64,000 nt of DNA from an uncultured delta proteobacterium. Its GTDB lineage: Bacteria > Desulfobacterota > BSN033 > UBA1163. The translations under genes were made by a program, and so were the position numbers. The notes under the pieces were generated by a model, which did no database searches, was not told the DNA's origin, and worked only from the letters and a program-made list of their open reading frames with translations. Of this stretch, positions 1-64,000 are shown in pieces (position 1 is the stretch's first letter; every line of letters starts with the position of its first letter). The DNA lies in contig CAWHBU010000006.1 in NCBI GenBank assembly GCA_963827685.1, positions 352,001-416,000 on the forward strand, given 5' to 3'.

Positions 1-52
1 AACCCAGATGTTCGGCAATCTCCTTCAATGTGCTATTGCAAGACTTGACCCC
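1..52. mobile_element. Partial copy (cut by the window edge) of the ~130-bp GGGGTCAGGTCTTGCAAT-ended miniature element
   Basis: Near-identical to the right-hand part of 3569-3696; ends ATTGCAAGACTTGACCCC; lies ~20 bp after the cupin stop codon, where an attC would be expected. Confidence 0.8.
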
Positions 53-71
53 GCGAGTTTCGGGCCGGGCT

Positions 72-434
72 CTATATTTCTTCAAATTCCTTTAATGTCT
101 TTTCAGTTATTACATCACCTGTATGTTTTATTTTGGATGATTCTAAAACCATCATCCACGTTTCCTCATCAGCAAATGGCCTATGCTTTTTGCCTTTTGG
201 AATGACCACTAATTCTCCTGGATTTATTTCAATGATTCCGTCTTCTAATTCGATTCTGAATTTACCTTTTATTATATAGAACAATTCATCTTCATCTTTA
301 TGGTCATGCCAAACCAATTCACCCTTGACTTTAACAATTTTCACATCATAGTTATCCACCCGACTAATTATTTTCGGGCTCCATAATTCATCAAATTTTC
401 TAAACTTATCTTCGAGGTTTATTACTTTTATCAT
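72..434 (-). CDS. Cupin-domain protein (mannose-6-phosphate isomerase-like), integron cassette gene
   Basis: Cupin motifs WHDHKDEDELFY and GELVVIPKGKKHRP; cassette begins at GTTATGC (463-457). Confidence 0.85.
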   Translation of the reverse strand: MIKVINLEDKFRKFDELWSPKIISRVDNYDVKIVKVKGELVWHDHKDEDELFYIIKGKFRIELEDGIIEINPGELVVIPKGKKHRPFADEETWMMVLESSKIKHTGDVITEKTLKEFEEI

Positions 435-456
435 ACTTTTCCTTTCATCTTATCGC

Positions 457-514
457 GCATAACGCGAAGATCAGCGGCACGGTTCACCGTGTCTGCTGGA
501 TATGACTGTTTGAT
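457..514 (-). other. attC site (58 bp)
   Basis: GCATAAC...TCAGCGGCACGG-TTCA-CCGTGTCTGCTGGA...GTTTGAT imperfect palindrome overlapping the HEPN gene stop; its R'' (AAATCAAAC) complements the cassette start GTTAGATTT at 1821-1813 with one mismatch. Confidence 0.85.
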
Positions 515-1803
515 TTAGTTTTTACCTTGTCTAATCTCTCCGCTTGCTCTTGGACTTGAGCAAGTGTTGTGTAGCCCCTATCTAAAAGAGAGACCATGGT
601 TATGATTACCCAAGCCACCATTAAAGAAAAATCTTCAAGTAATATTTGATCGATATGGGTATACTCAGCGCGATGAACAGCTTTTGATCTCAGTTTATAA
701 TAGTTCCTTATCTTGCTCTTTAATTGTTCATAATTGCCGTACTCTTCATATTTATACCCCCCAAAAACCAATATGGATGATATTCCACGAGCATTAAGTT
801 CTGTTATCTCTTTTTTGCTAAGGGTGAAAAAACATTCCACACAAGACCATAATTTAACCCAGGCCGATGGATGCGAGCGGTCTTTTTGAGCCTCGCCAAT
901 CCAGAATAGGGATTTAACAACAGCCTCCTCCAGTTCATTTCTTGTTTGTTTATCTACTAAGTTGGAAAGCTTTTCAAAAAAGCACACAGAGCTAAGGTAC
1001 TTCAATAGCTCTGGTTCTATTCTAAAATCTTGTTCAGACCTAAAATAACGAGTGAACAAAAGACTTTTTCCTGAGTCTCCCCATCCAAAGCTACTCGCAG
1101 GACCGTACGCATGTGCACAATTATTTATTAGACGTATGTTTATCTTGTGGATAGCGGGACCATATAGAGCGCAAGAATAGAGCCTTAGCACGGATAGCGA
1201 CAATTCGGCATTGTGGTAAAACTTTTCTTGTGCAACTGAACTACTACCTCTTTCAGTTCCAACAATAACCAAGCTGTTACTATATTCTTTCTTTATGGCG
1301 TCATTAATGCGATCACTGACATCGGTAATTCCAGAAATAAGCTTTTGGTCATATTCTCTTATTTCTTTTTTTCCGATAACAATGTTGTCTATCTTATCGA
1401 AAGAAAGACCATTCACCCTACAGACAAACGTATAATTGTCTATCTTTTTAGAAAGTAATATGTCCAGAGGATCTATAAACTCTGCATCATCTGGGATAAG
1501 ATTATCATTTAGCCACCGCTCGATTTCAGCGATCACTCCTTGAAATATATCGTTGTAATTTAGCACATCTCCATATTTTCTGGTCTGATGTATAAAATCG
1601 CATATCCTTCGTAAAGCAACTCTCCCATCTTTAGATAAATAGATCTCGTTCTTATTTACCTTGACCTTCGGGGAAAGGAATCCAATTTCCTTTATCTCGT
1701 CAATAGTTTTGGGAAAAGATTGACCTTTTAATGAAAATATTAGGTCAATATCTCTCTTGATTGATCTTTTTTGCTTTGGTGTTAATTCTTCGTGAAGAGT
1801 CAT
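484..1803 (-). CDS. HEPN-domain protein (ApeA-like), candidate defence RNase, integron cassette gene
   Basis: C-terminal RxxxxH motif (YKLRSKAVH) preceded by a LWSCVECFF helix; AT-rich; attC-bounded. Confidence 0.65.
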   Translation of the reverse strand: MTLHEELTPKQKRSIKRDIDLIFSLKGQSFPKTIDEIKEIGFLSPKVKVNKNEIYLSKDGRVALRRICDFIHQTRKYGDVLNYNDIFQGVIAEIERWLNDNLIPDDAEFIDPLDILLSKKIDNYTFVCRVNGLSFDKIDNIVIGKKEIREYDQKLISGITDVSDRINDAIKKEYSNSLVIVGTERGSSSVAQEKFYHNAELSLSVLRLYSCALYGPAIHKINIRLINNCAHAYGPASSFGWGDSGKSLLFTRYFRSEQDFRIEPELLKYLSSVCFFEKLSNLVDKQTRNELEEAVVKSLFWIGEAQKDRSHPSAWVKLWSCVECFFTLSKKEITELNARGISSILVFGGYKYEEYGNYEQLKSKIRNYYKLRSKAVHRAEYTHIDQILLEDFSLMVAWVIITMVSLLDRGYTTLAQVQEQAERLDKVKTKSNSHIQQTR

Positions 1804-1821
1804 TCTTATTAAAAATCTAAC

Positions 1822-1839
1822 GAGCCTGTAGAAAAAGTC
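1822..1839. repeat. 18-bp motif GAGCCTGTAGAAAAAGTC abutting a cassette GTT core (copy 1); possible IS terminal repeat
   Basis: Identical copy at 3523-3540; both directly follow TCTAAC. Confidence 0.6.
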
Positions 1840-1938
1840 ACTTTTTTAGAAACTGCTTCTTCTGCTGGATCAAAAATAGGAAATTATTTTCTCCCAGCGA
1901 GAGTTTTTGGATCTGGTAATGGGGTCTTCTGGTAAATT

Positions 1939-1989
1939 GGTCTGGTCTCAACTGTTTGCAGAGTTTTGGTGATTGTTGAGACCTGACCC
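1939..1989. mobile_element. 51-bp inverted-repeat element (GGTCTGGTCTCAAC...GTTGAGACCTGACCC), short member of the GGTCAGGTCT family
   Basis: 14-bp inverted repeat with one mismatch, sharing the AGACCTGACCC end with the other copies. Confidence 0.6.
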
Positions 1990-2000
1990 TTGGTCCCTTC

Positions 2001-2071
2001 GAACCGCCCGGTGCGGACCCGCACGCCGGGTGGTGTGGGGAGGGGCGGCTAAAAACCGTCCCTTACCCGAT
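2001..2071 (+). ncRNA. Group IIC(-attC) intron 3' remnant (domains V and VI)
   Basis: DV GAACCGCCCGGTGCGGACCCGCACGCCGGGTGGTGT with CCG triad, DVI ending CCCTTACCCGAT; antisense to the cassettes and joined to TAGCTC, i.e. inserted at GT|TAG of the Mrr cassette R'' site. Confidence 0.85.
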
Positions 2072-3036
2072 TAGCTCATGCGAATTCCATGTTCAACAAT
2101 AAGTTTTGCAAACTGTTCTCCATCAACCAGCTCAATTTTAATGCCTTTTTCTTCAAAGTATTTTTCGGCAGCAGAGGCTGCTTCAGGAGAAATGGCACCT
2201 GATGTAATGACCATCCCCAGATTTGCAGACTCAGCTTCAATTCCTTTAATCAGTTGCTCTACAACATCCTTACCGACAGCTGGTTCTGGTTGCCAATGTT
2301 TTGCCTGTATTGCAATGAGTTGACGGAATGCACCTGCCACACGAAATGTAACAAGTATGTCTGCTCCTTTGTCTTGGCTACGTGGAACAATTCTAGCATC
2401 TTCAGCCCCCAAACCGGTTAATACAGTTTGAATCAGTCTTTCAAAACCAAAGCTATCCATCCGCCCACTATGTAATTCGTTCAAAGTTTCCCTAATAAGA
2501 CGGGTTTGTAAATCGCTTTGAAACGTTGGCGTTTGACCCGATAACGCAATCTGAAGGCACTCCTTTATTTCTTCAAGCAGATCGGTCGCATAAGCACAAG
2601 TACCTTGTGTTTTCATACGAGAGATAAGTGCTGATTTTGCCAAATCACGACGAATTGATTTCTTATCGTTGAGCCATCTGACTGGCCTCCTGTAGGCTGT
2701 GTCATCATCGATCTTATTTGAATCGTATATTGCTGGACCTTCAATTTCTGCAACATAGAACTCAGACCAATAAGGGACAACAACAAGATCTCCCTTATTC
2801 ATCTCCCGAATAAAACGCCACATGTGGCCAGCAGCAGCCCCTGCTTTGCGCAATGTATCTTCACTGGCATAGTAAGTATTCCTTATAATTTCTCGAAATT
2901 GTTCCCATGTCAAATTTGTATCAAGCAGGCCTTCTGCTAATGACCACCCGATTATTATCTGGTTTTCGGTCAATGCCTCTGGTACTCTGTCGATGCCGCT
3001 TGGGGCAATCCGCAAAATAAATGCTTGTTGGTTCAT
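2071..3036 (-). CDS. Mrr-like (type IV) restriction endonuclease, integron cassette gene
   Basis: FERLIQTVL...DKGADI...IQAKHW Mrr_cat motif; N-terminal IGW...GDLVVVP...RRPVRW domain. Confidence 0.85.
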   Translation of the reverse strand: MNQQAFILRIAPSGIDRVPEALTENQIIIGWSLAEGLLDTNLTWEQFREIIRNTYYASEDTLRKAGAAAGHMWRFIREMNKGDLVVVPYWSEFYVAEIEGPAIYDSNKIDDDTAYRRPVRWLNDKKSIRRDLAKSALISRMKTQGTCAYATDLLEEIKECLQIALSGQTPTFQSDLQTRLIRETLNELHSGRMDSFGFERLIQTVLTGLGAEDARIVPRSQDKGADILVTFRVAGAFRQLIAIQAKHWQPEPAVGKDVVEQLIKGIEAESANLGMVITSGAISPEAASAAEKYFEEKGIKIELVDGEQFAKLIVEHGIRMS

Positions 3037-3047
3037 TTGTTACTCTG

Positions 3048-3136
3048 AGCTAACGTCCTTGGCTGACCCGCTGGGGCAGTGAATAACCTCTAGCCAACCG
3101 AGCTATCACCAGTCGGTGTCAAGCCGGTTGTTAGAT
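3048..3136 (-). other. attC site (89 bp)
   Basis: AGCTAAC-GTCCTTGGCTGACCCGCTGG...CCAGTCGGTGTCAAGCCGGTT-GTTAGAT palindrome between two cassette genes. Confidence 0.85.
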
Positions 3137-3152
3137 GTTCTTAAGGACGTAA

Positions 3153-3488
3153 TTATGATTGATTTTTCGGATTATCAGTCACTAACCGTATCCACAATGG
3201 CCGACCTTTCTCGTCACGCTGCGTTGGATTGCGTGCGATTTCAAGAAATTCTTTCAGAAAATCTCCATGAAGAGGATGGAAAGGTGGTTCTTTTTGTTGT
3301 TGGTATTTTTGATATTCACGATCAATAGCTCCCGAAAATGCCTGCGCCATCTTGGGATCGTATTGCATGAGGAGTCGAAAAATTAAGAATTGGGAGGCAC
3401 CAATAGATCCGATTACTTTGGATAAGTGATTGATGGTTTTTTGTTGTGTTTGAATAATTTGGATCAGGTCAGCAGTAGGGTCTGTCAT
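3153..3488 (-). CDS. Hypothetical protein (~111 aa), integron cassette gene
   Basis: Start revised to ATG 3488 (AGGAG RBS upstream; cassette starts GTTAGAA at 3522); the longer ORF-track start runs into a repeat element. Confidence 0.7.
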   Translation of the reverse strand: MTDPTADLIQIIQTQQKTINHLSKVIGSIGASQFLIFRLLMQYDPKMAQAFSGAIDREYQKYQQQKEPPFHPLHGDFLKEFLEIARNPTQRDEKGRPLWIRLVTDNPKNQS

Positions 3489-3522
3489 GGGAATTCTCCT
3501 TTCTATGTTATTTACTTCTAAC

Positions 3523-3540
3523 GAGCCTGTAGAAAAAGTC
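3523..3540. repeat. 18-bp motif GAGCCTGTAGAAAAAGTC abutting a cassette GTT core (copy 2)
   Basis: Identical to 1822-1839. Confidence 0.6.
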
Positions 3541-3568
3541 TTTTGGACCAGTGAGAAGAAGGAAAAAA

Positions 3569-3696
3569 GGGTCAGGTCTTGCAATCATACATTTTCATAC
3601 CCGCTCCACCAATTTTATTGCCCGACTCATAGTAGCATAGTAGAAACCCAGATATTCGGCAATCTCCTTCAATGTGCTATTGCAAGACCTGACCCC
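3569..3696. mobile_element. 128-bp miniature element with GGGTCAGGTCTTGCAAT terminal inverted repeats, probably derived from an HUH/RAYT-type transposase gene end
   Basis: Perfect 17-bp TIR; minus strand encodes LKEIAEYLGFYYATMSRAIK, an HTH-like tail; homologous copies at 1-52 and 56639-56770. Confidence 0.8.
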
Positions 3697-3719
3697 GACA
3701 CTAGTGATAATTTTTGTAG

Positions 3720-3875
3720 TCCTAATTGGGCGCTGAGCTGCCACAGCGATTAACCTTTAAAATAGTGGACAGCGAAACGAGTTCCACGTAGATCGCTTTC
3801 ATAATATACTCAACCGTTGCAAGCCATGCTTAACGTACCGACGCTCATCTGGTCAGCTTGAGCGCCTGGTTAGCT
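3720..3875 (-). other. Long attC site (156 bp) with mutated R' core (ATT for GTT)
   Basis: TCCTAAT-TGGGCGCTGAGCTGCC...GGTCAGCTTGAGCGCCTG-GTTAGCT; R'' GTTGCCAGCTAAC perfectly complements the cassette start GTTAGCTGGCAAC at 4706-4694. Confidence 0.75.
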
Positions 3876-3909
3876 GGCAACTTGTTACCTATCTCCCCGT
3901 TCGCTCACT

Positions 3910-4662
3910 TTAATAAATAATATTGTTTTCGTATACAAATTCAGGATTTTGATTGTAAAACCATTGCAAAAACATTTCAGGATTACAAAAGTTTGGCAAA
4001 GATACATTTCGCTGAATCCAACCATTTCGAACATTTATTCCGCCCCAACATTGAAGTAATTCATTTCTAACATAATATTGGCGATTATTGCGGCGTTCCC
4101 CAATCGGTAATAAATATCTTAATCTTCCAGAGTTATTATGATTTGCGAAAATTACGATATCTGTATTTTGTGGATCTTGATAATTTGCCAATCTTGTGTG
4201 AGCGTTCTGATTACGTATATTTTCATGGACTGTATTTGCGAGAAGTACATTTTCAAATCTATACAATCCGAATATTGCGTAATTGAGTGATTGCTGTCTA
4301 TTATCAATCGGTGTAAAGCTCGCATAGAAGGCAATGAAGTTGTCTTGCGACCCTTCAAAATAAGTTAATATGCGTCTTGCTCTTTGACCAGAGTCGCCAT
4401 AGCTAAAGAATCGAAAATCTGGATCGAGATGGCAATTAGCCCCTTGTAGTCGAACTGGAAAAACGAATGTATCTTGTTGCGCAAAATCATAACAAGTTTC
4501 CTCAAACTCATTATAGGTTGTTTCAAATCCTGGCTCGAATATATCTGGATTCTCTCTTTTAGGTTGCATCGGGACGTAACAAAATGACCTATCATCAAAA
4601 CAGGGCGCATTCCAACCACCATACTTTTGATCAATGCCCACCCTAACCAATAATCCTCGCAT
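3910..4662 (-). CDS. Nmad3-like (nucleotide-modification-associated domain 3) protein, integron cassette gene
   Basis: N-terminal LLVRVGID..YGG..AP.F.D.SF.YVP and HLDPDF..SYGD motifs. Confidence 0.65.
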   Translation of the reverse strand: MRGLLVRVGIDQKYGGWNAPCFDDRSFCYVPMQPKRENPDIFEPGFETTYNEFEETCYDFAQQDTFVFPVRLQGANCHLDPDFRFFSYGDSGQRARRILTYFEGSQDNFIAFYASFTPIDNRQQSLNYAIFGLYRFENVLLANTVHENIRNQNAHTRLANYQDPQNTDIVIFANHNNSGRLRYLLPIGERRNNRQYYVRNELLQCWGGINVRNGWIQRNVSLPNFCNPEMFLQWFYNQNPEFVYENNIIY

Positions 4663-4699
4663 GATAAATTACTCTGTGTTTTTTGATAATTGTGTTGCC

Positions 4700-4788
4700 A
4701 GCTAACAGATATTAGACAGAAAAATTATATTGTAATAAAATAATTCTGCCTATTATTACATGCCTGATTCTTGTCTAACCTGTTAGGA
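4700..4788 (-). other. AT-rich attI-like recombination site (internal copy)
   Basis: Minus strand ends GTCTAATATCTGTTAGC; colinear with 7410-7498; the Nmad3 cassette starts exactly at its GTT. Confidence 0.6.
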
Positions 4789-4942
4789 GGGTCAGGTCTT
4801 TTATCTTGGTGCTATCCTTCTATCCTTTGGTCTGATGACATCACTTATTGTGGATGCGTGCCCGCATAGGTGTCGAGACGATTCCACTACACCAATACCC
4901 ATATTTCGTTAGCCCAAAATACCAAGACAAAAGACCTGACTC
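4789..4942. mobile_element. 154-bp element with 22-bp imperfect TIR (GGGTCAGGTCTTTTATCTTGGT / ACCAAGACAAAAGACCTGACTC)
   Basis: Shares the GGTCAGGTCT end with the other elements but has an unrelated interior; replaces the attC expected after the 4961 stop. Confidence 0.7.
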
Positions 4943-4960
4943 CCTTCCGCTCCCTGATGT

Positions 4961-5509
4961 TTATCCAAAATAATCTTTCATATTAAACTTACTGAGCCAG
5001 TCATACCGTGGTTTGGCAAATAATCTCATTGTTCGCTGGCTTTCATAGAGTTTGATGAGATCCTCCAAACGGTTTTGATAATAAGAGATCTCATGTGAGT
5101 CAGTTAATAAAAGTATTTGAGTTGCCCTTTTGTCTTCCAAGGCTATCCTGCAAAGCTCATTAAGAAAATTGAGCGACCTAATCTCTCGGTCAAGCAAGCC
5201 ATGCTCTATAGCATACATTGGTTCAGTTTGGCCCAAACGAATAAGAAGATAGCTGACCGAGTTTTGTTTGTCATGAATTTCATCGGCTATCTTAGGATGT
5301 TTTCTTATTTCTTCTTTGATTGTTTTCCAATAGTCTTTTCTTTCAAAAACCATCGCCTGATAGTTGTTGAGCAGAGTTAAAAAAGATTGATATTTTCGCT
5401 CTTTGAAATTTGCCTTAATTTCGGTAATGAAAACAATGAGTGCTACTATTAATCCTAACGTAGTAGCAATGTTTGCGATCGTTTGTATTGCACCGGGAAT
5501 TGTTCCCAT
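4961..5509 (-). CDS. Hypothetical protein with N-terminal transmembrane helix, integron cassette gene
   Basis: Hydrophobic segment IATTLGLIVALIVFI; start revised to ATG 5509. Confidence 0.7.
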   Translation of the reverse strand: MGTIPGAIQTIANIATTLGLIVALIVFITEIKANFKERKYQSFLTLLNNYQAMVFERKDYWKTIKEEIRKHPKIADEIHDKQNSVSYLLIRLGQTEPMYAIEHGLLDREIRSLNFLNELCRIALEDKRATQILLLTDSHEISYYQNRLEDLIKLYESQRTMRLFAKPRYDWLSKFNMKDYFG

Positions 5510-5563
5510 TTTTAACAACTCTTAACGGGTCTTAACTGACTATGATAGGTCCGTCATTGATTA

Positions 5564-5627
5564 GCATAACGCCTGCATCACCGGGAGGCCCGATTTTTGG
5601 CCGATCCGGTGCATGCGGCAGTTGGGC
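5564..5627 (-). other. attC site (64 bp)
   Basis: GCATAAC-GCCTGCATCACCGG...CCGGTGCATGCGGCA-GTTGGGC; R'' GCCCAAC complements the cassette start GTTGGGC at 6915-6909. Confidence 0.9.
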
Positions 5628-5630
5628 TAA

Positions 5631-6863
5631 TCATTTTGGATCCTCTGCTCCCGCTTGCTCGCCTTTTTCGGGCACGGACAAATTAGGAAGCCCTCGCGCT
5701 TTCCTTAGCTGGTTTATCAATACTGCGTTGCTGGATAGCAAAACTATCTCCACGTCAGCCACTGCCACGGCATAAAGCTGAAAGAACTGCTCCTGCAAAT
5801 GTCTGCCCAAGCTGCTTACTTCTGAGATAAAATCGGCAATATCCTCCCTGTATTTTTCTCTTGCTGCGGTGAGCACAGAGAAAACTAGTATGACCAGTAT
5901 TATCAGAGCACAGAAGAGTTCCGAATAGGAAAGAACTGTTGCCGCAACGCTCACCGGAGCTATTGCAGAAATGCTCGATGGGGTCAACTTGCCAAAACTA
6001 AAGCCCCAGAAACTCCAAAAAGAAAGGGTGTGGTTTGTCGTAAAACTGAGTACGTCAATTTTATATAAGGACCAGTATTCAAGGGCATAGATTAACGATG
6101 TCAACAGAACAGTCGCAAGCCAAGAAATCATCAGGTACAGGTCTGGTTTTCGACTCTTGGCAACTTTAAGGAGTTTCTCGCCGACAATTTCCACGCCTGA
6201 GTTCAAGAGATAGAACGTAAGGCATTGCTGCTCATAATCCTTTGTTCCTGGGTCGTATTTTTCTTTTTTCCACAACCCGTGTTGTCCACCCTCTAGCGCC
6301 ACGCGCACCTTCTTTACGAGATCACCCAATCCCTCGAAAATGCTCGATCGATAGGCTTTTCTCAGACTGCGATACAAATGCATAATGAGATATACGCCGA
6401 GCAAAACCATTGAAGGGATGAGAAGGTAGAAACTTGATGAAAGGACTATGCATATGGCAGAGAGGGCTGCTCCGGTCATGAGAGCAAACCTTGAGCGAAA
6501 AGAACGCAGCAGATCGTAAAGAGCCGGGGCAAATGCAATCGTCAATGCCCAGTTGCGGAAGAAGAGCTTTGGGATTCGCCAAAGAAGGAGAATGAGCGGA
6601 TAGCTAATTACATAAACGAAGAACCGGCGGAAAGGTTTCTTACCTATTCCTATCAGCACGACTGAGATCAGCACCAACAGTGCAAAAAACCTATAATTCA
6701 ACGTCCAGCGTAGAGATGGCAAATACTTCTCAAAAACGTAGACGTCAATATCAAATACAATTACCTTAACAACTATGAAGGACCATAGGATCATGGCGCT
6801 AATCTCTCGCAGCGTCTTCACGAGGCGGTGTTTCACAACAGCATCTTGGGTTTTGCTAGACAA
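5631..6863 (-). CDS. Multi-pass membrane protein with C-terminal two-TM/pore-loop (ion-channel-like) segment, integron cassette gene
   Basis: Many TM helices; TM - SFWSFWGFSFGKLT...IAPVS - TM pattern. Confidence 0.6.
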   Translation of the reverse strand: MSSKTQDAVVKHRLVKTLREISAMILWSFIVVKVIVFDIDVYVFEKYLPSLRWTLNYRFFALLVLISVVLIGIGKKPFRRFFVYVISYPLILLLWRIPKLFFRNWALTIAFAPALYDLLRSFRSRFALMTGAALSAICIVLSSSFYLLIPSMVLLGVYLIMHLYRSLRKAYRSSIFEGLGDLVKKVRVALEGGQHGLWKKEKYDPGTKDYEQQCLTFYLLNSGVEIVGEKLLKVAKSRKPDLYLMISWLATVLLTSLIYALEYWSLYKIDVLSFTTNHTLSFWSFWGFSFGKLTPSSISAIAPVSVAATVLSYSELFCALIILVILVFSVLTAAREKYREDIADFISEVSSLGRHLQEQFFQLYAVAVADVEIVLLSSNAVLINQLRKARGLPNLSVPEKGEQAGAEDPK

Positions 6864-6908
6864 GACCTAAGCTCCTATTCTTTACGGCCAGATAGAATCT
6901 GCTCCAAA

Positions 6909-6998
6909 GCCCAACGTTGGCCTTAACCAGCGCGGGTAACCACCAATGCGAAAAAAGCGTCAGGCTTATTCCGCGTCTGGTTGAAGGCGTTGTTAGCA
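6909..6998 (-). other. attC site (90 bp)
   Basis: GCCCAAC-GTTGGCCTTAACCAGCGCGG...CCGCGTCTGGTTGAAGGCGTT-GTTAGCA; R'' TTGCTAAC complements the cassette start GTTAGCAA at 7416-7409. Confidence 0.9.
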
Positions 6999-7011
6999 AA
7001 AAAATAAGGAT

Positions 7012-7350
7012 TTATAACCTATATAGACCTACGTTTTGATTACCGGGTGTGATATCTGTTCCATCATTCAGAATTATTTTGAGAGAAGATGTCTCAAGAA
7101 ATACTATCTCTATGCCAGAGATCATTTCGGCAGCATCTGATACGACGTTGGCAGCAGCGTAGTAATTACCTGAGCCCAAACCTGGAGCGCCGCGCTCAGC
7201 GATAACTCGGTCTCTTGTCGGTTGTGGCAGTTGTTCCAAAATTTGATAGGCTGTCAGATAGGAGCGACCACGTCCGCTGGAATTAACTTGCACGCTTCTT
7301 AGAACAGTTTCAACTTCCACTCTAATGTCTTTTGGCATGAGATTAGGCAT
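7012..7350 (-). CDS. Hypothetical protein (112 aa), first cassette of the array
   Basis: AAGGAG RBS; bounded by the attI-like site and an attC. Confidence 0.75.
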   Translation of the reverse strand: MPNLMPKDIRVEVETVLRSVQVNSSGRGRSYLTAYQILEQLPQPTRDRVIAERGAPGLGSGNYYAAANVVSDAAEMISGIEIVFLETSSLKIILNDGTDITPGNQNVGLYRL

Positions 7351-7409
7351 TTCCGAATTCTCCTTTTTTAAATTTCTTTCTTGATGTAGTATTCTCTATT
7401 TCATATCAT

Positions 7410-7498
7410 TGCTAACAGATATTAGACCTAAAAATAATATTATGATATAAAAAATCTACCTATTATACTATTCCTCAGTTTTGGATAACCTGTTAACA
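7410..7498 (-). other. AT-rich attI-like site at the head of the array; no adjacent integrase
   Basis: Minus strand ends GTCTAATATCTGTTAGC; the first cassette starts at its GTT; contains a TATAAT box oriented toward the cassettes. Confidence 0.65.
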
Positions 7499-7665
7499 TT
7501 TAAAGGGTTCCTATGGTAACAATCATGGATGTCCGCAATTCCTCCAAAGAGCCCTTTCTGCCCTATCTTACTCCTTTTGCTGTATGCTCCCATACTATCC
7601 ACTTTCACCCTATACGTCAATCTGCATCTTCACTCATACAAACGCAATAAATCCTTTGATATTGA

Positions 7666-7718
7666 CCCCTCACCCCCTCCCTCTCCCCTTGAATGGGAGA
7701 GGGAGGAAAGTGAAGGGG
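7666..7718. repeat. C-rich/G-rich palindromic intergenic repeat (REP-like)
   Basis: CCCTCTCCC...GGGAGAGGG hairpin; related palindrome at 62134-62225. Confidence 0.5.
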
Positions 7719-7771
7719 AACTAAGATGTCATTCGTGCTTCGGATCGATGAAAGGAGGGGGGATGATTTTC

Positions 7772-9349
7772 TCAAGCAACCCATAGGGTATGCAGTGACG
7801 TCCCCGTATCGTCTACCATCAATTTTGGGATGTCTTTTTGAAGGTCCCAGGGAACAAAGAAAGTCAGGTCGTCAATCTCCTCATGGAGGCTTGAATCACA
7901 TACCTTTCGCAGCCATTCTTTGATCTCATTGATCATCATGACCACCATACGGTCAATTCCCACCGCATGATTCATCTCCTTCAAATATGGAGAGGTTCTC
8001 AGTTGATCCAGACCCTCCTCCAAGTGGATTCCTTCTACCTTCCTGCGGAGGATGTAAACATTTCCTCTGTCCTGAAGGATCACAAGGGGTGGGTTGATCT
8101 GAACACTTGCCTGGTGAAAGCGCACCCCAGAAATGGTTTCGGCGATTTTCGGGAGGAACCTCTTCTTCTTTTCGATGGAGGAAAGAAAACGAGGAGAGGT
8201 TCTTTCAAAGATATACTCCACCCCGTCGTGACGAAATTCCTTCAACTTCGTCGGGTCAAACCCCAATTCGAGGAGATCTGAAATGTTCATACGGGGAGAT
8301 CGTACATCTCTTTTTCTCTCCTCCCACCAAGAGAGGTAGGGTCGTCTATACAGAGGAAGACCCTCGATATAAAGGGTGGGGTCTTCTTTCAGTTCCTGGG
8401 GGAGATGACCAATGATCTCTTTCTCTCCCCATATCTCAGCCTTCCCTTCTTTCGCCCACCAGAGGGAATACGGCTGAATGGGCAGGTTCTTGATCGGGTC
8501 TGAGATGGAGATTTGATCGAGGGACTCTCCGCCCGTATAACCGAGAAGGGATGCAATTCGTCTGCGGAATCCAAGCACTTTCGTGACGAATTTAGTAAAC
8601 ATGAAATGCATAAAGGGAGTCGAAGTCCTGGTTGAGATTTCCATTTCGAAAAGATGTTCCAATGCCTCGTAGACAGCACGAAATTCCATAATCGTCCGTT
8701 TGACCATGGCCTCGTTGTCTTGCATATCGATAATGGGTCTTCTTTTCTTCACTTTGAAGAGGAGCTTGATCAGCTTTCCCCTTAGATCAGGAACGTTTAG
8801 GGTGGCTGGGATGAAGACCATGTAGTTCTCGTCACCATTGACACGACGATCACCGATCAGCTCTTCGATACACTTCCAACCGAGTTTGGTGTAAATGTCG
8901 TAGGTTGGATCATCGGGCGGGATGATATTATCAAGAAGACAGATGACCTCTTGACCCTCTGCAAAGGCTCTAAAGGTCTGAAGGATCTTTTGGCCCAGTC
9001 CTCTGTTGCGAAAAGGAAGCATGACCTCCACATAGACTAAGTAGTAACAGGGAATGGGCTTTCTGAGGTAGATCATATTGAGGTATCCCAGAACCTCTCC
9101 TTCTTCTGTATGGATCTCAAAGGTGTGGAAGAGATGATGACGCTCCTGGGGTCTTAAGCGCTCCACCTTCGTCCCATGGACGGTCCTGTCGACTAACTCA
9201 TCAAGCCCTTCAAAAGCGTCATAAGGGAACAAGGAGGCAAACTCCCTGGGATGATCTTCCAGGGTTAGATCGATCACTGCAAGAACGTCCTTCAAGCCTA
9301 TGCGTGCTTTCTTAAACCTTTCCCTGATTTCTACGACCTCTGATTTCAT
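7772..9349 (-). CDS. GNAT-domain protein with long C-terminal extension (525 aa)
   Basis: Acetyl-CoA motif A VEVMLPFRNRGLG and IYTKLGW; starts 13 bp after the pheA stop. Confidence 0.65.
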   Translation of the reverse strand: MKSEVVEIRERFKKARIGLKDVLAVIDLTLEDHPREFASLFPYDAFEGLDELVDRTVHGTKVERLRPQERHHLFHTFEIHTEEGEVLGYLNMIYLRKPIPCYYLVYVEVMLPFRNRGLGQKILQTFRAFAEGQEVICLLDNIIPPDDPTYDIYTKLGWKCIEELIGDRRVNGDENYMVFIPATLNVPDLRGKLIKLLFKVKKRRPIIDMQDNEAMVKRTIMEFRAVYEALEHLFEMEISTRTSTPFMHFMFTKFVTKVLGFRRRIASLLGYTGGESLDQISISDPIKNLPIQPYSLWWAKEGKAEIWGEKEIIGHLPQELKEDPTLYIEGLPLYRRPYLSWWEERKRDVRSPRMNISDLLELGFDPTKLKEFRHDGVEYIFERTSPRFLSSIEKKKRFLPKIAETISGVRFHQASVQINPPLVILQDRGNVYILRRKVEGIHLEEGLDQLRTSPYLKEMNHAVGIDRMVVMMINEIKEWLRKVCDSSLHEEIDDLTFFVPWDLQKDIPKLMVDDTGTSLHTLWVA

Positions 9350-9362
9350 CGTTTCTTGATTT

Positions 9363-10442
9363 CTACTGTGAACGTTGAGGATAGGAGCCCAGGAGCTTTA
9401 AGAAAAGGGCGTTCCGGCCCAGGTCGCTCATGACCTCACCAATCGGTGCGTCCGTGGCATGGCCTTCTATATCGACAAAGAAGATATATTCCCACGGCTT
9501 CCCTTTGATGGGACGGGATTCGATCTTCGTCAGGTTAATCCCCTTCTCGGAGAAGGGCTTGAGGGCCTGGTAGAGAGAGCCTGGCGCATGGGAGATTGAG
9601 AAAAGGATGGAGGTCTTATCCTTTCCAGTCCTTGGGCTGGGTTGAAGGCCAATGACCAGAAAACGCGTGTAGTTGTTAAGGTAGTCCTCAATCTGTGATT
9701 CTACAACTCTCAGACCATAGAGATGGCCGGCCAGGAAACTGGCAATGGCTGCCACTTTCCCATTCTCAACGGCCATCTGCGCCGCCTTCGCCGTGCTCAC
9801 TGTCTCGGCCACCTCAACATGAGGGAAGCTTTTTCTCAACCACTTTCGGCATTGCTCTAAGGCCGAGGGATGAGAATAGATCTTTCGGATGTCTTCTGAC
9901 CTTCCACTTTGAGAAAGAAGGTGATGCGAGACCTGAATCATCACTTCCCCACAGATCATCACTTCTGACTCGATCAACATATCTAAGGTTTGATTCACCG
10001 ATCCTTCAGTGGAATTTTCTATGGGCACGATTCCATAATTCGCCCTCTTCCTCTCCACCGCTTCAAAGACCTCTTGGATGCTTTCTTTGGGCTGTGTTTG
10101 AATGGAGCTCCCAAAATATTCGAAGCAAGCTAAGTGAGTGTGGGTGGCGGGTGGACCGAGATACGCCACGGCAAACTCGGTTTCCAGAGAGCGGCACGCT
10201 GAGATGATTTCTCGAAAGACAGGGAAAATGCCCTGCTTGGGGAACCGGCCATTGTTTTGTAAGACCAAGGCCCCGAGAACCTCGTCCTCCCTCTGAGAGT
10301 CGTAGGACTCCATCTTGCCTTCTGATTTTATCTTACCCACTTCCATGACGATCTCTGCCCGCTCGTTCAAAAGGCGGAGGATCTGTCTGTCCACTGTCTC
10401 GATCTTCTGGCGAAGGGGCTTGATCTTTTCTTCTGTCTCCAT
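9363..10442 (-). CDS. pheA: Chorismate mutase/prephenate dehydratase (P-protein)
   Basis: AroQ N-terminus, VAYLGP..TH, ENSTEG, NYTRFL and ACT-domain LTKIESRP; start revised to ATG 10442. Confidence 0.92.
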   Translation of the reverse strand: METEEKIKPLRQKIETVDRQILRLLNERAEIVMEVGKIKSEGKMESYDSQREDEVLGALVLQNNGRFPKQGIFPVFREIISACRSLETEFAVAYLGPPATHTHLACFEYFGSSIQTQPKESIQEVFEAVERKRANYGIVPIENSTEGSVNQTLDMLIESEVMICGEVMIQVSHHLLSQSGRSEDIRKIYSHPSALEQCRKWLRKSFPHVEVAETVSTAKAAQMAVENGKVAAIASFLAGHLYGLRVVESQIEDYLNNYTRFLVIGLQPSPRTGKDKTSILFSISHAPGSLYQALKPFSEKGINLTKIESRPIKGKPWEYIFFVDIEGHATDAPIGEVMSDLGRNALFLKLLGSYPQRSQ

Positions 10443-10522
10443 TTCATCAATACGCCTAATCCGAGCAACTAAGAGCTTATCCTTAAATAGTAAGTAATGG
10501 TTGTTCCTAATATCCCGCTTCA

Positions 10523-10565
10523 AATCCCCCCTCCCCCCCTTTACTAAAGGGGGGGGAAGTTATTT
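10523..10565. repeat. CCCCCTTT-N-AAAGGGGG palindromic intergenic repeat
   Basis: Related copies at about 25677-25722, 39498-39543 and 58593-58662. Confidence 0.6.
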
Positions 10566-10580
10566 GTGATCTTTCATGCC

Positions 10581-11573
10581 TTACTTTTCAAGGATGGTCT
10601 CCTCAACCTGAACGCCGAAATGCCTTCCTGTCTTCTCACGATAGACGAGAACCTCGCTCCCCTTTTTGAGATCGATGAGCGAAACCGCTTTCCCGGAGGG
10701 ATCGGCAAGACAGATCGTTTCTGCATTCTGCAAGATGACCGAAACGGTCTGGCCCCTTTCCTCAGCTTCCACCAAAGCCAGGGGGCGCCTTTCTATCTTC
10801 ACCCTTCCTACCACGGCCGGATAACTTTTGCCTTTAAAATTTACGACTAATACCCGATCGCCAGATCTGATCTCTGAAAGATATTTTGTCTGCCCGTCGG
10901 CCAGGCGAATATAGGCATGCACGGGTCCTGCATTCACTCGGAAAGGCCGGGTATTCACAAAGGGATTCTCGACACTTTCGGAATGAACCAGGAAGAGGGC
11001 CTGGCTGCTATTCCCGACCAACATCCCTTCGCCAAGGGTCATTGAAGTGCACGTGTCCACGCAGACCCGATCCCCCAGGCCAAGTGGCTCGATGCGTTTA
11101 ATCTTGGCCGGCAAAAGTTCGAATGTTTCGCTCTTGCTTTTAAGAAGCTGGACGATATGCCGCACGGCATCAGGGTCAGGATTATTGATCACCACTCCAT
11201 CCACTCCCTTTTCGAGGATGCCCAGAGCCGTCTCTCCTCCTTTTAAACTATCAACCTCGACGAAGAGGTTATTCGCCTTACTCAACAAATTCTCCAGAGG
11301 GATGATCGTCCAATCGACTCCTCTTACCACCACCTTCTTAGAAAGACTGAGGGCAATGACCTCTTCTTCGTCCTTTTTCTCCCTGATCTCTTTTTCCACC
11401 ACATCGCGGCCCAATACCAAATCCCCGTCCTCGGCCACGGTCGCGATGATGCCCATCTTCCTCACCTCTGATCTCATTCCAGCAGGGACCCAGAGGGCAT
11501 CGGCCCCAGCCTCCACGGCAACCAAGGCGACCTCCTTGCTCCAGGGTACGGCTTTTACCCATACCTTTTTCAT
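10581..11573 (-). CDS. 3-dehydroquinate synthase II (archaeal-type AroB')
   Basis: [35 protein letters not shown] and GRHFG motifs. Confidence 0.92.
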
Positions 11574-12370
11574 GCCTTCACCTCTAACTTCCTTCGCTTT
11601 TCTTCAAACACGGTGCTACTGTGAACAATTCTGCAAATGGTTTGAACCATCTTCTCCGGGTCCTTGTGCTGGAAAACGTTTCTGCCAATGGAGACTCCTG
11701 CTCCCCCTGCGGCCATCGCACCCTTGATCATGTCGATGATATCCTCATCGTTACCCATCTTCTCCCCACCTGCAATGACCACCGGAACAAAACATCCTTC
11801 CACCACTTCCCTGAAGCTATCTGCAGAACCCGTATAGACCACCTTGATAATATCTGCTCCCAGCTCAGCTCCTACTCGAGCGGCATGTTTCACCAGTTTT
11901 ACGTCATATTCATTCCGCACCTTGGGACCCCTCGTGTACATCATTGCTAAAAGCGGCATCCCCCATTCGGAAGCCACCTTAGCGACCCTCCCCAGGTCCT
12001 CTAACATGGATCTCTCATCTTCCGATCCGAGGTTCACATGGATCGAGACTGCATCCGCTCCTAACTTGATTGCCTCTTCCACCGTGCATACAATGGTTTT
12101 GGAGCTTGGATCAGGCGCCAGCTGTGTGCTCGCAGAGAGGTGAACGATCAACCCCACATCCCTTCCCTTTCTCCTGTGACCCGCCTCAACCAATCCCTTG
12201 TGGAGAATAATGGCATTGGCTCCTCCAATCGCTACGGCATTAATCGTCTCTTGCATATTGATCAACCCAGCGACTGGCCCAATGGTCACTCCGTGATCCA
12301 TGGGAACGATGACTGTCTTACCTGAATTCCTGTCCATGATACGTTCCATACGAATCTTTTTCCCAATCAT
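11570..12370 (-). CDS. 2-amino-3,7-dideoxy-D-threo-hept-6-ulosonate synthase (archaeal-type AroA', DhnA-type class I aldolase)
   Basis: [24 protein letters not shown] motifs; overlaps the DHQ synthase II start. Confidence 0.88.
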
Positions 12371-12397
12371 GATTCCTTTCCTCCTTTGTCCAAAATT

Positions 12398-12430
12398 AAA
12401 AAAGCCGTGAGAGGAATTTTCCCACGGCTT
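12398..12430 (-). terminator. Second (downstream) intrinsic terminator of the aro attenuator
   Basis: AAGCCGTGGGAAAATTCCTCTCACGGC followed by TTTTTT. Confidence 0.8.
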
Positions 12431-12435
12431 AAAAT

Positions 12436-12472
12436 AAAAAGGCCGTGGGTAGTTTCGATCTACCCACGGCCT
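12436..12472 (-). terminator. First intrinsic terminator of the aro attenuator
   Basis: AGGCCGTGGGTAG-ATCGAAA-CTACCCACGGCC followed by TTTTT. Confidence 0.85.
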
Positions 12473-12492
12473 CCACCAGCTAAATCTAATTT

Positions 12493-12588
12493 CTAACGAT
12501 CAGCCAGCCGCAGCGGGTAGACTTGGGCATAATAAAACCAATAAAAGTTAAACCCTCTGCTAAAATTGAAAAGACGAAGCTGATCCAC
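12493..12588 (-). CDS. Aromatic amino acid attenuator leader peptide (M)[30 protein letters not shown]
   Basis: GTG start after GAAGGTGGAAG; FYWFYY codon run; followed by an antiterminator-complementary segment and terminators. Confidence 0.8.
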
Positions 12589-12610
12589 CTTCCACCTTCT
12601 ATTCAAAAGA

Positions 12611-12639
12611 CTTCTAACACAGCCCAAATGCTTTGTCAA
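12611..12639 (-). promoter_or_regulatory. Sigma70-type promoter of the aro leader
   Basis: TTGACA-17 bp-TAGAAG with a TG extension. Confidence 0.6.
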
Positions 12640-12692
12640 GAAATATGTTCGAAAAACCATTTCGCACCGATGAGAACCGAGAAGGAGTCCCT

Positions 12693-13202
12693 TCACAGAC
12701 GTGCCAAGATCAATAGATTTGTCCCTTTATCCACGTCCTGGCCTTCCTTCACCAGGACCTCTTTCACTTTTCCTTGAATCGGAGAGGGGATAGGCATTTC
12801 CATCTTCATGGCCTCGATAATGATGAGTACCTGGTCAATTTCTACTGTCTCTTCTTCCTCAATCAGAATTTTGATCACTTTACAGGCCAAGGGTGAGGCC
12901 AAGACTTCTTTCTCAGGTATACCAACTGCTTCTTTTCCGGGGAGAAGTGCCATCTTATCCGGCCGAAGGATTTCCCCCCGGTAATTCCCTCCTTTTATGA
13001 AGGCCTCGTAGACATCCCCTTCCTCCACGATATCCACTTCATAGGATTTTCCGTCGCAGATCATGGAGAAAAGATTGTCTGAGACCTCCAAGACATCGAC
13101 CAAATGGGTACGATCCATAGAGGAAATTTGATAGAGGTGATCTCCCAATGGCTCCACTTGAACGGAACAAATCCCTTCCTCTGTTTTAATTTTATATTCC
13201 AT
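12693..13202 (-). CDS. Biotin carboxyl carrier protein
   Basis: EAMKME biotinylation motif; start revised to ATG 13202 (MEYKIK). Confidence 0.88.
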   Translation of the reverse strand: MEYKIKTEEGICSVQVEPLGDHLYQISSMDRTHLVDVLEVSDNLFSMICDGKSYEVDIVEEGDVYEAFIKGGNYRGEILRPDKMALLPGKEAVGIPEKEVLASPLACKVIKILIEEEETVEIDQVLIIIEAMKMEMPIPSPIQGKVKEVLVKEGQDVDKGTNLLILARL

Positions 13203-14633
13203 GCTCGGTCTCCTTCTGATCTTTCTCATAGGCCCGGATGGCAGCGGCAATACAGGCCAACTCCTGGAAGGAATCATGGGTCTCCCTTTTCTTTTGGAAA
13301 TACTCCTCCTCGAGAAAGTGGGTATCGAAATCTCCCTGAATGAACCGTTGATTGTTGACAAGCCAGCGGTGAAAGGGAATCGTGGTCTTAATCCCCTTGA
13401 TGACTAATTCCTGGAGAGCTCGATCCATTCGCAAAATGGCCTCTTGGCGATTTCTTCCCCAAACAATGACCTTGGCAATGATGGGGTCGTAGAAGATGGG
13501 AACCGTGTACCCTTCATAGATTCCAAGGTCCACCCGCACTCCGGGCCCCCGGGGATCTGAAGCCTCTCAATTCTACCCGTGGAAGGCAAAAAGTTGTCTT
13601 CGGGATCCTCCGCATAGATTCGGCAAACCAGGGAGGCCCCAATGGGTTCAACATCCTTTTGGGTCAGAGGAAGTTTCTCACCTTCCGCAATACGGATCTG
13701 GGCCTTCACAATGTCCACTCCGGTCACCATTTCCGTCACCGGATGTTCTACCTGGAGTCGGGCGTTGAGTTCCAAGTAGTAAAAATTTTTCTCACGATCC
13801 ACAAGGAATTCCACAGTCCCCGCCCCACTATATTTGATGGCGATGGCAGCAGAGAGGGCCACCCCGGCCATTCGAAGGCGGGTCGTATCATCTAGAAAAG
13901 GAGAAGGACATTCCTCTAAGATCTTTTGGTATCTCCTTTGGATAGAACATTCCCGGTCGAAGAGGTGGATGATGTTGCCGTAATGATCCGCCAAGATCTG
14001 AAACTCGATGTGGCGTGCATTCGGGATATATTTCTCCAGGTAGAGGTCATCGTTTCCGAACGACGCCTTGGCTTCTGCCCTGGCCACATTCATGGCTTGA
14101 AAAAGCTGAGCACCCTGATCCACCCGTCGGATCCCCTTGCCTCCCCCGCCCGCAACCGCTTTGATCAGAACTGGATATCCTAAAGCATTCGCAGCCTCGA
14201 GAGCCTTCTCCTTATTGTCCAGGGGACAGTGGCTTCCCGGGATCACAGTGATTTGTGCTTGGGTCATATTGGATTTAGCCCCCATCTTCCTTCCCATGGT
14301 TTCCAAGGATTCTCCGGAAGGACCGATGAAGGTGATCCCCTCCTTCTGGCACGCTTGGGCGAATTCCCGGTTTTCTGCCAAAAATCCATATCCCGGATGA
14401 ATGGCATCTGCTTTGGCTTCTCTGGCTATATCTAAAATTTTATCTCTTGCGAGGTAAGTCTCATCGGAAGGCCCGGAGCCCAAGCTGTAAGCCTCGTCTG
14501 CATAACGGACATGTAACGCCCCGCGATCCGATTCGGAATAGACGGCCACTACCGAAATCCCCAACTCATGACAGGCACGAAGAATACGAACTGCAATTTC
14601 TCCTCGATTGGCAATGAGTATCTTCTTAAACAC
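13192..14633 (-). pseudogene. accC: Biotin carboxylase subunit with a 1-bp frameshift near 13543 (real lesion or assembly error)
   Basis: ANRGEIA, HPGYGFLAEN, RLQVEHPVTE; expected PGGPGVRVD is split between two frames. Confidence 0.8.
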
Positions 14634-14827
14634 GACTTTCCCTCCCTTCTGATCTCTATAATCCTACTTTTGCTCTCTACAATTCAAATCTTTTTGCTTT
14701 AGGGTCTTCCTCAACTTCATTGCCCAAAAAAGGTTTAAGGATTCCACGGTTCAAATGATGTGAAATGAACCACTCGATTCCTTGACCCCTCGAATCCTTA
14801 TGATTGTATCAACTTTTTGAAGACGAT

Positions 14828-15976
14828 TCATATCTTCAAGCTATCCGCTATCTGCGAGGCTACGGGTGGGCATCCCTGAATAAAGGTACCCCGGCTTTTC
14901 ATCTTCGATGTACAGTTTCCTATCAGGATCGTTCCTTTCGGAAAAGCATTCAGGTGTTTCCCAATTCCGATATGAATGTTCTCATCCTCCAAACGATAGT
15001 CCGTAAGCCTTGAACGGTAATCTTGAAGAAAGACCAACAGCGTTGAAAGGCAGGCGCTGCACGATCCCTCATCATGGATGATGAGATCAGGAAAAAGAAT
15101 AGATAGTTTGGAGGGGGAAGGATTGAAAGGAAATTCCCATTTTAAATAATCCTTGGGTTTGATAGAAATCTTTTGAAGTTCGATTTTCCCCAACCCTTTT
15201 TCAGCTGATAGCTTGAGGTGAGGGACTGCCTCTGGGCTTAAGCCCATCAGCCGGGCAGCCACCGCATCGGTTGAAAGGGCATTGTTGCCAACGAGGATCA
15301 TTCCCATCTTCTTCACTTGCCCATAAGCCGGCCCCATCCCTTCCATCCCCACAGTGCCATCAATGATGGCTAAATGGGGGGAGAGGACCGAAGCCATCTC
15401 TGAGATGGCGATATCCAATTCTTTATGACCCCTGGTGATCTTCTTATCACAACGGAGTTGATGGAATCTCGCCTTTTCTCTGCGCCATAATAAACCTTTC
15501 ATATTCTTGATGCTCAGCGTGACCTGGGTGTGCATGTGGGTTTTCATCACCGGGACAGAAATAATGAAATCGAACTCCTTTAGCACAGCAGGGATTTTAA
15601 TCTTCTTAACAACTTTTCCTCCTGGGATCGTTATCTCCATTGGATCCCCCTGATCCAAATCGAGAAGCTCAACCTTTTTCTCTTCAGAGATCCCTTTCAA
15701 CCCCGTCACTTGAAACGCCTCTTTCGCATTCACTCCAAAGATACAACTCTCACCAATGACGATGCGGCGGACTCCTCTCTCTCTCAGGTGGTCGATGGTA
15801 GCAGCGACCACCTGGGGATGGGTCGTCACTCCGTCTCCAGGGGAGGCCAATCGGGCCGCATTGGGTTTGATCAGGACATTCCTTCCCTTCAGATGGGATA
15901 AGGGAACCTTTTGAAGTCCACGTTTTGCCGTGCGATAGGGATTTTCCCCTTTCGAAACGATCACCAGAGGTTCCAT
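14828..15976 (-). CDS. DUF362-domain Fe-S protein
   Basis: VLIKPN, TTHP, PVMKTH, TLSIKNMKG, IIDG..GMEG.GP, plus C-terminal CSAC, GNC and GCPP; start revised to ATG 15976 (GGAG RBS). Confidence 0.85.
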   Translation of the reverse strand: MEPLVIVSKGENPYRTAKRGLQKVPLSHLKGRNVLIKPNAARLASPGDGVTTHPQVVAATIDHLRERGVRRIVIGESCIFGVNAKEAFQVTGLKGISEEKKVELLDLDQGDPMEITIPGGKVVKKIKIPAVLKEFDFIISVPVMKTHMHTQVTLSIKNMKGLLWRREKARFHQLRCDKKITRGHKELDIAISEMASVLSPHLAIIDGTVGMEGMGPAYGQVKKMGMILVGNNALSTDAVAARLMGLSPEAVPHLKLSAEKGLGKIELQKISIKPKDYLKWEFPFNPSPSKLSILFPDLIIHDEGSCSACLSTLLVFLQDYRSRLTDYRLEDENIHIGIGKHLNAFPKGTILIGNCTSKMKSRGTFIQGCPPVASQIADSLKI

Positions 15977-15995
15977 TGACACATTCTCCACAAAC

Positions 15996-16023
15996 AAAAA
16001 AACCATAGAGAAGTCCTCTATGG
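15996..16023 (-). terminator. Second terminator of the DUF362 attenuator
   Basis: CCATAGAG-GACTT-CTCTATGG followed by a T run. Confidence 0.75.
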
Positions 16024-16031
16024 CCCTAAAA

Positions 16032-16070
16032 CAAAAGGGCCATGGATTTTAATCACCCATGGCCCTTTTG
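16032..16070 (-). terminator. First terminator of the DUF362 attenuator
   Basis: CAAAAGGGCCATGG...CCATGGCCCTTTTG followed by TTTT. Confidence 0.8.
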
Positions 16071-16085
16071 ACAATATACTATCAT

Positions 16086-16130
16086 CTAAGCGCACAGGTG
16101 AATGGCTTGACGATAATAATAATCAAACAT
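16086..16130 (-). CDS. Tyr-rich attenuator leader peptide MFDYYYRQAIHLCA (alternative in-frame ATG at 16151)
   Basis: Three consecutive TAT codons; lies between a consensus promoter and two terminators. Confidence 0.7.
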   Translation of the reverse strand: MFDYYYRQAIHLCA

Positions 16131-16168
16131 CCTCTTAGTCCCTACATCCATTTTTTTGCCTTTGTAAT

Positions 16169-16197
16169 TTTATAATTTATTAGAGAATAATTGTCAA
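16169..16197 (-). promoter_or_regulatory. Sigma70-type promoter of the Tyr leader
   Basis: TTGACA-17 bp-TATAAA. Confidence 0.7.
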
Positions 16198-16199
16198 GA

Positions 16200-16352
16200 G
16201 TGAAGCTCTCCGGCCACAGGCCGGGGCTTCCCGGGCACGCAGTGGCGAGCGGAAAGCGAGCAAATGAAATATCGTTTTAATTGTGCCCCTTAACCCCGCC
16301 TACCTGCCTACCGCAGGCAGGCAAGGCGGGGCTTGCGGGGCACTTGCCGGCC
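16200..16352. mobile_element. Non-coding GC-rich hairpin element (IS200/IS605-like MITE) with a nested 19-bp hairpin
   Basis: Two related hairpins, each followed by GGGGCTT..GGGCAC; CCTGCCTACCGCAGGCAGG (16303-16321) interrupts CCCCGCCTA|CAAGGCGGGG. Confidence 0.5.
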
Positions 16353-16475
16353 AAAAACCCTTGCCCGCCCCCAGTTTTTCCTTATCCTTTCCAGGCCGGG
16401 TGGCTTGCTCCTAAAAAACTCAGTACTTCTAAAAAACTGGGAGAGGGCAAGTTAACAGACTTTCATATGTCGAAG

Positions 16476-17333
16476 TTATGGCAGTTCCCGCGGCCTCTGG
16501 CGTTGGCGGTAAGCCTCAATATAGCGTCTTGCACGTCTATCGCGGCCGAGCATCAGATCAGCAGCCAGAATGGCTGGCCGCACCTGCGCTACATCCACAA
16601 TCAGGCAGGTAACCCCTGCGGCAACAGCCATGACGACGAAGGCACTATTGAGCAAGTCACGATCAGGCAAGCCAAAAGAGACATTGCTGGCTCCCAGTGT
16701 CAGGTTTACTCCCAATTCGGCCTTAATCCTTCGAATCGCTTCTATGACGGCTGGTCCGGAGCTGGGATCGGCTCCTACAGCGAAAGTCAGACAATCGATA
16801 ATTATGTCCTCTCGAGCAATACCCACTGTCTCAGCACGCTCGACTAATTTATGGGCAACGGCTACCCTCCGCTCTGAATCCTTTGGAATCCCCTTGTCAT
16901 CTTGCACCAAACCAATGACGGCTGCTCCATATTCTTTGACCAAAGGGAGAACTTTGGCTAAGGAGTGTTCTTCACCCGTCACCGAGTTAATGAGCGGCTT
17001 GCCTTTGTAGACTTTAAGAGCTGCCTCTAATGCCTTAGGATCAGCACTATCAAGGCACAGAGGTATATCTATTGTGTCGATCACTGCCTTCACTGCCAGG
17101 GGAAGGAGGGTCACCTCATCCACACCGAATGTCCCCACGTTGATATCAAGAATGTCCGCCCCGGCTTGTGCTTGAGCGAGGGCTTCTTTACGGACCATCT
17201 CCAGGTCGCCTGCCTTCAAAGCTTCTGCTAGTTTTTTCTTGCCCGCAGGATTGATCCTCTCGCCAATCAGTGCTGTGGGCTGGTCATCACTAATGATGAC
17301 TTCTTTCGTAGGGCTTGACACTCTGGTCTCCAT
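16476..17333 (-). CDS. Pterin-binding methyltransferase (corrinoid:tetrahydrofolate methyltransferase, AcsE/MetH-like)
   Basis: IGERINP.GKK, GADILDIN, PLCLDS, LINSVTGE, GASNVSFGLP. Confidence 0.88.
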   Translation of the reverse strand: METRVSSPTKEVIISDDQPTALIGERINPAGKKKLAEALKAGDLEMVRKEALAQAQAGADILDINVGTFGVDEVTLLPLAVKAVIDTIDIPLCLDSADPKALEAALKVYKGKPLINSVTGEEHSLAKVLPLVKEYGAAVIGLVQDDKGIPKDSERRVAVAHKLVERAETVGIAREDIIIDCLTFAVGADPSSGPAVIEAIRRIKAELGVNLTLGASNVSFGLPDRDLLNSAFVVMAVAAGVTCLIVDVAQVRPAILAADLMLGRDRRARRYIEAYRQRQRPRELP

Positions 17334-19183
17334 CAGTCCATCTCCTCCCTCTTGCCATCTCTCATCCTATATCGTCCTAAGTAACTCGCCTGAATGAACG
17401 TCTGCTCAAAGTTAGGAGCACTGCCTAATTCAATATACTTGACCCCGGAGGCAATGGCTTGGGTCTTCGCCCGCTCGCTAAGGGAGATCAGAGCGAGCTT
17501 GGCTCCCATGCCAGCCGCGTTTCCTACCTGCCGAAAGCGGTTGAGAGGCAGTGATGGCAACATTCCAATGGCCACTGCACTGGCCACATCGATGTAGGTG
17601 CCAAAAGCTCCGGCAATGATCACCTGCTTCATTTCCTCTTCAGAACAACCGTTCGTTTCCAGAAGCACCTGGATGCCGGCGCGAATGGCTGCCTTGGCCA
17701 GCTGCAATTCTCTCACATCGCGTTGAGTGATCGTGATGGCTGGCTGCCCACCCCGTTCCTCCTCACCCACCAACACAAACTCGCGTTGCCCCTTGGAGGT
17801 ACGGACACGTGGATGGTTGTCCATGATCCTACCTCCTTCATCCAGTATTCCAGCCAGATGAAGCTGAGACAGGGCATCAAGTATTCCAGACCCGCAAATA
17901 CCAATGGGCGGCGCTTGATTTATCGTCTGGTACTGAACGCTACCATCTGCTATTCGTAATCGTTCGATCGCTCCTGTGGCAGCCCTCATACCATCCTTGA
18001 TATGACCTCCTTCGAATGCAGGGCCGGAGGCACAGGAGACGGCAGTGATCTCCCCATGGTTGACTAAAGAGACCTCGGTATTCGTCCCGATGTCCAGAGC
18101 CACGATTGGCCCTGCCGCCTGTTCGACTTCCGTTGCCAGCAACATCGCCACGTGGTCGGCACCAACAAAACCAGCGATGTTAGATAAAAGATGAACATAT
18201 GCCCCTGGAGCAATACGTAAGCCCAAGTCCCTTGCCTTAACGTCCAGAGCCCTGCTGACCGCAGGGACAAAGGGAGAGAGAGCAAGTTGCCTGACGGGTA
18301 AGCCGAGAAAAAGGTGGTGCATGGCTGTATTGCCTACGACCACTGCCTCAACAATCGCCTCTGTGTTGACGTTGACCTCAGTACACAGGTCAGCGGAGAG
18401 CTCGTTGATTGCTTCGACAGCCAACTTCTGTATCCGTACGCCTTCATCCGGCGATTGAATGACAACAGTCATACGGCTGATGATATCCTCCCCAAGGCTG
18501 ATCTGGGGATTCATGATTCCTTTGGCTGCTAAGGTCCTGCCGTCGCTCAGGTCAACCAGATAGCCGGCAATCTTGGTTGTGCCCAAGTCTATGGCTAAAC
18601 CCAATGGGTGGCTTGTGCAGGGAACGAGAGCTACCACTTCGTCATTGCGAACTGCAGCCTGGCACTTCCAGTCCCATGACCGCAACTGATCAGAAAGGAC
18701 ACGGAGGGCACCAATATCCACTTTACTGCAGTGTAATGAGTGCTGCTGGTTTAGTGCATCGAGCAGGCGATCGGCATCAGCATGGGGGGCAGACAGGGAA
18801 GGAGCCGAAAGTTGTAAAGCGTAGGCACGGACAGGCGGCTCCGGCTGGACGGCTATCTCTAATCCCTCCACCTGGATCCGCTGTGGGGTTGTCATTGACT
18901 CGGGTGGCACAGTCAATTTGCAGTCACTGATAGGATAAGTCTGACAGGCCAGACGCCAGCCCTCTTTCAATTCTTGAGATGTAAAGGTCTCCAGTTCGTT
19001 TGATGTTGGTTCTGAGACCGTTCCACTTAGAACTTGCACCTTGCATGAATGGCACGTTCCTCTGCCTCCACAGATGCTACTGATTCCCACACCAAGCCGG
19101 CAAGCACAAGCCAAAAGAGACTCGTTCCTCTGACACTTGCCTCTTCGGCCAACTGGCTCAAGATCGATTATACAAACGGCCAT
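17333..19183 (-). CDS. ATP-dependent corrinoid reductive activase (RACo/ASKHA, DUF4445) with 2Fe-2S domain
   Basis: CGGRGTCHSC, DLGTT, DIGTNTE, GPAFEG, GICGSG, LQLAKAAI, AGAFG. Confidence 0.9.
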   Translation of the reverse strand: MAVCIIDLEPVGRRGKCQRNESLLACACRLGVGISSICGGRGTCHSCKVQVLSGTVSEPTSNELETFTSQELKEGWRLACQTYPISDCKLTVPPESMTTPQRIQVEGLEIAVQPEPPVRAYALQLSAPSLSAPHADADRLLDALNQQHSLHCSKVDIGALRVLSDQLRSWDWKCQAAVRNDEVVALVPCTSHPLGLAIDLGTTKIAGYLVDLSDGRTLAAKGIMNPQISLGEDIISRMTVVIQSPDEGVRIQKLAVEAINELSADLCTEVNVNTEAIVEAVVVGNTAMHHLFLGLPVRQLALSPFVPAVSRALDVKARDLGLRIAPGAYVHLLSNIAGFVGADHVAMLLATEVEQAAGPIVALDIGTNTEVSLVNHGEITAVSCASGPAFEGGHIKDGMRAATGAIERLRIADGSVQYQTINQAPPIGICGSGILDALSQLHLAGILDEGGRIMDNHPRVRTSKGQREFVLVGEEERGGQPAITITQRDVRELQLAKAAIRAGIQVLLETNGCSEEEMKQVIIAGAFGTYIDVASAVAIGMLPSLPLNRFRQVGNAAGMGAKLALISLSERAKTQAIASGVKYIELGSAPNFEQTFIQASYLGRYRMRDGKREEMD

Positions 19184-19393
19184 TCTCTTCCTATTTGGGT
19201 TCTATTTTGCTTCTCCACTCACGGATGTTTTCTATAAGGACAGGTCTTCCTGAAGCTACTCGCTTGATAGCCATGCGATTGTACCCATTCAATACATCAG
19301 TGAAACATGACCTCCTTCAAATTAAACTAAAGCTTGGTCTACTTGCTCTTGGCTCTTTCAATATGCACACGACGATATGAACAGGGCTTTGAA

Positions 19394-20137
19394 TTACGGA
19401 TGAGGGGTAATCCCCAACTTAACAAGCAGGCGTGTGACAAATTCCGGTCCATCCGGTTCATACGCAGGAAGAACCCATGGCATATCCCTCAACGCCTGTA
19501 GCATGGAAGGCAGCAAGTCAAAAGGGATAGATACAAGTTGGAGACCTTCCGGAAACAACTTCCTTCGTCTCATGCCGTGGCCAAGACCAGTCACAGTGTA
19601 ATTCAGTTCCCCAGTAAGATATGGATAAATGTAAATCCATGCGCATCCGATCGCAGGCGAGAACTTGCTCGACCACATTTCCCCCGTTCTATAGCTCATT
19701 GCCCTCAGTAAAATTTCTGTTTGGTTGGTCTTGGCGAGGATGATCAAGACATCCGGCTCGAAGGGGAGTTTGTCCAACGGGGAAAAGGCAATATAATTAA
19801 CCACACCTCTCCCTATCTTTGGGATATAATGGTACAGTCTACCGGCGGAACGCGGCTCCTCGAAGATCTTTAACCCGGCTCCGAATGCTCCACTGATAAA
19901 AGGTCCTGGGGCATCTGCCTGACCTAATATATACAGGCCAGCCTCACAGGTATGGTTTTCTGCGTCGGCAAAAAAGGCATTCCCTTTCTGTGCTCTCTTG
20001 AGCATTTCGCAGAGAGCCATCTTTTCGTCGAGCCTCTCGACCTTGTCCGGCCGTTTGGCCAGGAATTTGACGCCTACAGGCGGTACGTCGAAGGCAAATT
20101 TGTCCAATATAGCCAAATCTTTCTTAGTAAGAGTCAT
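19394..20137 (-). CDS. DUF169 family protein
   Basis: PVGVKF...LCEM...HTC.AG...PL.....PDV pattern. Confidence 0.75.
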   Translation of the reverse strand: MTLTKKDLAILDKFAFDVPPVGVKFLAKRPDKVERLDEKMALCEMLKRAQKGNAFFADAENHTCEAGLYILGQADAPGPFISGAFGAGLKIFEEPRSAGRLYHYIPKIGRGVVNYIAFSPLDKLPFEPDVLIILAKTNQTEILLRAMSYRTGEMWSSKFSPAIGCAWIYIYPYLTGELNYTVTGLGHGMRRRKLFPEGLQLVSIPFDLLPSMLQALRDMPWVLPAYEPDGPEFVTRLLVKLGITPHP

Positions 20138-20370
20138 TTAAACCACCTATTGGATGAACAGCAAAATAGCTCGATAGATATCTTTCATTCCAAATCGTAA
20201 TACCTAACGTACGGTAGAGATGAGCTTATCCGACAGAATCATGTTAACTGTTGCATAGCGGGGAGAAATGGTATCCTTTTCGACCGGTAATACCAGAAGC
20301 TATTTTTTGCTCTTTAGTTTCATTGGAGGTTTCCGGGAGCTCTACATACATAGAGCTCCCGAGATCATTG

Positions 20371-21624
20371 TTACTTGCGGGTATAGATGTTGCGTAGGGG
20401 GTAGATACCCACTTTTACCACCTTACCCTTCTGCACTTGGTCAATACGTACCTTATCAACACCCTGGATCTGACCCGGGCCATAGCTCAGCGGTGTACTG
20501 CTTATATCACCGGTGTCAAGCTTTTTAATCTTGTAAAAGCCCTGCTCCAACACGTCTTCCCGCGTGAGCTTTTCAAAGGGTACCTTTTGCACGGCCAACC
20601 GTAACGCCTCAACCTGGATCATGCCCTCAAGGAAACCTCCCTCATACATGATGTGATTGACAAATTTGCCGGGGTGAGACCTCTTCTGCGCTTCGATCAT
20701 GAACTTTACACCTGGGGCAGGATCGTCCCAAGAGGGGAAGCTACCAGCGCAGACATAACCGTCGCCCAGCTCACCCATCGCTCCTGCAAACACGACAGCG
20801 TGACCAGGCGAGGCGACGCCAAAGGTCATCTTGTAGGGTTGATAGGGTCCCATCCCCAGCCTGACCATCTCCTTGACCGTCGGCTGTGAACCGGGGTTGA
20901 TCATAACGCCAAGGGCAAGATCAACACCCTTTTCTTTGAGCCATGTAAGTTGGGTGGTTGGTGGCGAGGTAGGCACGAGAGGCACATACTGGGTACCCAC
21001 AAACTCATAGCCGATCTTCTCGAGATACGCCTTCATCTCCGGTATCTCAATCGACCTGCCCATGGCGTTATCAGCGGTCAGGTAGGCAACCTTTGGCTTT
21101 CTCGCTCCCTTCCAGTTTTCTTTAAACCAGTCGGCGATAGCGGCCAAACAATCGGTATAAATGGGGTAATAGGTGAAGATACTTTGAGGCGGTGTCAGGA
21201 GGTACGGTCCGGTGGCCATACTCGTGGCGCCCATATGGTCCTCCCATAATCTGTCTTTAAGTGCCAGCGCTATCGGTGACCCCGATATCCTGTAGACCAG
21301 CATACCCTTAGCCTTGAGCTCCTCATAGATTGGCAGCGCCTTAGCAGGTTTGAGCTCATCATCCCGCCACATCACTTCCAAGGTGATATCGGCGGGAAAT
21401 TTCTCTTTTCGCCACGGAGCCAATTTTTTTGTCTCATTTACATATTTGACATAATCCTCAATGGCAGACAGCACTGCCGCCGAATCCTCAGCAAAGGGCC
21501 CGGTTAGCGACTGAGTGCCGCCGACATAGAGTGTTTTTGCGGCATGGGCGCTAACAGACAATAACGATGTTGCCGCCATTAAAACCATTGTGCTAACTGC
21601 TAATATCCATCTCATTTTAGCCAT
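20371..21624 (-). CDS. ABC transporter substrate-binding protein (Liv/HAAT type)
   Basis: Signal peptide, SLTGPFA motif, operon context. Confidence 0.85.
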   Translation of the reverse strand: MAKMRWILAVSTMVLMAATSLLSVSAHAAKTLYVGGTQSLTGPFAEDSAAVLSAIEDYVKYVNETKKLAPWRKEKFPADITLEVMWRDDELKPAKALPIYEELKAKGMLVYRISGSPIALALKDRLWEDHMGATSMATGPYLLTPPQSIFTYYPIYTDCLAAIADWFKENWKGARKPKVAYLTADNAMGRSIEIPEMKAYLEKIGYEFVGTQYVPLVPTSPPTTQLTWLKEKGVDLALGVMINPGSQPTVKEMVRLGMGPYQPYKMTFGVASPGHAVVFAGAMGELGDGYVCAGSFPSWDDPAPGVKFMIEAQKRSHPGKFVNHIMYEGGFLEGMIQVEALRLAVQKVPFEKLTREDVLEQGFYKIKKLDTGDISSTPLSYGPGQIQGVDKVRIDQVQKGKVVKVGIYPLRNIYTRK

Positions 21625-21771
21625 GTCCTTCCTCCTTTCCAATCTAATGTATGATTTCGTTTACACCCCCAATCAACCTCGTTCAAACCTTAAACCTTTG
21701 CACCTCCTTTCCCTTCTTTAATTCTAAAAACGATACATGGGGCATTCAGTGAAATTGTATCTCACCGCCTC

Positions 21772-22827
21772 TCACTCTGATACTTCATGGGAGAAGGGCC
21801 AAAGCCTGAAGTAGGCCTTGATCATCTCCCAGCGGTGATGAAGCCCCCGGGGTTCAAAAATGAGGAAGAGGATGATGATCAATCCGTGGGAGATGAGGGC
21901 CAACGAGGCGGCTGCCTGGGGAGCAACGGCTGCGGATAGAATGGGGCCCGCCATGGTAACCAGCTCATCCAGCAGCTTGAGGGCAACGGCACCAAAGATA
22001 GCCCCCGTCATACTGCCCATACCTCCCACGATGAGCATCCCCAGATACCAGACTGAATCCATAAAGGGAAACTGGTCTGTACTGGCGAAACTAAAGTAGT
22101 GAACGAGCAGTGACCCGGCCACTCCGGCATAGACACAGCCGATGAAGAATGCCTGTAACTTATAACTCCAGAGACTAATCCCCATGACCTCAGCCGCCAG
22201 GTCGTTATCACGGATGGCGATGAAGGCCCTGCCTGCCCTGGTCCGCACTATGTTTTTAGCCAGGAGCGTGGCCAGGCAGGTCAATACCATGACCAGGTAG
22301 AAATAGTTGGCCTTGGAACTTAGCACGATGCCACCTATCGTGGGTGTAGGTACGCTTAAACCATCAGGACCACCGGTGATGCTGCGGAGTTGGATGATGG
22401 TCCAGATGATGATAAACTGTGCGGCGATGGTCGCCATGATGAGGTAGAAGCCCTTGATCTTTAAGGATGGCAGCCCGAAGATCAAGCCTGTTATGCCCGC
22501 AGCAAGGGCAGCACAGGGGAGGGCCGCCCAGAACGGCAAGCCAAGCTTGGCGCACAAAATAGCCGAGGTATAACCACCGACTGCCATAAAGCCCGCATGC
22601 CCTATGGAGATTTGACCGCAAAATCCGGTGAGAATATTGAGCCCGTGGACGCTGATCACAGCAATACCCATCATGGTCATTATGGTCAGCATCCTGTCAC
22701 TGGAAAAGAGGGGGCAGGCGAAAAGAACGATGAGGAAGGCAAATAAAACTCCCCGGTGCAGCTTCGTGTGGAAGATAGCCATATCCTGCGCATAATTCTC
22801 GTGGAAGCTTCCGGAGCGTAGGCCCAT
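21772..22827 (-). CDS. Liv-type ABC permease (LivM-like)
   Basis: GLNILTGFCGQISIGHAGF, GRAFIAIRDNDLAA. Confidence 0.9.
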   Translation of the reverse strand: MGLRSGSFHENYAQDMAIFHTKLHRGVLFAFLIVLFACPLFSSDRMLTIMTMMGIAVISVHGLNILTGFCGQISIGHAGFMAVGGYTSAILCAKLGLPFWAALPCAALAAGITGLIFGLPSLKIKGFYLIMATIAAQFIIIWTIIQLRSITGGPDGLSVPTPTIGGIVLSSKANYFYLVMVLTCLATLLAKNIVRTRAGRAFIAIRDNDLAAEVMGISLWSYKLQAFFIGCVYAGVAGSLLVHYFSFASTDQFPFMDSVWYLGMLIVGGMGSMTGAIFGAVALKLLDELVTMAGPILSAAVAPQAAASLALISHGLIIILFLIFEPRGLHHRWEMIKAYFRLWPFSHEVSE

Positions 22828-22830
22828 GGG

Positions 22831-23718
22831 TTAAACCCTTTCTATCCTGGACAGACCAAATAGCCCGTACGGCCTGAAGATGAGCACAATAATCATAACA
22901 AAAAATGGGAATACCTTAGCCAGTCCACCGCCGGGCAGGAGTGGATCCAGGTACCCGGCCGCTACATTCTCCAGCATACCCAGTATGATTCCGGCTACAA
23001 TGGCCCCGCCGATGGAGTTTGCCCCACCCAACAGCACGACGGCGAATGCTTTGAGGCCGACTTCAGCGAGTTCCATATTCGCGCCAGAAACGCCCCCCAA
23101 AAGGATACCGCCGATGACACCGACAACAGAGGCAATAACCCATGAGACGGCATAGACTGTCGTTGCCCTGATACCCACACTCTGCACCACCTGCAGATCC
23201 TCGGCAGTGGCCCTCATCGCTAATCCAATCTTTGTATAGCGAAAGAAAAGCATGAGTATCGTGACTGTAGCAATAGACACGATGAGTCCAATCAATGATT
23301 CTGAGGGTACGGATATCGCGTCTACCTTTAGGGTTATTGTCGGCAGTAATCCATGGTAAGCCTTATATTCGGCACCCCAGATCAGGGTTGCCAGCCCTTC
23401 CAATACCGTGGCGAGGGCTATGGTCACCATGATGATCGCAAGTATTGGTTGACCCACCAGAGGGCGGAGGGTAAAGCGTTCTATTGCCAGGCCCATGAGG
23501 ACTGCCGTGGCGATCGCCATGCCGAGGGCGGCCCATATCGGTAGGCCGAACGGCACTAAGAAGGTATAGCCGAGATAGCCACCGATCAAAACAAAGTGTC
23601 CCTGGGCAATGTTAAACACCTCAGAGCATTTAAGAATGATCACAAACCCTATAGCAATAAGGGCATAGATCATGCCGAGAGCAAAACCAGTTACGACTAA
23701 TTGGAGAAAGAAAGTCAT
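22831..23718 (-). CDS. Liv-type ABC permease (LivH-like)
   Basis: YALIAIGF...FNIAQG, GLAMRATAED. Confidence 0.9.
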   Translation of the reverse strand: MTFFLQLVVTGFALGMIYALIAIGFVIILKCSEVFNIAQGHFVLIGGYLGYTFLVPFGLPIWAALGMAIATAVLMGLAIERFTLRPLVGQPILAIIMVTIALATVLEGLATLIWGAEYKAYHGLLPTITLKVDAISVPSESLIGLIVSIATVTILMLFFRYTKIGLAMRATAEDLQVVQSVGIRATTVYAVSWVIASVVGVIGGILLGGVSGANMELAEVGLKAFAVVLLGGANSIGGAIVAGIILGMLENVAAGYLDPLLPGGGLAKVFPFFVMIIVLIFRPYGLFGLSRIERV

Positions 23719-25646
23719 AAGGCAGCCCCTCCAACAGACTTGATGCTTAGAATCGTCTTGATCGTCTCCACTCGGCTACCCCGGTATCTGACCTGAGCTT
23801 CTATGGGCACCTCGGTTTTATCCTCATAGATCGCATCGATCAGCTCGCGGTAGCGCTCTTCCAAAAATGTCTTTCTCAGCTTCCTGTTTCGGGTGAGCTC
23901 ACCTTCATCAGGATCGAATTCCTTGTGTAGATTGACATATTTCCTTACCCTGGCCCCAGGAGACAATGTGCTGTTTATTCGATCGATCTCTTGCTCCACC
24001 AGCTCATAAACCTCCGGCTTCTGGGAAAGCTCGGCGAAGGTACTATAAGCCACCCTCCTTTGTCCAGCCCATCTGCTGACATTCGCATAGTTAATGACGA
24101 TGATGGCCGAGGCGTACTCCCTCTTTGGACCGGCGAATACCCATGCGTCCTTAATGTAAGGGCTGAACCTCAGTCGGCTCTCGATAAATTGGGGGGCCAA
24201 TTTATCGCCACAGGCTAATTCGACAAGGTCCCCTACCCTATCCACAAATATAACGTGCCCTTCCTCATTAATGAAACAGCTATCTCCACTACAAAACCAC
24301 CCATCTTTCAGCACCTCAGCCGTCTTCTCCGGATCCTTATAGTAACCGACAAAAACACCAGGCTGCCGATAGATGAGTTCACCGTTATCGGCTATTTTTA
24401 CCTCTGTCCCCTCGTGAACAGGACCTACGGTCTCTAAACGGATATCATCATCCCTGGTGCCAGTGAGAGCTCCTCCCTCCGTTGTCCCGTACACGCTTTT
24501 GAGAGGAAGTCTTAAAGCATGGTAGAAACTGAAGGCATCGGAGCTGAGCATAGCACCGGTGGTATAGCAGATCCTGGCATTTGACAGACCAAGGCTGCTT
24601 CGGATGGGTCTAAATAGGATGATGTCAGCCAGGGGATAGAGTACTTTTAAGAACAGGTTTGGCTTTTTCTTTTGAAACTTTGGAGCGGCCACCTTATAAC
24701 CAATTGGCATGAGCAGGCGGAAAGCGAACCTTTGGATGGCGTCAGCGCCAAGAATCTGTGCCTGAAGGGTAGCGGCCTGACTTTCCCATATCCGAGCTCC
24801 GTAAAATACAATGCTTGGTTCTGTTTCCCTCGTGTCCCGCTGTTGGGTTTCCGGCGCTTCAGCAAAGTTCAGGATGCACCCCGATAGCAGATGGCAGCCG
24901 ATCCCAAACCATTGCTCGGTCATCCAAGCGGGTGGCAGGTAGGGAACAACATTATCATTCTCATACCATGGATCGAGATGTAAGTGATAGTTGGCGCCTG
25001 CCCTCATCGTCTTATAGGTGTGGACAGCTCCTTTAGGTACGCCGGTGGTTCCAGAGGTGTAGACCAGGGCGCAGATATCATCCGCTTTGCCGGTTTCCAG
25101 ATTCTGTTCAAAGAGTCCGGGGTGTTCTTCTTCATATTTTTCTCCCAGTTGCAGCAATTGCCTGTATCCCATCAAAATGGGATCATGATAGTGGGCGAGT
25201 CCCTTATAGCTCCAGTAAGTTAGCTTCTTGAGTAGGGGAAGCTCATCCTTGATTTGGAGAAACTTATCCACCTGCTCCTGATTTTCAACGATAGCAAATC
25301 TCGCCTCGGAATTTTCGGCGATGTGTTTTATCTCCAATGGAGTTAAATCTGAATACAATCCCACTGAAGCTCCATGGTTAGCCTGGGCTGCCAGCTCAGC
25401 ATAATACCAGTGTGGGGCATTGTCTCCAATAATAAGCAGCTTATCTCCAGGTTCAAAGCCGAGGGATAGCAAACCAAGGGCCAGGTATTTGACATTGAAA
25501 TAGTAGTCCTTCCACGTATAAGGCTGCCAGATACCGTAACGCTTATAACGCATGGCTCTATGGCCATCCCCATACTTCTCATAGTTATATTTGAGTACTT
25601 TGGGCCAGGTATCACCCTTTTCTCTGTAGACTTGGTCCGTAGTCAT
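23715..25646 (-). CDS. Long-chain acyl-CoA synthetase (AMP-binding) embedded in the ABC operon
   Basis: YTSGTTGVPKG, YGTTE, GELTRNRKLR. Confidence 0.88.
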   Translation of the reverse strand: MTTDQVYREKGDTWPKVLKYNYEKYGDGHRAMRYKRYGIWQPYTWKDYYFNVKYLALGLLSLGFEPGDKLLIIGDNAPHWYYAELAAQANHGASVGLYSDLTPLEIKHIAENSEARFAIVENQEQVDKFLQIKDELPLLKKLTYWSYKGLAHYHDPILMGYRQLLQLGEKYEEEHPGLFEQNLETGKADDICALVYTSGTTGVPKGAVHTYKTMRAGANYHLHLDPWYENDNVVPYLPPAWMTEQWFGIGCHLLSGCILNFAEAPETQQRDTRETEPSIVFYGARIWESQAATLQAQILGADAIQRFAFRLLMPIGYKVAAPKFQKKKPNLFLKVLYPLADIILFRPIRSSLGLSNARICYTTGAMLSSDAFSFYHALRLPLKSVYGTTEGGALTGTRDDDIRLETVGPVHEGTEVKIADNGELIYRQPGVFVGYYKDPEKTAEVLKDGWFCSGDSCFINEEGHVIFVDRVGDLVELACGDKLAPQFIESRLRFSPYIKDAWVFAGPKREYASAIIVINYANVSRWAGQRRVAYSTFAELSQKPEVYELVEQEIDRINSTLSPGARVRKYVNLHKEFDPDEGELTRNRKLRKTFLEERYRELIDAIYEDKTEVPIEAQVRYRGSRVETIKTILSIKSVGGAAL

Positions 25647-25734
25647 TATCTTTACGATCTTCCTCAATAATTTTTGATCCCCCCTCGCCCCCCCCTTTAG
25701 AAAAGGGGGGATGGGGGGATTTGAAAATTATTTT

Positions 25735-26529
25735 CTAGGCCAGCCACCGCTTCCTTCGCCGGTAGTGCTTAACTTCACGATAGCTCTTTTTGGAGCCAAC
25801 TGCCGATAGTCCCAGATAGAATTCCCGAACATCCTCATTGTCCCTTAACTTCTCAGCCGGGCCGGATAGAACTACCCTGCCATTCTCCATCACATAGCCA
25901 TAGTCAGCGATACCCAGGGCTGCCCTGACATTTTGCTCTACAAGGAGTATTGACATCTTTTGCTCTGCGTTGATTCTCTGGATAATTTGATAGATGTCTT
26001 CCACCAGCAATGGGGCAAGACCGAGTGAAGGCTCATCAAGAAGCATGAGCTTAGGACGTGCCATGAGCGCTCGCCCTATCACCAACATCTGCTGTTCCCC
26101 GCCAGACAGATAGCCGCTCACGTGGCGGCGGAGGTCTTTAATCTTAGGAAGGTAACCGAAGACCAGTTCCAGATCCCTCTTGACTCCAGCCCGGTCTTTG
26201 CGGCAGTAAGCACCCACCAATAAATTCTCTTCAACACTGAGGTGCTCAAGAACCCTTCGTCCCTCCATGGCCTGGCTTATGCCCATAGCGGCAATATCCT
26301 CAGGACCATACCTGTCTATTCTCTTGCCGTCAAATTCAATGCTGCCGTCCGTCACATCTCCCTCTTCTGTCTTGAGCATTCCTGATATTGCCTTTAGTGT
26401 CGTCGTCTTGCCCGCGCCATTGGCCCCGAGCAGGGCAACCATCTTGCCGTCACCTACCTCGAGTGAAACGCCTCGCAGCACCTGAATTACATTCATATAG
26501 ACAACTTCAATATTGTTTACTTGGAGCAT
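25735..26529 (-). CDS. ABC ATP-binding protein (LivF-like)
   Basis: GANGAGKTT, LSGGEQQM, LLDEPSLGLAP. Confidence 0.92.
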   Translation of the reverse strand: MLQVNNIEVVYMNVIQVLRGVSLEVGDGKMVALLGANGAGKTTTLKAISGMLKTEEGDVTDGSIEFDGKRIDRYGPEDIAAMGISQAMEGRRVLEHLSVEENLLVGAYCRKDRAGVKRDLELVFGYLPKIKDLRRHVSGYLSGGEQQMLVIGRALMARPKLMLLDEPSLGLAPLLVEDIYQIIQRINAEQKMSILLVEQNVRAALGIADYGYVMENGRVVLSGPAEKLRDNEDVREFYLGLSAVGSKKSYREVKHYRRRKRWLA

Positions 26530-26551
26530 TATTCCTACTCTACATGAAAGA

Positions 26552-26646
26552 AATCAGGAGTTAGAATGCAGAATACAGAATTCAGAATAAGAATCTTAAT
26601 CTTTTGGCCTTCTCTCCTGGATTCTGTCTCCTGTATTCTGGATTCT
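26552..26646. repeat. Inverted array of degenerate heptamers (CAGAAT.. / ..ATTCTG)
   Basis: ttagaat gcagaat acagaat tcagaat ... attctgt ctcctgt attctgg attct. Confidence 0.55.
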
Positions 26647-26703
26647 TTCATCTTTCGTTATAACCATAGTCGTTTATATGAAAGAAGGGATTACGGTCCA
26701 TGC

Positions 26704-27525
26704 TTATTTTCCTTTCCCTAGGTAAGCACTGATCACATCGGGATTCATGCTAATTTCAGCAGGAGTGCCCTCGGCAATCTTGCGGCCGAAATCGAGGACG
26801 ATGATCCTGTCCGCAATGTCCATCACGACCCCCATATCATGTTCGACGAGGATAATACAACGAATGCCATCCCTCAGGACGGGTGTATCAGGATAGGTGG
26901 CTCCTTGACCTTCGAATACATCAATAATAAATCGAGCAATATCCTCCTTCTCCTCCAGGTTCATCCCTGCCATAGGCTCATCAAGAAGCAGAACCTTCGG
27001 CTCCAGGGCTAACGCCCTTGCCAGCTCCACCCTCTTTCGCATCCCGTAGGGAAGAAGGCCAACGACCTTTTTTCTAATGGGAGCGATCTCCAAAAAATCG
27101 ATAATCTCTTCGACGGTCTGGCGGTGCTTGATTTCCTCGTTAAGTGCCCATCCAACGTATAGCCCGCCAGCGATGAAGCTTTGCCGCATGAGCGCGTGTC
27201 GAGCGGCCATAATGTTATCTTGAGTGCTCAGTCCGGTATAGAGTTCGATGTTTTGGAAGGTTCTTGCAATGCCGAGTTTAGCCAGCTTGTCCGGCCGCAT
27301 CCGGGTAATCCTTTTTCCATCGTAGTATATCTCGCCCCTTTGAGGTTTATAGAAACCGTTGATGCAGTTGAGGAGGGCAGTCTTGCCAGCACCATTAGGC
27401 CCGATGATAGCAAGGATCTCTCTATCCCTGATCTCCATGCTTACGTCAGCAAGGGCACTGACACCGCCAAAGCTGAGCAAAAGGTTATCAATCCGTAATC
27501 TGACTTGACAAGCTGGCTTTTTCAT
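26704..27525 (-). CDS. ABC ATP-binding protein (LivG-like)
   Basis: GPNGAGKT, ARTFQN, LPYG..KRVELARAL. Confidence 0.92.
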   Translation of the reverse strand: MKKPACQVRLRIDNLLLSFGGVSALADVSMEIRDREILAIIGPNGAGKTALLNCINGFYKPQRGEIYYDGKRITRMRPDKLAKLGIARTFQNIELYTGLSTQDNIMAARHALMRQSFIAGGLYVGWALNEEIKHRQTVEEIIDFLEIAPIRKKVVGLLPYGMRKRVELARALALEPKVLLLDEPMAGMNLEEKEDIARFIIDVFEGQGATYPDTPVLRDGIRCIILVEHDMGVVMDIADRIIVLDFGRKIAEGTPAEISMNPDVISAYLGKGK

Positions 27526-27666
27526 GAAGTAAGAGTACTACAGACTACCTAAATATTCCAACTTTTTTTAGATTTGTATTCGTCACATACAATAAAACAG
27601 CTTTGCCCTGAACAACGAGTATATCTTTGTAGGCAGTTGCCATACCGTCTAGCGGACCATTACATC

Positions 27667-28315
27667 TCAAATTTCTAACCAGTCGTTATGCTTTTTGTAA
27701 AATGTGACCGCGTCTCCCGCTGTTACGTTTATCAAATCCTCCTTATTGAAGTTCGTCCTTGCGGAGCGGCCAATTTTTGCAGGAGTACCCTTTGCCAAGG
27801 CTCCTTCGCATACCATTTTGCTGATTTCCGCACATTTCACACGGGAAAGCACTGGGGACGTAATAGAGGCGGTGAAGGTGCCCTTCTTGCCAAGCTTCAG
27901 AGTCCCCGGTACGATCCGAAGTGTAGCCGGAATGATCACCACGCAGGTGAAATCCGCAGCACCGCCGATAATCCCCTCTCCCCTTGAGATCTCACCTCCA
28001 TAACCTGTGGGTTCAAACCGTTTTACGATCTGCGTACCGAACAGTAAGACTCCCTTCTGTCTCCAATTCTCCATCAAAGAGACCGACATCTCCAGACCTA
28101 AGCCAGCCATTGTTCCAGAAGGCAGCCCGCGTATCTTGGGGATTGTTAAGGTAAGCCTTCATGGTATCATGCCCACGAATACAGATCTTACCTTCCCGGC
28201 CTTGTTCCAACTTATTCTCATCCTTGCCCCTGATCTGAACCTCCACACCGGGCACAAATGAATCAATTTCTAACCTATTGGAAATATTCATAAAATGTTT
28301 TGAAAGCCTATCCAT
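27667..28315 (-). pseudogene. Chimeric gene relic: internal acyl-CoA ligase fragment joined to an unrelated fragment
   Basis: PGVEVQI...GKICIRG..TMKAYLNNP..T...GWLRSGDVG is an internal AMP-ligase segment with no N- or C-terminal domains. Confidence 0.6.
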
Positions 28316-28342
28316 AAAAAAATTCTTGGAATGGCAAATTTT

Positions 28343-28375
28343 TTGGTATAATATTAGACCAATCAGTATTTGTCA
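28343..28375 (-). promoter_or_regulatory. Sigma70 promoter overlapped by a GntR/FadR-like operator
   Basis: TTGACA-17 bp-TATTAT; TTGGT...ACCAA dyad; ATATTAGACCAAT recurs at ~43950. Confidence 0.6.
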
Positions 28376-28392
28376 AGAAAAATATTTTCTTG

Positions 28393-29822
28393 TGTCAAGC
28401 CAAAATAGAAATGTCCTCTTCTTACCAAAATAGAAATGTCCTATTCTTCAGATTTGAGATTCTAAGAGTTTTTCTCTGTTATAGGGATGTTTCCTAATCT
28501 TGAACTTCCTCCAAGGATGATCAGCCGGAGGAATGTAAGTCTTCCTCCTTCTCACAATAGCCGGCTGTTTCTTCTCTCTTAGTGGTCTCTCAGTGATCTC
28601 TTTAAATCTCAAAGCTCGACCTTTATGGGTCATGACCATTGATCCGTCGATTCGATCCTGAACCATCACCTTGGAGGCCTTGATCGTATCCTCAACCTGA
28701 TAGAGCTTCCTGTTATGAGCCACCGTAAAGTCATTTCTCAGTGCTCGCTCTGTCTTAATGCATAAGATCGCATCCAGATCCACCCCCTTAGGTAAGGGCC
28801 TGTGGAAATCGTCTTTCTCCTGGGGCCAAACAGAGAACCTCTTGTTATAGAGAGGAAGATATTCCTCTAAGAACTGATTGCCTTCCTCAATCGTCCTGAT
28901 CCCTCTTAAACGCATCTCCTTGACCAGCCTGTCCTGAAGGGTCCGAAAGAGTCGTTCAATCCGCCCCTTGGCCTGCGGCGAATGGGCATGACTGACCTCT
29001 ACCCCCAACTCTTTTAAGGCCCTCTCAAACTCACTTAACGGCCCCACGTCATTTAACTCGTCCTCGATCGTTGGCTTGGCCGTCGACTTATAGGTCGAAT
29101 GCTTATCCAAATACACCTTCATCGGTAAACCGTTTTTCTTGATATAACGCTTGAAGCTATCCATCGCCGGGATCGTCCCCTCATACTCATAGAACCTCCC
29201 AAAGGCTTCCCCGGTAGCATCGTCAATATAGCTCATCAGAACACAGGGGCCACCTCTGTCCTCAAACCAAGCGTGATGGGACCCGTCCATCTGTACCATC
29301 TCGCCGTAATGATGCTTCCGCTCCCTCCACTGACGATGCCTCCCTCTCTTGCGGCTCTTCTTCCAATCCCCCGCCTCGATGAGCCACCTCCGTAAGGTCT
29401 CATCACTGATCTCTATCCTACCCCTTTCCAGAAGCTTCTCCGAGGCCAGGGTCGGCCCAAAACCCTTGTACTGTGCCCGGTAAAGTCGGATCACCCTGTC
29501 CTTAATCTTATAGGGTATCCTCCGGTTTGATGGCCTCCCTCTCGATTTGTGTATGACTCCCCTGTTCCCTTCATTCCTGATCCGCTTCACGATCCTCCGA
29601 ATTTGCCTACCACTCAAGGAAAGAATCTCTGCTGCCTCTACCCGCTTGATGACCCTCTCCAGGACCTTCTGGATGACATGTAACCGCTTTAACTCTCCCT
29701 GACGTACCATGATCATGTCCTCTCCTGCCATCATGCCCTCCTCTGAAAAAGGGCATCTTAGCATGTCGAAAAGAGGACATTTCTAAATTGGTCAATTAGG
29801 ACATTATCATTTTGGGATTACA
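28393..29822 (-). mobile_element. IS1202-family (ISNCY) insertion sequence A, 15-bp direct repeat
   Basis: TGT...ACA ends with repeated AAATGTCC boxes; flanked by AAAAATATTTTCTTG at 28378-28392 and 29823-29837. Confidence 0.88.
28448..29734 (-). CDS. IS1202/ISNCY-family DDE transposase
   Basis: QMDGS.H.W, IDDATG, YLDKHS, SPQAKGRIERLF.TLQDRL, C-terminal DHPWR. Confidence 0.92.
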   Translation of the reverse strand: MMAGEDMIMVRQGELKRLHVIQKVLERVIKRVEAAEILSLSGRQIRRIVKRIRNEGNRGVIHKSRGRPSNRRIPYKIKDRVIRLYRAQYKGFGPTLASEKLLERGRIEISDETLRRWLIEAGDWKKSRKRGRHRQWRERKHHYGEMVQMDGSHHAWFEDRGGPCVLMSYIDDATGEAFGRFYEYEGTIPAMDSFKRYIKKNGLPMKVYLDKHSTYKSTAKPTIEDELNDVGPLSEFERALKELGVEVSHAHSPQAKGRIERLFRTLQDRLVKEMRLRGIRTIEEGNQFLEEYLPLYNKRFSVWPQEKDDFHRPLPKGVDLDAILCIKTERALRNDFTVAHNRKLYQVEDTIKASKVMVQDRIDGSMVMTHKGRALRFKEITERPLREKKQPAIVRRRKTYIPPADHPWRKFKIRKHPYNREKLLESQI

Positions 29823-29835
29823 AAAAATATTTTCT

Positions 29836-31376
29836 TGTGTTAGCAAAGTAGAAATGTCCCCATTAACTGCTTAAGTTAAAATGTCCCCATGGAACAGGAG
29901 AAGATACTCATGGGGCAGAGGGAGTTAAAGAGGTGGCATCTGATGGAGATCGTAAAGGTAGGGAAGATCACCTTGAGGGAGGCTGGAGAGAGGATAGGTG
30001 TGTCCTACCGTCAGGCGAAGCGGATTGGGCAAGCGATCCGGGAGAGAGGGATCAAAGCCTTGGTGCATGGTAACAGGGGACGACCTTCGAACCACCGGCT
30101 CAAGGAGTCCTTACGAGAAAGGGTATTAAAGCTGTCGGAAGAGGTTTACTGGGACTTTAACGATACCCATTTTACGGAGAAACTTCGGGAGTGCGAAGGG
30201 ATCGATTTGAATCGAGAGACGGTGAGGAAGTTACGGCGGGAGGCGGGGATGGCACCCAAGCGCAGGCGTCGGGGACCTAAGCATCGAAAGCGACGGGAGC
30301 GAATGGCTCAAGAAGGATGGATGGTCCTCTGGGATGGGAGTCCCCACCCCTGGTTTGGCCGAGACCTTCCACCTTGCTGTCTGATGGCTGCCATCGATGA
30401 TGCGACCGGGAAACTGCTGGCCGCCCGTTTCTTTCCCTTTGAAGGTTCCGCAGGCTATTTCTGGCTTCTTAAAGAGATGATTAAAAAATATGGAATCCCA
30501 ATGATGATCTATCAGGATCGCCACGGGTCGTTGCATCGGAATGACCCTCACTGGAGCTTGGAAGAGCAACTCGCTGGCCGACAGGAACCGACTCAAGTCG
30601 GATTAGCTCTCGAAGCCTTGGGGATTGAGCCGATCTCGGCTCTTTCTCCTCAGGCCAAAGGAAGGATAGAAAAACTCTTTGCCACCCTGCAGGATCGTCT
30701 GGGAGCAGAACTCCGTTTAAAAGAAATTGTAACGATGGAAGAGGCCAATCGCTTTTTACAATCAACCTTTTTAAAAGACTTTAACCGTCGCTTTGCCGTC
30801 AGACCCAGAGAATCCCAAAAAGCCTGGAGAGAAGTCCCAAACCATCTGGACCTGGATCGAATCATCAGCTTTCGCTATACGGCTACGGTCGGCAACGATA
30901 ATACGGCTCGGCTGGGAGGATTGGTTCTCGATATTCCCCCTGGCCCTCAAAGAAGATCCTATGCGAAGCTCAAGGTGGAAGCTCGGCAGCTTCTCAACGG
31001 ATCTTGGAGAATCTACGCTCAAGATCAGTTGATTGCGAAACATCCTCCTACTTCCCTCCGGGAACCGGTGAGAGCTCTTCCCCGAAAGAAACACCATGCA
31101 AAAGGAGTTAAAGATTACCACTGGGTCTATCTCGCTTCAGCACCCTCCAGGGAAGGTGACCCTTACCCCCTGCTCATCGAACATCGTTGATTGTAGCGCA
31201 ACCTGGCGATTCACATTTCGCTTGTTGCCCATTAATAGGGATCTCTTATGAGAGCTCACTTAAAAAAAAGAAACTCAAATTGAAGTTCATCCACTCACTC
31301 AAGGGTCAAGATCAAAACCCTTGGAGGGGACATTTTCACGTTGCAGTTAAGGGGACATATTGACTTCGCTTAAACA
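29836..31376 (+). mobile_element. IS1202-family (ISNCY) insertion sequence B, 15-bp direct repeat
   Basis: Ends TGTGTTAGCAAAGTAGAAATGTCCCC and (rc) TGTTTAAGCGAAGTCAATATGTCCCC; DR AGAAAAATATTTTCT at 28376-28390 and 31377-31391. Confidence 0.88.
29889..31190 (+). CDS. IS1202/ISNCY-family DDE transposase
   Basis: WDGSPH.W, IDDATG, YQDRH, SPQAKGRIEKLF.TLQDRL. Confidence 0.92.
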   Translation: MEQEKILMGQRELKRWHLMEIVKVGKITLREAGERIGVSYRQAKRIGQAIRERGIKALVHGNRGRPSNHRLKESLRERVLKLSEEVYWDFNDTHFTEKLRECEGIDLNRETVRKLRREAGMAPKRRRRGPKHRKRRERMAQEGWMVLWDGSPHPWFGRDLPPCCLMAAIDDATGKLLAARFFPFEGSAGYFWLLKEMIKKYGIPMMIYQDRHGSLHRNDPHWSLEEQLAGRQEPTQVGLALEALGIEPISALSPQAKGRIEKLFATLQDRLGAELRLKEIVTMEEANRFLQSTFLKDFNRRFAVRPRESQKAWREVPNHLDLDRIISFRYTATVGNDNTARLGGLVLDIPPGPQRRSYAKLKVEARQLLNGSWRIYAQDQLIAKHPPTSLREPVRALPRKKHHAKGVKDYHWVYLASAPSREGDPYPLLIEHR

Positions 31377-31573
31377 AGAAAAATATTTTCTATTCCCAAT
31401 TTGCTTGTTGGCCAGTATTTTCATAATCTTCAAATGTCTGAAGGGAAAGAAAAAATCGAGCGATTAAGATAGCAAAGGCCAGAAGTTTTTTGTTAGACAA
31501 TTTTTTTTAGGATTGATATCTATGTAGATCTCCATTTCGAAATCGATACTTCTCACAATCTGAAGGGGGTAAG

Positions 31574-32458
31574 ATGGCCAGATTTAAGCCTATCAGGCAA
31601 CTTCGACTTTCAGAAGAAATTGTCGCACAGCTCAAGGAATCTATTTTGCTGGGCCATTTCAAGGCTGGAGATAAACTGCCAGCAGAGCGAGACTTGGCAG
31701 AACAGTTTCACGCGAGTCGTGTGGTGATTCGGGAGGCTCTTCGGAAATTGGAGAATTCTGGATTTATAGTTACTCGGCAGGGGGCTACCGGTGGCGCTTA
31801 TGTGACCGATCTGACATTCGAACACCTGGCCGATGCTTTTTTAGATTTATTCTTAGCCGAAAAGATTTCCATTCCTGAAATGCATCAGGTGAGAATTCTT
31901 GTGGAACCCAAAGTGGCCCGATTGGCAGCCTTGAAAGTCACCCCAGAATACATTCAACGGCTGAAGGATGCTTTAGAGGCCGAGGAGCTCCCTATATCAT
32001 CCTTATCTGAAGACGTGGAAGGGAAACAAAAGGTGCATTTAATTTTAGCTGAGATGTGTGGCAACCGTTTCCTTGAAGCTCTTGTCGGATCTTTAACGAG
32101 ATTAACCAGGAGGGCAGTAGAAGCGGTAGAGGCTGACCCTCATTACATGCATCCTCCAGGAATGCACAGCCCGATTGTGGAGGCGGTGTTGAAAAGGGAT
32201 AGTGAGGCAGCGGCAGCGGCGATGGAAAAACATATCATTGAATTTGGTGAAAATCTTATTAAGATGGAAAAGACCTATCGCGAAAAAAAATGTTATCATT
32301 TTTTGAGCTGCAGTCCGATAAAGGATTGGGTGAAAACCGTTGAGTCACCACCCTCCATATCTTCCTCCCCAGTCTCGCGGCCTCTGACATCTCAGATTCT
32401 TACCCAGTCGTTTGGCTTTCCTCTCAACGGTCTTCAACCTCGGGGATATCACGGATGA
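31574..32458 (+). CDS. GntR/FadR-family regulator (last ~55 aa probably a non-native read-through)
   Basis: GDKLPAERDLAEQF..SR..IREAL HTH plus FCD domain (H..LAEMCGN). Confidence 0.85.
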   Translation: MARFKPIRQLRLSEEIVAQLKESILLGHFKAGDKLPAERDLAEQFHASRVVIREALRKLENSGFIVTRQGATGGAYVTDLTFEHLADAFLDLFLAEKISIPEMHQVRILVEPKVARLAALKVTPEYIQRLKDALEAEELPISSLSEDVEGKQKVHLILAEMCGNRFLEALVGSLTRLTRRAVEAVEADPHYMHPPGMHSPIVEAVLKRDSEAAAAAMEKHIIEFGENLIKMEKTYREKKCYHFLSCSPIKDWVKTVESPPSISSSPVSRPLTSQILTQSFGFPLNGLQPRGYHG

Positions 32459-32566
32459 AAGGCATATTCTGTTCTTTGGGGCCTTGCCAGTGGCAAAACT
32501 AAAACATCAGGAAAGCCTCCGTGGATAGCCTCCTGTTCAGTATTGAAACTCCGGCTCACTCAATAT

Positions 32567-33919
32567 CTATTTGTACACGCCGTATTCCTTGGTGAAATCA
32601 ACCATCGCCTTGACATTCTCCGGCTTTGCCTCGTCGAAAAACGCGCCATTGCCCATGATGAAACCACCGCCTTTGCCAGCAGTTTTGATGAGTTTCTTGC
32701 AGTAAGCTTTCACTTCATCTGGTGTGGCTAATCCCAACATGGAGGAGGGCACATTGCCGATGAGGCAAGCATTCTTACCCAATGTTTCCTTGGCTTTCGC
32801 CATATCTGTCTGGTCAACCATCCATACCGTTTTACCTTTCGGTATGTCTTGGATAACTTTCAGACGCGAGCCCCAATGCCCCTCAAGCGCAGGAAATGGT
32901 ATGCATCCCCCCTCAATTAGGCCCAACATGACCTGTTTAAAGGTAGGCCAGTAGAATTTCTTAAACTGCTCATCGGACAAGAAGCCATCAGCACCTTTAT
33001 GGAGGGGCATGAATATGAGAGGATTTCCGGTCTGTTGTGCTGCACCCAACCCCAGACTAATCATGATCGGCGTTATCGTTTCCAGGGCTTCGAGGAGCTT
33101 ATCGGGCCGCCGGTACATATCCAGCATGATCCCTTTGGTGCCCCTGAGGGTGTCGCCAATGGTGTCAAACGGCGCCTTGGTAAATCCGCCAAGGATATCC
33201 GGAAACCCCAGTGATGCCAACTCACCATTTGAACCACCCATAACCATCGCCCATTTCAGGGCTTCAGCCCCGGCCTCAAAAAGGGCCTTATAGGTGGCTT
33301 GAACAGGGGGTAGAGCATAAGGGATGAAACTAAAGGCAACCCCGTACATTTCGAGTATGCCGGTGAGCGGGGGAAGCATCTGGAATCCCTGGAGCGCCCC
33401 GAATACACGCGGCAGGTAGAAATTCCTGAAGTAAAACGACGGGTCGGTAATCAAGAGATCATATTCCTCCGCCTTCATGTATTCTCCCTCGTTGCACTGG
33501 TAGCTATGTTCAGGCGCGACCCCATGCCCCGGCCAGGAGTATAACTTGTAGTCAAGGATCTCATAGAACTTTCCCGGACCCGGCGCTGCAGCGCCTATAT
33601 GCATATCCGGCTTAAAGTCCAAGATGAATTTCTTAAAGGCCGCAGCGCATTTGTCGTAGTCATACATAGCCTCTTGAACGGTCATCCCGGCATTAATAAA
33701 AGGGAACATGCTGGGAAGTAGCGTGACCGGTACTCTGTCCGGAATCTTTTTCAACTGAATGGCATCCTTGATTCTGGTTATGCTTGCTTTATAGTTAGCC
33801 TCTGCTTCCTTGCTTTGGAATTTAAGGTCATTCCCCTCAGGGTCTTTCGGCCTAAGCAACTTTTGAAACTGCGCCTCGTGCTTTTCGTCTGCTGTCATCT
33901 CTCCCCATTTCTTTTCCAT
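32567..33919 (-). CDS. Uroporphyrinogen-decarboxylase-fold methyltransferase (substrate:corrinoid methyltransferase, O-demethylase MT1-like)
   Basis: PDRVPV, PFD.IGDTLRG, FMPLHKG..GFLS..QFKKFYWP, EYGVY; directly downstream of the corrinoid protein. Confidence 0.8.
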   Translation of the reverse strand: MEKKWGEMTADEKHEAQFQKLLRPKDPEGNDLKFQSKEAEANYKASITRIKDAIQLKKIPDRVPVTLLPSMFPFINAGMTVQEAMYDYDKCAAAFKKFILDFKPDMHIGAAAPGPGKFYEILDYKLYSWPGHGVAPEHSYQCNEGEYMKAEEYDLLITDPSFYFRNFYLPRVFGALQGFQMLPPLTGILEMYGVAFSFIPYALPPVQATYKALFEAGAEALKWAMVMGGSNGELASLGFPDILGGFTKAPFDTIGDTLRGTKGIMLDMYRRPDKLLEALETITPIMISLGLGAAQQTGNPLIFMPLHKGADGFLSDEQFKKFYWPTFKQVMLGLIEGGCIPFPALEGHWGSRLKVIQDIPKGKTVWMVDQTDMAKAKETLGKNACLIGNVPSSMLGLATPDEVKAYCKKLIKTAGKGGGFIMGNGAFFDEAKPENVKAMVDFTKEYGVYK

Positions 33920-33923
33920 GTTC

Positions 33924-34553
33924 TTACCCTCCTATCCAGCCCTTGGCCAATTTAACAGCCGCCATGGCGTCTTTCCCATAGGCATCCGCTCCTGTAAAAC
34001 CCTTCACCTGATCGTCAATCTGGCCACCTCCGATCATGATTTTTACCTCATTTCGGAGCCCTGCCTTTTTGATCGCCTCGATGGTATCTTTCATGGATTG
34101 AAAAGCCAAGGTTAGGAAGCCGCTCATTCCAACCACCTTACTTCCAGTCTTTTTAATGGACTCTACGAATTTTTCCGCCGGCACATCAATGCCAAGATCG
34201 AGGACTTCAAACCCATTGACATCGAGCATAAAGACGACAATATCCTTGCCGATGTCATGGATATCTCCGGCAACCGTGCCTACCACTACCTTACCCAGGC
34301 GCTTCGCCGCCGCTGCCTTGGTGAGCTTCGGCTTAACCATATCGGTTATTTGCTTCAATATCTCACCGGAGTACACCAGGTCAGGGATGAAATATTCGCA
34401 ATCGGAAAAGCGCTTGCCTACGATCTCAAGGGCACGTTTGGCATCGTCGAGAATCTTGAGCGGATCTTCCCCAGCGCTCAGTCGATCCTCAACAATCTTA
34501 AGAGCCTCCTTCTCCTTCAAATCAGCTAATGTCTTAACAAGATCTTTGGCCAT
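33924..34553 (-). CDS. Corrinoid (B12-binding) protein
   Basis: GTVAGDIHDIGKDIV, SGFLT, IGGG. Confidence 0.92.
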   Translation of the reverse strand: MAKDLVKTLADLKEKEALKIVEDRLSAGEDPLKILDDAKRALEIVGKRFSDCEYFIPDLVYSGEILKQITDMVKPKLTKAAAAKRLGKVVVGTVAGDIHDIGKDIVVFMLDVNGFEVLDLGIDVPAEKFVESIKKTGSKVVGMSGFLTLAFQSMKDTIEAIKKAGLRNEVKIMIGGGQIDDQVKGFTGADAYGKDAMAAVKLAKGWIGG

Positions 34554-34875
34554 GTTCCTTTACCTCCTTGACGATATTGGGATCTGAAATGTTTTCACGT
34601 TAATAGATCGACCTCAGTGGCCACCTCTCTTCATCCACCTTGCCCAATCCTCTCGACCGAAAATAATGAACCCCAAATATACCAGAGTCGATAGTATATC
34701 ATCTTGATCTTATTTTCTGCAACCTTTTCTGCAAGGTTTTGACAGACGCCGGTAACAGGAACGAAGACCAGTCCGAAGAGGGGACTGATACGGCAATCCT
34801 CTCCTCTTTTTTATATCTCATTGCAGAGTGTTCAAAACTCTCTTGAAGCCTTGCAATGCAGTCTATAATATCGTT

Positions 34876-35886
34876 TTAGTCCCATTGATATGGAACCATA
34901 TCGTAATATCTTACCCATTCCTGGGCCGAGCCATCAAAGAACTTTACATTTTCATATCCCAATACCTGTGTCAGCACATACCACCAGGAGCTGGCATATC
35001 CGCCTACGCCACAGTAGACAATAATCTCTTTGTCCCTGTGTCTACCGTACCTACCGATTACACCGGAGGCCATTGCTCCAAGTATCTTTTTGTCCTTATA
35101 AGTGTAATAAGTGTAAGTTTCCTTCTCCGTTTTCAATTCCTGCAATTTCCACATCCAGGGAGTAGGCAAAGATCTGGCAGTCGGGATATGTCCCTCCTTC
35201 GGGGCAAAAGGCTCAATCGCCGCCCCGAAGTAAACTTCCGCATCTCTGGCGTCGATAATGACAGGTCTCCCGATATGCCTTCGAACATATTCAATAGAAA
35301 CAAACATTTCCTTATTCACTTTAGCTTGGTACGTAGCCGGTGTCGCATTCGTGGGGTCCTTACTGATAGGTCTTCCCTCTGCCGCCCACTTGGGGTGTCC
35401 GCCATCAACAATAGCAACGTTCTTTACCCCTGCATAGATGAGGGTAAGGGCAACCCTTGTGGCATTCGCAAAACCGTAGAATGGAGGTTCGCCGGGATTG
35501 GGTGCAGTAACAATCACGACCCGTGAATCCCTTGATATCCCGAGGTTTCCGATGGTAATAACTAGATTATTTACGTTCGGTACTTGAAGCCAAAGGCAAT
35601 CATCACTCCCGATTATCCAATTAGAACTCGGACCGCGGCAGGTGGGATCAAAAGCTGTTACAAAAGGTTCATTGATTGACCCGGGTATGTGACCCGCTGC
35701 ATAATCTGCAGGACTTCTGATATCGAGAATTACAACCTCTGCGCTATGGGCAGATAACCAGTCCGTGGAAATGATGGAATCAATTCTCCGACCCGAATGC
35801 GAATCGGTTCCAGCGTAAGCTCCCACAGTAAGTAATCCTCCCAATGCTAAAACACTCACCATAGCCATTAATAATTCTCTTCTCAT
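34876..35886 (-). CDS. Secreted tandem-rhodanese sulfurtransferase
   Basis: Signal peptide, GHIPGS, GHIPTA, catalytic YCGVG, DGS..EW; start revised to 35886. Confidence 0.85.
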   Translation of the reverse strand: MRRELLMAMVSVLALGGLLTVGAYAGTDSHSGRRIDSIISTDWLSAHSAEVVILDIRSPADYAAGHIPGSINEPFVTAFDPTCRGPSSNWIIGSDDCLWLQVPNVNNLVITIGNLGISRDSRVVIVTAPNPGEPPFYGFANATRVALTLIYAGVKNVAIVDGGHPKWAAEGRPISKDPTNATPATYQAKVNKEMFVSIEYVRRHIGRPVIIDARDAEVYFGAAIEPFAPKEGHIPTARSLPTPWMWKLQELKTEKETYTYYTYKDKKILGAMASGVIGRYGRHRDKEIIVYCGVGGYASSWWYVLTQVLGYENVKFFDGSAQEWVRYYDMVPYQWD

Positions 35887-36091
35887 GATTCCCCCTCCTT
35901 TCGTCATCTCACGTAAGTTGTTTAAGATTCGCTTGAGCCAATTTCTGAAAATTAAAACCATAAGCCTATTAGACGAAAGTCTTCTCTCATCTCTCACCCC
36001 CTTTCATGGTGCACGAATAAGCCATCTTCCTTAAACCTTCAAATAATTGGGATAAGAACACCCCAACACACTTACCATCACGCCCAAGTAA

Positions 36092-36219
36092 ACCCCGTTA
36101 GAAATTCCAGTCGTTGCGACTCGAAGCCGAGCGGGGCATTGAACCCCGCCGGAATTATTTGGAATGTAATCTAGCTATAGCGGGCCTGCAGAACAGCGGG
36201 GCATTATTTCTAACGGGGT
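36092..36219. mobile_element. 128-bp MITE-like element with 14-bp perfect TIR ACCCCGTTAGAAAT
   Basis: ACCCCGTTAGAAAT...ATTTCTAACGGGGT; GTAAACC overlaps both junctions as a direct repeat. Confidence 0.7.
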
Positions 36220-36231
36220 AAACCAAAAAAA

Positions 36232-36939
36232 TCATAATCCTAAATAGGCTTTCCTGACATAATCATTTTTGAGTAAATCTCTACTTTTTCCTTCTGAGAC
36301 GATCCGGCCGTTTTCCAATACGTAAGCTCTATCCGCTATCTCTAAGGTTTGTTGAACGTTTTGCTCAACCAGTAAGATCGTCATCCCTTGATCACGAAGG
36401 GTTTTGGCGACATTAAAAATTTCCTTTACCAATAATGGCGCCAGTCCGTAAGAGGGTTCATCAAGCGCGCAAAGTCTGGGTCTTGACATCAATCCTCGCC
36501 CTATGGCTAACATTTGCCTCTCGCCACCGCTCAGGGTCCTGGCTAATTGTCTTTCTCTCTCTTTGAGGATAGGAAACATTTTGTATACCTGTTCAAGCAT
36601 TTCCTCTCTGTTTCTCCACGTTGCATTACTATAAGCACCCATATCTAAGTTTTCGCGAACCGTCATATCCGGGAAGGGTTTTCCGCCCTCTGGGATATGA
36701 GAAATACCTATCTTAACAATTTGATAAGAAAGCATCCGATCTATCCTCAGACCGCAGAATTGCATGGAACCTGAAGTAGGATGTATCAACCCAGAGATCG
36801 TATTGAGCATCGTTGTCTTACCCGCTCCATTCGCTCCGACTAAGGCAACGATCTCTTTCTCATCTACTCTCAGAGAAACGTCCCATAAAGCCCGGATGTT
36901 CCCATAAAATGCGTTAACGGCATTCACTTCCAACATCAT
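36232..36939 (-). CDS. ABC ATP-binding protein (LivF-like)
   Basis: GANGAGKTT, LSGGERQM. Confidence 0.92.
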   Translation of the reverse strand: MMLEVNAVNAFYGNIRALWDVSLRVDEKEIVALVGANGAGKTTMLNTISGLIHPTSGSMQFCGLRIDRMLSYQIVKIGISHIPEGGKPFPDMTVRENLDMGAYSNATWRNREEMLEQVYKMFPILKERERQLARTLSGGERQMLAIGRGLMSRPRLCALDEPSYGLAPLLVKEIFNVAKTLRDQGMTILLVEQNVQQTLEIADRAYVLENGRIVSEGKSRDLLKNDYVRKAYLGL

Positions 36940-36941
36940 GA

Positions 36942-37661
36942 CTATTTCCCCAAATAGACCTCAATCACGGTTTGATTGTTCGTTATCTGTTGTGGCGTTC
37001 CTTCGGCAATTTTTTCGCCGTGATGGAGGACAATCAGTCGGTCACATATACCCATAATTGCTTTCATGACATGCTCAATCATAAATATGGTAATCCCTCT
37101 CTCCCGGATCCTGGTAACCAACTCCATAGCCTCCGTTGTCTCTGTAGGATTCAGACCGGCTATCAGCTCATCAAGTAACAATAGTTCTGGTTTGGTGGCT
37201 AACGCTCTCGCGACTTCAAGTCGCTTCTGGTTAGCCAGGGTGATATCTTTGGCAGGAATCGCTCTCACTGCTGACAACCCCACAAACTCTAATGACTCCA
37301 TCGCCTCTCGGGTGGCATCCGCTGATGACATGCCGGTTGACCTCCCGAATAACGAGCCTAACAATACATTTCCAAGAACTGCCATATTGCCAAAAACTTT
37401 TACCGATTGAAAAGTCCTGGCCACTCCCGCCCTACAGATTTGATGTGGCTTTAAGCCACTAATCTTTCGGCCCTTAAATCTTATCACCCCTGGTTTAGGA
37501 ACAAGAGCAGCCGATATTAAATTGAACAGCGTTGTTTTGCCGGCCCCATTGGGACCAATCAGACCAACGATTTCGCCCTGGTCAACATGGAAATCGACAT
37601 TTGATATTGCGGTTAGCCCTCCAAAATGTTTGGTCACCCCTTCCCCTTCAAGTATTTGCAT
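36942..37661 (-). CDS. ABC ATP-binding protein (LivG-like)
   Basis: GPNGAGKTT, ARTFQ, LLLDE. Confidence 0.92.
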   Translation of the reverse strand: MQILEGEGVTKHFGGLTAISNVDFHVDQGEIVGLIGPNGAGKTTLFNLISAALVPKPGVIRFKGRKISGLKPHQICRAGVARTFQSVKVFGNMAVLGNVLLGSLFGRSTGMSSADATREAMESLEFVGLSAVRAIPAKDITLANQKRLEVARALATKPELLLLDELIAGLNPTETTEAMELVTRIRERGITIFMIEHVMKAIMGICDRLIVLHHGEKIAEGTPQQITNNQTVIEVYLGK

Positions 37662-38601
37662 GCGGCCGTTTCAAACCTCCTTTCCGCCACCTTTGCATCA
37701 AACCAACCAGTCCATTGGGCAAGTATAATATAGCAACCACCATGATAATGCCGAAAATAAGCATATAGTAATAGGGAAACCGGGTGATTAAAAATTCTTC
37801 CAGATAGGTAAGGATCGCCGCGCCTATGATAGGACCATAAAGTTGCCCCATTCCACCAAAGATGGCCATCAAAACCGGCATAAAAGAAATGAGGGGATTA
37901 AAGGCAATCCTGGGGTCAATATACGTCCATCGTGTCGCCATGGTTGCCCCGGCTGCCCCTATGAAAAAAGCACTGATGGCAAAGGTGATGGTTTTCAAAA
38001 CCGTTACATTGATGCCTGTGTGAGCTGCGGCTTCCTCACATTCTCCGATACTCTGCAAGGCTAACCCAAATTTAGAATGTTTGATAAAGTAGGCGGTAAT
38101 CATTAATACCGTAAAAATAATTAGCATGATGTAATAAACAGCCGTGTTATCCATGGTGGGGACCACTCGGCCAGTCGTCCCCGTTATATTTACTTCCCAC
38201 CACAGGACAGAATGTAACAGGAGCTCAACGAGTCCGAAAGTAAACATAACAAAATAGATGCCCCTCAGCCTCAGAGTCAAAGCACCAACGAGAAGAGCAA
38301 GAAAAAAACTGGCTAGACCACCCATCCCAATAACGGCAGACAAAGGGAACACAAGCCCGAGTAGAGCCGAGGTATATACGCCGATCCCGAAGAATGCCGC
38401 GGGCGCCAGTGAGATATAACCGGTAGGACCGGAAAACATTGCCCAACTCACCGTAATGATGATATACATGAAGATGCTGCTTAATAATACAACCGTATAA
38501 CCCCGGGAATAGAGGGGTAAGGTAGCTAGTAGGAACAATATGATGAGAATCATTGACCCTGATAACAAGGACCTCTTGGGTGTAAATGTGGTAATACCCA
38601 T
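37648..38601 (-). CDS. Liv-type ABC permease (LivM-like)
   Basis: GYISLAPAAFFGIG, LRLRGIYF. Confidence 0.88.
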   Translation of the reverse strand: MGITTFTPKRSLLSGSMILIILFLLATLPLYSRGYTVVLLSSIFMYIIITVSWAMFSGPTGYISLAPAAFFGIGVYTSALLGLVFPLSAVIGMGGLASFFLALLVGALTLRLRGIYFVMFTFGLVELLLHSVLWWEVNITGTTGRVVPTMDNTAVYYIMLIIFTVLMITAYFIKHSKFGLALQSIGECEEAAAHTGINVTVLKTITFAISAFFIGAAGATMATRWTYIDPRIAFNPLISFMPVLMAIFGGMGQLYGPIIGAAILTYLEEFLITRFPYYYMLIFGIIMVVAILYLPNGLVGLMQRWRKGGLKRPHANT

Positions 38602-38605
38602 TCCT

Positions 38606-39475
38606 CTATTTCCCCAAAATACCTGTTGGCTTCACCAGGAGCAGAAGCATGAAGATGACATAGTAGGCAACCAGTGATAGGCCCGGCTCTATATAGGTAA
38701 CGATGCTGCCAACAAGACCCAGTAAAAGACCACCGATAAAACTGCCGGGGATACTGCCCAACCCCCCTAAGACGATCACGATAAGGGCGATGATGGTATA
38801 TTCGAGACCCATCGTTGGTTGAATGTTGTAGGACATGCTTATCAGTGTTCCACCAAAACCAGCCATCAAAGCACCAAAGCCAAAGCATAAAGCCAGCACT
38901 TGGTTGATGTTTACCCCCATGAATCCAGCAGTGCCCGGGTCTTGGGCTGCTGCCCTGATCGCTTTTCCCAGACGGGTACGGGCTAAAAAGAGATAAAATA
39001 CTAAACCTATGACGATTGCAAATCCAAGGGTTATTAGGCGATTGGCGGCAAATATCGCTCCTCCGAAATTGACCGGAAGAGCTAAATAAGAATACCCCTT
39101 TATTCCAGCACCCCATACTAATATAGCCACATTTTGAATAATGAAGAGGAGACCAAAACAGGCTAACATGGAGTTCCCCTCGAAGGCAGCGGGTGACGGG
39201 GATGAGGTTCTAAGGCGTGTGAACAGAGTTCTATAAAGTACAAAACCGATGGTGAACAAAATAGGACCGCAAATGGCCAGGGAAACCAGTGGGTTAATCC
39301 CAACACGGGTGTAAAACCACCAAGTGATGAAAGCCCCGAGCATGATAAACTCGCCATGAGCTATGTTCAGCACCCGGGCAACGCCAAACTGCAGGCTGAG
39401 CCCGACAGCGATCAGGGCATAGATGCCGCCCATCAATAAACCTGCAATCACTATGTCCAGGATCTTCACCATCAT
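38606..39475 (-). CDS. Liv-type ABC permease (LivH-like)
   Basis: YALIAVGLSL.FGV.RVLNIAHGE, GKAIRAAAQD. Confidence 0.9.
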   Translation of the reverse strand: MMVKILDIVIAGLLMGGIYALIAVGLSLQFGVARVLNIAHGEFIMLGAFITWWFYTRVGINPLVSLAICGPILFTIGFVLYRTLFTRLRTSSPSPAAFEGNSMLACFGLLFIIQNVAILVWGAGIKGYSYLALPVNFGGAIFAANRLITLGFAIVIGLVFYLFLARTRLGKAIRAAAQDPGTAGFMGVNINQVLALCFGFGALMAGFGGTLISMSYNIQPTMGLEYTIIALIVIVLGGLGSIPGSFIGGLLLGLVGSIVTYIEPGLSLVAYYVIFMLLLLVKPTGILGK

Positions 39476-39605
39476 TAATGATAGCTTCCTAACTTTGAAA
39501 TCCCCCTCGCCCCCCTTTAGTAAAGGGGGGCGAGGGGGGATTTACGATTTTCATAATTCATAGGTTACGAACCCGCAATGAAAAATTTATTTTGATACTC
39601 TATTT

Positions 39606-40838
39606 TTACTTTTTCTTTGGCTGTGGCTTTGGCCATGCTGGCTTGGGATACAAGGGCTTTGCGGTACGCTTCGCCCCAGGATCGATGACCTCAAATACGC
39701 CCTTTTGCCATTGACCTATCTCACCGGGATGATTTACAAAGTATCGATCCTTATCGTACCAGAACGGTCCTAACGCCGTATTGAACTTCTCTTTAGCCAT
39801 GATGTCCCTTATCTTTTTCTGATTCAGGGTTCCCGCCTTCTCGATAGCCTGCTGGAAATGCTGTAGCGACAACCAATAGTACAGGCCCCCCCAGTAGTCG
39901 GGCTCCACCTTAAAGCGAGCCACGAATTTGTCAACGAGTTCCTTGGCTCCGGGAGAAGTTTTCGCATTCCAAGCACCGCCGCCCATGACCCCCTCCACCA
40001 CCTTCGCGCCAAAGTTATCTCTATAGAGGTTGGGCGAAAAGGGTAAGACGGTAATGAAGAAGGCGTTGAAGTTAATGCCAAGCTCAAGTGCCTGAGCGGT
40101 AAGGAGCATTCCCCCATCAGGATAGGAAGCAGCGAAAAAGGCATCAACATTAAGCGACTTGGCCTCCTTCAATAGTGGCGATAGGTCCTTAATCCCAGGA
40201 GGATAGCTCTTTTTCATTTTGACATTGATTTTCTTCTGCTTGAAATACGGGACCATGGCATCACCATACTCTACGCCGTGGAGGTCTCCACGGTAGATCA
40301 CCGCCACCGACTTCACACCCACTTCCTCAAAAATGTTCGCAAGAGCTGGGGCCTGTGTTTCGGAAAAATTCAAAACCTGGAAGAAGTAGGGTAAGCTAAG
40401 TTTCTTGAGCTCCAACGCACCACCGGGGCCACCGATCAGGATATACCCGTACTTGTTGGCGATAGGAGCGGCAGCAAAGAGCCAAGCGGTGCCCCAGGGA
40501 GGAAAGACAAAGTCAACCTTGTCCTGTAAAATTAATCTTTCCAGAAGGTTCGTCATCGTGCCTATATCGCTTTTATCGTCATATCTTTTAAGCTCCACGG
40601 GCAATTTTTTGCCATACTCCTTCACATATATCCCGCCGTTCTTATTGACCTCCTCAACCCACAATTCGTAGATTGGACCGCCTGCTATCTGAACAGCGCC
40701 GGCAAGTGGGCCGGAGAGAGAGATCGCCTGGCCAATGACGATTTTGTCTTTGGCTGGCGCTGCATTAAGAGTAGGACAGAATAGAAACATGACAACCGGA
40801 ATCACCATCAATAATGCAGGAAACCATTTCTTTTTCAT
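39606..40838 (-). CDS. ABC substrate-binding protein (Liv/HAAT type)
   Basis: Signal peptide, IGQAISLSGP, VN..GGI...PVEL..YDD.SD. Confidence 0.88.
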   Translation of the reverse strand: MKKKWFPALLMVIPVVMFLFCPTLNAAPAKDKIVIGQAISLSGPLAGAVQIAGGPIYELWVEEVNKNGGIYVKEYGKKLPVELKRYDDKSDIGTMTNLLERLILQDKVDFVFPPWGTAWLFAAAPIANKYGYILIGGPGGALELKKLSLPYFFQVLNFSETQAPALANIFEEVGVKSVAVIYRGDLHGVEYGDAMVPYFKQKKINVKMKKSYPPGIKDLSPLLKEAKSLNVDAFFAASYPDGGMLLTAQALELGINFNAFFITVLPFSPNLYRDNFGAKVVEGVMGGGAWNAKTSPGAKELVDKFVARFKVEPDYWGGLYYWLSLQHFQQAIEKAGTLNQKKIRDIMAKEKFNTALGPFWYDKDRYFVNHPGEIGQWQKGVFEVIDPGAKRTAKPLYPKPAWPKPQPKKK

Positions 40839-41010
40839 AGCATACCTCCTCGTACAATATCTTTCGCTAATGGTTAAGGATCTTCTTGACCTGTGGACAA
40901 GGGACCTCTGTCATCACATGGGATCACCCTCCTTTACTCTCATCACCTCCTTCTACTGTAAACTTGACACAATGAGACTCATACATTAATTGGAATTTTT
41001 CCGTTTTGAA

Positions 41011-42120
41011 CTACGGTCGCAGAACCGGTTTGACCACTTTCCCCTTTTCCATATCTTCCACCGCCTTTTTTATTTCGTCGAATGGGTAGAATGTGATCAA
41101 CCGGTCAAAGGGAAACCGCCCCTGGCGATACAATTCAATCAGTATGGGGATAAACAGATCCGGAACGGAATCGCCTGCGATGATCCCTTTAACTGTCCGG
41201 CCGTTCATGATCTTGTCCATATCCAACGCAACCTCTGTGCCAGGTGCTACAACTCCAAGCAGTCCGCAAACCCCACAGCGGGGTCCACCGCGAGGCAGGG
41301 AATCCACGGCCTGCCGTAACACCTTGGGATTGCCGACGCACTCCAGCGTGAAGTCTGCACCCTCACCCGTGATCTCCTGGATGGCGGCAACCGGATCCAC
41401 CTTGCCGGAATTAATGGTATGCGTGGCGCCGAATTTCTTAGCCATCTCCAGACGGTCAGAATTGATATCCACGGCAATAATGGTTGTGCAACCGCACACG
41501 ATCGCTGCGAGAATAGCGCTCATCCCCACCGGACCGACACCGAATACCGCGATGGAAGCCCCCGCTTTAGGGTGAAGCGAGATCATGACCGCGCCTGCGC
41601 CTGTCCGAATGCCACAGCCCATGGGGCCAAGAATCTCGAGGGGGACGTCTTCTCTCACCTTTACGACGTTCCGTTCGCCGGCCAACGCAAAATTGGCGAA
41701 GGAGGATTGGCCAAAAAAAGAGCCATGGATGACTTGATTGCCCTTTCGCAAGGTCGCCGTACCGTCAATACGGGCGCCGCCGAAATTGAGGGGGAAAAAA
41801 TTCGCACAATAGGCATCATAGCCCGACCTGCATGAGATGCATGCCCCACAGGAGTCCCAGCCCAATACCACGTGATCGCCGGGTTTGACCTTGGTCACCT
41901 GTTTTCCCACCTTTTCAACAATGCCGGCCCCTTCATGCCCGAAGACACTTGGCGGCGGTGGGATCGGTAAATGACCGTCCCGGGCACCCAGATCCGTATG
42001 GCAAATTCCGGAGGCTACAATACGCACCAACACCTCATCATCCCTCGGCTCATCGAGATCTATCTCCTCGATCTTAAAAGGACCTGACTTCTCCCATACC
42101 ACAGCCGCTTTGATTTTCAT
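41011..42120 (-). CDS. Zn-dependent alcohol dehydrogenase (aryl-alcohol dehydrogenase-like)
   Basis: CHTD, GHEGAG, CxxCxxC, FFGQSSFA, GCGI.TGAG, G.FPFDRL. Confidence 0.9.
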   Translation of the reverse strand: MKIKAAVVWEKSGPFKIEEIDLDEPRDDEVLVRIVASGICHTDLGARDGHLPIPPPPSVFGHEGAGIVEKVGKQVTKVKPGDHVVLGWDSCGACISCRSGYDAYCANFFPLNFGGARIDGTATLRKGNQVIHGSFFGQSSFANFALAGERNVVKVREDVPLEILGPMGCGIRTGAGAVMISLHPKAGASIAVFGVGPVGMSAILAAIVCGCTTIIAVDINSDRLEMAKKFGATHTINSGKVDPVAAIQEITGEGADFTLECVGNPKVLRQAVDSLPRGGPRCGVCGLLGVVAPGTEVALDMDKIMNGRTVKGIIAGDSVPDLFIPILIELYRQGRFPFDRLITFYPFDEIKKAVEDMEKGKVVKPVLRP

Positions 42121-42139
42121 TTTGAACCCCCTTTGAAAC

Positions 42140-43849
42140 CTAAAATTTATTAACGCTATCTATCTCTTCCTCCGGAACATCAAAAACATTTCCACTCGGT
42201 GGCAGTTTCTCCTCCATAAAGAACCTTGGCAACCGATCATCCTTTGCTGTAAAACCGGCGGCATTATTGAACTTCTTCTCAGCTTTCAGCGCGGAAGTCC
42301 CCAAATTGAGCAGATAATTCTCATTGAGGGATTCACCGGTTATTGCTGAAACACACGATATGAGAGATGATTGTGGTACCGGCTCGAGAAGCGGCATGCC
42401 GGCCATCATGCAAAGGCCCAGACTATCTACTGCAGCCATGAAGGTCTGTATAAACTGCGATGGGGGCCCCTGCCCGGTAGGAGATACGGGACTATACGAA
42501 GGGTTTCCAGGATTGGGCAGGACAATGCCTGCAGTATGGTCCCCTCCCATCGGCGAGGTCGCATAGGTTACCCCAAGCCCTTTCAGTCCCCTCGGGTCAT
42601 AGGCCGATAGACATTGACCCTTTACCTGAGGGATCCTTTTCACCTTCAACTTCTCCCCTGTAAACTTGCAGCCGTTGCCAATCATTATCCCCCGATCCGT
42701 GGCCTTCCCTATCTCCTTGACAAGGCTGAGAGCGGCTTTTCCATCTCCCCATGCCAGCAGCCCTGCCTCCATCGCAACAGCGATCGCTCCGCCAATGTCC
42801 ATCGTATCGACTCCGACATCATTGCAAACCCGGTTCATATGCGCAATGCTGTCAAGATCATCGATCATACAGTTCGAGCCCATCAACCCAATCGTTTCAT
42901 ACTCAAGACCGGAAACAATGACCTCCCCCTTTTCATCTGTATAGACATTGGAACAACTGACAATACACCCATCCATGCAACGGTGGCTGGGTTGAGCATT
43001 TGGCCGCTTCTTCATCACCTCTGCCATGTACTCGCCGGAAATCTTCTCAGCTCCCTCGAATTGCCCAAGGGAGTAGTTTTTTGTTGGGAAACACGCAAAG
43101 GAATTGATCATCATCACCAAAACAGGGGTCCCTATATCTCTGAACCCCGGCCCCAAGGGATCCGCCAGGATGGCTTTCGAGAGTGCAGCCATGGCTTCTC
43201 GGAATTTTGCCTTATCCTTGGCTTCTACCGGATTACAACCGGTATCATCGATCATGACGGCTTTAAGATTTTTGGAACCCATCACGGCACCCAGCCCGCC
43301 TCTCGCAGCCACCCGGATGTGAAAATCGGGCGTCGTCACCATCACCGACGCAGCCTTCAATTTCATCTCACCGGCTGGCCCCATCGAGATGATCGAAATC
43401 TTATTCCCATGCTCCTTCTCCATTCTCTCAATAAGCTCATAATTACCAACCCCTTTCAGGGAGGAGGCAGGAGAAAAGGTCGCTCCGCTCTTGTCGATTT
43501 TCAGCAACGTGAGTTCTTTTGCACGGCCTTCAATCACCACAGCCTGAAACCCAAGTCTCGCTATCTTCTGGGCGGCTGATCCTCCTGCGTTGGCCTCCTT
43601 GATGCCGTTGGTCAACGGGCTCTTGGCTCCCACGGAGAGTCTGCCAGTATTAGGAACCGCAGTCCCTGCCAAAATTCCTGCAGAAAAAATCAATTTGTTC
43701 TCAGGACCAAGGGGGTCTGCCTTTGGAGGTACTTCTCTCCCAATGATATTGGAGGACAACCCTCTCCCCCCTAATCCCTGGTACTCCTTGGGCATCTCTT
43801 CTACCTTAACCTTCAACTCAGATAGATTGACCCGCATTATCTTTCCCAT
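42140..43849 (-). CDS. Aldehyde:ferredoxin oxidoreductase family protein
   Basis: GGRGL, KSPLTNGIKEANAGG, RGGLGAVMGSKNLKA, C..C...C, EYET, TSPMGGDH. Confidence 0.9.
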   Translation of the reverse strand: MGKIMRVNLSELKVKVEEMPKEYQGLGGRGLSSNIIGREVPPKADPLGPENKLIFSAGILAGTAVPNTGRLSVGAKSPLTNGIKEANAGGSAAQKIARLGFQAVVIEGRAKELTLLKIDKSGATFSPASSLKGVGNYELIERMEKEHGNKISIISMGPAGEMKLKAASVMVTTPDFHIRVAARGGLGAVMGSKNLKAVMIDDTGCNPVEAKDKAKFREAMAALSKAILADPLGPGFRDIGTPVLVMMINSFACFPTKNYSLGQFEGAEKISGEYMAEVMKKRPNAQPSHRCMDGCIVSCSNVYTDEKGEVIVSGLEYETIGLMGSNCMIDDLDSIAHMNRVCNDVGVDTMDIGGAIAVAMEAGLLAWGDGKAALSLVKEIGKATDRGIMIGNGCKFTGEKLKVKRIPQVKGQCLSAYDPRGLKGLGVTYATSPMGGDHTAGIVLPNPGNPSYSPVSPTGQGPPSQFIQTFMAAVDSLGLCMMAGMPLLEPVPQSSLISCVSAITGESLNENYLLNLGTSALKAEKKFNNAAGFTAKDDRLPRFFMEEKLPPSGNVFDVPEEEIDSVNKF

Positions 43850-44051
43850 GGTTTGTACCTCCTTTATTAAGAATGAATACTCATCTGAGATTCATCATCT
43901 TTTTTGAATTCAACAGATTACACACTTTATTAAATTCCCCTCGATAATCATATTAGACCAATGGTATAACCCCTATCAGAGTAAGAATTTTTTGTCAATA
44001 AAAGATATTGCAAACATTCCAATTTTGCTATGCTCTTGCAAAAAGAAAATA

Positions 44052-44650
44052 ATGGCAAAAATCAGACCCATAGGGCAATTCCGAGTCTCAGAAGAGGTGT
44101 GTGCCCAGCTAAAGCAGTCTCTCCTGGTAGGTCATTTCCAACCGGGAGATAAACTTCTCCCTGAGCGAGACCCGGTTGAGGAGTTTCAAGTCAGCCGTGC
44201 GGCAATCCGGGAAGCGTTTAGGATTCTTAAGAACTCAGGTTTTATTGCAACACACCAGGTGTAAACGGTGGCATGTATGTGACTGAGCTTGCTTTTGGGC
44301 ATATCTGTAATGCTTTTCTTGACCTGTTCTTAGCTGATAAAATCTCTATCCCTGAACTCTATCACGTGAGACTTCTTATAGAGTCGGAGATTGCCAGATT
44401 AGCCACGTTAGCTATTACGCCAGAATACGCTCAACGTTTAGAAAAAGCTTTGCAGTGTGAAGAGCTCCCCACAAAAACTCTGTGGGAAGATATGGAAATG
44501 AAGACGGCGGTGCATCACATTCTGACTGAGATGTGCGGCAACCGCTTTCTTGAAGCCATCCTCAGGTCTTCAATGAAGCTCACGCACAAGGTTATAGAAA
44601 AGGAAATTACCATAGCCAATCTACACCGTTCATTTATGTTTTACAGATAG
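44052..44650 (+). pseudogene. GntR/FadR regulator, frameshifted and C-terminally truncated paralog of 31574-32458
   Basis: 1-bp loss near 44259 splits the expected QGVNGGMYV; DLFLADKISIPE shared with the paralog. Confidence 0.75.
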
Positions 44651-44747
44651 CCCATTCGGGTCAACAGGAGTTTTTGGGGGATATGCTTGTCATGGTTGAA
44701 TCTATTTCTTCCGTGAGAAGGAAGTTGGTATTCCATTCTGAGCAATA

Positions 44748-45251
44748 CTATTCCCAAGGATATTTTGTTTTTAATCTTTTTCCCCCCATCTTAGCGAGCA
44801 GTTTTTCGATCGTACCAAAATAGATGCATCGGCCAATGCACTTATCTACACAGGCAGGTCTCTCTCCTCGATCAATTCGGTGATAGCAGAGATGACATTT
44901 CTCTGCAACCCCCTTCTCTGAATTGAACTGCATCACTCCAAAAGGGCAGGCTTCCATGCAAGCCTTGCATCCAATACAGGCTTCCGGATCAATGAGAACG
45001 ATGCCATCGGGTCTTTGGGAGATCGCATCGACTGAACAGGCCTCCTTACAAGGCGGTTTCGAACATTGTAAGCAGTAAGCAGGAGCATAAGTAAGTTTCA
45101 GTTTGCCATTTATTTTTTGAACTCCTTCCGTTCTCACATGTATCCATCGTGATCCTTCAGGAGGGTTATTCTCCTGTTTGCAGGCTAACTCACAGGTGTC
45201 ACAACCCCAACAAAGGTCTTCATCTACTATCATTGCAATTCGTTCGTTCAT
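44748..45251 (-). CDS. 4Fe-4S dicluster protein (DmsB/NrfC-like)
   Basis: Four CxxCxxCxxxC-type motifs. Confidence 0.88.
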   Translation of the reverse strand: MNERIAMIVDEDLCWGCDTCELACKQENNPPEGSRWIHVRTEGVQKINGKLKLTYAPAYCLQCSKPPCKEACSVDAISQRPDGIVLIDPEACIGCKACMEACPFGVMQFNSEKGVAEKCHLCYHRIDRGERPACVDKCIGRCIYFGTIEKLLAKMGGKRLKTKYPWE

Positions 45252-45291
45252 TGTCTCTTCCCATCCTTAATAAGGATATCCCACCGATGAT

Positions 45292-45440
45292 AAATTCCAA
45301 TCACCAAATCCCAAATTCCAAATAAGCTCCAATTACCCAATATCCAAATACCCAAAACGTTTCCTTGTTCCTTTCTTTAAGAATTTGGTCATTGGAATTT
45401 TGGTATTATTTGGCAATGGGTGCTTGGAATTTGGTTATGA
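45292..45440. repeat. Inverted array of degenerate heptamers (CCAAAT.. / ..TTTGG)
   Basis: caccaaatcccaaattccaaat ... tttggtcattggaattttggt; related array at 60455-60590. Confidence 0.6.
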
Positions 45441-45449
45441 CCGCCTACT

Positions 45450-47572
45450 TCACCCTCCTCTTTTTGGGTATATCTTGCAAAGCAACACTCTCAGATTGGT
45501 TGCACCCATGGCCGGGTCACAAGTGGCTGGATCATTGTCTGTCAAGAGATTGATGTTTGAATCCCTCCATCCATGTTCAGGAAAATCCTTTTCAGGAAAC
45601 CACCAAGCATGCTGGGCCCCGATTACCCGTGGGTCAATTCCTATCGTTAATTTTGCCCGTTGAAAACACTTCCCTCGCAAGGATTCCATCGCCACCCAAT
45701 CCCCTTCTTTGATTCCTTCCCTTTCCGCTGTCTCAGGATGGATTTCTACAAAGGGTTCAGGCAGAATTTCCCTCAGCCATGGAATCTGCCGATGCTCAGA
45801 ATGGAAAAAAGCAGTGGGACGCATACCGGTAATGAGGATGTAAGGATAATCCTTCAGGAGATCTGGACGGCTCAAAGGAGATTCAGGAGGTTCTCGAAAC
45901 TGAGGAAGAGGATCGTATCCCCATTCTTTCATCCGTGTGGAATGGAGTCGACCTTTCCGGTGGGAGTAGAAAATCCCCTTTTTTCGTATTTCCGATACTC
46001 CATCTTTCCTCGAAGAAAACCTTTCTTTACAAATTCCTCAAATTTCAAGCCGGACGGGGCAAGGATAGCATTTAAGGCATCGTGAATGGTCGGCCACCAG
46101 TGTTCTTTCTGCCCCATCCGATTTCCGATGTCATTCAGCATCTCATGATCTGACTTGCATTCTCCCACCTGGATCACCTTCTGACGAGCCAACACATATC
46201 CATGCCTTTTCCAGAATTCTGCCACATAATCCATTTCAAGCCAGGTGGCTGCCGGGAGCACGAGATCCGCCAATTCAGCCGTGGGGGTTAAGAAAAAGTC
46301 TGAGACAGCGAGGAAATCCACTTTTTCCAAAGCCTCATAAACATTGGAGGCATTGGCTCGTGTGATGACGGGATTCGAAGAAATCAGAAAGGCCATCTTG
46401 ACGGAATAGGGCTTCTCGTAAAGGATGGCATCCCAGACAAACTTCGGATTGATGATGGCAAAGGCGTCTGCTAATTTGAAAACATCTCCGCCTAATCGTT
46501 TTTTTCTCTGTTCAGGGGCAAGCAGTCGGTGTGCCCCAAATTGACCGGCATTCATCGTCGGAGGAGGCACATAAAAGACCATTCCACCCGGGACATCGAG
46601 ATTCCCTGTGACAGCGGCTAAGGCGATGAGAATCCGGTTATTATCGACACAATTGATAGACTGCTCTATGGCCACGCCCCATTGGATGCACGCAGGTTTA
46701 GTCTTGGCAAAGAGTCGAGCAGCTTCCTCAATTTTTTCTTCAGGGATTCAGGTAATCTCAGAGACCCGCTTAAGCGGATACTCCTTAACACGAACCAGAA
46801 ACTCTTCCCATCCGTAAACCCATTTTTCAACAAACTCCTTATCGTGAAGCCCCTCCTCAATAATGACATGGAGCATCCCCAGGGCCAGAGCTACATCCGT
46901 CCCTGGCCGAAGCTGAAGCCAAAGATCTGATCGATCAGCCAACTTGGTGAATCGAGGATCAACGACAATCAACTTTGCGCCTCCCGATAGAGCATCGGAG
47001 AGATGAACCCCCTTATATTCATCTGGGTTGGAGATGATGGCATTATTTCCCCAGACCATAATACATTTTGGATTTCCCTCGTAATCGCAGACCGGTAGAT
47101 TCCCGCAAGTGATGACAGAGGTAGAAACCCTTGGTCCATAACACATATGGCCGGCTGTAAGGACATTGGGAGTTCCAAGGAGATTAGCAAACCTGTAAAT
47201 GAAAGCCTCATTGTCTCGGCCTGTCCCATAGCCAAGGACGATGGACTCAGCTCCATATTTCTCTTTATATGCTTTCATTTTTGTTGTCAGAATATCATAG
47301 GCTTCATCCCAGGAGATTCGCTCCCACTTCCCTTCTCCTCTGGCCCCCTTTCTTTTTAATGGATAGACCAGTCGATCCGGATGATAAGCTAATTGAATCG
47401 AAGCAATTCCCTTAGGGCAAAGAGTTCCCCGGCTGATGGGCGATTCAGGATCCCCTTCAATCCGTATGACCCTGCCGTCCTTGACATGAACCAGAACCCC
47501 GCAACCCCCGTGACAGATACGACAGTGGCTTCGAACGATCCTTTCGTCCGATAGCTGAATAGGATCCATCAT
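45450..47572 (-). pseudogene. Molybdopterin oxidoreductase (acetylene-hydratase-like) with an in-frame TGA and a frameshift
   Basis: CRICHGGC...CPKG, LRPGTD, DLVLPAATWLE, FHSEHRQ; TGA at 46748-46750 (EIT*IPEEKI) and 1-bp loss near 45950 (GKVE-LHS). Confidence 0.8.
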
Positions 47573-47676
47573 TGTCTCCTTCCGTTTTTGTACCACCTAT
47601 TCCTTTCATGGTATCGGTCGTGCAGACCTCTGAACAAGGGGAAATGAGAAGCAACGGCAATCCTAATGATATTCCC

Positions 47677-48051
47677 CTACCCTCGAACGCAACGGACATA
47701 GTACAGGTTACTCTTATAGTAGCTAAGCACATAGGCGCCGTCGAACATCACGATCCAGGCATTTTTTGTGTCACGCTCGAAGGTTGTGGATGACCAATAG
47801 GATAATTCATCTCGAAAGGGAACCTCTTCGCGCATAGGAGGTCTCCCTTCCGGACGTGCTTTGGTCTTGTCCAGTAAAGATTCCAGTTCCGGTAAAGTTG
47901 GTAAACGCCAATCTTTCTTCCGGTCCAGGAAGAGTGATTTAGCATATTCCTGGGCTTTGTGCCAGGTCATCTCGCCAGGAGATTCGCGCTGCCATTCCAG
48001 ACCGGTTTTGGGATTTTTCCACGTGAGGGGCCCGTGTCTCTCAGAGGGCAT
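47677..48051 (-). CDS. DUF1566 (Lcl C-terminal) domain protein
   Basis: TGLEWQ, W..A..Y, DWRLPT..EL, YWSST, VRCVR. Confidence 0.85.
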   Translation of the reverse strand: MPSERHGPLTWKNPKTGLEWQRESPGEMTWHKAQEYAKSLFLDRKKDWRLPTLPELESLLDKTKARPEGRPPMREEVPFRDELSYWSSTTFERDTKNAWIVMFDGAYVLSYYKSNLYYVRCVRG

Positions 48052-48365
48052 ATTAGAAATGGAAAAGGGTTCTAGGAGTTAGGGAGCAGAGAGTGGAAAG
48101 TAGTCAATCCACCTTCGACCTTCCACCTTCCATCATCGATTTCATTTGAACTTTGTAATTTGAACTTTGATATTGCTATGCTGTCAATGTTTCGAACCTC
48201 TTCCATCAGTTCTCCTCCTTACCTGTGATAGGGGTGATAAACTTAAGAATGTAGACAAAGGTCAATATAATCTCTGCATTCTTAAGGATGGCAGGATTTT
48301 CCTGTCCGAGTGTCCGTAGCCTGATAGCGCTTTTCTCAAGCCTCTCGATCTCTTTTCTTATCTGT

Positions 48366-49688
48366 TCATTCATTTCTCTCACCTTCTCTCATATCTCTAA
48401 AGCGTTTTGCCTTGAGCATATATCGCGGAAGCGAACCCGGAGGCTCCATGATGACGTTAAAGGACAGGTTCGTTGCAATCTTAAGACTCTCCTGCAGTCG
48501 GCCCTTTGTTTGCTCAATCGATCCTATCGGAAGTTGAGGATTGACCTCCGCCCTGAGCGAGATCACGTCCATCAGACCTCTTCTCTCGACAATGATCTCG
48601 AACTCCTCGACCTCTTGAAATTCCTTCCGGATCACCTCTTCCACAGTCTTCGGAGAGAAGAGCACTCCTCGGACCTTTCGAAGATCATCAGTCCTCCCCA
48701 GCACCTCTTTGATCTTTCTTGAGGTCCTCCCGCATGGGCAGGAACCCTCCCCTTTGATCACCAGGTCTTTTGTATTGAAACGGATCAGGGGAAAGGATCG
48801 GCGTCCAAGAGGGGTTACTACCGCAACACCTATTTCCCCTTCCCCCACCTCTCTTTGAAGTGTTTCTCGATCGAGGATCTCGACCAAAAAGAAAGGCTCA
48901 ATGATGTGCATCCCATCCTTTGCTTCACACATTCCTGCCCACGCGCAGGGCTCTGTTCCGCCGATATGGTCATAGACGTCGCATCGATAGATTTCTTCCA
49001 ATTTCAATCTGGTAGCAGAAGGCATGGGCTCTCCGGCGCAGAGCATCCTTTCTATTCCGAGAGAAGCAGGTTCAATGCCCATCTTTTTTGCCTCTTCGGC
49101 AATGTGAAGCCCGTAGGTGGGTGTATTCATCATTCCGTTGGCCCGCGTTTCGATGACCTTATGGATTCTTCCTTTTGTGTCGAGGGCTCCCCCAGGGATG
49201 AGTTCGCATCCGAGTTTCTCAGAGGCGTAATGGGCCTCCCAGAAGGCAACATAGACATTATAGCCGAAGGGAAGAAAGATCCTATGATGGGGCCTGAACC
49301 CCGCCATATAGAGGATATGGCACCACGCTTCAATCCTCCATTGCCAGCTTTCATAGGTCTCTGGAACATAGACGGGCTTTCCGGTCGTTCCACTCGTCTG
49401 CCGGAACGTTGTCACGTCTTCAATCTTCCCGCCTAAAACCCCTCCGTAGGGGTAAGGGGCCATCTCTTGATATTTTCTCAATTCCTCCTTATCGGTGAAG
49501 GGAAGGTTCTTAACATCATCCAACGTCTTGATGTCCTTGGAATCGATACCTTTCAGCTTGTCCCGGTAAAGGATGGTATTGTTCTTTGCGAAGGAAAAGA
49601 TATTTCTGAAGTAAGAAAGTTCGATTTTATTTAGATCTTCCCTGCTTAGAGTCTCTAAATATGGATTCCAGTATTTCATGAATAACAC
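48366..49688 (-). CDS. Phenylacetate-CoA ligase family protein
   Basis: LPFTDKEELR, QTSGTTGKP, AGEP, PLIRF.T.D, CPCGRT, GRTDD. Confidence 0.88.
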   Translation of the reverse strand: MLFMKYWNPYLETLSREDLNKIELSYFRNIFSFAKNNTILYRDKLKGIDSKDIKTLDDVKNLPFTDKEELRKYQEMAPYPYGGVLGGKIEDVTTFRQTSGTTGKPVYVPETYESWQWRIEAWCHILYMAGFRPHHRIFLPFGYNVYVAFWEAHYASEKLGCELIPGGALDTKGRIHKVIETRANGMMNTPTYGLHIAEEAKKMGIEPASLGIERMLCAGEPMPSATRLKLEEIYRCDVYDHIGGTEPCAWAGMCEAKDGMHIIEPFFLVEILDRETLQREVGEGEIGVAVVTPLGRRSFPLIRFNTKDLVIKGEGSCPCGRTSRKIKEVLGRTDDLRKVRGVLFSPKTVEEVIRKEFQEVEEFEIIVERRGLMDVISLRAEVNPQLPIGSIEQTKGRLQESLKIATNLSFNVIMEPPGSLPRYMLKAKRFRDMREGERNE

Positions 49689-49709
49689 TCCTTTAAAAAT
49701 GTTTTCCCC

Positions 49710-50537
49710 TTACCTTTTGTAAAGGGTCTTCACATCAGCCCCGAGCTTATAAGAAACTTGCCTTGCAACGTCAGCCGTTGTAGGACCGTATTTTTCAATC
49801 AGTTTCTCCGGGAACGCTCCTATGAGAATGATACATCCAATGATTTTTTCTTGCACACCAAATACCGGTGCGCTTACGAAATTGACCCCGGCAGTGATCT
49901 CACCAACATCCTGGGCGTAGCCCCGTTGTCTACACTTAGTAAGTTCATCTCTCAGCCGCTTCATGTTCAGTCGCGAAATATCCAGGCCATGGAAGTAAAC
50001 TCTTTTTTTAGTCAAAATTTTTTCTCTATCCGCTTCAGGCATAAACGCCACAATGGCTTTTCCGTGTGCACCTAAGGTGATATGGAACCTGTGCCCCAGA
50101 CGAATGCTAAACCCAATGTTTTGATTTCCTTCACGTTTCCCGACGACCAAGAGATGCTCGCCATAAATTAAACCAAAGAGGGCGGTTCCGCTCGTTTCCT
50201 TAGCAAGGTCATCGAGAAAGGGGGCTACGATGTCCGGATAATATAGGTTATCCAAAACATGTCTTGACAAGACAATCAAAGCGGGTCCCAACGAGTAGGT
50301 TTTCGCCTGAGGATCTTTTTCCACAAATCCAAACTGTTTTAGCGTATTTAGAATGGAATGGCCTTTGCTTTTATGAATTCCAACATGGCTACATATTTCT
50401 GTCAGCCTCATCTTGAAATAGGGACTTTCTCCTAAGCAGAGGAGGACCCGAGCCGCCTGTTCCACCGCTGGAGCCGAAGGTTTATAAACCGACTTCCCTT
50501 TTAGGCTACCCTTCGATGGTTTTTTTTTAGCATCCAC
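49710..50537 (-). CDS. IclR-family transcriptional regulator
   Basis: N-terminal HTH, GAHGKAI, RGYA, VSAPVF. Confidence 0.9.
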   Translation of the reverse strand: MDAKKKPSKGSLKGKSVYKPSAPAVEQAARVLLCLGESPYFKMRLTEICSHVGIHKSKGHSILNTLKQFGFVEKDPQAKTYSLGPALIVLSRHVLDNLYYPDIVAPFLDDLAKETSGTALFGLIYGEHLLVVGKREGNQNIGFSIRLGHRFHITLGAHGKAIVAFMPEADREKILTKKRVYFHGLDISRLNMKRLRDELTKCRQRGYAQDVGEITAGVNFVSAPVFGVQEKIIGCIILIGAFPEKLIEKYGPTTADVARQVSYKLGADVKTLYKR

Positions 50538-50585
50538 CTGACAAAATCCTCGCCGTCACATGTCGATCATTGGCCTTGTATCAAA

Positions 50586-50603
50586 TGTTCTGTATATAGA
50601 ACA
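50586..50603. promoter_or_regulatory. IclR-type palindromic operator
   Basis: TGTTCTGTATATAGAACA dyad just upstream of the IclR gene. Confidence 0.6.
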
Positions 50604-50827
50604 AAGTTCTAATAACTTTTAAAATGTTATAGGAACGCTTTCACTTTGTCAACCGTTCTTCACATAATGTGTCAAGCCGGTCTTGACGAAACATTCCTTA
50701 AAGGTTATCAAATCTGTGAGAAAGAAAGTCCTTCTAAAAAGGACCCCAGAAATTTCCCTTGACAAGTTTGAAGGGATTTGATCTATGAAAGAGAGGGGTG
50801 GAGATAGGGCTAAAGGAGAAAAAGTGG

Positions 50828-51538
50828 ATGGAGCATAAGGATTGTTTTGGTTCATTAAAGGAGGTCAGCCTTAGTGATGGCCGAACCATGACCCAATCAA
50901 GACCCGAGTGTCGAAGTTGCGACGAGATTCGCGACTGTTTGCGTTATACCAAACAGCTCGCTGACGAGAAGAAAGAAAAAGAGGAACTGAGAAAACAGAA
51001 CCTGATTACTCAAATCATTGACCACTCAAATGTCTTCTCGAATGACCTGGGTTCCTGCTTATTAAAGTTTCTGAGTAGAATTTACAGTTCATCACTCGGG
51101 ATTGTCCTTTTCAAAAATCTTTTTTTATTTTTTGAAATCCCTCAAAATGCCCTGTCCTCAAACCTGTCCATTCCGATCTCCCGGATGATGATGGATTTGC
51201 TTCGGGGAGAAAAAGACCAAGCGGTACCTCCTCCTAATCCCCAAGTCCCCCATCAACGAAGGGAGCTCGAAGAAGGATTCACACTCCGGATCATTCTGTT
51301 TGAACAATCTTTTCCCAATCATCCGGAGGCGAATGTGGGAATGATCGCCCACGAAGTGGCTCGCGCGTTTGCCTCCGATAATCTTGGAATAAAACAAATT
51401 CTTCAGGTTCTTTCCGATTCCGAGGCCAACCAATTAGGAAAATTGGATGTCGAGGCTCGAACAAGATGGTTGATTGAGAAATGGGGTTTTCTGGATGAAT
51501 TCAAGGCTTTAAAAAAAGAATTGACCATCCCGAAATAA
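50828..51538 (+). CDS. Hypothetical protein with N-terminal Cys cluster
   Basis: CFG...CRSC....DC motif and AHE motif; start revised to ATG 50828. Confidence 0.6.
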   Translation: MEHKDCFGSLKEVSLSDGRTMTQSRPECRSCDEIRDCLRYTKQLADEKKEKEELRKQNLITQIIDHSNVFSNDLGSCLLKFLSRIYSSSLGIVLFKNLFLFFEIPQNALSSNLSIPISRMMMDLLRGEKDQAVPPPNPQVPHQRRELEEGFTLRIILFEQSFPNHPEANVGMIAHEVARAFASDNLGIKQILQVLSDSEANQLGKLDVEARTRWLIEKWGFLDEFKALKKELTIPK

Positions 51539-51559
51539 ATGAAGAACGAAAGAGACTCC

Positions 51560-52225
51560 TTATCTTTTAGATTGCTTCCTTCCTTTTGCTTTTTCTTTGC
51601 TCGAAGAGGATCCTCTTCCAGATAACCGTGAATCAGGTTGCTTCAGGGAGATGCGGGTCTGCCCATCTGAAGCAGGTGTGCATACCAGCACATTTCTCTC
51701 GTCTCTCTCGAAAGCACACTTCTCTTCGAGAATCGTCCTCAGCTTTTTCCGACCCCTGTGAAGCCTTACTTTCACATTCTCAATGGTTACTCCTAACGTA
51801 TCAGCAATTTCCTGTTGGCTAAAATCCATGGTGTCAAAAAGGATCAAAACCACCCGGAGAGGTTCAGGAAGCAGGTGAATATAGTTTTGAACACATTGCC
51901 CCATCTGCCGTTGTTCCAATTCTTTTTGAATATCCGGTCCTCTCTGGATTAAAGCCTCTTTAAAATCTTCCGTTTCTTCCTGATCTATTCTTTCTTCTTT
52001 AGGTGATATCTTCAACTGACGGAAATGGTCTTGGCAGAGATTGTATGCAATACGAAATATCCAGGAAGACAATTTGGAGGGATCTTTTAGGCTTTTTAAA
52101 TTTGTTTGAATTTTTAGAAACGTTTCCTGGATTAAGTCATCCGCCACCCATTCATCTTTAACAAGGGCAAGGATAAACCTTCTTACCTTTGCATAAAACT
52201 GATCGTAGATATCCCAAAATTCCAT
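51560..52225 (-). CDS. ECF RNA polymerase sigma factor with Cys-containing C-terminal extension
   Basis: ADDLIQETFLK, SWIFRIAYN, VKVRLHRGR, C.FERDERNVLVC. Confidence 0.88.
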   Translation of the reverse strand: MEFWDIYDQFYAKVRRFILALVKDEWVADDLIQETFLKIQTNLKSLKDPSKLSSWIFRIAYNLCQDHFRQLKISPKEERIDQEETEDFKEALIQRGPDIQKELEQRQMGQCVQNYIHLLPEPLRVVLILFDTMDFSQQEIADTLGVTIENVKVRLHRGRKKLRTILEEKCAFERDERNVLVCTPASDGQTRISLKQPDSRLSGRGSSSSKEKAKGRKQSKR

Positions 52226-52243
52226 TTTTGAGTCCCGCTCAAC

Positions 52244-52504
52244 CTATCCGCAGCATGACCTATTGGTTTGCCTGTCGCAGGGCAAATCATACTCCTTTTT
52301 CCGACCCATGGCATCGTCAATTTTGTTTTTGATGGCCAAATGGGCTCCTTTCTTGACCTGACTGGCAAGATCAACAGCCTCTTGAATTTCCTCAGGAGCA
52401 AGGCCCGTAGATTCGGCCTTCCCAAAGTAGTGCTCAAAACAAGGGATACAGTTTGCTGCGGTAGAGGCCCCTAAACAGATTAAAAGCTTGGTTCTCTCGT
52501 CCAT
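52244..52504 (-). CDS. Carboxymuconolactone decarboxylase/AhpD-like small protein
   Basis: LI.LGAS.AANCIPC..H motif; C-terminal CCG. Confidence 0.8.
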   Translation of the reverse strand: MDERTKLLICLGASTAANCIPCFEHYFGKAESTGLAPEEIQEAVDLASQVKKGAHLAIKNKIDDAMGRKKEYDLPCDRQTNRSCCG

Positions 52505-52543
52505 GGCTCAAACCCTCCTTTTTCAAAAGTTCTATTATATATA

Positions 52544-52571
52544 AGACGGGTATGGCCACTGAAAGGTTACA
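52544..52571 (-). promoter_or_regulatory. ECF-type promoter
   Basis: TGTAAC-17 bp-CGTCT upstream of the AhpD-like/ECF pair. Confidence 0.6.
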
Positions 52572-52589
52572 GAACTTTCCCACTTCGTC

Positions 52590-54848
52590 TCACGAGCGCA
52601 AACTTCCGAAGCTTTTCGCCAACCTGCTCACCCGACATGGAATATAACGGTGGAGCGGCGTGGCTGCCAGACGATCTCGGTGTTTTTTCGGGGCCAGCCG
52701 GTTTACATTGGCTCCATGTGTCTCTCCGCCGTGAACAAGCCCGAAGCCATGAGGGATGACAACCTGTCCTCGATGCGAGCTATCTGTAACCTCCGCTTCA
52801 ATCCTAACAGATCCTGCTTCGGTTTCGATGAACACTTCTTCACCCTCTGCAATGCCAAGTCCTTCGGCGTCATCGGGGTGTATCCGCATGGTGCAAGGAC
52901 GTCTTCCCTCATTCCAGGCCGGGTCACGCATGATCGTATTGGCCACCATTTCCATATGGTTTCCGGCCATCAGAACCATGGGATAGTCCTTGTTCACGAG
53001 TTGGGCCTCTTCGGTTGCAGGTGTTACTTCCTTGACCCATGATTCCATTTCTGGGAAATGGATATGGATTTTCTTGTCAGAAGTCTTCAGGAGAGAAAGG
53101 TTTTTTCCCGTGTCTACGACTCCGATTTTTACCGCACTGGGTGTTTCCAGAATTTTTCTGAATATTTCTTCACCCGTCATCGGTCCCACCTGATAACCGG
53201 CACGGGCTACCTCCTCGGAGTGCATCATCGGAAACCGCGCCAAAAGTCCCCAGAGCGCGGCCAGATTTTTTGACCCCAACTCCTCACCAAGGGTCTTCGC
53301 AAGTATATAAGGTAACCACGGCTCTGCCTTTGGGTTGCTGCGGAGATATTCCATCAGTGCAATGCCAAAGCGTGGCCGGTCCCCAGCCAGTTCCCTGAGC
53401 TTGAGAGGATAATCCGGGATCATACCCAACCTTTCCGCAAGTCCCATAAAGATAGTTGCCTCTTCCACTTGCTCTCCATCTGCCTCCACCACAGGCCGGC
53501 GCATATTGAAGTAGTAGTCTGGGTAGTGCCACTGGAAAAATGTGCCGTCCCACTTCTCATAGCCCGACCTCGCTGGCAGGACGTAATGAGAAAGAACGGC
53601 TGTCTCGCTCATGGCTACCTCAATGGTTACCAGCAAGTCCAGCTTTGCGAAGGCTTTCTCATAGGCGTCAGTGTCGGCGTAAGAACGTAGGGGATTTGAG
53701 CCGCTGACGATCAGGCCGCGGAGGCGCTGGGGGTGGTCGTTATCGATCTCTTCCGGCATCACATTGGGTGGAAAGACCCCCATGATCAAGGGAATATTTG
53801 TCATGACTGTCTTCCATGTACCTGAGGCTTCTTCTGGCGTGTGGGATCCAATTGGCATCAGGTGGCCCAAAAAAACATTGCCGCCTTTGACCCCTATACG
53901 GCCTGTTAATGTAAGGAAGATCAATTCCAAGTAAGAATTAAGAGTGCTGTGCCTTCCCATCAGGATGCCAAGATCGCTGCGCATCGCGGTTTTGCGGGTG
54001 GCAAACAGTCTGGTGAATTCCCGGACAGCATTGACATCTAATCCACAAACGCGACAGTTGTCTTTCACATCTATGTCATCAAACCAGCCTCGAATAGCTT
54101 CGAAGCCCTCCACTGTAGCAGCCAGATAATCCTTGGCCAAAAGCCCTTCCGTTAACAAGATCTTGATCATCGCTTTGAACAGGAGAGCGTCAGTCCCAGG
54201 CCTGAGTCGTAGATGGATGTCGGCAAGTTTGGTTGTCTCCGTCACTCTCGGGTCAACGACGGCCAATAAAAACCCAGGGTCTTTTTTCTTGTTTCGAAGC
54301 ACCACCGGCGCATTGGGTATGTCGTGGCTCACCATGGGATTGGCTCCCCAGAAGACAAGGAGATCCGATCCCTGAATGTCGGGAAACGAATGCATATACT
54401 GGCGGCCAAATGCCTTCCCGTTCACCCAGAAAAAACCCGTAAGCTCCTGGGCCAGGGGGCTATAATGATTCTTTGAGCCCAATCCATGCAAAAAGCGCAC
54501 GCCGAAGGCGGCTTCAAAATGGCAGCCCTGGCCACCTCCTCCCATGTAAGCGACGGAGCGAGGCCCGTGGGTTTGTACAATTTCTTTGAATTTGGCTGCT
54601 ATTTCGTCCAAGGCTTGATCCCAGGAAACGCGTTCAAAGCGACTCCCAACCCGTTTGAGAGGAAACTTCAGCCTTTCCGGGTTATTCTGAAAATACATGA
54701 CGCTCGCACCTTTTCTGCAAACATAACCCTGTGAACGCGGATTTTCCTTGTCACCCCTCACTTTGATGATCTTGCTGCCTTCTGTGACGACCTCCAGGCC
54801 GCAGTTTTGGCCACACAAAACACAAGAAGTTTTCTTCCACTCGCTCAT
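52590..54848 (-). CDS. Molybdopterin-dependent oxidoreductase
   Basis: CVLCGQNC...CRKG, GGGGQGCH, VDPR.TET, RPGTD, IHPDDA, PHGFG. Confidence 0.88.
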   Translation of the reverse strand: MSEWKKTSCVLCGQNCGLEVVTEGSKIIKVRGDKENPRSQGYVCRKGASVMYFQNNPERLKFPLKRVGSRFERVSWDQALDEIAAKFKEIVQTHGPRSVAYMGGGGQGCHFEAAFGVRFLHGLGSKNHYSPLAQELTGFFWVNGKAFGRQYMHSFPDIQGSDLLVFWGANPMVSHDIPNAPVVLRNKKKDPGFLLAVVDPRVTETTKLADIHLRLRPGTDALLFKAMIKILLTEGLLAKDYLAATVEGFEAIRGWFDDIDVKDNCRVCGLDVNAVREFTRLFATRKTAMRSDLGILMGRHSTLNSYLELIFLTLTGRIGVKGGNVFLGHLMPIGSHTPEEASGTWKTVMTNIPLIMGVFPPNVMPEEIDNDHPQRLRGLIVSGSNPLRSYADTDAYEKAFAKLDLLVTIEVAMSETAVLSHYVLPARSGYEKWDGTFFQWHYPDYYFNMRRPVVEADGEQVEEATIFMGLAERLGMIPDYPLKLRELAGDRPRFGIALMEYLRSNPKAEPWLPYILAKTLGEELGSKNLAALWGLLARFPMMHSEEVARAGYQVGPMTGEEIFRKILETPSAVKIGVVDTGKNLSLLKTSDKKIHIHFPEMESWVKEVTPATEEAQLVNKDYPMVLMAGNHMEMVANTIMRDPAWNEGRRPCTMRIHPDDAEGLGIAEGEEVFIETEAGSVRIEAEVTDSSHRGQVVIPHGFGLVHGGETHGANVNRLAPKKHRDRLAATPLHRYIPCRVSRLAKSFGSLRS

Positions 54849-54871
54849 GATCCGCTCCTTTCCCAAATCAA

Positions 54872-55108
54872 ATGCTTAATGCGAATTGCCTTGTGCATAT
54901 CTTGAATGACCTGTGAAATGTCAGGAATTTCTCTCGCCTTTTGTTGATTACCGCGGTGTAGAGCTGTTTTTTTATCGGCCTTGAAATGGGTGGTATATAA
55001 TTGCACTGCATCACGGGCCTGTCTTATCTGCCAGTCAGCGGTGTTTTTTGTGATTTTAGTTTGTCTAAGAACTTTTCCATTAAAAATGCCTTTTGATATT
55101 AGAAAGCC
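54872..55108 (-). pseudogene. intI: Integron integrase N-terminal relic
   Basis: Manual translation across a frameshift: EKFLDKLKSQK / ADWQIRQARDAVQLY...VIQDMHKAIRIKH, then truncated; divergent from an attI-like site and cassettes. Confidence 0.65.
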
Positions 55109-55110
55109 AG

Positions 55111-55275
55111 ATTATACGCAATCCGTATAACATGGTATTACGTAGCAATTACGAATGCAATAAGAATATCTTCCCTTTATTTACAAATAATTACGATTGA
55201 ATGCGTGTTCAGATTATGATATCGTAAAAACAAAAAATGAGAGTAAACAGGTATTCCGTATATTAATTGTTGGGC
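55111..55275 (+). other. attI/promoter region of the second integron
   Basis: CGTATAT-TAATT-GTTGGGC simple site (55257-55275); upstream TTATACG/CGTATAA dyad; GTTGGGC complements R'' GCCCAAC of the next attC. Confidence 0.65.
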
Positions 55276-55307
55276 TATAACACGCATACATGAAGGACTT
55301 ATAGCAT

Positions 55308-56069
55308 ATGAACGGGCAGATCGAGAAACCAGACTATGGCAATTGGACTCCAAGACTAATGATCTATGCTCCCCTCGCAATAGCGCTCCTGTTCCTGGCA
55401 TCGAGCCTCATGTGGTCTTTCCTGCTGATTCCGGGTGCGTTCTTCGTGCTGGTCGCTGCCTTTATATTCTATGTTCGCTTCAAGCTTTCTCCCACAGCAG
55501 GAAATGTCCAAGAATCCATTTGGAACTTCGTAATAGAGCACTTGGATTGGAATGGAGAAGGCAGAGCCTTGGACATAGGATGCGGGAACGGTGCCCTTGC
55601 TATCAAGCTGGCTCAGAAGCACCGCAAGGCACAGGTCCTTGGAATAGACTATTGGGGAAAGAAATGGGATTACTCTATGAGCGTCTGTGAACGTAATGCA
55701 GCGCTTGTGGGAGTCAGTGACCGTGTAACGTTCCAGAGAGGCAGCGCCGCGTCATTGCCATTCGCTGACGGGTACTTCGACGCAGCGGTGAGCAATTTCG
55801 TCTTCCATGAGGTCGGTGGTGTCAAAGACAAGCGTGAGATTATTCGTGAAGCATTGCGGGTTCTTAAGAAAGGTGGCAGATTTGCTTTTCAAGACGAATT
55901 CCTCATCAAGAAGATGTATGGTGATCCAGACGCATTGGCCAGCACTATCAAGAGCTGGGGAATAGCCAAAGTGGAGTTCATTCAAACCAGAAGCTTGTCC
56001 TTTATCCCACGCCTGTTGAAAGCACCGTTCATTTTAGGAACTATGGCGATGATACGGGGAGAGAAGTGA
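55308..56069 (+). CDS. Class I SAM-dependent methyltransferase with N-terminal TM helices, integron cassette gene
   Basis: LDIGCGNG, LPF.D..FD, RVLKKGG. Confidence 0.88.
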   Translation: MNGQIEKPDYGNWTPRLMIYAPLAIALLFLASSLMWSFLLIPGAFFVLVAAFIFYVRFKLSPTAGNVQESIWNFVIEHLDWNGEGRALDIGCGNGALAIKLAQKHRKAQVLGIDYWGKKWDYSMSVCERNAALVGVSDRVTFQRGSAASLPFADGYFDAAVSNFVFHEVGGVKDKREIIREALRVLKKGGRFAFQDEFLIKKMYGDPDALASTIKSWGIAKVEFIQTRSLSFIPRLLKAPFILGTMAMIRGEK

Positions 56070-56087
56070 GCAGCAGGCCCAAGAACA

Positions 56088-56143
56088 GCCCAACGAGGCG
56101 TTCCACCGGATCGCTTACGCTCCCGGTGAACTCTGTGTTATGC
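56088..56143 (+). other. attC site (56 bp)
   Basis: GCCCAAC-GAGGCGTTCCACCGGA...CCCGGTGAACTCTGT-GTTATGC. Confidence 0.9.
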
Positions 56144-56158
56144 CTCTCAAGAGATAAT

Positions 56159-56599
56159 ATGAAGATCTTACTTCCAATTGTTTTTGCGGGTATTGCAGCA
56201 ATCGGGAATGCTATGTTTGCGCTTGGTCAAAAGAAGTCAGCTGGTGTGGAGAATGGGTTACTATTCGTTGGCTTGTCTGCTCTCGTCGCTGTCTTCTTCG
56301 CTCTTTTCTTTGCGCCATTGCTGGGCGTATTTGATGTAGGGAACACAGTGACGGGTAATTGGAAAGCTGTTCTTTTAAGTGGGCTTGGGCTTTTCCTTAC
56401 ATATCTTGGCTTCAATCTTCTGTATTCAAGGTACGGTGCCTCTCAATATGTCCTCTATGCAGTGCTATCCATCATCACAACAACAATAATTGTTGGTATT
56501 TTTTGGTTGAAGGAGCCGGTCAATGTCTATCACAAGGTCGCTATTGCTATGGCCATTGCAGCGGTTGTCTTTTTCTCAATTGGCCAGTCAAAGGCATAA
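56159..56599 (+). CDS. DMT/EamA-like small membrane transporter, integron cassette gene
   Basis: Five TM helices, LKEP motif; stop lies in R'' GGCATAAC, which complements the cassette start GTTATGCC. Confidence 0.8.
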   Translation: MKILLPIVFAGIAAIGNAMFALGQKKSAGVENGLLFVGLSALVAVFFALFFAPLLGVFDVGNTVTGNWKAVLLSGLGLFLTYLGFNLLYSRYGASQYVLYAVLSIITTTIIVGIFWLKEPVNVYHKVAIAMAIAAVVFFSIGQSKA

Positions 56600-56638
56600 C
56601 AATAAAATTAAACGTTGTCGGGTTGTCGGGCGGTTGTC

Positions 56639-56770
56639 GGGGTCAGGTTTTGCAATAGCACATTGAAGGAAATTGCCGAACATCTGGGTTTCCATTATGC
56701 TACTATAAACCGGGCAATAAAACGGGTGGAGGGGGGATAAAGTCAAATGTATGATTGCAAGACCTGACTC
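56639..56770. mobile_element. ~132-bp GGGGTCAGG-ended miniature element interrupting an attC
   Basis: Inverted homolog of 3569-3696; encodes LKEIAEHLGFHYATINRAIKRVE; the attC stops after GCATAACAATAAAATTAAAC and three GTTGTCGG repeats precede the element. Confidence 0.8.
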
Positions 56771-56820
56771 TTCTGCTCAGATTCCAGAGACCGGCTTTAT
56801 CGCTGATCGTCTTCTGCTCT

Positions 56821-57870
56821 TTATTTCATCGTACAATCCAGAAAAAAATCCTCAAATACCGCGCCTATCAGAAGCCGGTTTTGGTAAACGGCTCCAATGC
56901 TGGCTGCGGATATCTCATCCCCGAGGTTACAATATATCTCTTTAAACGAATATGCGCCATTTTCTGATTTAGATACTTCAAGAATTTGCGACGGAGCCTT
57001 TTTTGTCCTGTCCTTCGTATGCTTTATTAAGCTAAGAAGCTTCGGATGGCAGGCAATGCGGATCTTCCCGTTCGCGTCAACATCAATATTGTCGGGGCCG
57101 GTGCCCAGGTAGAGCTCATAGACCTGCTTGAGAGAGCCTGTTGCGCCATCGCGATCATAAACATGGAATTTTTTCCCGATTGTCGATGCGGCATAGATGG
57201 TCTTCCCGTCAGCGGTCGCCCATATGCCGTTGGCATAGGACAGATCGCCCGCCACTTTCCGCAGTGATGTTCCGTCGTAATAGACGATATTAGAACGCGA
57301 GAGCCGGAGGTAATCCTCAATTTGCTTGCCCCAATTTGACTTTGATCCATGGTCATTGGTGAAATAAAACTGCCGCGCACCAACCGCTGCGACGTCATTA
57401 GGGCTGATCATGAGGTCGCCGGAGACAGTCTCCAGGTGTACAAGAGTATTATTGCTGAACTCGAATATTTCTACGAAATGGCGAGGAGGCTGATGATTGA
57501 TTACAAAAAGATACTTCCTGCCGTCGGGGCCGGTGTAAAAACTAATGCCGTGGGGTTGGAATTTCATCGTAAGGCCAGCTGTCAAGTTTTTTATCGCAGG
57601 CTTCCCCAACAGATTATAGGCGAATATTGCTCCCTGCTTTACATTACCCTGCATAAATGCACGCCGGTCAAAGGAGGATATGAACGCGGTCCCTGTGGAA
57701 TTATCAATCGCTATATCCTCAGGCCCGGGAACGTTAAGCACTTTAACGCATGCGTAATTTGAATGGGGTTCAAGCGTTTTAAACTCGCCGGCATCTTTCA
57801 TGAACTTCAGGATGAAAACCGCGATTCCAATAAAAACTACAGCTAAAATTACGAATATTTTCTTTTTCAT
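56821..57870 (-). CDS. Arylesterase/paraoxonase-like six-bladed propeller (SMP-30 family)
   Basis: GPEDI, FQPHGIS, SPNDV, FYFTNDH, ANGI, GPDNI. Confidence 0.85.
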   Translation of the reverse strand: MKKKIFVILAVVFIGIAVFILKFMKDAGEFKTLEPHSNYACVKVLNVPGPEDIAIDNSTGTAFISSFDRRAFMQGNVKQGAIFAYNLLGKPAIKNLTAGLTMKFQPHGISFYTGPDGRKYLFVINHQPPRHFVEIFEFSNNTLVHLETVSGDLMISPNDVAAVGARQFYFTNDHGSKSNWGKQIEDYLRLSRSNIVYYDGTSLRKVAGDLSYANGIWATADGKTIYAASTIGKKFHVYDRDGATGSLKQVYELYLGTGPDNIDVDANGKIRIACHPKLLSLIKHTKDRTKKAPSQILEVSKSENGAYSFKEIYCNLGDEISAASIGAVYQNRLLIGAVFEDFFLDCTMK

Positions 57871-58055
57871 CGGAAGCCTCCTAATAGATTATTCTGGAAT
57901 TTCTAAAAACAGGGAGCAGAATAATATTGCTAAAAATAAATTAGGGACGGAAACGAGGGACGTTGGTTCAAATGCAACCTTCATATATTTTCGGCCTCGT
58001 GGATCTGTCACACGCGTTTCATGCTGTCGTTCATCCAGTGCTTAAAGGAATGGCT

Positions 58056-58568
58056 TTAGCCCTTTAATCTGAATCTCCACTTGCAAAACATATCTTTGGG
58101 ATGAGGATCGGGGGGAGCAAAAACACACTCTATTTGGATACGTTCGTCGATCTCCCGGGCAAAGCCTGCAAACTCGCCCCTATGCATTTCTTTGCATACG
58201 AACTCTTCCAATCCTCTTTTGAGACGGGCTTCCTGAGTAGGACAATTAGGAACCGTGATGATCACTTCGTCTTTCTTCTCCTCAATCTGATAGCCCACCA
58301 GGATAGTCCAAGGGAAATACCTCAGGGCTTTGACAAACCCCTTGAGCCCTTTCTCCCTTATATCAAAGCGGCTGATTAGGTCTTTGGCAGCCATACCGCC
58401 TACCCGACCCCAGACCTGTTCATTGAGCCGTTCTGCCGTGGGTTGATCGAACTTCTCCGCTACAAAAAGGAACCAGAAGGCATCCATCACACGGTAATGC
58501 CAGAGTAAGAATTGGATATAACTTTTAAGCTCGGAGGCCCTCATTTTTTCGAAAATCTTGGTATCCAT
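58056..58568 (-). CDS. DUF6125-like protein
   Basis: D..WF...CPTQEAR..RGL..F.CK...C.FAPPD.HP....C.W.F. Confidence 0.7.
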
Positions 58569-58652
58569 TTCTTTCTCCTATTCCTAGAAATGAAAATCCC
58601 TCCCGACCTCCCTTTCCAAAGGGAGGGGAAGCCCCCCTTTTCTAAAGGGGGA

Positions 58653-59912
58653 TTAAGGGGAATTATTCAATTTCAGTCTTTCAATCCGCTCGGCCAGAGG
58701 AGGATGAGAGTAATAGAACCATGCATAAAGAGGATGAGGGCTCAGATTGGCCAGGTTGTCGGCAGCCAGCCGCTTCAGTGCAAGGCGCATCGGTTCTGCC
58801 GTCTTCATGAGCTCCAATGCAAAATCGTCCGCTTCACGTTCGAATTTCCTTGAGACGGCCGACTCCAGTGGCTGAGCAAAATAGCCAAGCAGGCTGATGA
58901 AGGTTCCGATGAGAAATAATCCGACATAGATATTCGATTCTTGAAAGCCAAACGTCTGATAGATCAATGGCCAACTCAAAAATTTGGCCACCACATAAAA
59001 AGAGACAAAGGACAGTATCTCTAAAGGGACGAGCATCCGAAGGACATGTCTTCTCTTCCAATGCCCTGCCTCATGGGCCAGGACAGATAGAATCTCTTCT
59101 TCGGTGTGAGAGGCCAAGAGAGTGTCGAAAAGGACAATTCTCTTAGTCCGACCGAGGCCAACGAAAAAAGCATTCGTGTGCTTGCTTCGCTTACTCGCAT
59201 CCATCTTGAAGATTCCTTTGGCTCGAAGTCCGACTTTTTCTATCAGCGTCCTGATACGTTCCTCCAGTCCCTTATTTTCGATCGGATCAAATTTATTGAA
59301 CAAAGGAAGAATGACCACTGGAAATAGCCATAGCATCAGTAATTCAAACCCACCGACCAACATCCATGCCCATACCCACCAGGCATCTCCTCCATGAATC
59401 ACCAGGAATAAGAGAAGACCGAGAAGCAAACCGCCAAGGATGGTTGCAAGGAGGAGGCTTTTCAACAAGTCCGAAATCCACATCTTGGAGGTCATCACAT
59501 TAAACCCATAGCGCTCTTCGATCACAAACGTCTCATAAAGGTTGAAAGGGATACGAAGCAGGTTGGTGAAGATCGAGAGAACAGCAAAGAAAATCACACC
59601 ACTCAGAATCGGACCATATTTCCACAGGCTGATGGTCCTCACCAGCCACGGCAAAAATCCAGACAGTAAAATGGCCAGAAAGAGTCCTTGATTCGCCAAA
59701 GTGGTCACCATGCCAAAATTTTCAGAATCTATGGTATAGGTAGAGATTTTTTTTAATTTCTCGGGGTCGATGATATCCTGAAAAATTTTTGGAACGGTTG
59801 TTCCGTGCTGGCGGAGGTAGGAAATATTGAGCCAGTTAAGATAGATTTGGACACCGGACCGCAATAAAAAAACGGCGAGAAAAACAAGAAGTAAAAAATT
59901 GAGCTGAATCAT
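58653..59912 (-). CDS. M48 family (Ste24-like) metallopeptidase
   Basis: NAFF.G.G..KRIVLFDTL, HEAGH, EREAD, YSHPPL.ERI. Confidence 0.92.
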   Translation of the reverse strand: MIQLNFLLLVFLAVFLLRSGVQIYLNWLNISYLRQHGTTVPKIFQDIIDPEKLKKISTYTIDSENFGMVTTLANQGLFLAILLSGFLPWLVRTISLWKYGPILSGVIFFAVLSIFTNLLRIPFNLYETFVIEERYGFNVMTSKMWISDLLKSLLLATILGGLLLGLLLFLVIHGGDAWWVWAWMLVGGFELLMLWLFPVVILPLFNKFDPIENKGLEERIRTLIEKVGLRAKGIFKMDASKRSKHTNAFFVGLGRTKRIVLFDTLLASHTEEEILSVLAHEAGHWKRRHVLRMLVPLEILSFVSFYVVAKFLSWPLIYQTFGFQESNIYVGLFLIGTFISLLGYFAQPLESAVSRKFEREADDFALELMKTAEPMRLALKRLAADNLANLSPHPLYAWFYYSHPPLAERIERLKLNNSP

Positions 59913-59926
59913 GAAAGATTAGGATA

Positions 59927-60430
59927 TTATTTCCTGCGGGCTCTTTTTGTCCGTTTCCTTTTGCGCGCAGGCACCTTCTTTTCGGCCTTTTGAGTCCCTT
60001 TGCCTTCAAGGAGCTTTCTCACCTCACGACGGCCGAGCTTTCGAAGCGCCACCATCGCCGCCTTCTTTTTCATACTCGGCTTAAACTGTCCGCTCTCCCA
60101 CAGATGCGCAGCCCCGACTGTGACGCCTGTAAGGATGGCCAGCTCTTTCTGGGTGATGCCTAAGTGCTTGCGAAGACTCCGGATCAAACGGGGTGAGAAA
60201 CGCGACTCCTTCACTTCTTCTGGAGTCGCCGCCAATACCGTCTTTCCTTTCTCCAACTCTTTTTGCTGACTGGCTGTGATTTGTTGAAGCGCTAAAACTG
60301 CTTTGCGAAGTTGTGAGACCGTACTCTTCAAGGACCGGACATTCCGACCTAATGGACCGGAGATCTTTCGTACTTCTCTTTTTGCCAACCGTACAATTTC
60401 AGATTTGATGACGCCCTCTACTTTACCCAT
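59927..60430 (-). CDS. XRE-family HTH protein with coiled-coil N-terminus
   Basis: KSEI.RLAKRE; LRKHLGITQKELA...WESG..KP. Confidence 0.8.
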   Translation of the reverse strand: MGKVEGVIKSEIVRLAKREVRKISGPLGRNVRSLKSTVSQLRKAVLALQQITASQQKELEKGKTVLAATPEEVKESRFSPRLIRSLRKHLGITQKELAILTGVTVGAAHLWESGQFKPSMKKKAAMVALRKLGRREVRKLLEGKGTQKAEKKVPARKRKRTKRARRK

Positions 60431-60454
60431 AAGTCCCTCCTTTTAAAATGATTT

Positions 60455-60590
60455 AAATTCCAATAATCAAATCCCAAATCACAAATAAATTCCAATTTTC
60501 AAGCACAAATGACCAAAACGTTTTCGTTTAGAATTTTGAATTTTTCTGATTGGAGCTTGTTTGGTACTTGGTGCTTGGGATTTGGTGCTT
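60455..60590. repeat. Inverted array of degenerate heptamers
   Basis: caaatcccaaatcacaaat ... ttggtacttggtgcttgggatttggtgctt; same family as 45292-45440. Confidence 0.6.
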
Positions 60591-60655
60591 ATCTCCCAAA
60601 CGAATACCATCCAGGAAATCAATCCCTGATAAAAGACAATTTTACATTGATGCGC

Positions 60656-62041
60656 TCATTCGAAAATTTTGCCTGGGTTCATGATTCCATTGGGATCCAA
60701 AAGTTTCTTGATCTGTTTCATCAAGAGAAGGCTTCCTCCGTGCTCCTTCTTCATAAACTTTCTCTTTCCAATCCCAATGCCATGCTCTCCGGTGGCCGTT
60801 CCACCGCATTCGATTGCGAAATGGACAATCTCCTCCCCTGCTTCCTGAACCTTCTGCCATTGGGCCTTCTCTTCAGGAATCCCAAGAACCTCCAAATGGA
60901 GATTCCCATTTCCGGCATGGCCGAAGGCATATCCTTTTAGTCCCTTCTTCTCGACGATCTTCTGACCCCATTCCACCATATCCGAATATTTTGAGATGGG
61001 TACAGCCGTATCGATCACAAGAGGACTCAAACCAGGATTGCTCACCTTGATGGATTCGTGAACTCCATAGCGCGCCTCCCAGAGCCGGTTTCGCTCTTCC
61101 CTTCCAATCCCCGCATCGAACCGAAGAGGTCGATTCTCACCACAAATCTCCTTCACCATCTCCAACTCTTCTTTCAAACCAGCGGCGCTTGTCCCATGAA
61201 ATTCGATGAAAAGAGTTGGCCTTTCTTCCAAGGAAAGTTTCTTAAACTGGTTAACGACCTGAACCGTCGGAGCATCCAAAAATTCCAGCGCTGCCGGCGA
61301 CAATCCAGAACGCATGATCTGGAAAACGGTATCAGTGGCTTCGCGAATGGAAACAAATTGCGCCACGGCCGCCATGAACTCTGCTGGGAGACCGATCAGG
61401 CGAAGCGTGACCTCCGTGACCACGCCCAGTGTTCCTTCTGAACCAACAAAAAGACGGCAGAGATCATAGCCTGATGAACTTTTGATTGCATTCGTTCCAA
61501 CCCGGATGACCTCTCCAGAAGGAAGGACAACCACCATGCTGAGGACAAAGTCCTTCGTCGCCCCATACTTAATTGTCCTGATCCCGCTGGCATTATTGCC
61601 CACCATTCCCCCAATGGTTGCCGAGGCTCCCGGGTCTGGTGGAAAGAAGAGGCCGAAACGGGAGAGGGATTGATTTAACTCCTTATAGATTACCCCTGCT
61701 TCAACACGAACCTGAAGGTCCTCTGTCTTTAACTCCAGGATATGGTTCATCTGTTGAAGATCTAAAACAATCCCTCCCTCGACCGGTATGGGATTGCCCT
61801 CCAAACTTGTCCCGGCACCCCATGGAGTAACAGGAATTCGTTTCTCATCGGCCAACTTGAGAATCTGACTGATTTCTTCTGCGCTGAGTGGCCAAACCAC
61901 CACGTCGGGTCTTCGCCTTGGATGAAAAGATTCGTCTTTACTGTGGAGGTCAAGGATGGATTCACCTGTAGACAGCCTTTCAGCCCCTACGATGGACCTG
62001 ATGAGCTCTAACTCCTTATTCGTCACCTTGCCGTATTTCAA
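60656..62041 (-). CDS. FAD-linked oxidase (GlcD/D-lactate dehydrogenase family)
   Basis: GAGTSLEG, FPPDPG, GSEGTLG, GHAGNGNLH, GEHGIG, MNPGK; probable TTG start at 62041. Confidence 0.88.
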   Translation of the reverse strand: MKYGKVTNKELELIRSIVGAERLSTGESILDLHSKDESFHPRRRPDVVVWPLSAEEISQILKLADEKRIPVTPWGAGTSLEGNPIPVEGGIVLDLQQMNHILELKTEDLQVRVEAGVIYKELNQSLSRFGLFFPPDPGASATIGGMVGNNASGIRTIKYGATKDFVLSMVVVLPSGEVIRVGTNAIKSSSGYDLCRLFVGSEGTLGVVTEVTLRLIGLPAEFMAAVAQFVSIREATDTVFQIMRSGLSPAALEFLDAPTVQVVNQFKKLSLEERPTLFIEFHGTSAAGLKEELEMVKEICGENRPLRFDAGIGREERNRLWEARYGVHESIKVSNPGLSPLVIDTAVPISKYSDMVEWGQKIVEKKGLKGYAFGHAGNGNLHLEVLGIPEEKAQWQKVQEAGEEIVHFAIECGGTATGEHGIGIGKRKFMKKEHGGSLLLMKQIKKLLDPNGIMNPGKIFE

Positions 62042-62301
62042 TGAATCCTTCTTGGCCACCTCAGTCTCAAATGCCAAAGTAAATTCAAAGTTCAAATTCT
62101 AAGCAGCCATATTTGAAATGCTTCAACAGAATCTCCTTCCCCTTTGACGGGGGAGGACGAAGGTGGGGGTGAAAAAAGGCCGTATACCCCCTCCCCGTCA
62201 TCCCCTCCCGCCAGGGGAGGGGAGATTGAGAGTGATTTTTTCCAAAGGTGAGAATCTAAGATATTTGATCTTCGAATTCAACATCTGTTTGATATTTGAA
62301 C

Positions 62302-63811
62302 TTAAGTAGATAACTGTTTCTCCATTTTGAAAATCAATGCCTTTGCTTTTTCGATTCCCATTCGCTTATGGATGAGCCAACCCTTCTTGGCTTGAACCTT
62401 CTTTTGAAGCGATGTGATATTTTCTCTTACCCTTTTCTCTGAAGGTGCCCCCATGGATGGCGTCTCAGTCAATACTCTCTCCGGTCTCTGTATTTTCTCC
62501 ACATCTTTCTCTGTTATCGAAATATTCACCTTCATTTCAGTGAGAGCCTTTTTTAGACTCTGATAGGAAACCTTTCCTCTCCCTTCTTTCTCAGAATACT
62601 TCACCGCTTTCTCCATCACCATTTTAGCCTTCCGCATTGGAAGGGAACCGCGACGGACCAACCACTCCATCAAGGTCGTAGCACCGAGAAACTCCTCCTG
62701 GGCCTGCTTAAACATCTGAGTCTTATTGACCTGGAGCAGTCGGATGACATCCGTCATTACGGAGAGGGCGGGTTTCGATTCGTCCACTAAGTCCATGATC
62801 CAATACTTCGTCCACTGCGTATCCCGGTTAAATCCCATGAAGAGAGCCTTACCAGTTGAGAGGAGGCTCACCACCATTCCATGGGCAAAAGATGTTTTTG
62901 CCTTGATCACCTCTAAGGAACAGGGATTCCGTTTCTGCGGCATGATCGAACTGCCCGAACAATGTCGATCGTTCAGCCGAACCATATTAAATTCACGAGT
63001 GGATAGAAGGATCAGGGTTTGGGCCACGGTAGACAGATGGTCCAACATCACGGCCGCATCAAAGGCCAGTTCTGCCTCAGGTTCCCATCGCTGGGTAATG
63101 GGATCGGTCACATTCTCTGTAGGGCCTTCAAATCCGAGTAGCTTTGAGGTCAACTGTCGATCCACATTGAAAGAAGTGCCATAGCCAGCTGCTGCACCCA
63201 AAGGATTTTTATTGAAGAGACCAAACCAATGGGTAAATCTCTGAGCATCTCGCTCGAGGGCTTGGGCGAAAGAGAGGAGAAGGTGACCAAAGGTGGTGGG
63301 AACGGCATGCTGGTGATGGGTATAGCCAGGCATGACTGTGGAACTGTGCTCCTTGGCCCGCTGAAGAAGAGATTCCATCAAAAAGGTCAGTCCTTCGACA
63401 AAATCCAAAGCCTGATCCCGAAGGTAGAGACGCATGTCGAGGACAATCTGGTCGTTCCGACTTCTACCGGTATGCACCTTCCCTCCAGATTCAATTCCTA
63501 TTCGTTCAATGAGATAACTCTCGATGTTGGAATGGACATCCTCTTTCGAAGGATCCAATCTAAACTTTCCCTTTTGATGAAGCGTTTCTATTTCCCTTAG
63601 TCCCTTGAGGATTTTCTTTCCATCCTGTTTCGATAGGATGGCCTGTCGACAAAGCATGAGGATGTGAGTCTCGATTTCCCCAGAGATCATAAAGGATCAG
63701 CCGCTCATCACAAGGAGGAATTCCTTTGACATCTCTCCCCGAAAGAAAATCGACCATCTCCTGAGAGGGAAGTTCTTCAAACCGCCCACCCCATAATTTA
63801 TCTATCCTCAT
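62302..63811 (-). pseudogene. argH: Argininosuccinate lyase with a 1-bp insertion near 63670 (probably an assembly error)
   Basis: KLWGGRF N-terminus in one frame; EDVH, HTGRSRNDQ, PGYTH.Q.A, GSSIMPQKRNP in the next. Confidence 0.85.
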
Positions 63812-64000
63812 TTTCAATCTCCTGCCCCCAGCATAGTCGGAACCAAACAGGTCGCCCAAAAATCCGAAATCCGAATATCGGCGCTTGATTTAGGAATTTC
63901 GGATTTAATTCCCGAATCCCTGAATTCGCAATCTCTTAATTCACAGGCCTATTTCGTGCTTCGAATTTGAAATCCATTTGATCGAGAACACCTTTGCTGC

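Follow-up and report, generated by a model that had tools for sequence, protein, structure and literature searches.

Two leaders in the 64,000-nucleotide window, by which we mean the whole stretch of DNA analysed, are probably (roughly 0.6) ribosome-mediated leader-peptide attenuators sensing charged aromatic tRNAs, built on one conserved platform in which two intrinsic terminators follow one another. Attenuation by leader peptides is found in the textbooks, described chiefly in Proteobacteria and Actinobacteria, and judged by their sequences these leaders may represent a version of that ribosome-sensing mechanism in which a single stall could disable both terminators. Because all genes here are on the minus strand, the leader features were read on that strand, and in both leaders the order was a promoter, a short ORF with many aromatic codons, two terminators (T1 and T2) each made of a hairpin and a U-tract, and then the gene (Table 1). 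In the following, A is an upstream strand, B lies in the 3′ part of the leader ORF, C and D are the arms of T1, and E and F those of T2.

Table 1. Coordinates of the leaders, their elements and the genes behind them, counted from the first nucleotide of the window
Feature	Position	Strand	Details
Leader 1	12588-12398	−	Precedes ADH synthase, DHQ synthase II and chorismate mutase/prephenate dehydratase genes
Leader 1 promoter	12611..12639	−	TTGACA 12639-12634, 17-nt spacer, TG-n-TAGAAG 12619-12611; read from the sequence
Leader 1 ORF	12493..12588	−	GTG start at 12588; 31 codons + stop; (M)+30 residues
Leader 1 segment A	12552..12560	−	GCAGAGGGU; pairs with ACCCGCUGC in B if leader untranslated (fold)
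Leader 1 segment B	12506..12522	−	GUCUACCCGCUGCGGCU; 3′ part of leader ORF, anti-T1 strand
Leader 1 T1	12438..12474	−	C arm 12474-12460, D arm 12452-12438; then UUUUUAUUUU; −27.6 kcal/mol
Leader 1 T2 + U-tract	12398..12430	−	E arm 12430-12420, F arm 12412-12402; T2 hairpin −16.4, D:E hairpin −15.7 kcal/mol
Leader 2	16130-15996	−	Precedes DUF362 gene
Leader 2 promoter	16169..16197	−	TTGACA 16197-16192, 17-nt spacer, TATAAA 16174-16169; read from the sequence
Leader 2 ORF	16086..16130	−	ATG start at 16130; peptide MFDYYYRQAIHLCA, then stop
Leader 2 segment B	16102-16087	−	UUCACCUGUGCGCUUA; 3′ part of leader 2 ORF
Leader 2 T1	16034..16068	−	Then UUUUGUUUU; −23.7 kcal/mol
Leader 2 T2 + U-tract	15993..16027 (stem 16027-15999)	−	T2 hairpin −13.9, D:E hairpin −15.5 kcal/mol
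Leader 1 operon	7772..12370	−	Four genes; Pfam, NCBIfam
ADH synthase	11570-12370	−	Pfam
3-Dehydroquinate synthase II	10581-11573	−	Pfam
Chorismate mutase/prephenate dehydratase	9363-10523	−	Pfam
GNAT-domain protein, 525 aa	7772-9349	−	Pfam
DUF362 gene behind leader 2	14828..15976	−	382 aa from ATG 15976; Pfam PF04015, 174 bits

The promoter block of leader 1 (TTGACA...TGTTAnnnn) is kept in orthologous upstream regions and the promoter of leader 2 is conserved in relatives L031-L037; neither was among the calls of a consensus promoter scan. A Shine-Dalgarno-like stretch, GAAGGTGG, stands directly 5′ of the leader 1 ORF, whose peptide has ten aromatic residues out of 31 and is kept in 13 of 17 orthologue loci. 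The leader 2 peptide, with F and YYY within 14 residues, is conserved in relatives as MFDYYYYLQAIHLCA. All four hairpins have stems of −14 to −28 kcal/mol with a U-tract right after, and a consensus terminator scan also called T1 of leader 1. Downstream of T2 follow an SD and the gene ATG at 12370 in leader 1, and the gene ATG at 15976 in leader 2; the gap from T2 to the gene is ~30 nt including the SD in both, which leaves no space for a promoter. The T1–T2 spacers of 8 nt (leader 1) and 6 nt (leader 2), within a range of 6–33 nt over the tandem leaders of this genome, could hold neither an ORF nor an aptamer, and thus there is no second sensor between the terminators. The features of an attenuator were therefore seen, namely an SD, a start codon, an ORF rich in codons for the end product and terminators between ORF and gene, together with an antiterminator strand B in the last ORF codons, the choice between B:C and T1 being set by ribosome position in silico. 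These in silico results support the assignment of both elements as leader-peptide attenuators made in an earlier note on this DNA.

Terminator-like sites were not enriched in the region 9000–21000 (14 found compared with 12.6±3.4 expected), and the special feature is the arrangement and cross-complementarity rather than the number of such sites. This lack of enrichment, and the recurrence of similar arms in the genome, would suit non-regulatory hairpins that end transcription of upstream genes or belong to a repeated palindrome and lie there by chance. Yet each pair is preceded by a conserved promoter and a leader ORF of its own and followed directly by a start codon, and orthologous genes in different genera have the same arrangement, so that we give this explanation a negligible chance.

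We then consider the pairings on which the attenuator reading depends. The earlier note had described, for both leaders, complementarity between the 3′ part of the leader ORF and the 5′ arm of T1, and between the 3′ arm of T1 and the 5′ arm of T2, and both pairings held up. The duplex energies in leader 1 were −22.9 kcal/mol for the former and −18.0 kcal/mol for the latter, with −29.8 kcal/mol for T1 and −18.8 kcal/mol for T2; those in leader 2 were −17.5 kcal/mol for B:C and −15.6 kcal/mol for D:E. When the upstream region was shuffled with dinucleotides preserved, B:C was matched by 18/1000 (leader 1) and 9/1000 (leader 2) shuffles, the counts over the five platform leaders of this genome being 18, 9, 27, 45 and 3 per 1000. 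For D:E, formed by CCCACGGC:GCCGUGGG in leader 1 and by AGGGCCAU of the T2 5′ arm with AUGGCCCU of T1 in leader 2, shuffles of the E arm did as well in 0/1000 and 1/1000 cases respectively (0, 1, 0, 5 and 0 per 1000 over the five leaders), and when D was set against the 5′ arms of the genome's 1463 other terminator-like hairpins, pairing was as good in fractions of only 0.002 and 0.010. The strand set free when T1 is blocked is thus complementary in silico to the 5′ arm of T2, as had been proposed. The whole-leader folds had z-scores of −4.28 (leader 1) and −5.66 (leader 2), with none of 200 shuffles as stable. Against a selected relay, a T2 that was a duplicate of T1, or a palindromic CCAUGG, would give D:E complementarity for free.

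These helices would exclude one another in a chain, with A:B, T1 and T2 on one side and B:C and D:E on the other. With an ample supply of aromatic amino acids, the ribosome would reach the end of the mini-ORF and cover B, C would pair with D to form T1, and a polymerase escaping T1 would meet T2 (E:F). Upon stalling of the ribosome on Phe, Tyr or Trp codons, B would be free to pair with the emerging C, blocking T1; the unpaired D would then capture E before F is made, blocking T2, and the operon would be transcribed. In an untranslated leader, strand A could sequester B, leading to termination. From the sequence we infer that termination probably occurs in vivo at both hairpins, and that D:E may persist long enough.

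The first step of this chain was reproduced by nascent-RNA folding. With the ribosome placed on the regulatory codons, RNA up to C folded into B:C in all five leaders (−13.8 to −28.5 kcal/mol), whereas T1 formed once it stood at the stop codon; a comparison of masked and unmasked leaders had been advised in the earlier note. For the second step, the D:E hairpins (−15.7, −15.5, −31.1, −11.3 and −17.1 kcal/mol) were comparable with the T2 hairpins of the same leaders in the same order (−16.4, −13.9, −19.4, −18.4 and −19.3 kcal/mol). At equilibrium T2 was more stable than D:E in two of the five leaders, and the fold with B free still contained T2 in the aminotransferase and MBL leaders. The estimated barriers from D:E to T2 were modest, 6–14 kcal/mol (11.3, 6.1, 14.4, 8.0 and 7.4 kcal/mol). 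Thus the full read-through previously proposed for the induced state is too strong a statement. The untranslated leader 1 gave a near tie between B:C and A:B that varied with the chosen 5′ end.

The helix topology, three successive hairpins when off and two interleaved ones when on, under one leader ORF, is that of the his leader (hisL): Johnston et al. are reported to have described in 1980, for Salmonella and E. coli, the alternative hairpins A:B, C:D and E:F versus B:C and D:E. In both systems one leader peptide sets a cascade of exclusive helices, in which a stall frees B, B:C frees D and D:E blocks the last hairpin. In hisL, however, E:F is reported to be the sole terminator, whereas in the present leaders a U-tract also follows the middle hairpin C:D, and thus two terminators are governed; the present leaders also have aromatic rather than His codons, belong to another phylum and have no sequence relation to hisL. 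A chain of the his type, with T2 as the sole real terminator and T1 as a pause or anti-antiterminator hairpin whose U-run is a pause site coupling ribosome and polymerase, would account for this shared topology and for the clear A:B-like helices that cover the regulatory codons in the untranslated leader 2 and trpD leader. We consider it quite improbable, as T1 exceeds T2 in strength in three of the five leaders (−27.6, −23.7 and −25.2 kcal/mol), a U-run comes immediately after it (U5AU4 in leader 1, U4GU4 in leader 2 and, among the five, also U6GU3), which is canonical intrinsic-terminator anatomy, and T1 alone is retained in the leader 2 versions L035 and L036.

Conservation was analysed in 13 orthologous leader 1 sequences found via the protein; collections based on the platform pattern fix C, D and E by construction and are therefore uninformative on the conservation of these arms. 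The C arm was invariant at 11/11 positions and the E core at 7/8, D varied solely from C to U with pairing to G retained, and F, the sole arm with a single partner, was invariant at 1/8 positions. This pattern, in which the arms with two partners are invariant, fits the proposed relay. The fraction of paired cells was 96.6% for A:B (two of nine pairs changed on both sides), 95.4% for T1, 98.1% for the B:C core and 99.0% for D:E. Covariation across relatives, which the earlier note had advised checking, was seen in part. Within the orthologue set B:C and D:E hardly co-varied (six of eight D:E pairs are invariant), and in covariation the structure as a whole scored no better than shuffles (196/500 as good). 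Across 63 distinct leaders, the upstream region paired better with its own C than with a C of another type in 60 (13 of 14 types), showing at the sequence level that B co-varies with C across leader types. In 25 U-tailed platforms the R/Y position agreed in C, D and E in 23, with one wobble-compatible and one mismatched.

The same data bear on a simpler explanation, a single working switch between B:C and T1, with T2 a leaky back-up or remnant of a T1 duplication and its complementarity to D a by-product of shared or palindromic arms. The arms of T1 and T2 are near-copies of each other, D:E lacks covariation within orthologues, and at equilibrium T2 prevails in two leaders as described above. 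T2 has moreover decayed in three of eight leader 2 versions (L034-L036) that retain T1 and the leader peptide, suggesting that T2 is dispensable and that one terminator is enough. Yet a strong unregulated terminator so close to the start codon would cap expression, and T2 with its U-tract is retained in 13/13 leader 1 orthologues; nor would a free-standing hairpin be expected to keep E invariant as F, the partner of E in T2, drifts. D:E is also kept with different sequences in the leader 2 variant L040, where the stems differ (CCUGUGG:CCGCAGG, −13.8 kcal/mol), and in the trpD leader, and T2 and D:E were lost together in L035 and L036. We therefore regard a single switch as rather unlikely and retain the reading of two serial terminators.

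The platform is not confined to the two leaders. Their T1 arms, GCCGUGGGUAG and GCCAUGGGUGA, are a single transition apart within GCCRUGGG, indicating that they are variants of one module rather than independent inventions; the earlier note had called them independent. The same platform occurs at three other aromatic/Trp leaders of this genome, making five, in 13/17 ADH-synthase orthologue loci and, as an exact pattern, in 37 named species genomes. A loose pattern was found in 101 of the 401 genomes sampled from the phylum compared with eight for a reversed control, which bears out the suggestion of a lineage-wide design; the named records are Thermodesulfobacteriota and Syntrophales-like. The leader peptides in other genomes are rich in Trp, Phe/Tyr, Val or Leu, and the genes that follow, named by eye from their N-termini, are trpD, aminotransferase, ADH synthase, ilvB-like and DAHP-synthase-like. 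The stem sequence is found in 76 of 254 sampled genera, before leaders for different amino acids, and such unusual conservation might point to a trans-acting RNA-binding protein that recognizes the GCCRUGGG hairpins throughout the phylum and sets termination, with the mini-ORFs secondary. This is very improbable, as specificity tracks the leader codons (Trp runs with trpD, Phe/Tyr with aromatic genes, Val with the ilvB-like gene) and pairing with several partners suffices to explain the invariance.

The genome was also scanned for tandem terminators, in two parts and with a seed filter. The strict list of 24 pairs left out leader 2, since D:E rather than T2 is the local optimum at that site, and the trpD leader, owing to its 33-nt spacer; most of a relaxed list of 134 pairs was noise, arising from weak intragenic hairpins. 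Looking for biased mini-ORFs ahead of terminators yielded 285 candidates at first and 52 thereafter, among which, on reading, the five aromatic/Trp leaders alone were convincing. No His, Thr or Leu leader was found in this genome by the mini-ORF/terminator search, a result that does not prove absence.

The first three genes behind leader 1 belong to aromatic amino-acid synthesis, matching the amino acids presumably sensed, with NCBIfam matches in the operon to TIGR01949 (376 bits, cut-off 299) and NF002627 (447 bits, cut-off 392). The DUF362 protein had no NCBIfam family above cut-off; its orthologue alignments begin at ATG 15976, and its gene is syntenic with aro and trp genes in the orthologue neighbourhoods. 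We know of no account of the precursor supply of the ADH synthase/DHQ synthase II route in bacteria. Tentatively, one platform may have been copied before many operons in Thermodesulfobacteriota-like bacteria, with the sensor codons alone swapped (Trp, Phe/Tyr, Val, Leu) and the anti-T1 strand placed in the last (Tyr/His/Cys)-Pro codons, so that one ribosome decision would be relayed to two terminators in a low-leak, switch-like manner. As the platform would mark a regulon, it would point to DUF362, the MBL-fold hydrolase and the GNAT protein as unrecognised players in aromatic synthesis via this route.

The aromatic attenuators of E. coli and Corynebacterium glutamicum are not known to have more than a single terminator, whereas here there are two with interlocking arms, before genes of the ADH synthase/DHQ synthase II route, on a platform sequence specific to Thermodesulfobacteriota-like genomes. 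They are alike, as far as the consulted part of PMC11802643 goes, in having a Trp or Phe/Tyr mini-ORF before aromatic genes and a ribosome stall that raises transcription; the examples given there are trpL-trpEDCBA, pheL-pheA and pheST of E. coli, and trpL and aroR-aroF of C. glutamicum (Neshat et al. 2014). Two terminators in series in one 5′ leader are described, in the relevant passages of PMC545781 and PMC3641672, for the two THI-elements before thiSGHFE in Desulfovibrio and the tandem attenuators of Salmonella mgtCBR respectively, but there each terminator has its own sensor, whereas here one leader ORF would serve both; the part of PMC545781 consulted has no passage on leader peptides. 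The rimP-leader, with a second tandem terminator in some Gammaproteobacteria, likewise combines tandem terminators and a potential antiterminator in a conserved leader, but according to the section consulted (PMC2965389) has no leader peptide and involves a different signal and genes. Our literature search retrieved no leader-peptide attenuator with two relayed terminators, and none in Deltaproteobacteria, although two papers may bear on priority, Vitreschak et al. 2004 and Lopatovskaya et al. 2010, the latter being cited for ‘chains of RNA helices’ in a passage of PMC4833913. No Rfam family matched either leader at gathering level, the sole such match in the window being a group II intron domain. 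The Rfam trpB motif, the highest-scoring hit on a leader at E ≤ 10 (23.3 bits compared with a gathering score of 59), and DapZ (21.6 bits) were rejected as generic two-hairpin/terminator likeness.

Taken together, our results point to a recurrent, sequence-conserved version of the attenuator in a large anaerobic phylum, in which two terminators would answer to one sensing event by way of interlocking helices. If functional, the relay would offer a natural way to make a transcriptional switch tighter with no added sensor, and would explain why the stem sequence is frozen across the phylum. The mini-ORF with a GCCRUGGG double terminator would then be a simple signature for amino-acid regulons in uncultured genomes, one that already ties DUF362 and the MBL-fold protein, genes of unknown function, to aromatic metabolism.

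We treated each leader, leader 1 before the ADH synthase operon and leader 2 before the DUF362 gene, as a chain of segments running 5' to 3', in which B is the 3' part of the leader ORF and is preceded by A, C pairs with D as terminator 1 (T1) and E pairs with F as terminator 2 (T2). The alternative helices B:C and D:E exclude T1 and T2 respectively. Both leaders were read on the minus strand because all genes from 7.7 to 21.6 kb of the window lie on that strand. The four complementarities claimed in the earlier note, B:C and D:E in each leader, were all present. Duplex energies were -22.9 (B:C), -29.8 (C:D), -18.0 (D:E) and -18.8 kcal/mol (E:F) for leader 1, and -17.5 (B:C) and -15.6 kcal/mol (D:E) for leader 2. 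The B:C energy was matched by 18 (leader 1) and nine (leader 2) of 1000 dinucleotide-shuffled upstream regions, and the D:E energy by none and one of 1000 shuffled E segments. When D was set against the 5' arms of 1463 other genomic terminator-like hairpins, equal pairing was found for fractions of 0.002 and 0.010. The minimum-energy folds had T1 and T2 adjoining in both leaders, and whole-leader stability gave z values of -4.28 (leader 1) and -5.66 (leader 2), equalled by none of 200 shuffles. By raw count, terminator-like sites were not enriched in the region (14, with 12.6 +/- 3.4 expected).

Features of the two leaders and of further double-terminator sites in the same genome (window positions unless a contig, C3 to C7, is named)
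Feature	Position	Strand	Detail
Leader 1 promoter-like site	TTGACA 12639-12634	minus	TTGACA, 17-nt spacer, TG-n-TAGAAG
Leader 1 ORF	starts 12588	minus	31 codons, GTG start, (M) + 30 residues; Shine-Dalgarno-like stretch upstream
Leader 1 T1	12474-12438	minus	then UUUUUAUUUU
Leader 1 T2	12430-12402	minus	then UUUUUUAAUUUU
ADH synthase gene start	ATG 12370	minus	AGGAGG, then ATG
Leader 1 operon: 2-amino-3,7-dideoxy-D-threo-hept-6-ulosonate (ADH) synthase			TIGR01949, 376 bits (cut-off 299)
Leader 1 operon: 3-dehydroquinate synthase II			NF002627, 447 bits (cut-off 392)
Leader 1 operon: chorismate mutase/prephenate dehydratase			
Leader 1 operon: 525-aa protein with GNAT domain			
Leader 2 promoter	16197-16169	minus	TTGACA-17-TATAAA
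Leader 2 ORF	starts 16130	minus	ATG start, MFDYYYRQAIHLCA-stop
Leader 2 T1	16068-16034	minus	then UUUUGUUUU
Leader 2 T2	16027-15999	minus	then U7GUUUG
DUF362 gene	ATG 15976; gene 14828-15976	minus	GGAG, then ATG
Phe/Tyr leader + double terminator	C3:424867-424936 (locus L102, 424799-424936)		MFNFYFFYFVGRHP-stop; before class I/II aminotransferase, PRK06836-type
Phe/Tyr leader + double terminator	C7:106704-106784 (locus L113, 106622-106784)		MQFRNFFYFYFNRAHPYP-stop; before MBL-fold protein
Hairpin pair without leader ORF	C5:103600-103703	plus	
Fifth leader, Trp	C6:349496 (locus L114, 349230-349600)	minus	MEIIFRIKQGNWWWWQNIEGEVCPVPS-stop; 2.4 kb outside window

The leader 1 peptide contains ten aromatic residues, and its operon comprises four protein-coding genes. 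Neither leader matched an Rfam family at or above the gathering score; the sole match at that level in the window was the group II intron domain RF00029 (44 bits, 2002-2071, plus strand). Elsewhere in the window, a biotin carboxylase frame (13192-14633, minus strand) is disrupted near 13400-13540, with the Pfam Biotin_carb_C match ending early at residue 367 and resuming in another frame (13192-13539), and a biotinyl-carrier ORF (12693-13361) follows the broken frame. A frameshift or an assembly error would account for the break. The interval that separates the pterin-binding gene from the leader 2 promoter contains a GC-rich palindromic stretch (16230-16400, containing GCCUGCCUGCGGUAGGCAGGUAGGC); other genomic sites, such as C4:566972 and C9:32210, also carry hairpins with CCUGCCUGCCGGCAGGCAGG-like arms, which suggests that the stretch is a repeated element.

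Nascent folding was modelled with a simulated ribosome on the regulatory codons and the RNA free from 13 nt beyond the A site. Masking or unmasking the leader in this way switched the RNA between B:C and T1 in silico. With the ribosome on the regulatory codons and the RNA extended to the end of C, the B:C helix formed at -28.5 (leader 1) and -19.7 kcal/mol (leader 2); moving it to the stop codon covered B and left C 7-13 nt past the covered stretch, and T1 was then predicted to form. A stall on the regulatory codons would leave B free to form the B:C helix and block T1, a ribosome at the stop codon would mask B and let T1 form, and in an untranslated leader an upstream strand could sequester B. 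In the predicted folds of the untranslated RNAs this sequestering was evident in leader 2, whose stop region is taken up by the region of the Tyr codons; in leader 1, GCAGAGGGU pairs with ACCCGCUGC in a near tie with an alternative fold. Because of the nascent folds and the upstream strand pairing with B, we assign the topology A:B, C:D, E:F (off) versus B:C, D:E (on). The his leader has this same chain of pairings, with the difference that C:D here carries its own U-tract. Both leaders are very likely ribosome-mediated attenuators.

Whether one stall would also open T2 depends on D:E holding for long enough. The D:E hairpins are comparable with T2 in predicted stability in both leaders (-15.7 versus -16.4 kcal/mol for leader 1; -15.5 versus -13.9 for leader 2), and over nt 76-208 of leader 1 the fold with T1 and T2 reached -56.5 kcal/mol versus -45.6 with B:C and D:E imposed. 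Direct-path estimates, which are rough heuristics, put the barriers at 13.0 (leader 1) and 14.7 kcal/mol (leader 2) for B:C to T1, and at 11.3 and 6.1 kcal/mol for D:E to T2. With B free, the aminotransferase and MBL leaders were predicted to keep B:C at equilibrium and nonetheless to form T2. The D:E complementarity could instead be the legacy of a T1 duplication or a by-product of the palindromic CCAUGG core.

We then compared orthologous loci. ADH synthase orthologues gave 17 loci (63-100% identity; 41 genomes searched; two further protein matches left out), of which 13, the window's own genome included, had the leader 1 peptide and both terminators. One other (L017) had a different aromatic leader with one U-tailed hairpin, and three (L011, L014 and L015) had no mini-ORF. 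The last of these retains D and T2 despite the missing mini-ORF, and therefore appears to be regulatory turnover caught midway. These three loci have a different promoter-like block, together with a long hairpin in L014 and L015, and in L011 and L014 the gene is preceded by a tRNA 3' end (read by eye). Across the 13 leader 1 sequences, 94.7% of cells were paired in the off structure and six of its pairs were altered on both sides, a number reached by six of 500 shuffles; one A:B pair occurs as U-A, C-G or U-G. The on structure was paired in 93.6% of cells (B:C core 98.1%, D:E 99.0%). It hardly varies, and its covariation score was no higher than that of shuffles. The invariance pattern of the arms is informative: all 11 positions of C were invariant, as were seven of eight in the E core and seven of 11 in D (all changes C-to-U), against one of eight in F, the sole arm with a single partner.

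Leader 2 was found in seven of 15 DUF362 loci, all within the genus, that of the window itself among them. A variant at an eighth locus (L040) differs in its peptide (…NCFYYW…) and its stems but keeps D:E pairing. Decay of T2 was seen in L034-L036, where its stability is down to -5.8 to -7.8 kcal/mol, and in L035 and L036 D:E was lost as well. T2 is therefore dispensable, and T2 and its antiterminator go together.

A scan of the 5.2-Mb assembly yielded 3308 non-overlapping terminator-like hairpins. Among adjacent pairs with two good terminators, the strongest D:E pairings belonged to leaders 1 and 2, the C3 and C7 leaders and the C5 pair; the Trp leader on C6 is a fifth leader in this genome. 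Its T1 and T2 lie 33 nt apart, with a small hairpin in the spacer, D:E has 8 bp, and pairing of the T1 U-tract with an A-run ahead of T2 gives a D:E structure of -31.1 kcal/mol; the next gene has an N-terminus like anthranilate phosphoribosyltransferase (trpD-like, named by eye). In all five leaders, B:C was matched by 18, 9, 27, 45 and 3 shuffles per 1000 and D:E by 0, 1, 0, 5 and 0. The T1 5' arm reads GCC(A/G)UGGG in all five; therefore leaders 1 and 2 are variants of one module rather than the two independent attenuators of the earlier note. In a distant genome (L111), too, an aromatic leader precedes an MBL-fold homologue (judged by eye). The C5 site (103460-103703, plus strand) comprises three similar hairpins, their arms reading CCACGAAGG…CUCGUGG, with D:E-type complementarity (-13.3) and no biased mini-ORF. 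A TTGACA promoter-like site precedes the last two hairpins, which carry U-tracts, and a methyltransferase-like ORF follows them.

In the GTDB collection, 37 species genomes carried the exact leader 1 platform pattern; they are recorded as Thermodesulfobacteriota, Syntrophaceae, Syntrophobacterales, Syntrophorhabdus, Desulfobacteraceae and similar; one Anaerolineales match had no U-tracts. Mini-ORFs before the platform were of the MDQLR…FNFYWFYY…YPLPLADH type, had Trp runs (NNWWWW; NWCWWWF…VYPLPGG) or a Val run (LIVVVVIV…SCPLPG), read GGYYFGWFYYAGVYPPPGS or NFFSFFSFF, or encoded a Leu-rich peptide. A lineage-wide design is borne out by the loose pattern GCCRTGGG…CCCAYGGC…GCCRTRG, found in 101 of 401 genomes sampled evenly across the phylum, representing 76 of 254 genera, versus eight genomes for the reversed control (counted by hand), part of the matches being GC-rich coding sequence without U-tracts. 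Among the 30 loci returned, a biased mini-ORF preceded 23 of the 26 U-tailed matches; the remaining three were palindromic arms read on the reverse strand. Downstream of the 23 were 16 aminotransferases, three DAHP-synthase-like genes and one each of ADH synthase, trpD-like, ilvB-like and MBL-fold (all named by eye from N-termini). Such pattern-based sets are uninformative on conservation of C, D or E. In 60 of 63 distinct leaders, pairing of the upstream region was stronger with the leader's own C than with a C of another type (mean -23.0 versus -17.2 kcal/mol), and this held for 13 of 14 types. B therefore tracks C, with the caveat that related sequences are not independent. At the R/Y position, C, D and E agreed in 23 of 25 U-tailed platforms, one other being wobble-compatible and one mismatched. 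Without exception, (Tyr/His/Cys)-Pro codons spell out the anti-T1 strand (…VYPLP…, …VYPPPG…, …AHPCP-stop, …GHP-stop; window 12506-12522 and 16087-16102, loci L046-L112), and it is a speculation that the Pro-rich leader ends could also slow the ribosome over B.

Aromatic leader-peptide attenuators are known from E. coli (trpL, pheL, pheST) and C. glutamicum (trpL, aroR-aroF) (excerpt of PMC11802643). Excerpts of other papers describe serial terminators in the rimP leader (PMC2965389) and, with one sensor each, in the tandem THI-elements of Desulfovibrio (PMC545781) and in mgtCBR (PMC3641672). The literature searched, whose coverage excluded Vitreschak et al. 2004 and Lopatovskaya et al. 2010 (the latter cited in PMC4833913), contained no account of a single leader ORF acting on two terminators in relay, and none of attenuation by leader peptides in this phylum. 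A relay to the second predicted terminator is a plausible hypothesis that fits the conservation.

In L040 the DUF362 gene is the immediate upstream neighbour of the ADH synthase leader. It follows a trpD-like gene in L039, and in L043 and L044 it comes after the gene for the 525-aa GNAT protein with which the aro operon ends (all neighbours were named by eye). From this company of aromatic genes, the DUF362 protein may be part of aromatic amino-acid metabolism.

Follow-up and report, generated by a model that had tools for sequence, protein, structure and literature searches.

Enterobacterial amino-acid operons (trpL, pheL and related) are controlled by leader-peptide attenuators, and attenuators of this type report which amino acid a gene helps supply. 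The locus described here, which precedes a gene encoding a DUF362 protein, is organized as in trpL and pheL: a promoter is followed by a short open reading frame (ORF) in which codons for the sensed amino acid stand in a row, by mutually exclusive 1:2, 2:3 and 3:4 hairpins and, ahead of the first structural gene, by an intrinsic terminator (pheL is counted among the enterobacterial leader-peptide attenuators in PMC3082878). Unlike in trpL and pheL, the codon run consists of Tyr codons only, the host is a member of the Thermodesulfobacteriota (Syntrophaceae-like), the terminator is doubled and accompanied by an extra alternative pairing (B:C), and the regulated gene encodes a domain without known function. 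No Tyr-only attenuator leader was found in the titles and abstracts of the literature searched, subscription journals being outside its coverage. The elements, all on the minus strand of the window (the whole stretch of 64,000 nucleotides analyzed), are the following:

16169..16197, minus strand: promoter, with a -35 box TTGACA at 16197-16192, a spacer of 17 nt and a -10 box TATAAA at 16174-16169, read directly from the sequence
16086..16151, minus strand: leader ORF MDVGTKRMFDYYYRQAIHLCA, 21 aa plus a TAG stop codon, with its ATG at 16151 and three consecutive Tyr codons at 16121-16113
16089..16102, minus strand: region 2, the 5' strand of the antiterminator, TTCACCTGTGCGCT, whose partner is the 5' arm of terminator 1 at 16066-16053
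16028..16069, minus strand: terminator 1, AAAAGGGCCATGGGT / ATCCATGGCCCTTTT then GTTTT, with a 7-nt loop, -24.6 kcal/mol
15996..16027, minus strand: terminator 2, CCATAGAG / CTCTATGG plus T7, listed on this strand by the terminator scan
14828..15976, minus strand: DUF362 gene, 382 aa, PF04015 match with E 3.7e-51

To judge from its sequence, the promoter is near-consensus, strong and of the sigma-70 type, and its TTGACA and ATAAATTATAAA boxes are conserved across the seven same-genus upstream sequences; the consensus promoter scan, whose rule demands a T at the last position of the -10 box, does not list it. The sequence does contain the leader given in the earlier note, MFDYYYRQAIHLCA; conservation, however, points to a start further upstream, the ATG at 16151, which makes the 21-aa peptide listed above. 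Indeed, this ATG and the Shine-Dalgarno sequence preceding it, AAGG(TGG), are conserved in 7/7 same-genus sequences, and the internal Met of the leader is replaced by Leu, Pro or Val in three of the seven.

A search for Tyr-rich leaders upstream of DUF362 orthologs found a Tyr-frame ORF, with 2-4 consecutive Tyr, in 11/11 aligned relatives. All seven genomes of the window's genus retain a Tyr-only leader with synonymous codon changes. These TAT/TAC changes keep Tyr and break the overlapping Ile-rich frame, which the earlier note had raised as the alternative reading and which is contradicted by its lack of conservation: ATT becomes ACT wherever TAT becomes TAC. The leaders of four loci beyond the window's genus (G019, G025, G027 and L068) carry Phe, Tyr and Trp codons, as exemplified by the runs FGFYYYFWF and FFFFYYLWY.

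Region 2 overlaps the last leader codons and abuts the leader stop codon. Terminator 1 is followed by TTTTGTTTT, and the leader and the DUF362 gene are separated by an intrinsic terminator. Conservation of both leader and hairpins extends to 11 related loci, in which terminator 1 is the only hairpin retained throughout: its helix is 96.8% paired, with three pairs changed on both sides. The helix of terminator 2 is 82.4% paired across the same sequences, with six pairs changed on both sides, and some relatives (G025, G027) have a degenerate version of this hairpin or none. In the antiterminator helix, 94.4% of the cells are paired over the 11 sequences versus 35-45% with the partner slid, and one-sided U-G/C-G and G-U/A-U changes occur; taken together, the terminator and antiterminator helices are 94-97% paired versus 33-48% in the slid controls. 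The 5' arm of terminator 2 has an alternative partner in the 3' arm of terminator 1 (B:C, -15.5 kcal/mol), a pairing that the terminator scan lists as a '+' strand match.

The fold of the leader RNA has an energy of -66.7 kcal/mol (z = -5.0), and none of 200 shuffles is equally stable. In constrained folds, which presuppose a standard ribosome footprint, placing the ribosome on any of the Tyr codons allows the helix between region 2 and the 5' arm of terminator 1 to form (-19.7 kcal/mol), and placing it at the leader stop codon masks region 2; the masked folds alternate between this helix and terminator 1 itself (-24.6 kcal/mol). Full-leader thermodynamic folds always favour the terminators and the switch is seen only in co-transcriptional or truncated folds, as is likewise the case for classical attenuators. 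At gathering thresholds, a scan of the whole window against Rfam returned only a group II intron fragment (2002-2071) and no attenuator family, either for the DUF362 attenuator or for the second attenuator that the window holds (see below); a permissive scan of 15800-16500 gave chance-level matches only, the best being the trpB motif with 23.3 bits against a gathering score of 59. With the anatomy, conservation and alternative folds established computationally, the presence of a ribosome-mediated leader-peptide transcription attenuator upstream of the DUF362 gene is near-certain; the promoter, leader ORF, antiterminator segment, two terminators and DUF362 gene reported from a first reading of the sequence were all borne out by the sequence, folds and alignment.

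We infer that this attenuator responds to Tyr-tRNA supply. Transcription would start from the strong promoter and the 21-aa leader, with its three consecutive Tyr codons, would be translated. When Tyr is plentiful, the ribosome would reach the TAG codon and cover region 2; terminator 1 would form, with terminator 2 as a back-up, and transcription would stop. When Tyr-tRNA is scarce, the ribosome would stall on the Tyr codons, leaving region 2 free to pair with the 5' arm of terminator 1. In this stalled state, the 3' arm of terminator 1 could anneal to the 5' arm of terminator 2, both terminators would fail to form, and RNA polymerase would read into the DUF362 gene and perhaps on into the next genes, accC and a carrier-protein gene. 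The downstream region comprises:

12693..14633, minus strand: accC and biotin carboxyl carrier protein (BCCP) gene, between the DUF362 gene and aroA'
12395..12639, minus strand: second, paralogous attenuator immediately before aroA', with TTGACA at 12639-12634, a leader ORF at 12588-12493 (31 aa) and two tandem terminators
within 12395..12639, minus strand: these tandem terminators, GGCCGTGGGTAG/CTACCCACGGCC plus T5 and AAGCCGTGGGA/TCTCACGGCTT plus T
12370-11570, minus strand: aroA' (ADH synthase), with Pfam/NCBIfam matches above curated cut-offs
11573-10581, minus strand: aroB' (DHQ synthase II), with Pfam/NCBIfam matches above curated cut-offs
10523-9363, minus strand: pheA, with chorismate mutase, prephenate dehydratase and ACT domains matched above the curated Pfam/NCBIfam cut-offs

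The aroA'-aroB'-pheA genes reported earlier are therefore present, but the accC and BCCP genes in between and the attenuator directly before aroA' had been missed. The accC gene, which encodes biotin carboxylase, carries a frameshift near 13545 in the present assembly; two relatives have it as an unbroken ORF of 480 aa. A terminator between the DUF362 gene and accC was looked for and rejected: the spacer, which in G012 is no longer than 75 nt, has no significant structure (z -0.37), so that accC and the carrier-protein gene may be co-transcribed with the DUF362 gene.

The leader of the aroA'-aroB'-pheA attenuator carries Phe, Tyr and Trp codons and is conserved in 9/9 loci from several genera. 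A third attenuator, with a WWWW leader, precedes trpD2-trpEGDCFBA in the same genome, outside the window. The aroA' attenuator aligns with the DUF362 and trp attenuators, and a terminator core, GGCC(A/G)TGGG / CCA(T/C)GGCC, is common to all three. Since a Trp leader precedes the trp genes and a Phe/Tyr/Trp leader precedes aroA'-aroB'-pheA, the Tyr-only leader looks like control of the Tyr branch.

Synteny places the DUF362 gene in an aromatic amino-acid neighbourhood across genera, in agreement with the earlier note. It lies directly upstream of aroA' in at least six genera, and immediately upstream of the aroA' attenuator in G019, G025, G027, G030, G032 and L068; it sits between pheA and trpE in the super-operon of G016, follows pheA in G017, and its start overlaps a trpD-like gene in G023. 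Paralogs at 62-74% identity are found in another context, where a peptidase-U32-like gene and a B12-radical-SAM gene are followed by DUF362 and then by a transporter.

The failure to find a canonical TyrA, which had been reported for the window only, extends to the whole genome: no match to PDH_N (PF02153) was found in its 5.23 Mb (G000, 94.5% complete), and the same search gave a match in 14/14 control genomes. TyrA is present in two of the 43 family genomes that are at least 85% complete versus 16/24 genomes outside the family. The family has the full shikimate, Phe and Trp genes and a recognisable TyrA almost never, and must therefore make Tyr by an undescribed route or import it. The 525-aa protein encoded after pheA was considered as a TyrA substitute and rejected: it is GNAT-like and occurs in TyrA-positive genomes too. 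The literature searched (subscription journals outside its coverage) yielded nothing on prephenate dehydrogenase in Syntrophus and, as judged from listings, nothing relevant on missing tyrA or iron-sulfur tyrosine biosynthesis.

As to the anti-correlation with tyrA that the earlier note suggested looking for, none of the 25 family genomes with a DUF362 ortholog has TyrA, and G011, with a classical DAHPS-DHQS-TyrA-PDT cassette, has no ortholog. The anti-correlation is nevertheless not established: with only two TyrA-positive family genomes it is not significant (hypergeometric p ~0.17, calculated by hand from the counts for the 43 genomes), and 16/43 have neither gene. The latter include at least six with AroA', as well as G031, whose aro-PDT-trpE operon goes straight from the dehydratase gene to trpE. 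Furthermore, DUF362 homologs at 41-45% identity coexist with TyrA in six Spirochaetota genomes, and the wider subfamily therefore did not arise as a TyrA substitute.

The DUF362 protein matches PF04015 with 174.5 bits (cut-off 24) over model positions 1-200 of 200. This was its only match in the Pfam scan, which gave neither Lar_N (PF09861) nor PDH_N, and the literature searched, subscription journals being outside its coverage, assigns no function to DUF362/PF04015. The AF2 model of the protein (mean pLDDT 92.4) has the LarA N-terminal fold: its best 12 structural matches in the PDB all belong to the LarA family (Z 15.5-19.2), the next, unrelated match having a Z of 5.7. LarA proteins are lactate/2-hydroxy-acid racemases that use a nickel-pincer nucleotide (PDB 5huq, 7s91, 9eid and others), and residues 9-291 superimpose on their structures with Z 17-19 and an rmsd of ~3 Å over ~217 residues. 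DUF362 and LarA are placed in the same Pfam clan, CL0471, in PMC11770544; PDB sequence searches (phmmer with the protein, and a profile search) retrieved no LarA and nothing meaningful.

The LarA-like domain (approximately residues 9-291) is followed, in place of the LarA C-terminal domain, by a domain with four cysteines (C306, C309, C355 and C369, in CSAC/GNC/GCPP), which are invariant in 42/42 aligned homologs and presumably form a [4Fe-4S] domain. H147, K157 and H172 are likewise invariant in 42/42 sequences; hhalign pairs them with H175, K185 and H201 of the genome's own LarA homologs in an alignment that is weak (probability 1.25%, E 0.042). The roles of the LarA residues as catalytic His, cofactor-tethering Lys and Ni-ligand His are those given in PMC12611868. 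No counterpart of the LarA D-x-T-R motif was found in the DUF362 protein, nor one of the second LarA catalytic His (His108); the latter is what one would expect if the enzyme were a one-way dehydrogenase and not a racemase. The organism probably makes the nickel-pincer cofactor, since its genome encodes LarC and four LarA homologs.

The explanation that we favour as a whole, though with somewhat less than even confidence, combines the Tyr attenuator with a DUF362 protein acting as a Tyr-branch enzyme of a TyrA-less lineage. Prephenate (or arogenate) would lose a hydride from its ring carbinol to the enzyme, yielding 4-hydroxyphenylpyruvate (or Tyr) and CO2, and the Fe-S cluster would pass the electrons on to ferredoxin, not to NAD(P)+. 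This catalytic step is conjectural, and reading DUF362 as a non-canonical prephenate/arogenate dehydrogenase is a tentative proposal, possible rather than probable. The likeness to TyrA (PF02153) would lie in the proposed reaction only, the equivalence being hypothetical; apart from this, the gene is flanked by pheA and trpE in the super-operon of G016, and its expression is predicted to be keyed to the pathway end product, Tyr. The DUF362 protein shares neither fold nor sequence similarity with TyrA and contains no NAD(P) Rossmann domain; it may work like a TyrA, but is not one by sequence. The role in Tyr supply proposed by the earlier note, to which the Tyr-frame leader, the aromatic neighbourhood and the failure to find TyrA lend support and which the Phe and Trp codons in the leaders of other genera weaken, is plausible but unproven: plausible because of the scarcity of TyrA, the aro/phe/trp synteny, the LarA fold and the four invariant cysteines, unproven because of the 16 genomes with neither gene, the distant homologs found alongside TyrA and the paralogous clade in another context.

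Three other readings accept the attenuator. Unlikely, but deserving consideration, is a DUF362 protein that serves the aromatic pathway generally, for example in precursor supply or recycling for AroA'/AroB' or as a redox partner, the Tyr-only leader having drifted from an ancestral Phe/Tyr/Trp leader. The mixed leaders of G019, G025, G027 and L068 and the six loci in which the gene immediately precedes the aroA' attenuator are consistent with it, as are the occurrence of every aro-linked copy in an AroA'-positive genome (except the 83%-complete G005) and of distant homologs in three AroA'-positive, TyrA-negative genomes (G055, G061, G062). However, the gene is located downstream of pheA and ahead of trp genes in G016 and G017, away from aroA'; the Tyr-only leader has been kept through synonymous changes in 7/7 genomes of the genus, where the common pathway has its own Phe/Tyr/Trp leader 3.5 kb away; and six Spirochaetota genomes with homologs have no AroA'.

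A salvage enzyme, which would convert an imported aryl 2-hydroxy acid such as 4-hydroxyphenyllactate into 4-hydroxyphenylpyruvate for transamination to Tyr, is a more doubtful proposition. The protein shares the fold of the LarA enzymes, whose action on 2-hydroxy acids involves the transient removal of a hydride (PMC11770544, PMC12611868), and the paralogs at 62-74% identity adjoin ABC or TRAP-type uptake systems. Neither the copy in the window nor its closest relatives, however, have a transporter beside them, all being embedded in biosynthetic aro/phe/trp clusters, and the family would still be left without a de novo Tyr route.

It is improbable that DUF362 handles prephenate or chorismate for a non-amino-acid purpose, such as a cofactor or modification pathway tied to prephenate-dependent U32-type hydroxylases, with the Tyr leader merely balancing flux. 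This idea draws on the grouping of a U32-like gene, a B12-radical-SAM gene and DUF362 in the paralog context, near which an EPSP-synthase-like gene and a chorismate mutase occur in G021 and L074, on the EPSP synthase adjoining a Spirochaetes homolog, and on the only NCBIfam match of the U32 protein, to the prephenate-dependent TrhP, which is weak (E 1.6e-4) and far below the cut-off. Against it, de-repression when Tyr runs short marks a gene that supplies the amino acid and not one that consumes it, and the U32 and radical-SAM genes lie on other contigs and not beside the window copy.

Finally, it is very improbable that there is no Tyr attenuator at all, with either the Ile-rich frame translated or the hairpins serving only to end transcription of the upstream methyltransferase gene. 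In this one genome the +1 frame does encode LIIIIVKPFTCALR, and a TTG located 4 nt downstream of AAGAGG could start it. In five of the six other same-genus sequences (G005, G004, G012, G009 and G010), however, the run of Ile has turned into IITIT or no open frame is listed, and Tyr is kept; the promoter and Shine-Dalgarno sequence precede the Tyr-frame ATG in 7/7, homologous Trp and Phe/Tyr/Trp leaders stand before trp and aroA', and the methyltransferase gene ends ~280 nt ahead of the promoter.

Whatever the role of the DUF362 enzyme, the three paralogous attenuators represent cis-regulatory RNAs that are both new and well conserved. Their occurrence as a matched set in one genome (Trp for trp; Phe, Tyr and Trp for the common pathway and pheA; Tyr for DUF362) is an unusually clean functional pointer for DUF362, a domain found widely in anaerobes, and makes the enzyme a testable candidate for the missing Tyr step in a bacterium without a detectable normal Tyr-making enzyme. 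If it is that step, it would close a gap in the biosynthesis of tyrosine by anaerobes and give PF04015 its first function, and nickel-pincer-type chemistry might reach from racemases to net redox enzymes. In its most far-reaching form, which we regard as unlikely but not negligible, DUF362 would be a second nickel-pincer-type hydride-transfer family wired to Fe-S, whose aro-linked clade would be a ferredoxin-coupled prephenate/arogenate dehydrogenase that has supplanted the NAD(P)-dependent TyrA throughout one family of syntrophic Thermodesulfobacteriota and is switched on by a Tyr-codon attenuator.

The promoter, leader, terminators and coding sequence of the DUF362 unit all lie on the minus strand.

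Elements of the DUF362 unit (window coordinates)
16197-16192 and 16174-16169, minus strand: promoter, -35 TTGACA and TATAAA separated by a 17-nt gap
16151-16086, minus strand: leader ORF MDVGTKRMFDYYYRQAIHLCA and stop, ATG at 16151, 4-7 nt past AAGG(TGG)
16069-16028, minus strand: terminator T1, hairpin and U-tract
16027-15996, minus strand: terminator T2, hairpin and U-tract
15976-14828, minus strand: DUF362 gene (PF04015, 382 aa), ATG at 15976, GGAG ahead

The leader peptide read in the earlier note, MFDYYYRQAIHLCA, was found, but comparison with seven same-genus genomes showed that the conserved start is the ATG at 16151, further upstream; the leader is therefore longer, and three relatives have Leu, Pro or Val in place of its internal Met. 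The predicted fold of the 196-nt leader RNA has an energy of -66.7 kcal/mol (z = -5.0 vs shuffles), and no Rfam family exceeded threshold in this region. Within the genus, TAT TAT TAT becomes TAT TAC TAT TAC in five of the six other sequences (TAT AAC TAT TAC in one of these); Tyr is kept, mostly as four residues, and the overlapping frame goes from IIII to IITIT. The Ile-rich frame, which the earlier note had set against its Tyr reading, was rejected on these grounds. The Tyr-rich upstream ORF that it expected in orthologs was retained, in the Tyr frame, in 11/11 aligned sequences, the stop lying 17-26 nt ahead of the terminator arm; in less closely related loci the leader reads FGFYYYFWFKAMHPCA, FFFFYYLWYKAMHPCA and CFYYWSN... 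A possible related leader, MKKRGQIIYLSIYYGIGIWSALFLKRY and stop, followed by a T1-like terminator (GGGTCATGG..CCATGACCC+T), is also seen upstream of the ortholog at L025 (genome G029). The gap from the methyltransferase gene to the DUF362 promoter holds a GC-rich palindromic stretch (16200-16460) containing an inverted repeat (16360-16379/16432-16451); similar GC-rich palindromes are found ahead of the G021 ortholog and in the trpD2-trpE gap, and the stretch may be a dispersed repeat element.

Folding was modelled for a ribosome sitting at any one of the three Tyr codons, with a transcript that stops short of the T1 3' arm. In the minimum-energy fold (-19.7 kcal/mol), region 2, the 5' strand of the antiterminator (16102-16089, TTCACCTGTGCGCT; the last leader codons), pairs with the T1 5' arm. 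A ribosome that has reached the stop codon masks region 2, and T1 then forms (-24.6 kcal/mol). T1 also forms in the untranslated RNA, where the Tyr codons are paired with the stop-codon region. The T1 3' arm, when freed, can pair with the T2 5' arm (-15.5 vs -12.6 for T2 alone), so that one ribosome, once stalled, can keep both terminators from forming. Across the 11 aligned sequences, pairing reaches 96.8% in T1, where both partners have changed in three pairs, and 94.4% in the antiterminator helix, which shows one-sided wobble changes, as compared with 33-48% for slid controls. T2 is degenerate or absent in some relatives, so T1 is the core element. Judged from sequence, the leader-peptide attenuator proposed earlier is near-certain, with its promoter, leader, antiterminator and two terminators, conserved helices and mutually exclusive folds. 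We infer that tyrosine shortage would stall the ribosome on the Tyr codons and disarm T1 and T2.

The genome (G000) carries two sister attenuators.

Sister attenuators of the DUF362 leader
12639-12395, minus strand: second attenuator, between the carrier-protein gene and aroA'
G000:C6:349380-349760 (locus L098), about 2.3 kb before the window start: third attenuator, ahead of trpD2-trpEGDCFBA

The second comprises a promoter, a leader (31 protein letters, not shown) and two tandem terminators, and its leader precedes aroA' in 9/9 loci from several genera. The third encodes VEIIFRIKQGNWWWWQNIEGEVCPVPS and stop, with tandem terminators GGCCATGGGCGG..CCCATGGCC+T6 and GGCTATGG..CCATAGCC+T6. The three can be aligned and share a terminator core, GGCC(A/G)TGGG / CCA(T/C)GGCC, in which an A-U pair is replaced by G-C, a compensatory change. 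The W leader thus belongs to the Trp branch, the F/Y/W leader to the common pathway and pheA, and the Y leader to DUF362, a set that constitutes the strongest single argument for placing DUF362 in the Tyr branch.

In gene order, aroA', aroB' or pheA lies inside the fetched flanks of 10/18 compared ortholog loci. The window's genus has DUF362-accC-BCCP-aroA'-aroB'-pheA, and G019, G025, G027, G030, G032 and L068 have DUF362-aroA'-aroB'. G016 has aroA'-aroB'-aroE-aroA-aroK-aroC-pheA-[196 aa]-DUF362-trpEGDCF..A; G017 has pheA-[525 aa]-DUF362, a transposase interruption and then trp genes; G023 has a trpD-like gene that overlaps the start of DUF362. A second copy set (G021, G014, G016:C51, G035, L070, L074; 59-74% identical) follows peptidase-U32-like and B12-binding radical-SAM genes and precedes an ABC or TRAP uptake system, a cluster conserved in relatives at L048, L053, L054, L056, L070 and L074; in two cases an EPSP-synthase-like gene is close by, as is a small chorismate mutase. 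On contig C3 of G000, the radical-SAM gene and the chorismate mutase adjoin aroD-aroE-aroA-aroK-aroC. In a quick ML tree, second-set copies fall mostly apart from the aro-linked ones, with a Spirochaetota/Planctomycetota clade further out.

Among neighboring genes, accC (biotin carboxylase; 14633-13192, minus strand) has its frame broken within the conserved PGGPGVRVD region (13480-13600), where a few G residues run together, the rest of Biotin_carb_C lying in ORF 13539-13192 (minus strand); relatives have an intact 480-aa ORF, so the break may be an error of long-read assembly or else a true frameshift. The 525-aa protein after pheA (7772-9349, minus strand; only a weak GNAT-domain match) also follows pheA in G017, precedes DUF362 in G032, persists in G016 as a remnant of 196 aa that separates pheA from DUF362, and is present in TyrA-positive genomes too. 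An Rfam group II intron domain (2002-2071, plus strand; 44 bits vs gathering score 40) adjoins a gene for an Mrr-type restriction endonuclease, encoded on the opposite strand.

Beyond the window, too, no TyrA was found: PF02153 had no match in G000 (5.23 Mb, 94.5% complete) and matched 14/14 control genomes. TyrA occurs in 2/43 family genomes at >=85% completeness (G011, G026) and in 16/24 sampled genomes outside the family. As to the proposed anti-correlation, none of the 25/43 family genomes with an ortholog (E at most 1e-60) has TyrA, but 16/43 have neither gene, and the pattern is not significant, TyrA-positive family genomes being just two. G011, of the same genus, lacks a DUF362 ortholog and carries TyrA in a classical cassette of DAHP synthase, DHQ synthase, TyrA and prephenate dehydratase (L086, G011:C74:1-16000) adjoining an IS200-type transposase; the divergent orientation of this cassette relative to the aroA' operon suggests a second route that was acquired. 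In G031, aroA'...aroC and prephenate dehydratase are followed by trpE with no intervening gene, and an ortholog was not found elsewhere in that genome. Among ten genomes with more distant homologs (41-59% identity), seven have PDH_N over cut-off, including all six Spirochaetota with 41-44% homologs, of which 0/6 have AroA'; the three with AroA' (G055, G061, G062) lack TyrA. The function of the wider subfamily thus depends on neither gene.

The AlphaFold model of the protein is confident (mean pLDDT 92.4). All of its best 12 PDB matches are LarA-family (nickel-pincer) racemases of lactate or malate, with Z 15.5-19.2 and an rmsd of about 3 A across about 217 residues (model residues 9-291), and the match after them scores 5.7; PMC11770544 places DUF362 and the LarA N-domain in Pfam clan CL0471. 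H147, K157, H172, C306, C309, C355 and C369 are invariant in a 42-sequence alignment. In a weak profile-profile alignment with the four LarA homologs of G000 (probability 1.25%, E 0.042), the first three lie over three LarA residues: the catalytic His, the Lys that tethers the cofactor (Lys184) and the Ni-ligand His (His200). The roles of these residues are those given in PMC12611868. Comparison with LarA gave no counterpart of its second catalytic His. G000 also encodes LarC. H147, K157 and H172 are also invariant in ferredoxin-fused DUF362 paralogs (42-protein alignment), and among control genomes Synechococcus elongatus and Haloferax volvanii have DUF362 and LarC matches and no LarA, a hint that DUF362 proteins might use the nickel-pincer cofactor; in Bacteroides thetaiotaomicron DUF362 matched and LarC did not. 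A single-base, hydride-abstracting site with an Fe-S exit wire would fit a one-way dehydrogenase, for which the prephenate ring carbinol would be a suitable substrate.

Replacement of TyrA by DUF362 is a tentative proposal, plausible and still short of probable, and it applies only to the aro-linked clade. General support of the aromatic pathway, salvage of aryl-hydroxy acids and a prephenate-related side pathway are all live rivals for the specific enzymatic role, which stays hypothetical. The earlier observation itself is confirmed and extended. Regulation and synteny give good support to a link between DUF362 and aromatic, tyrosine-biased supply.
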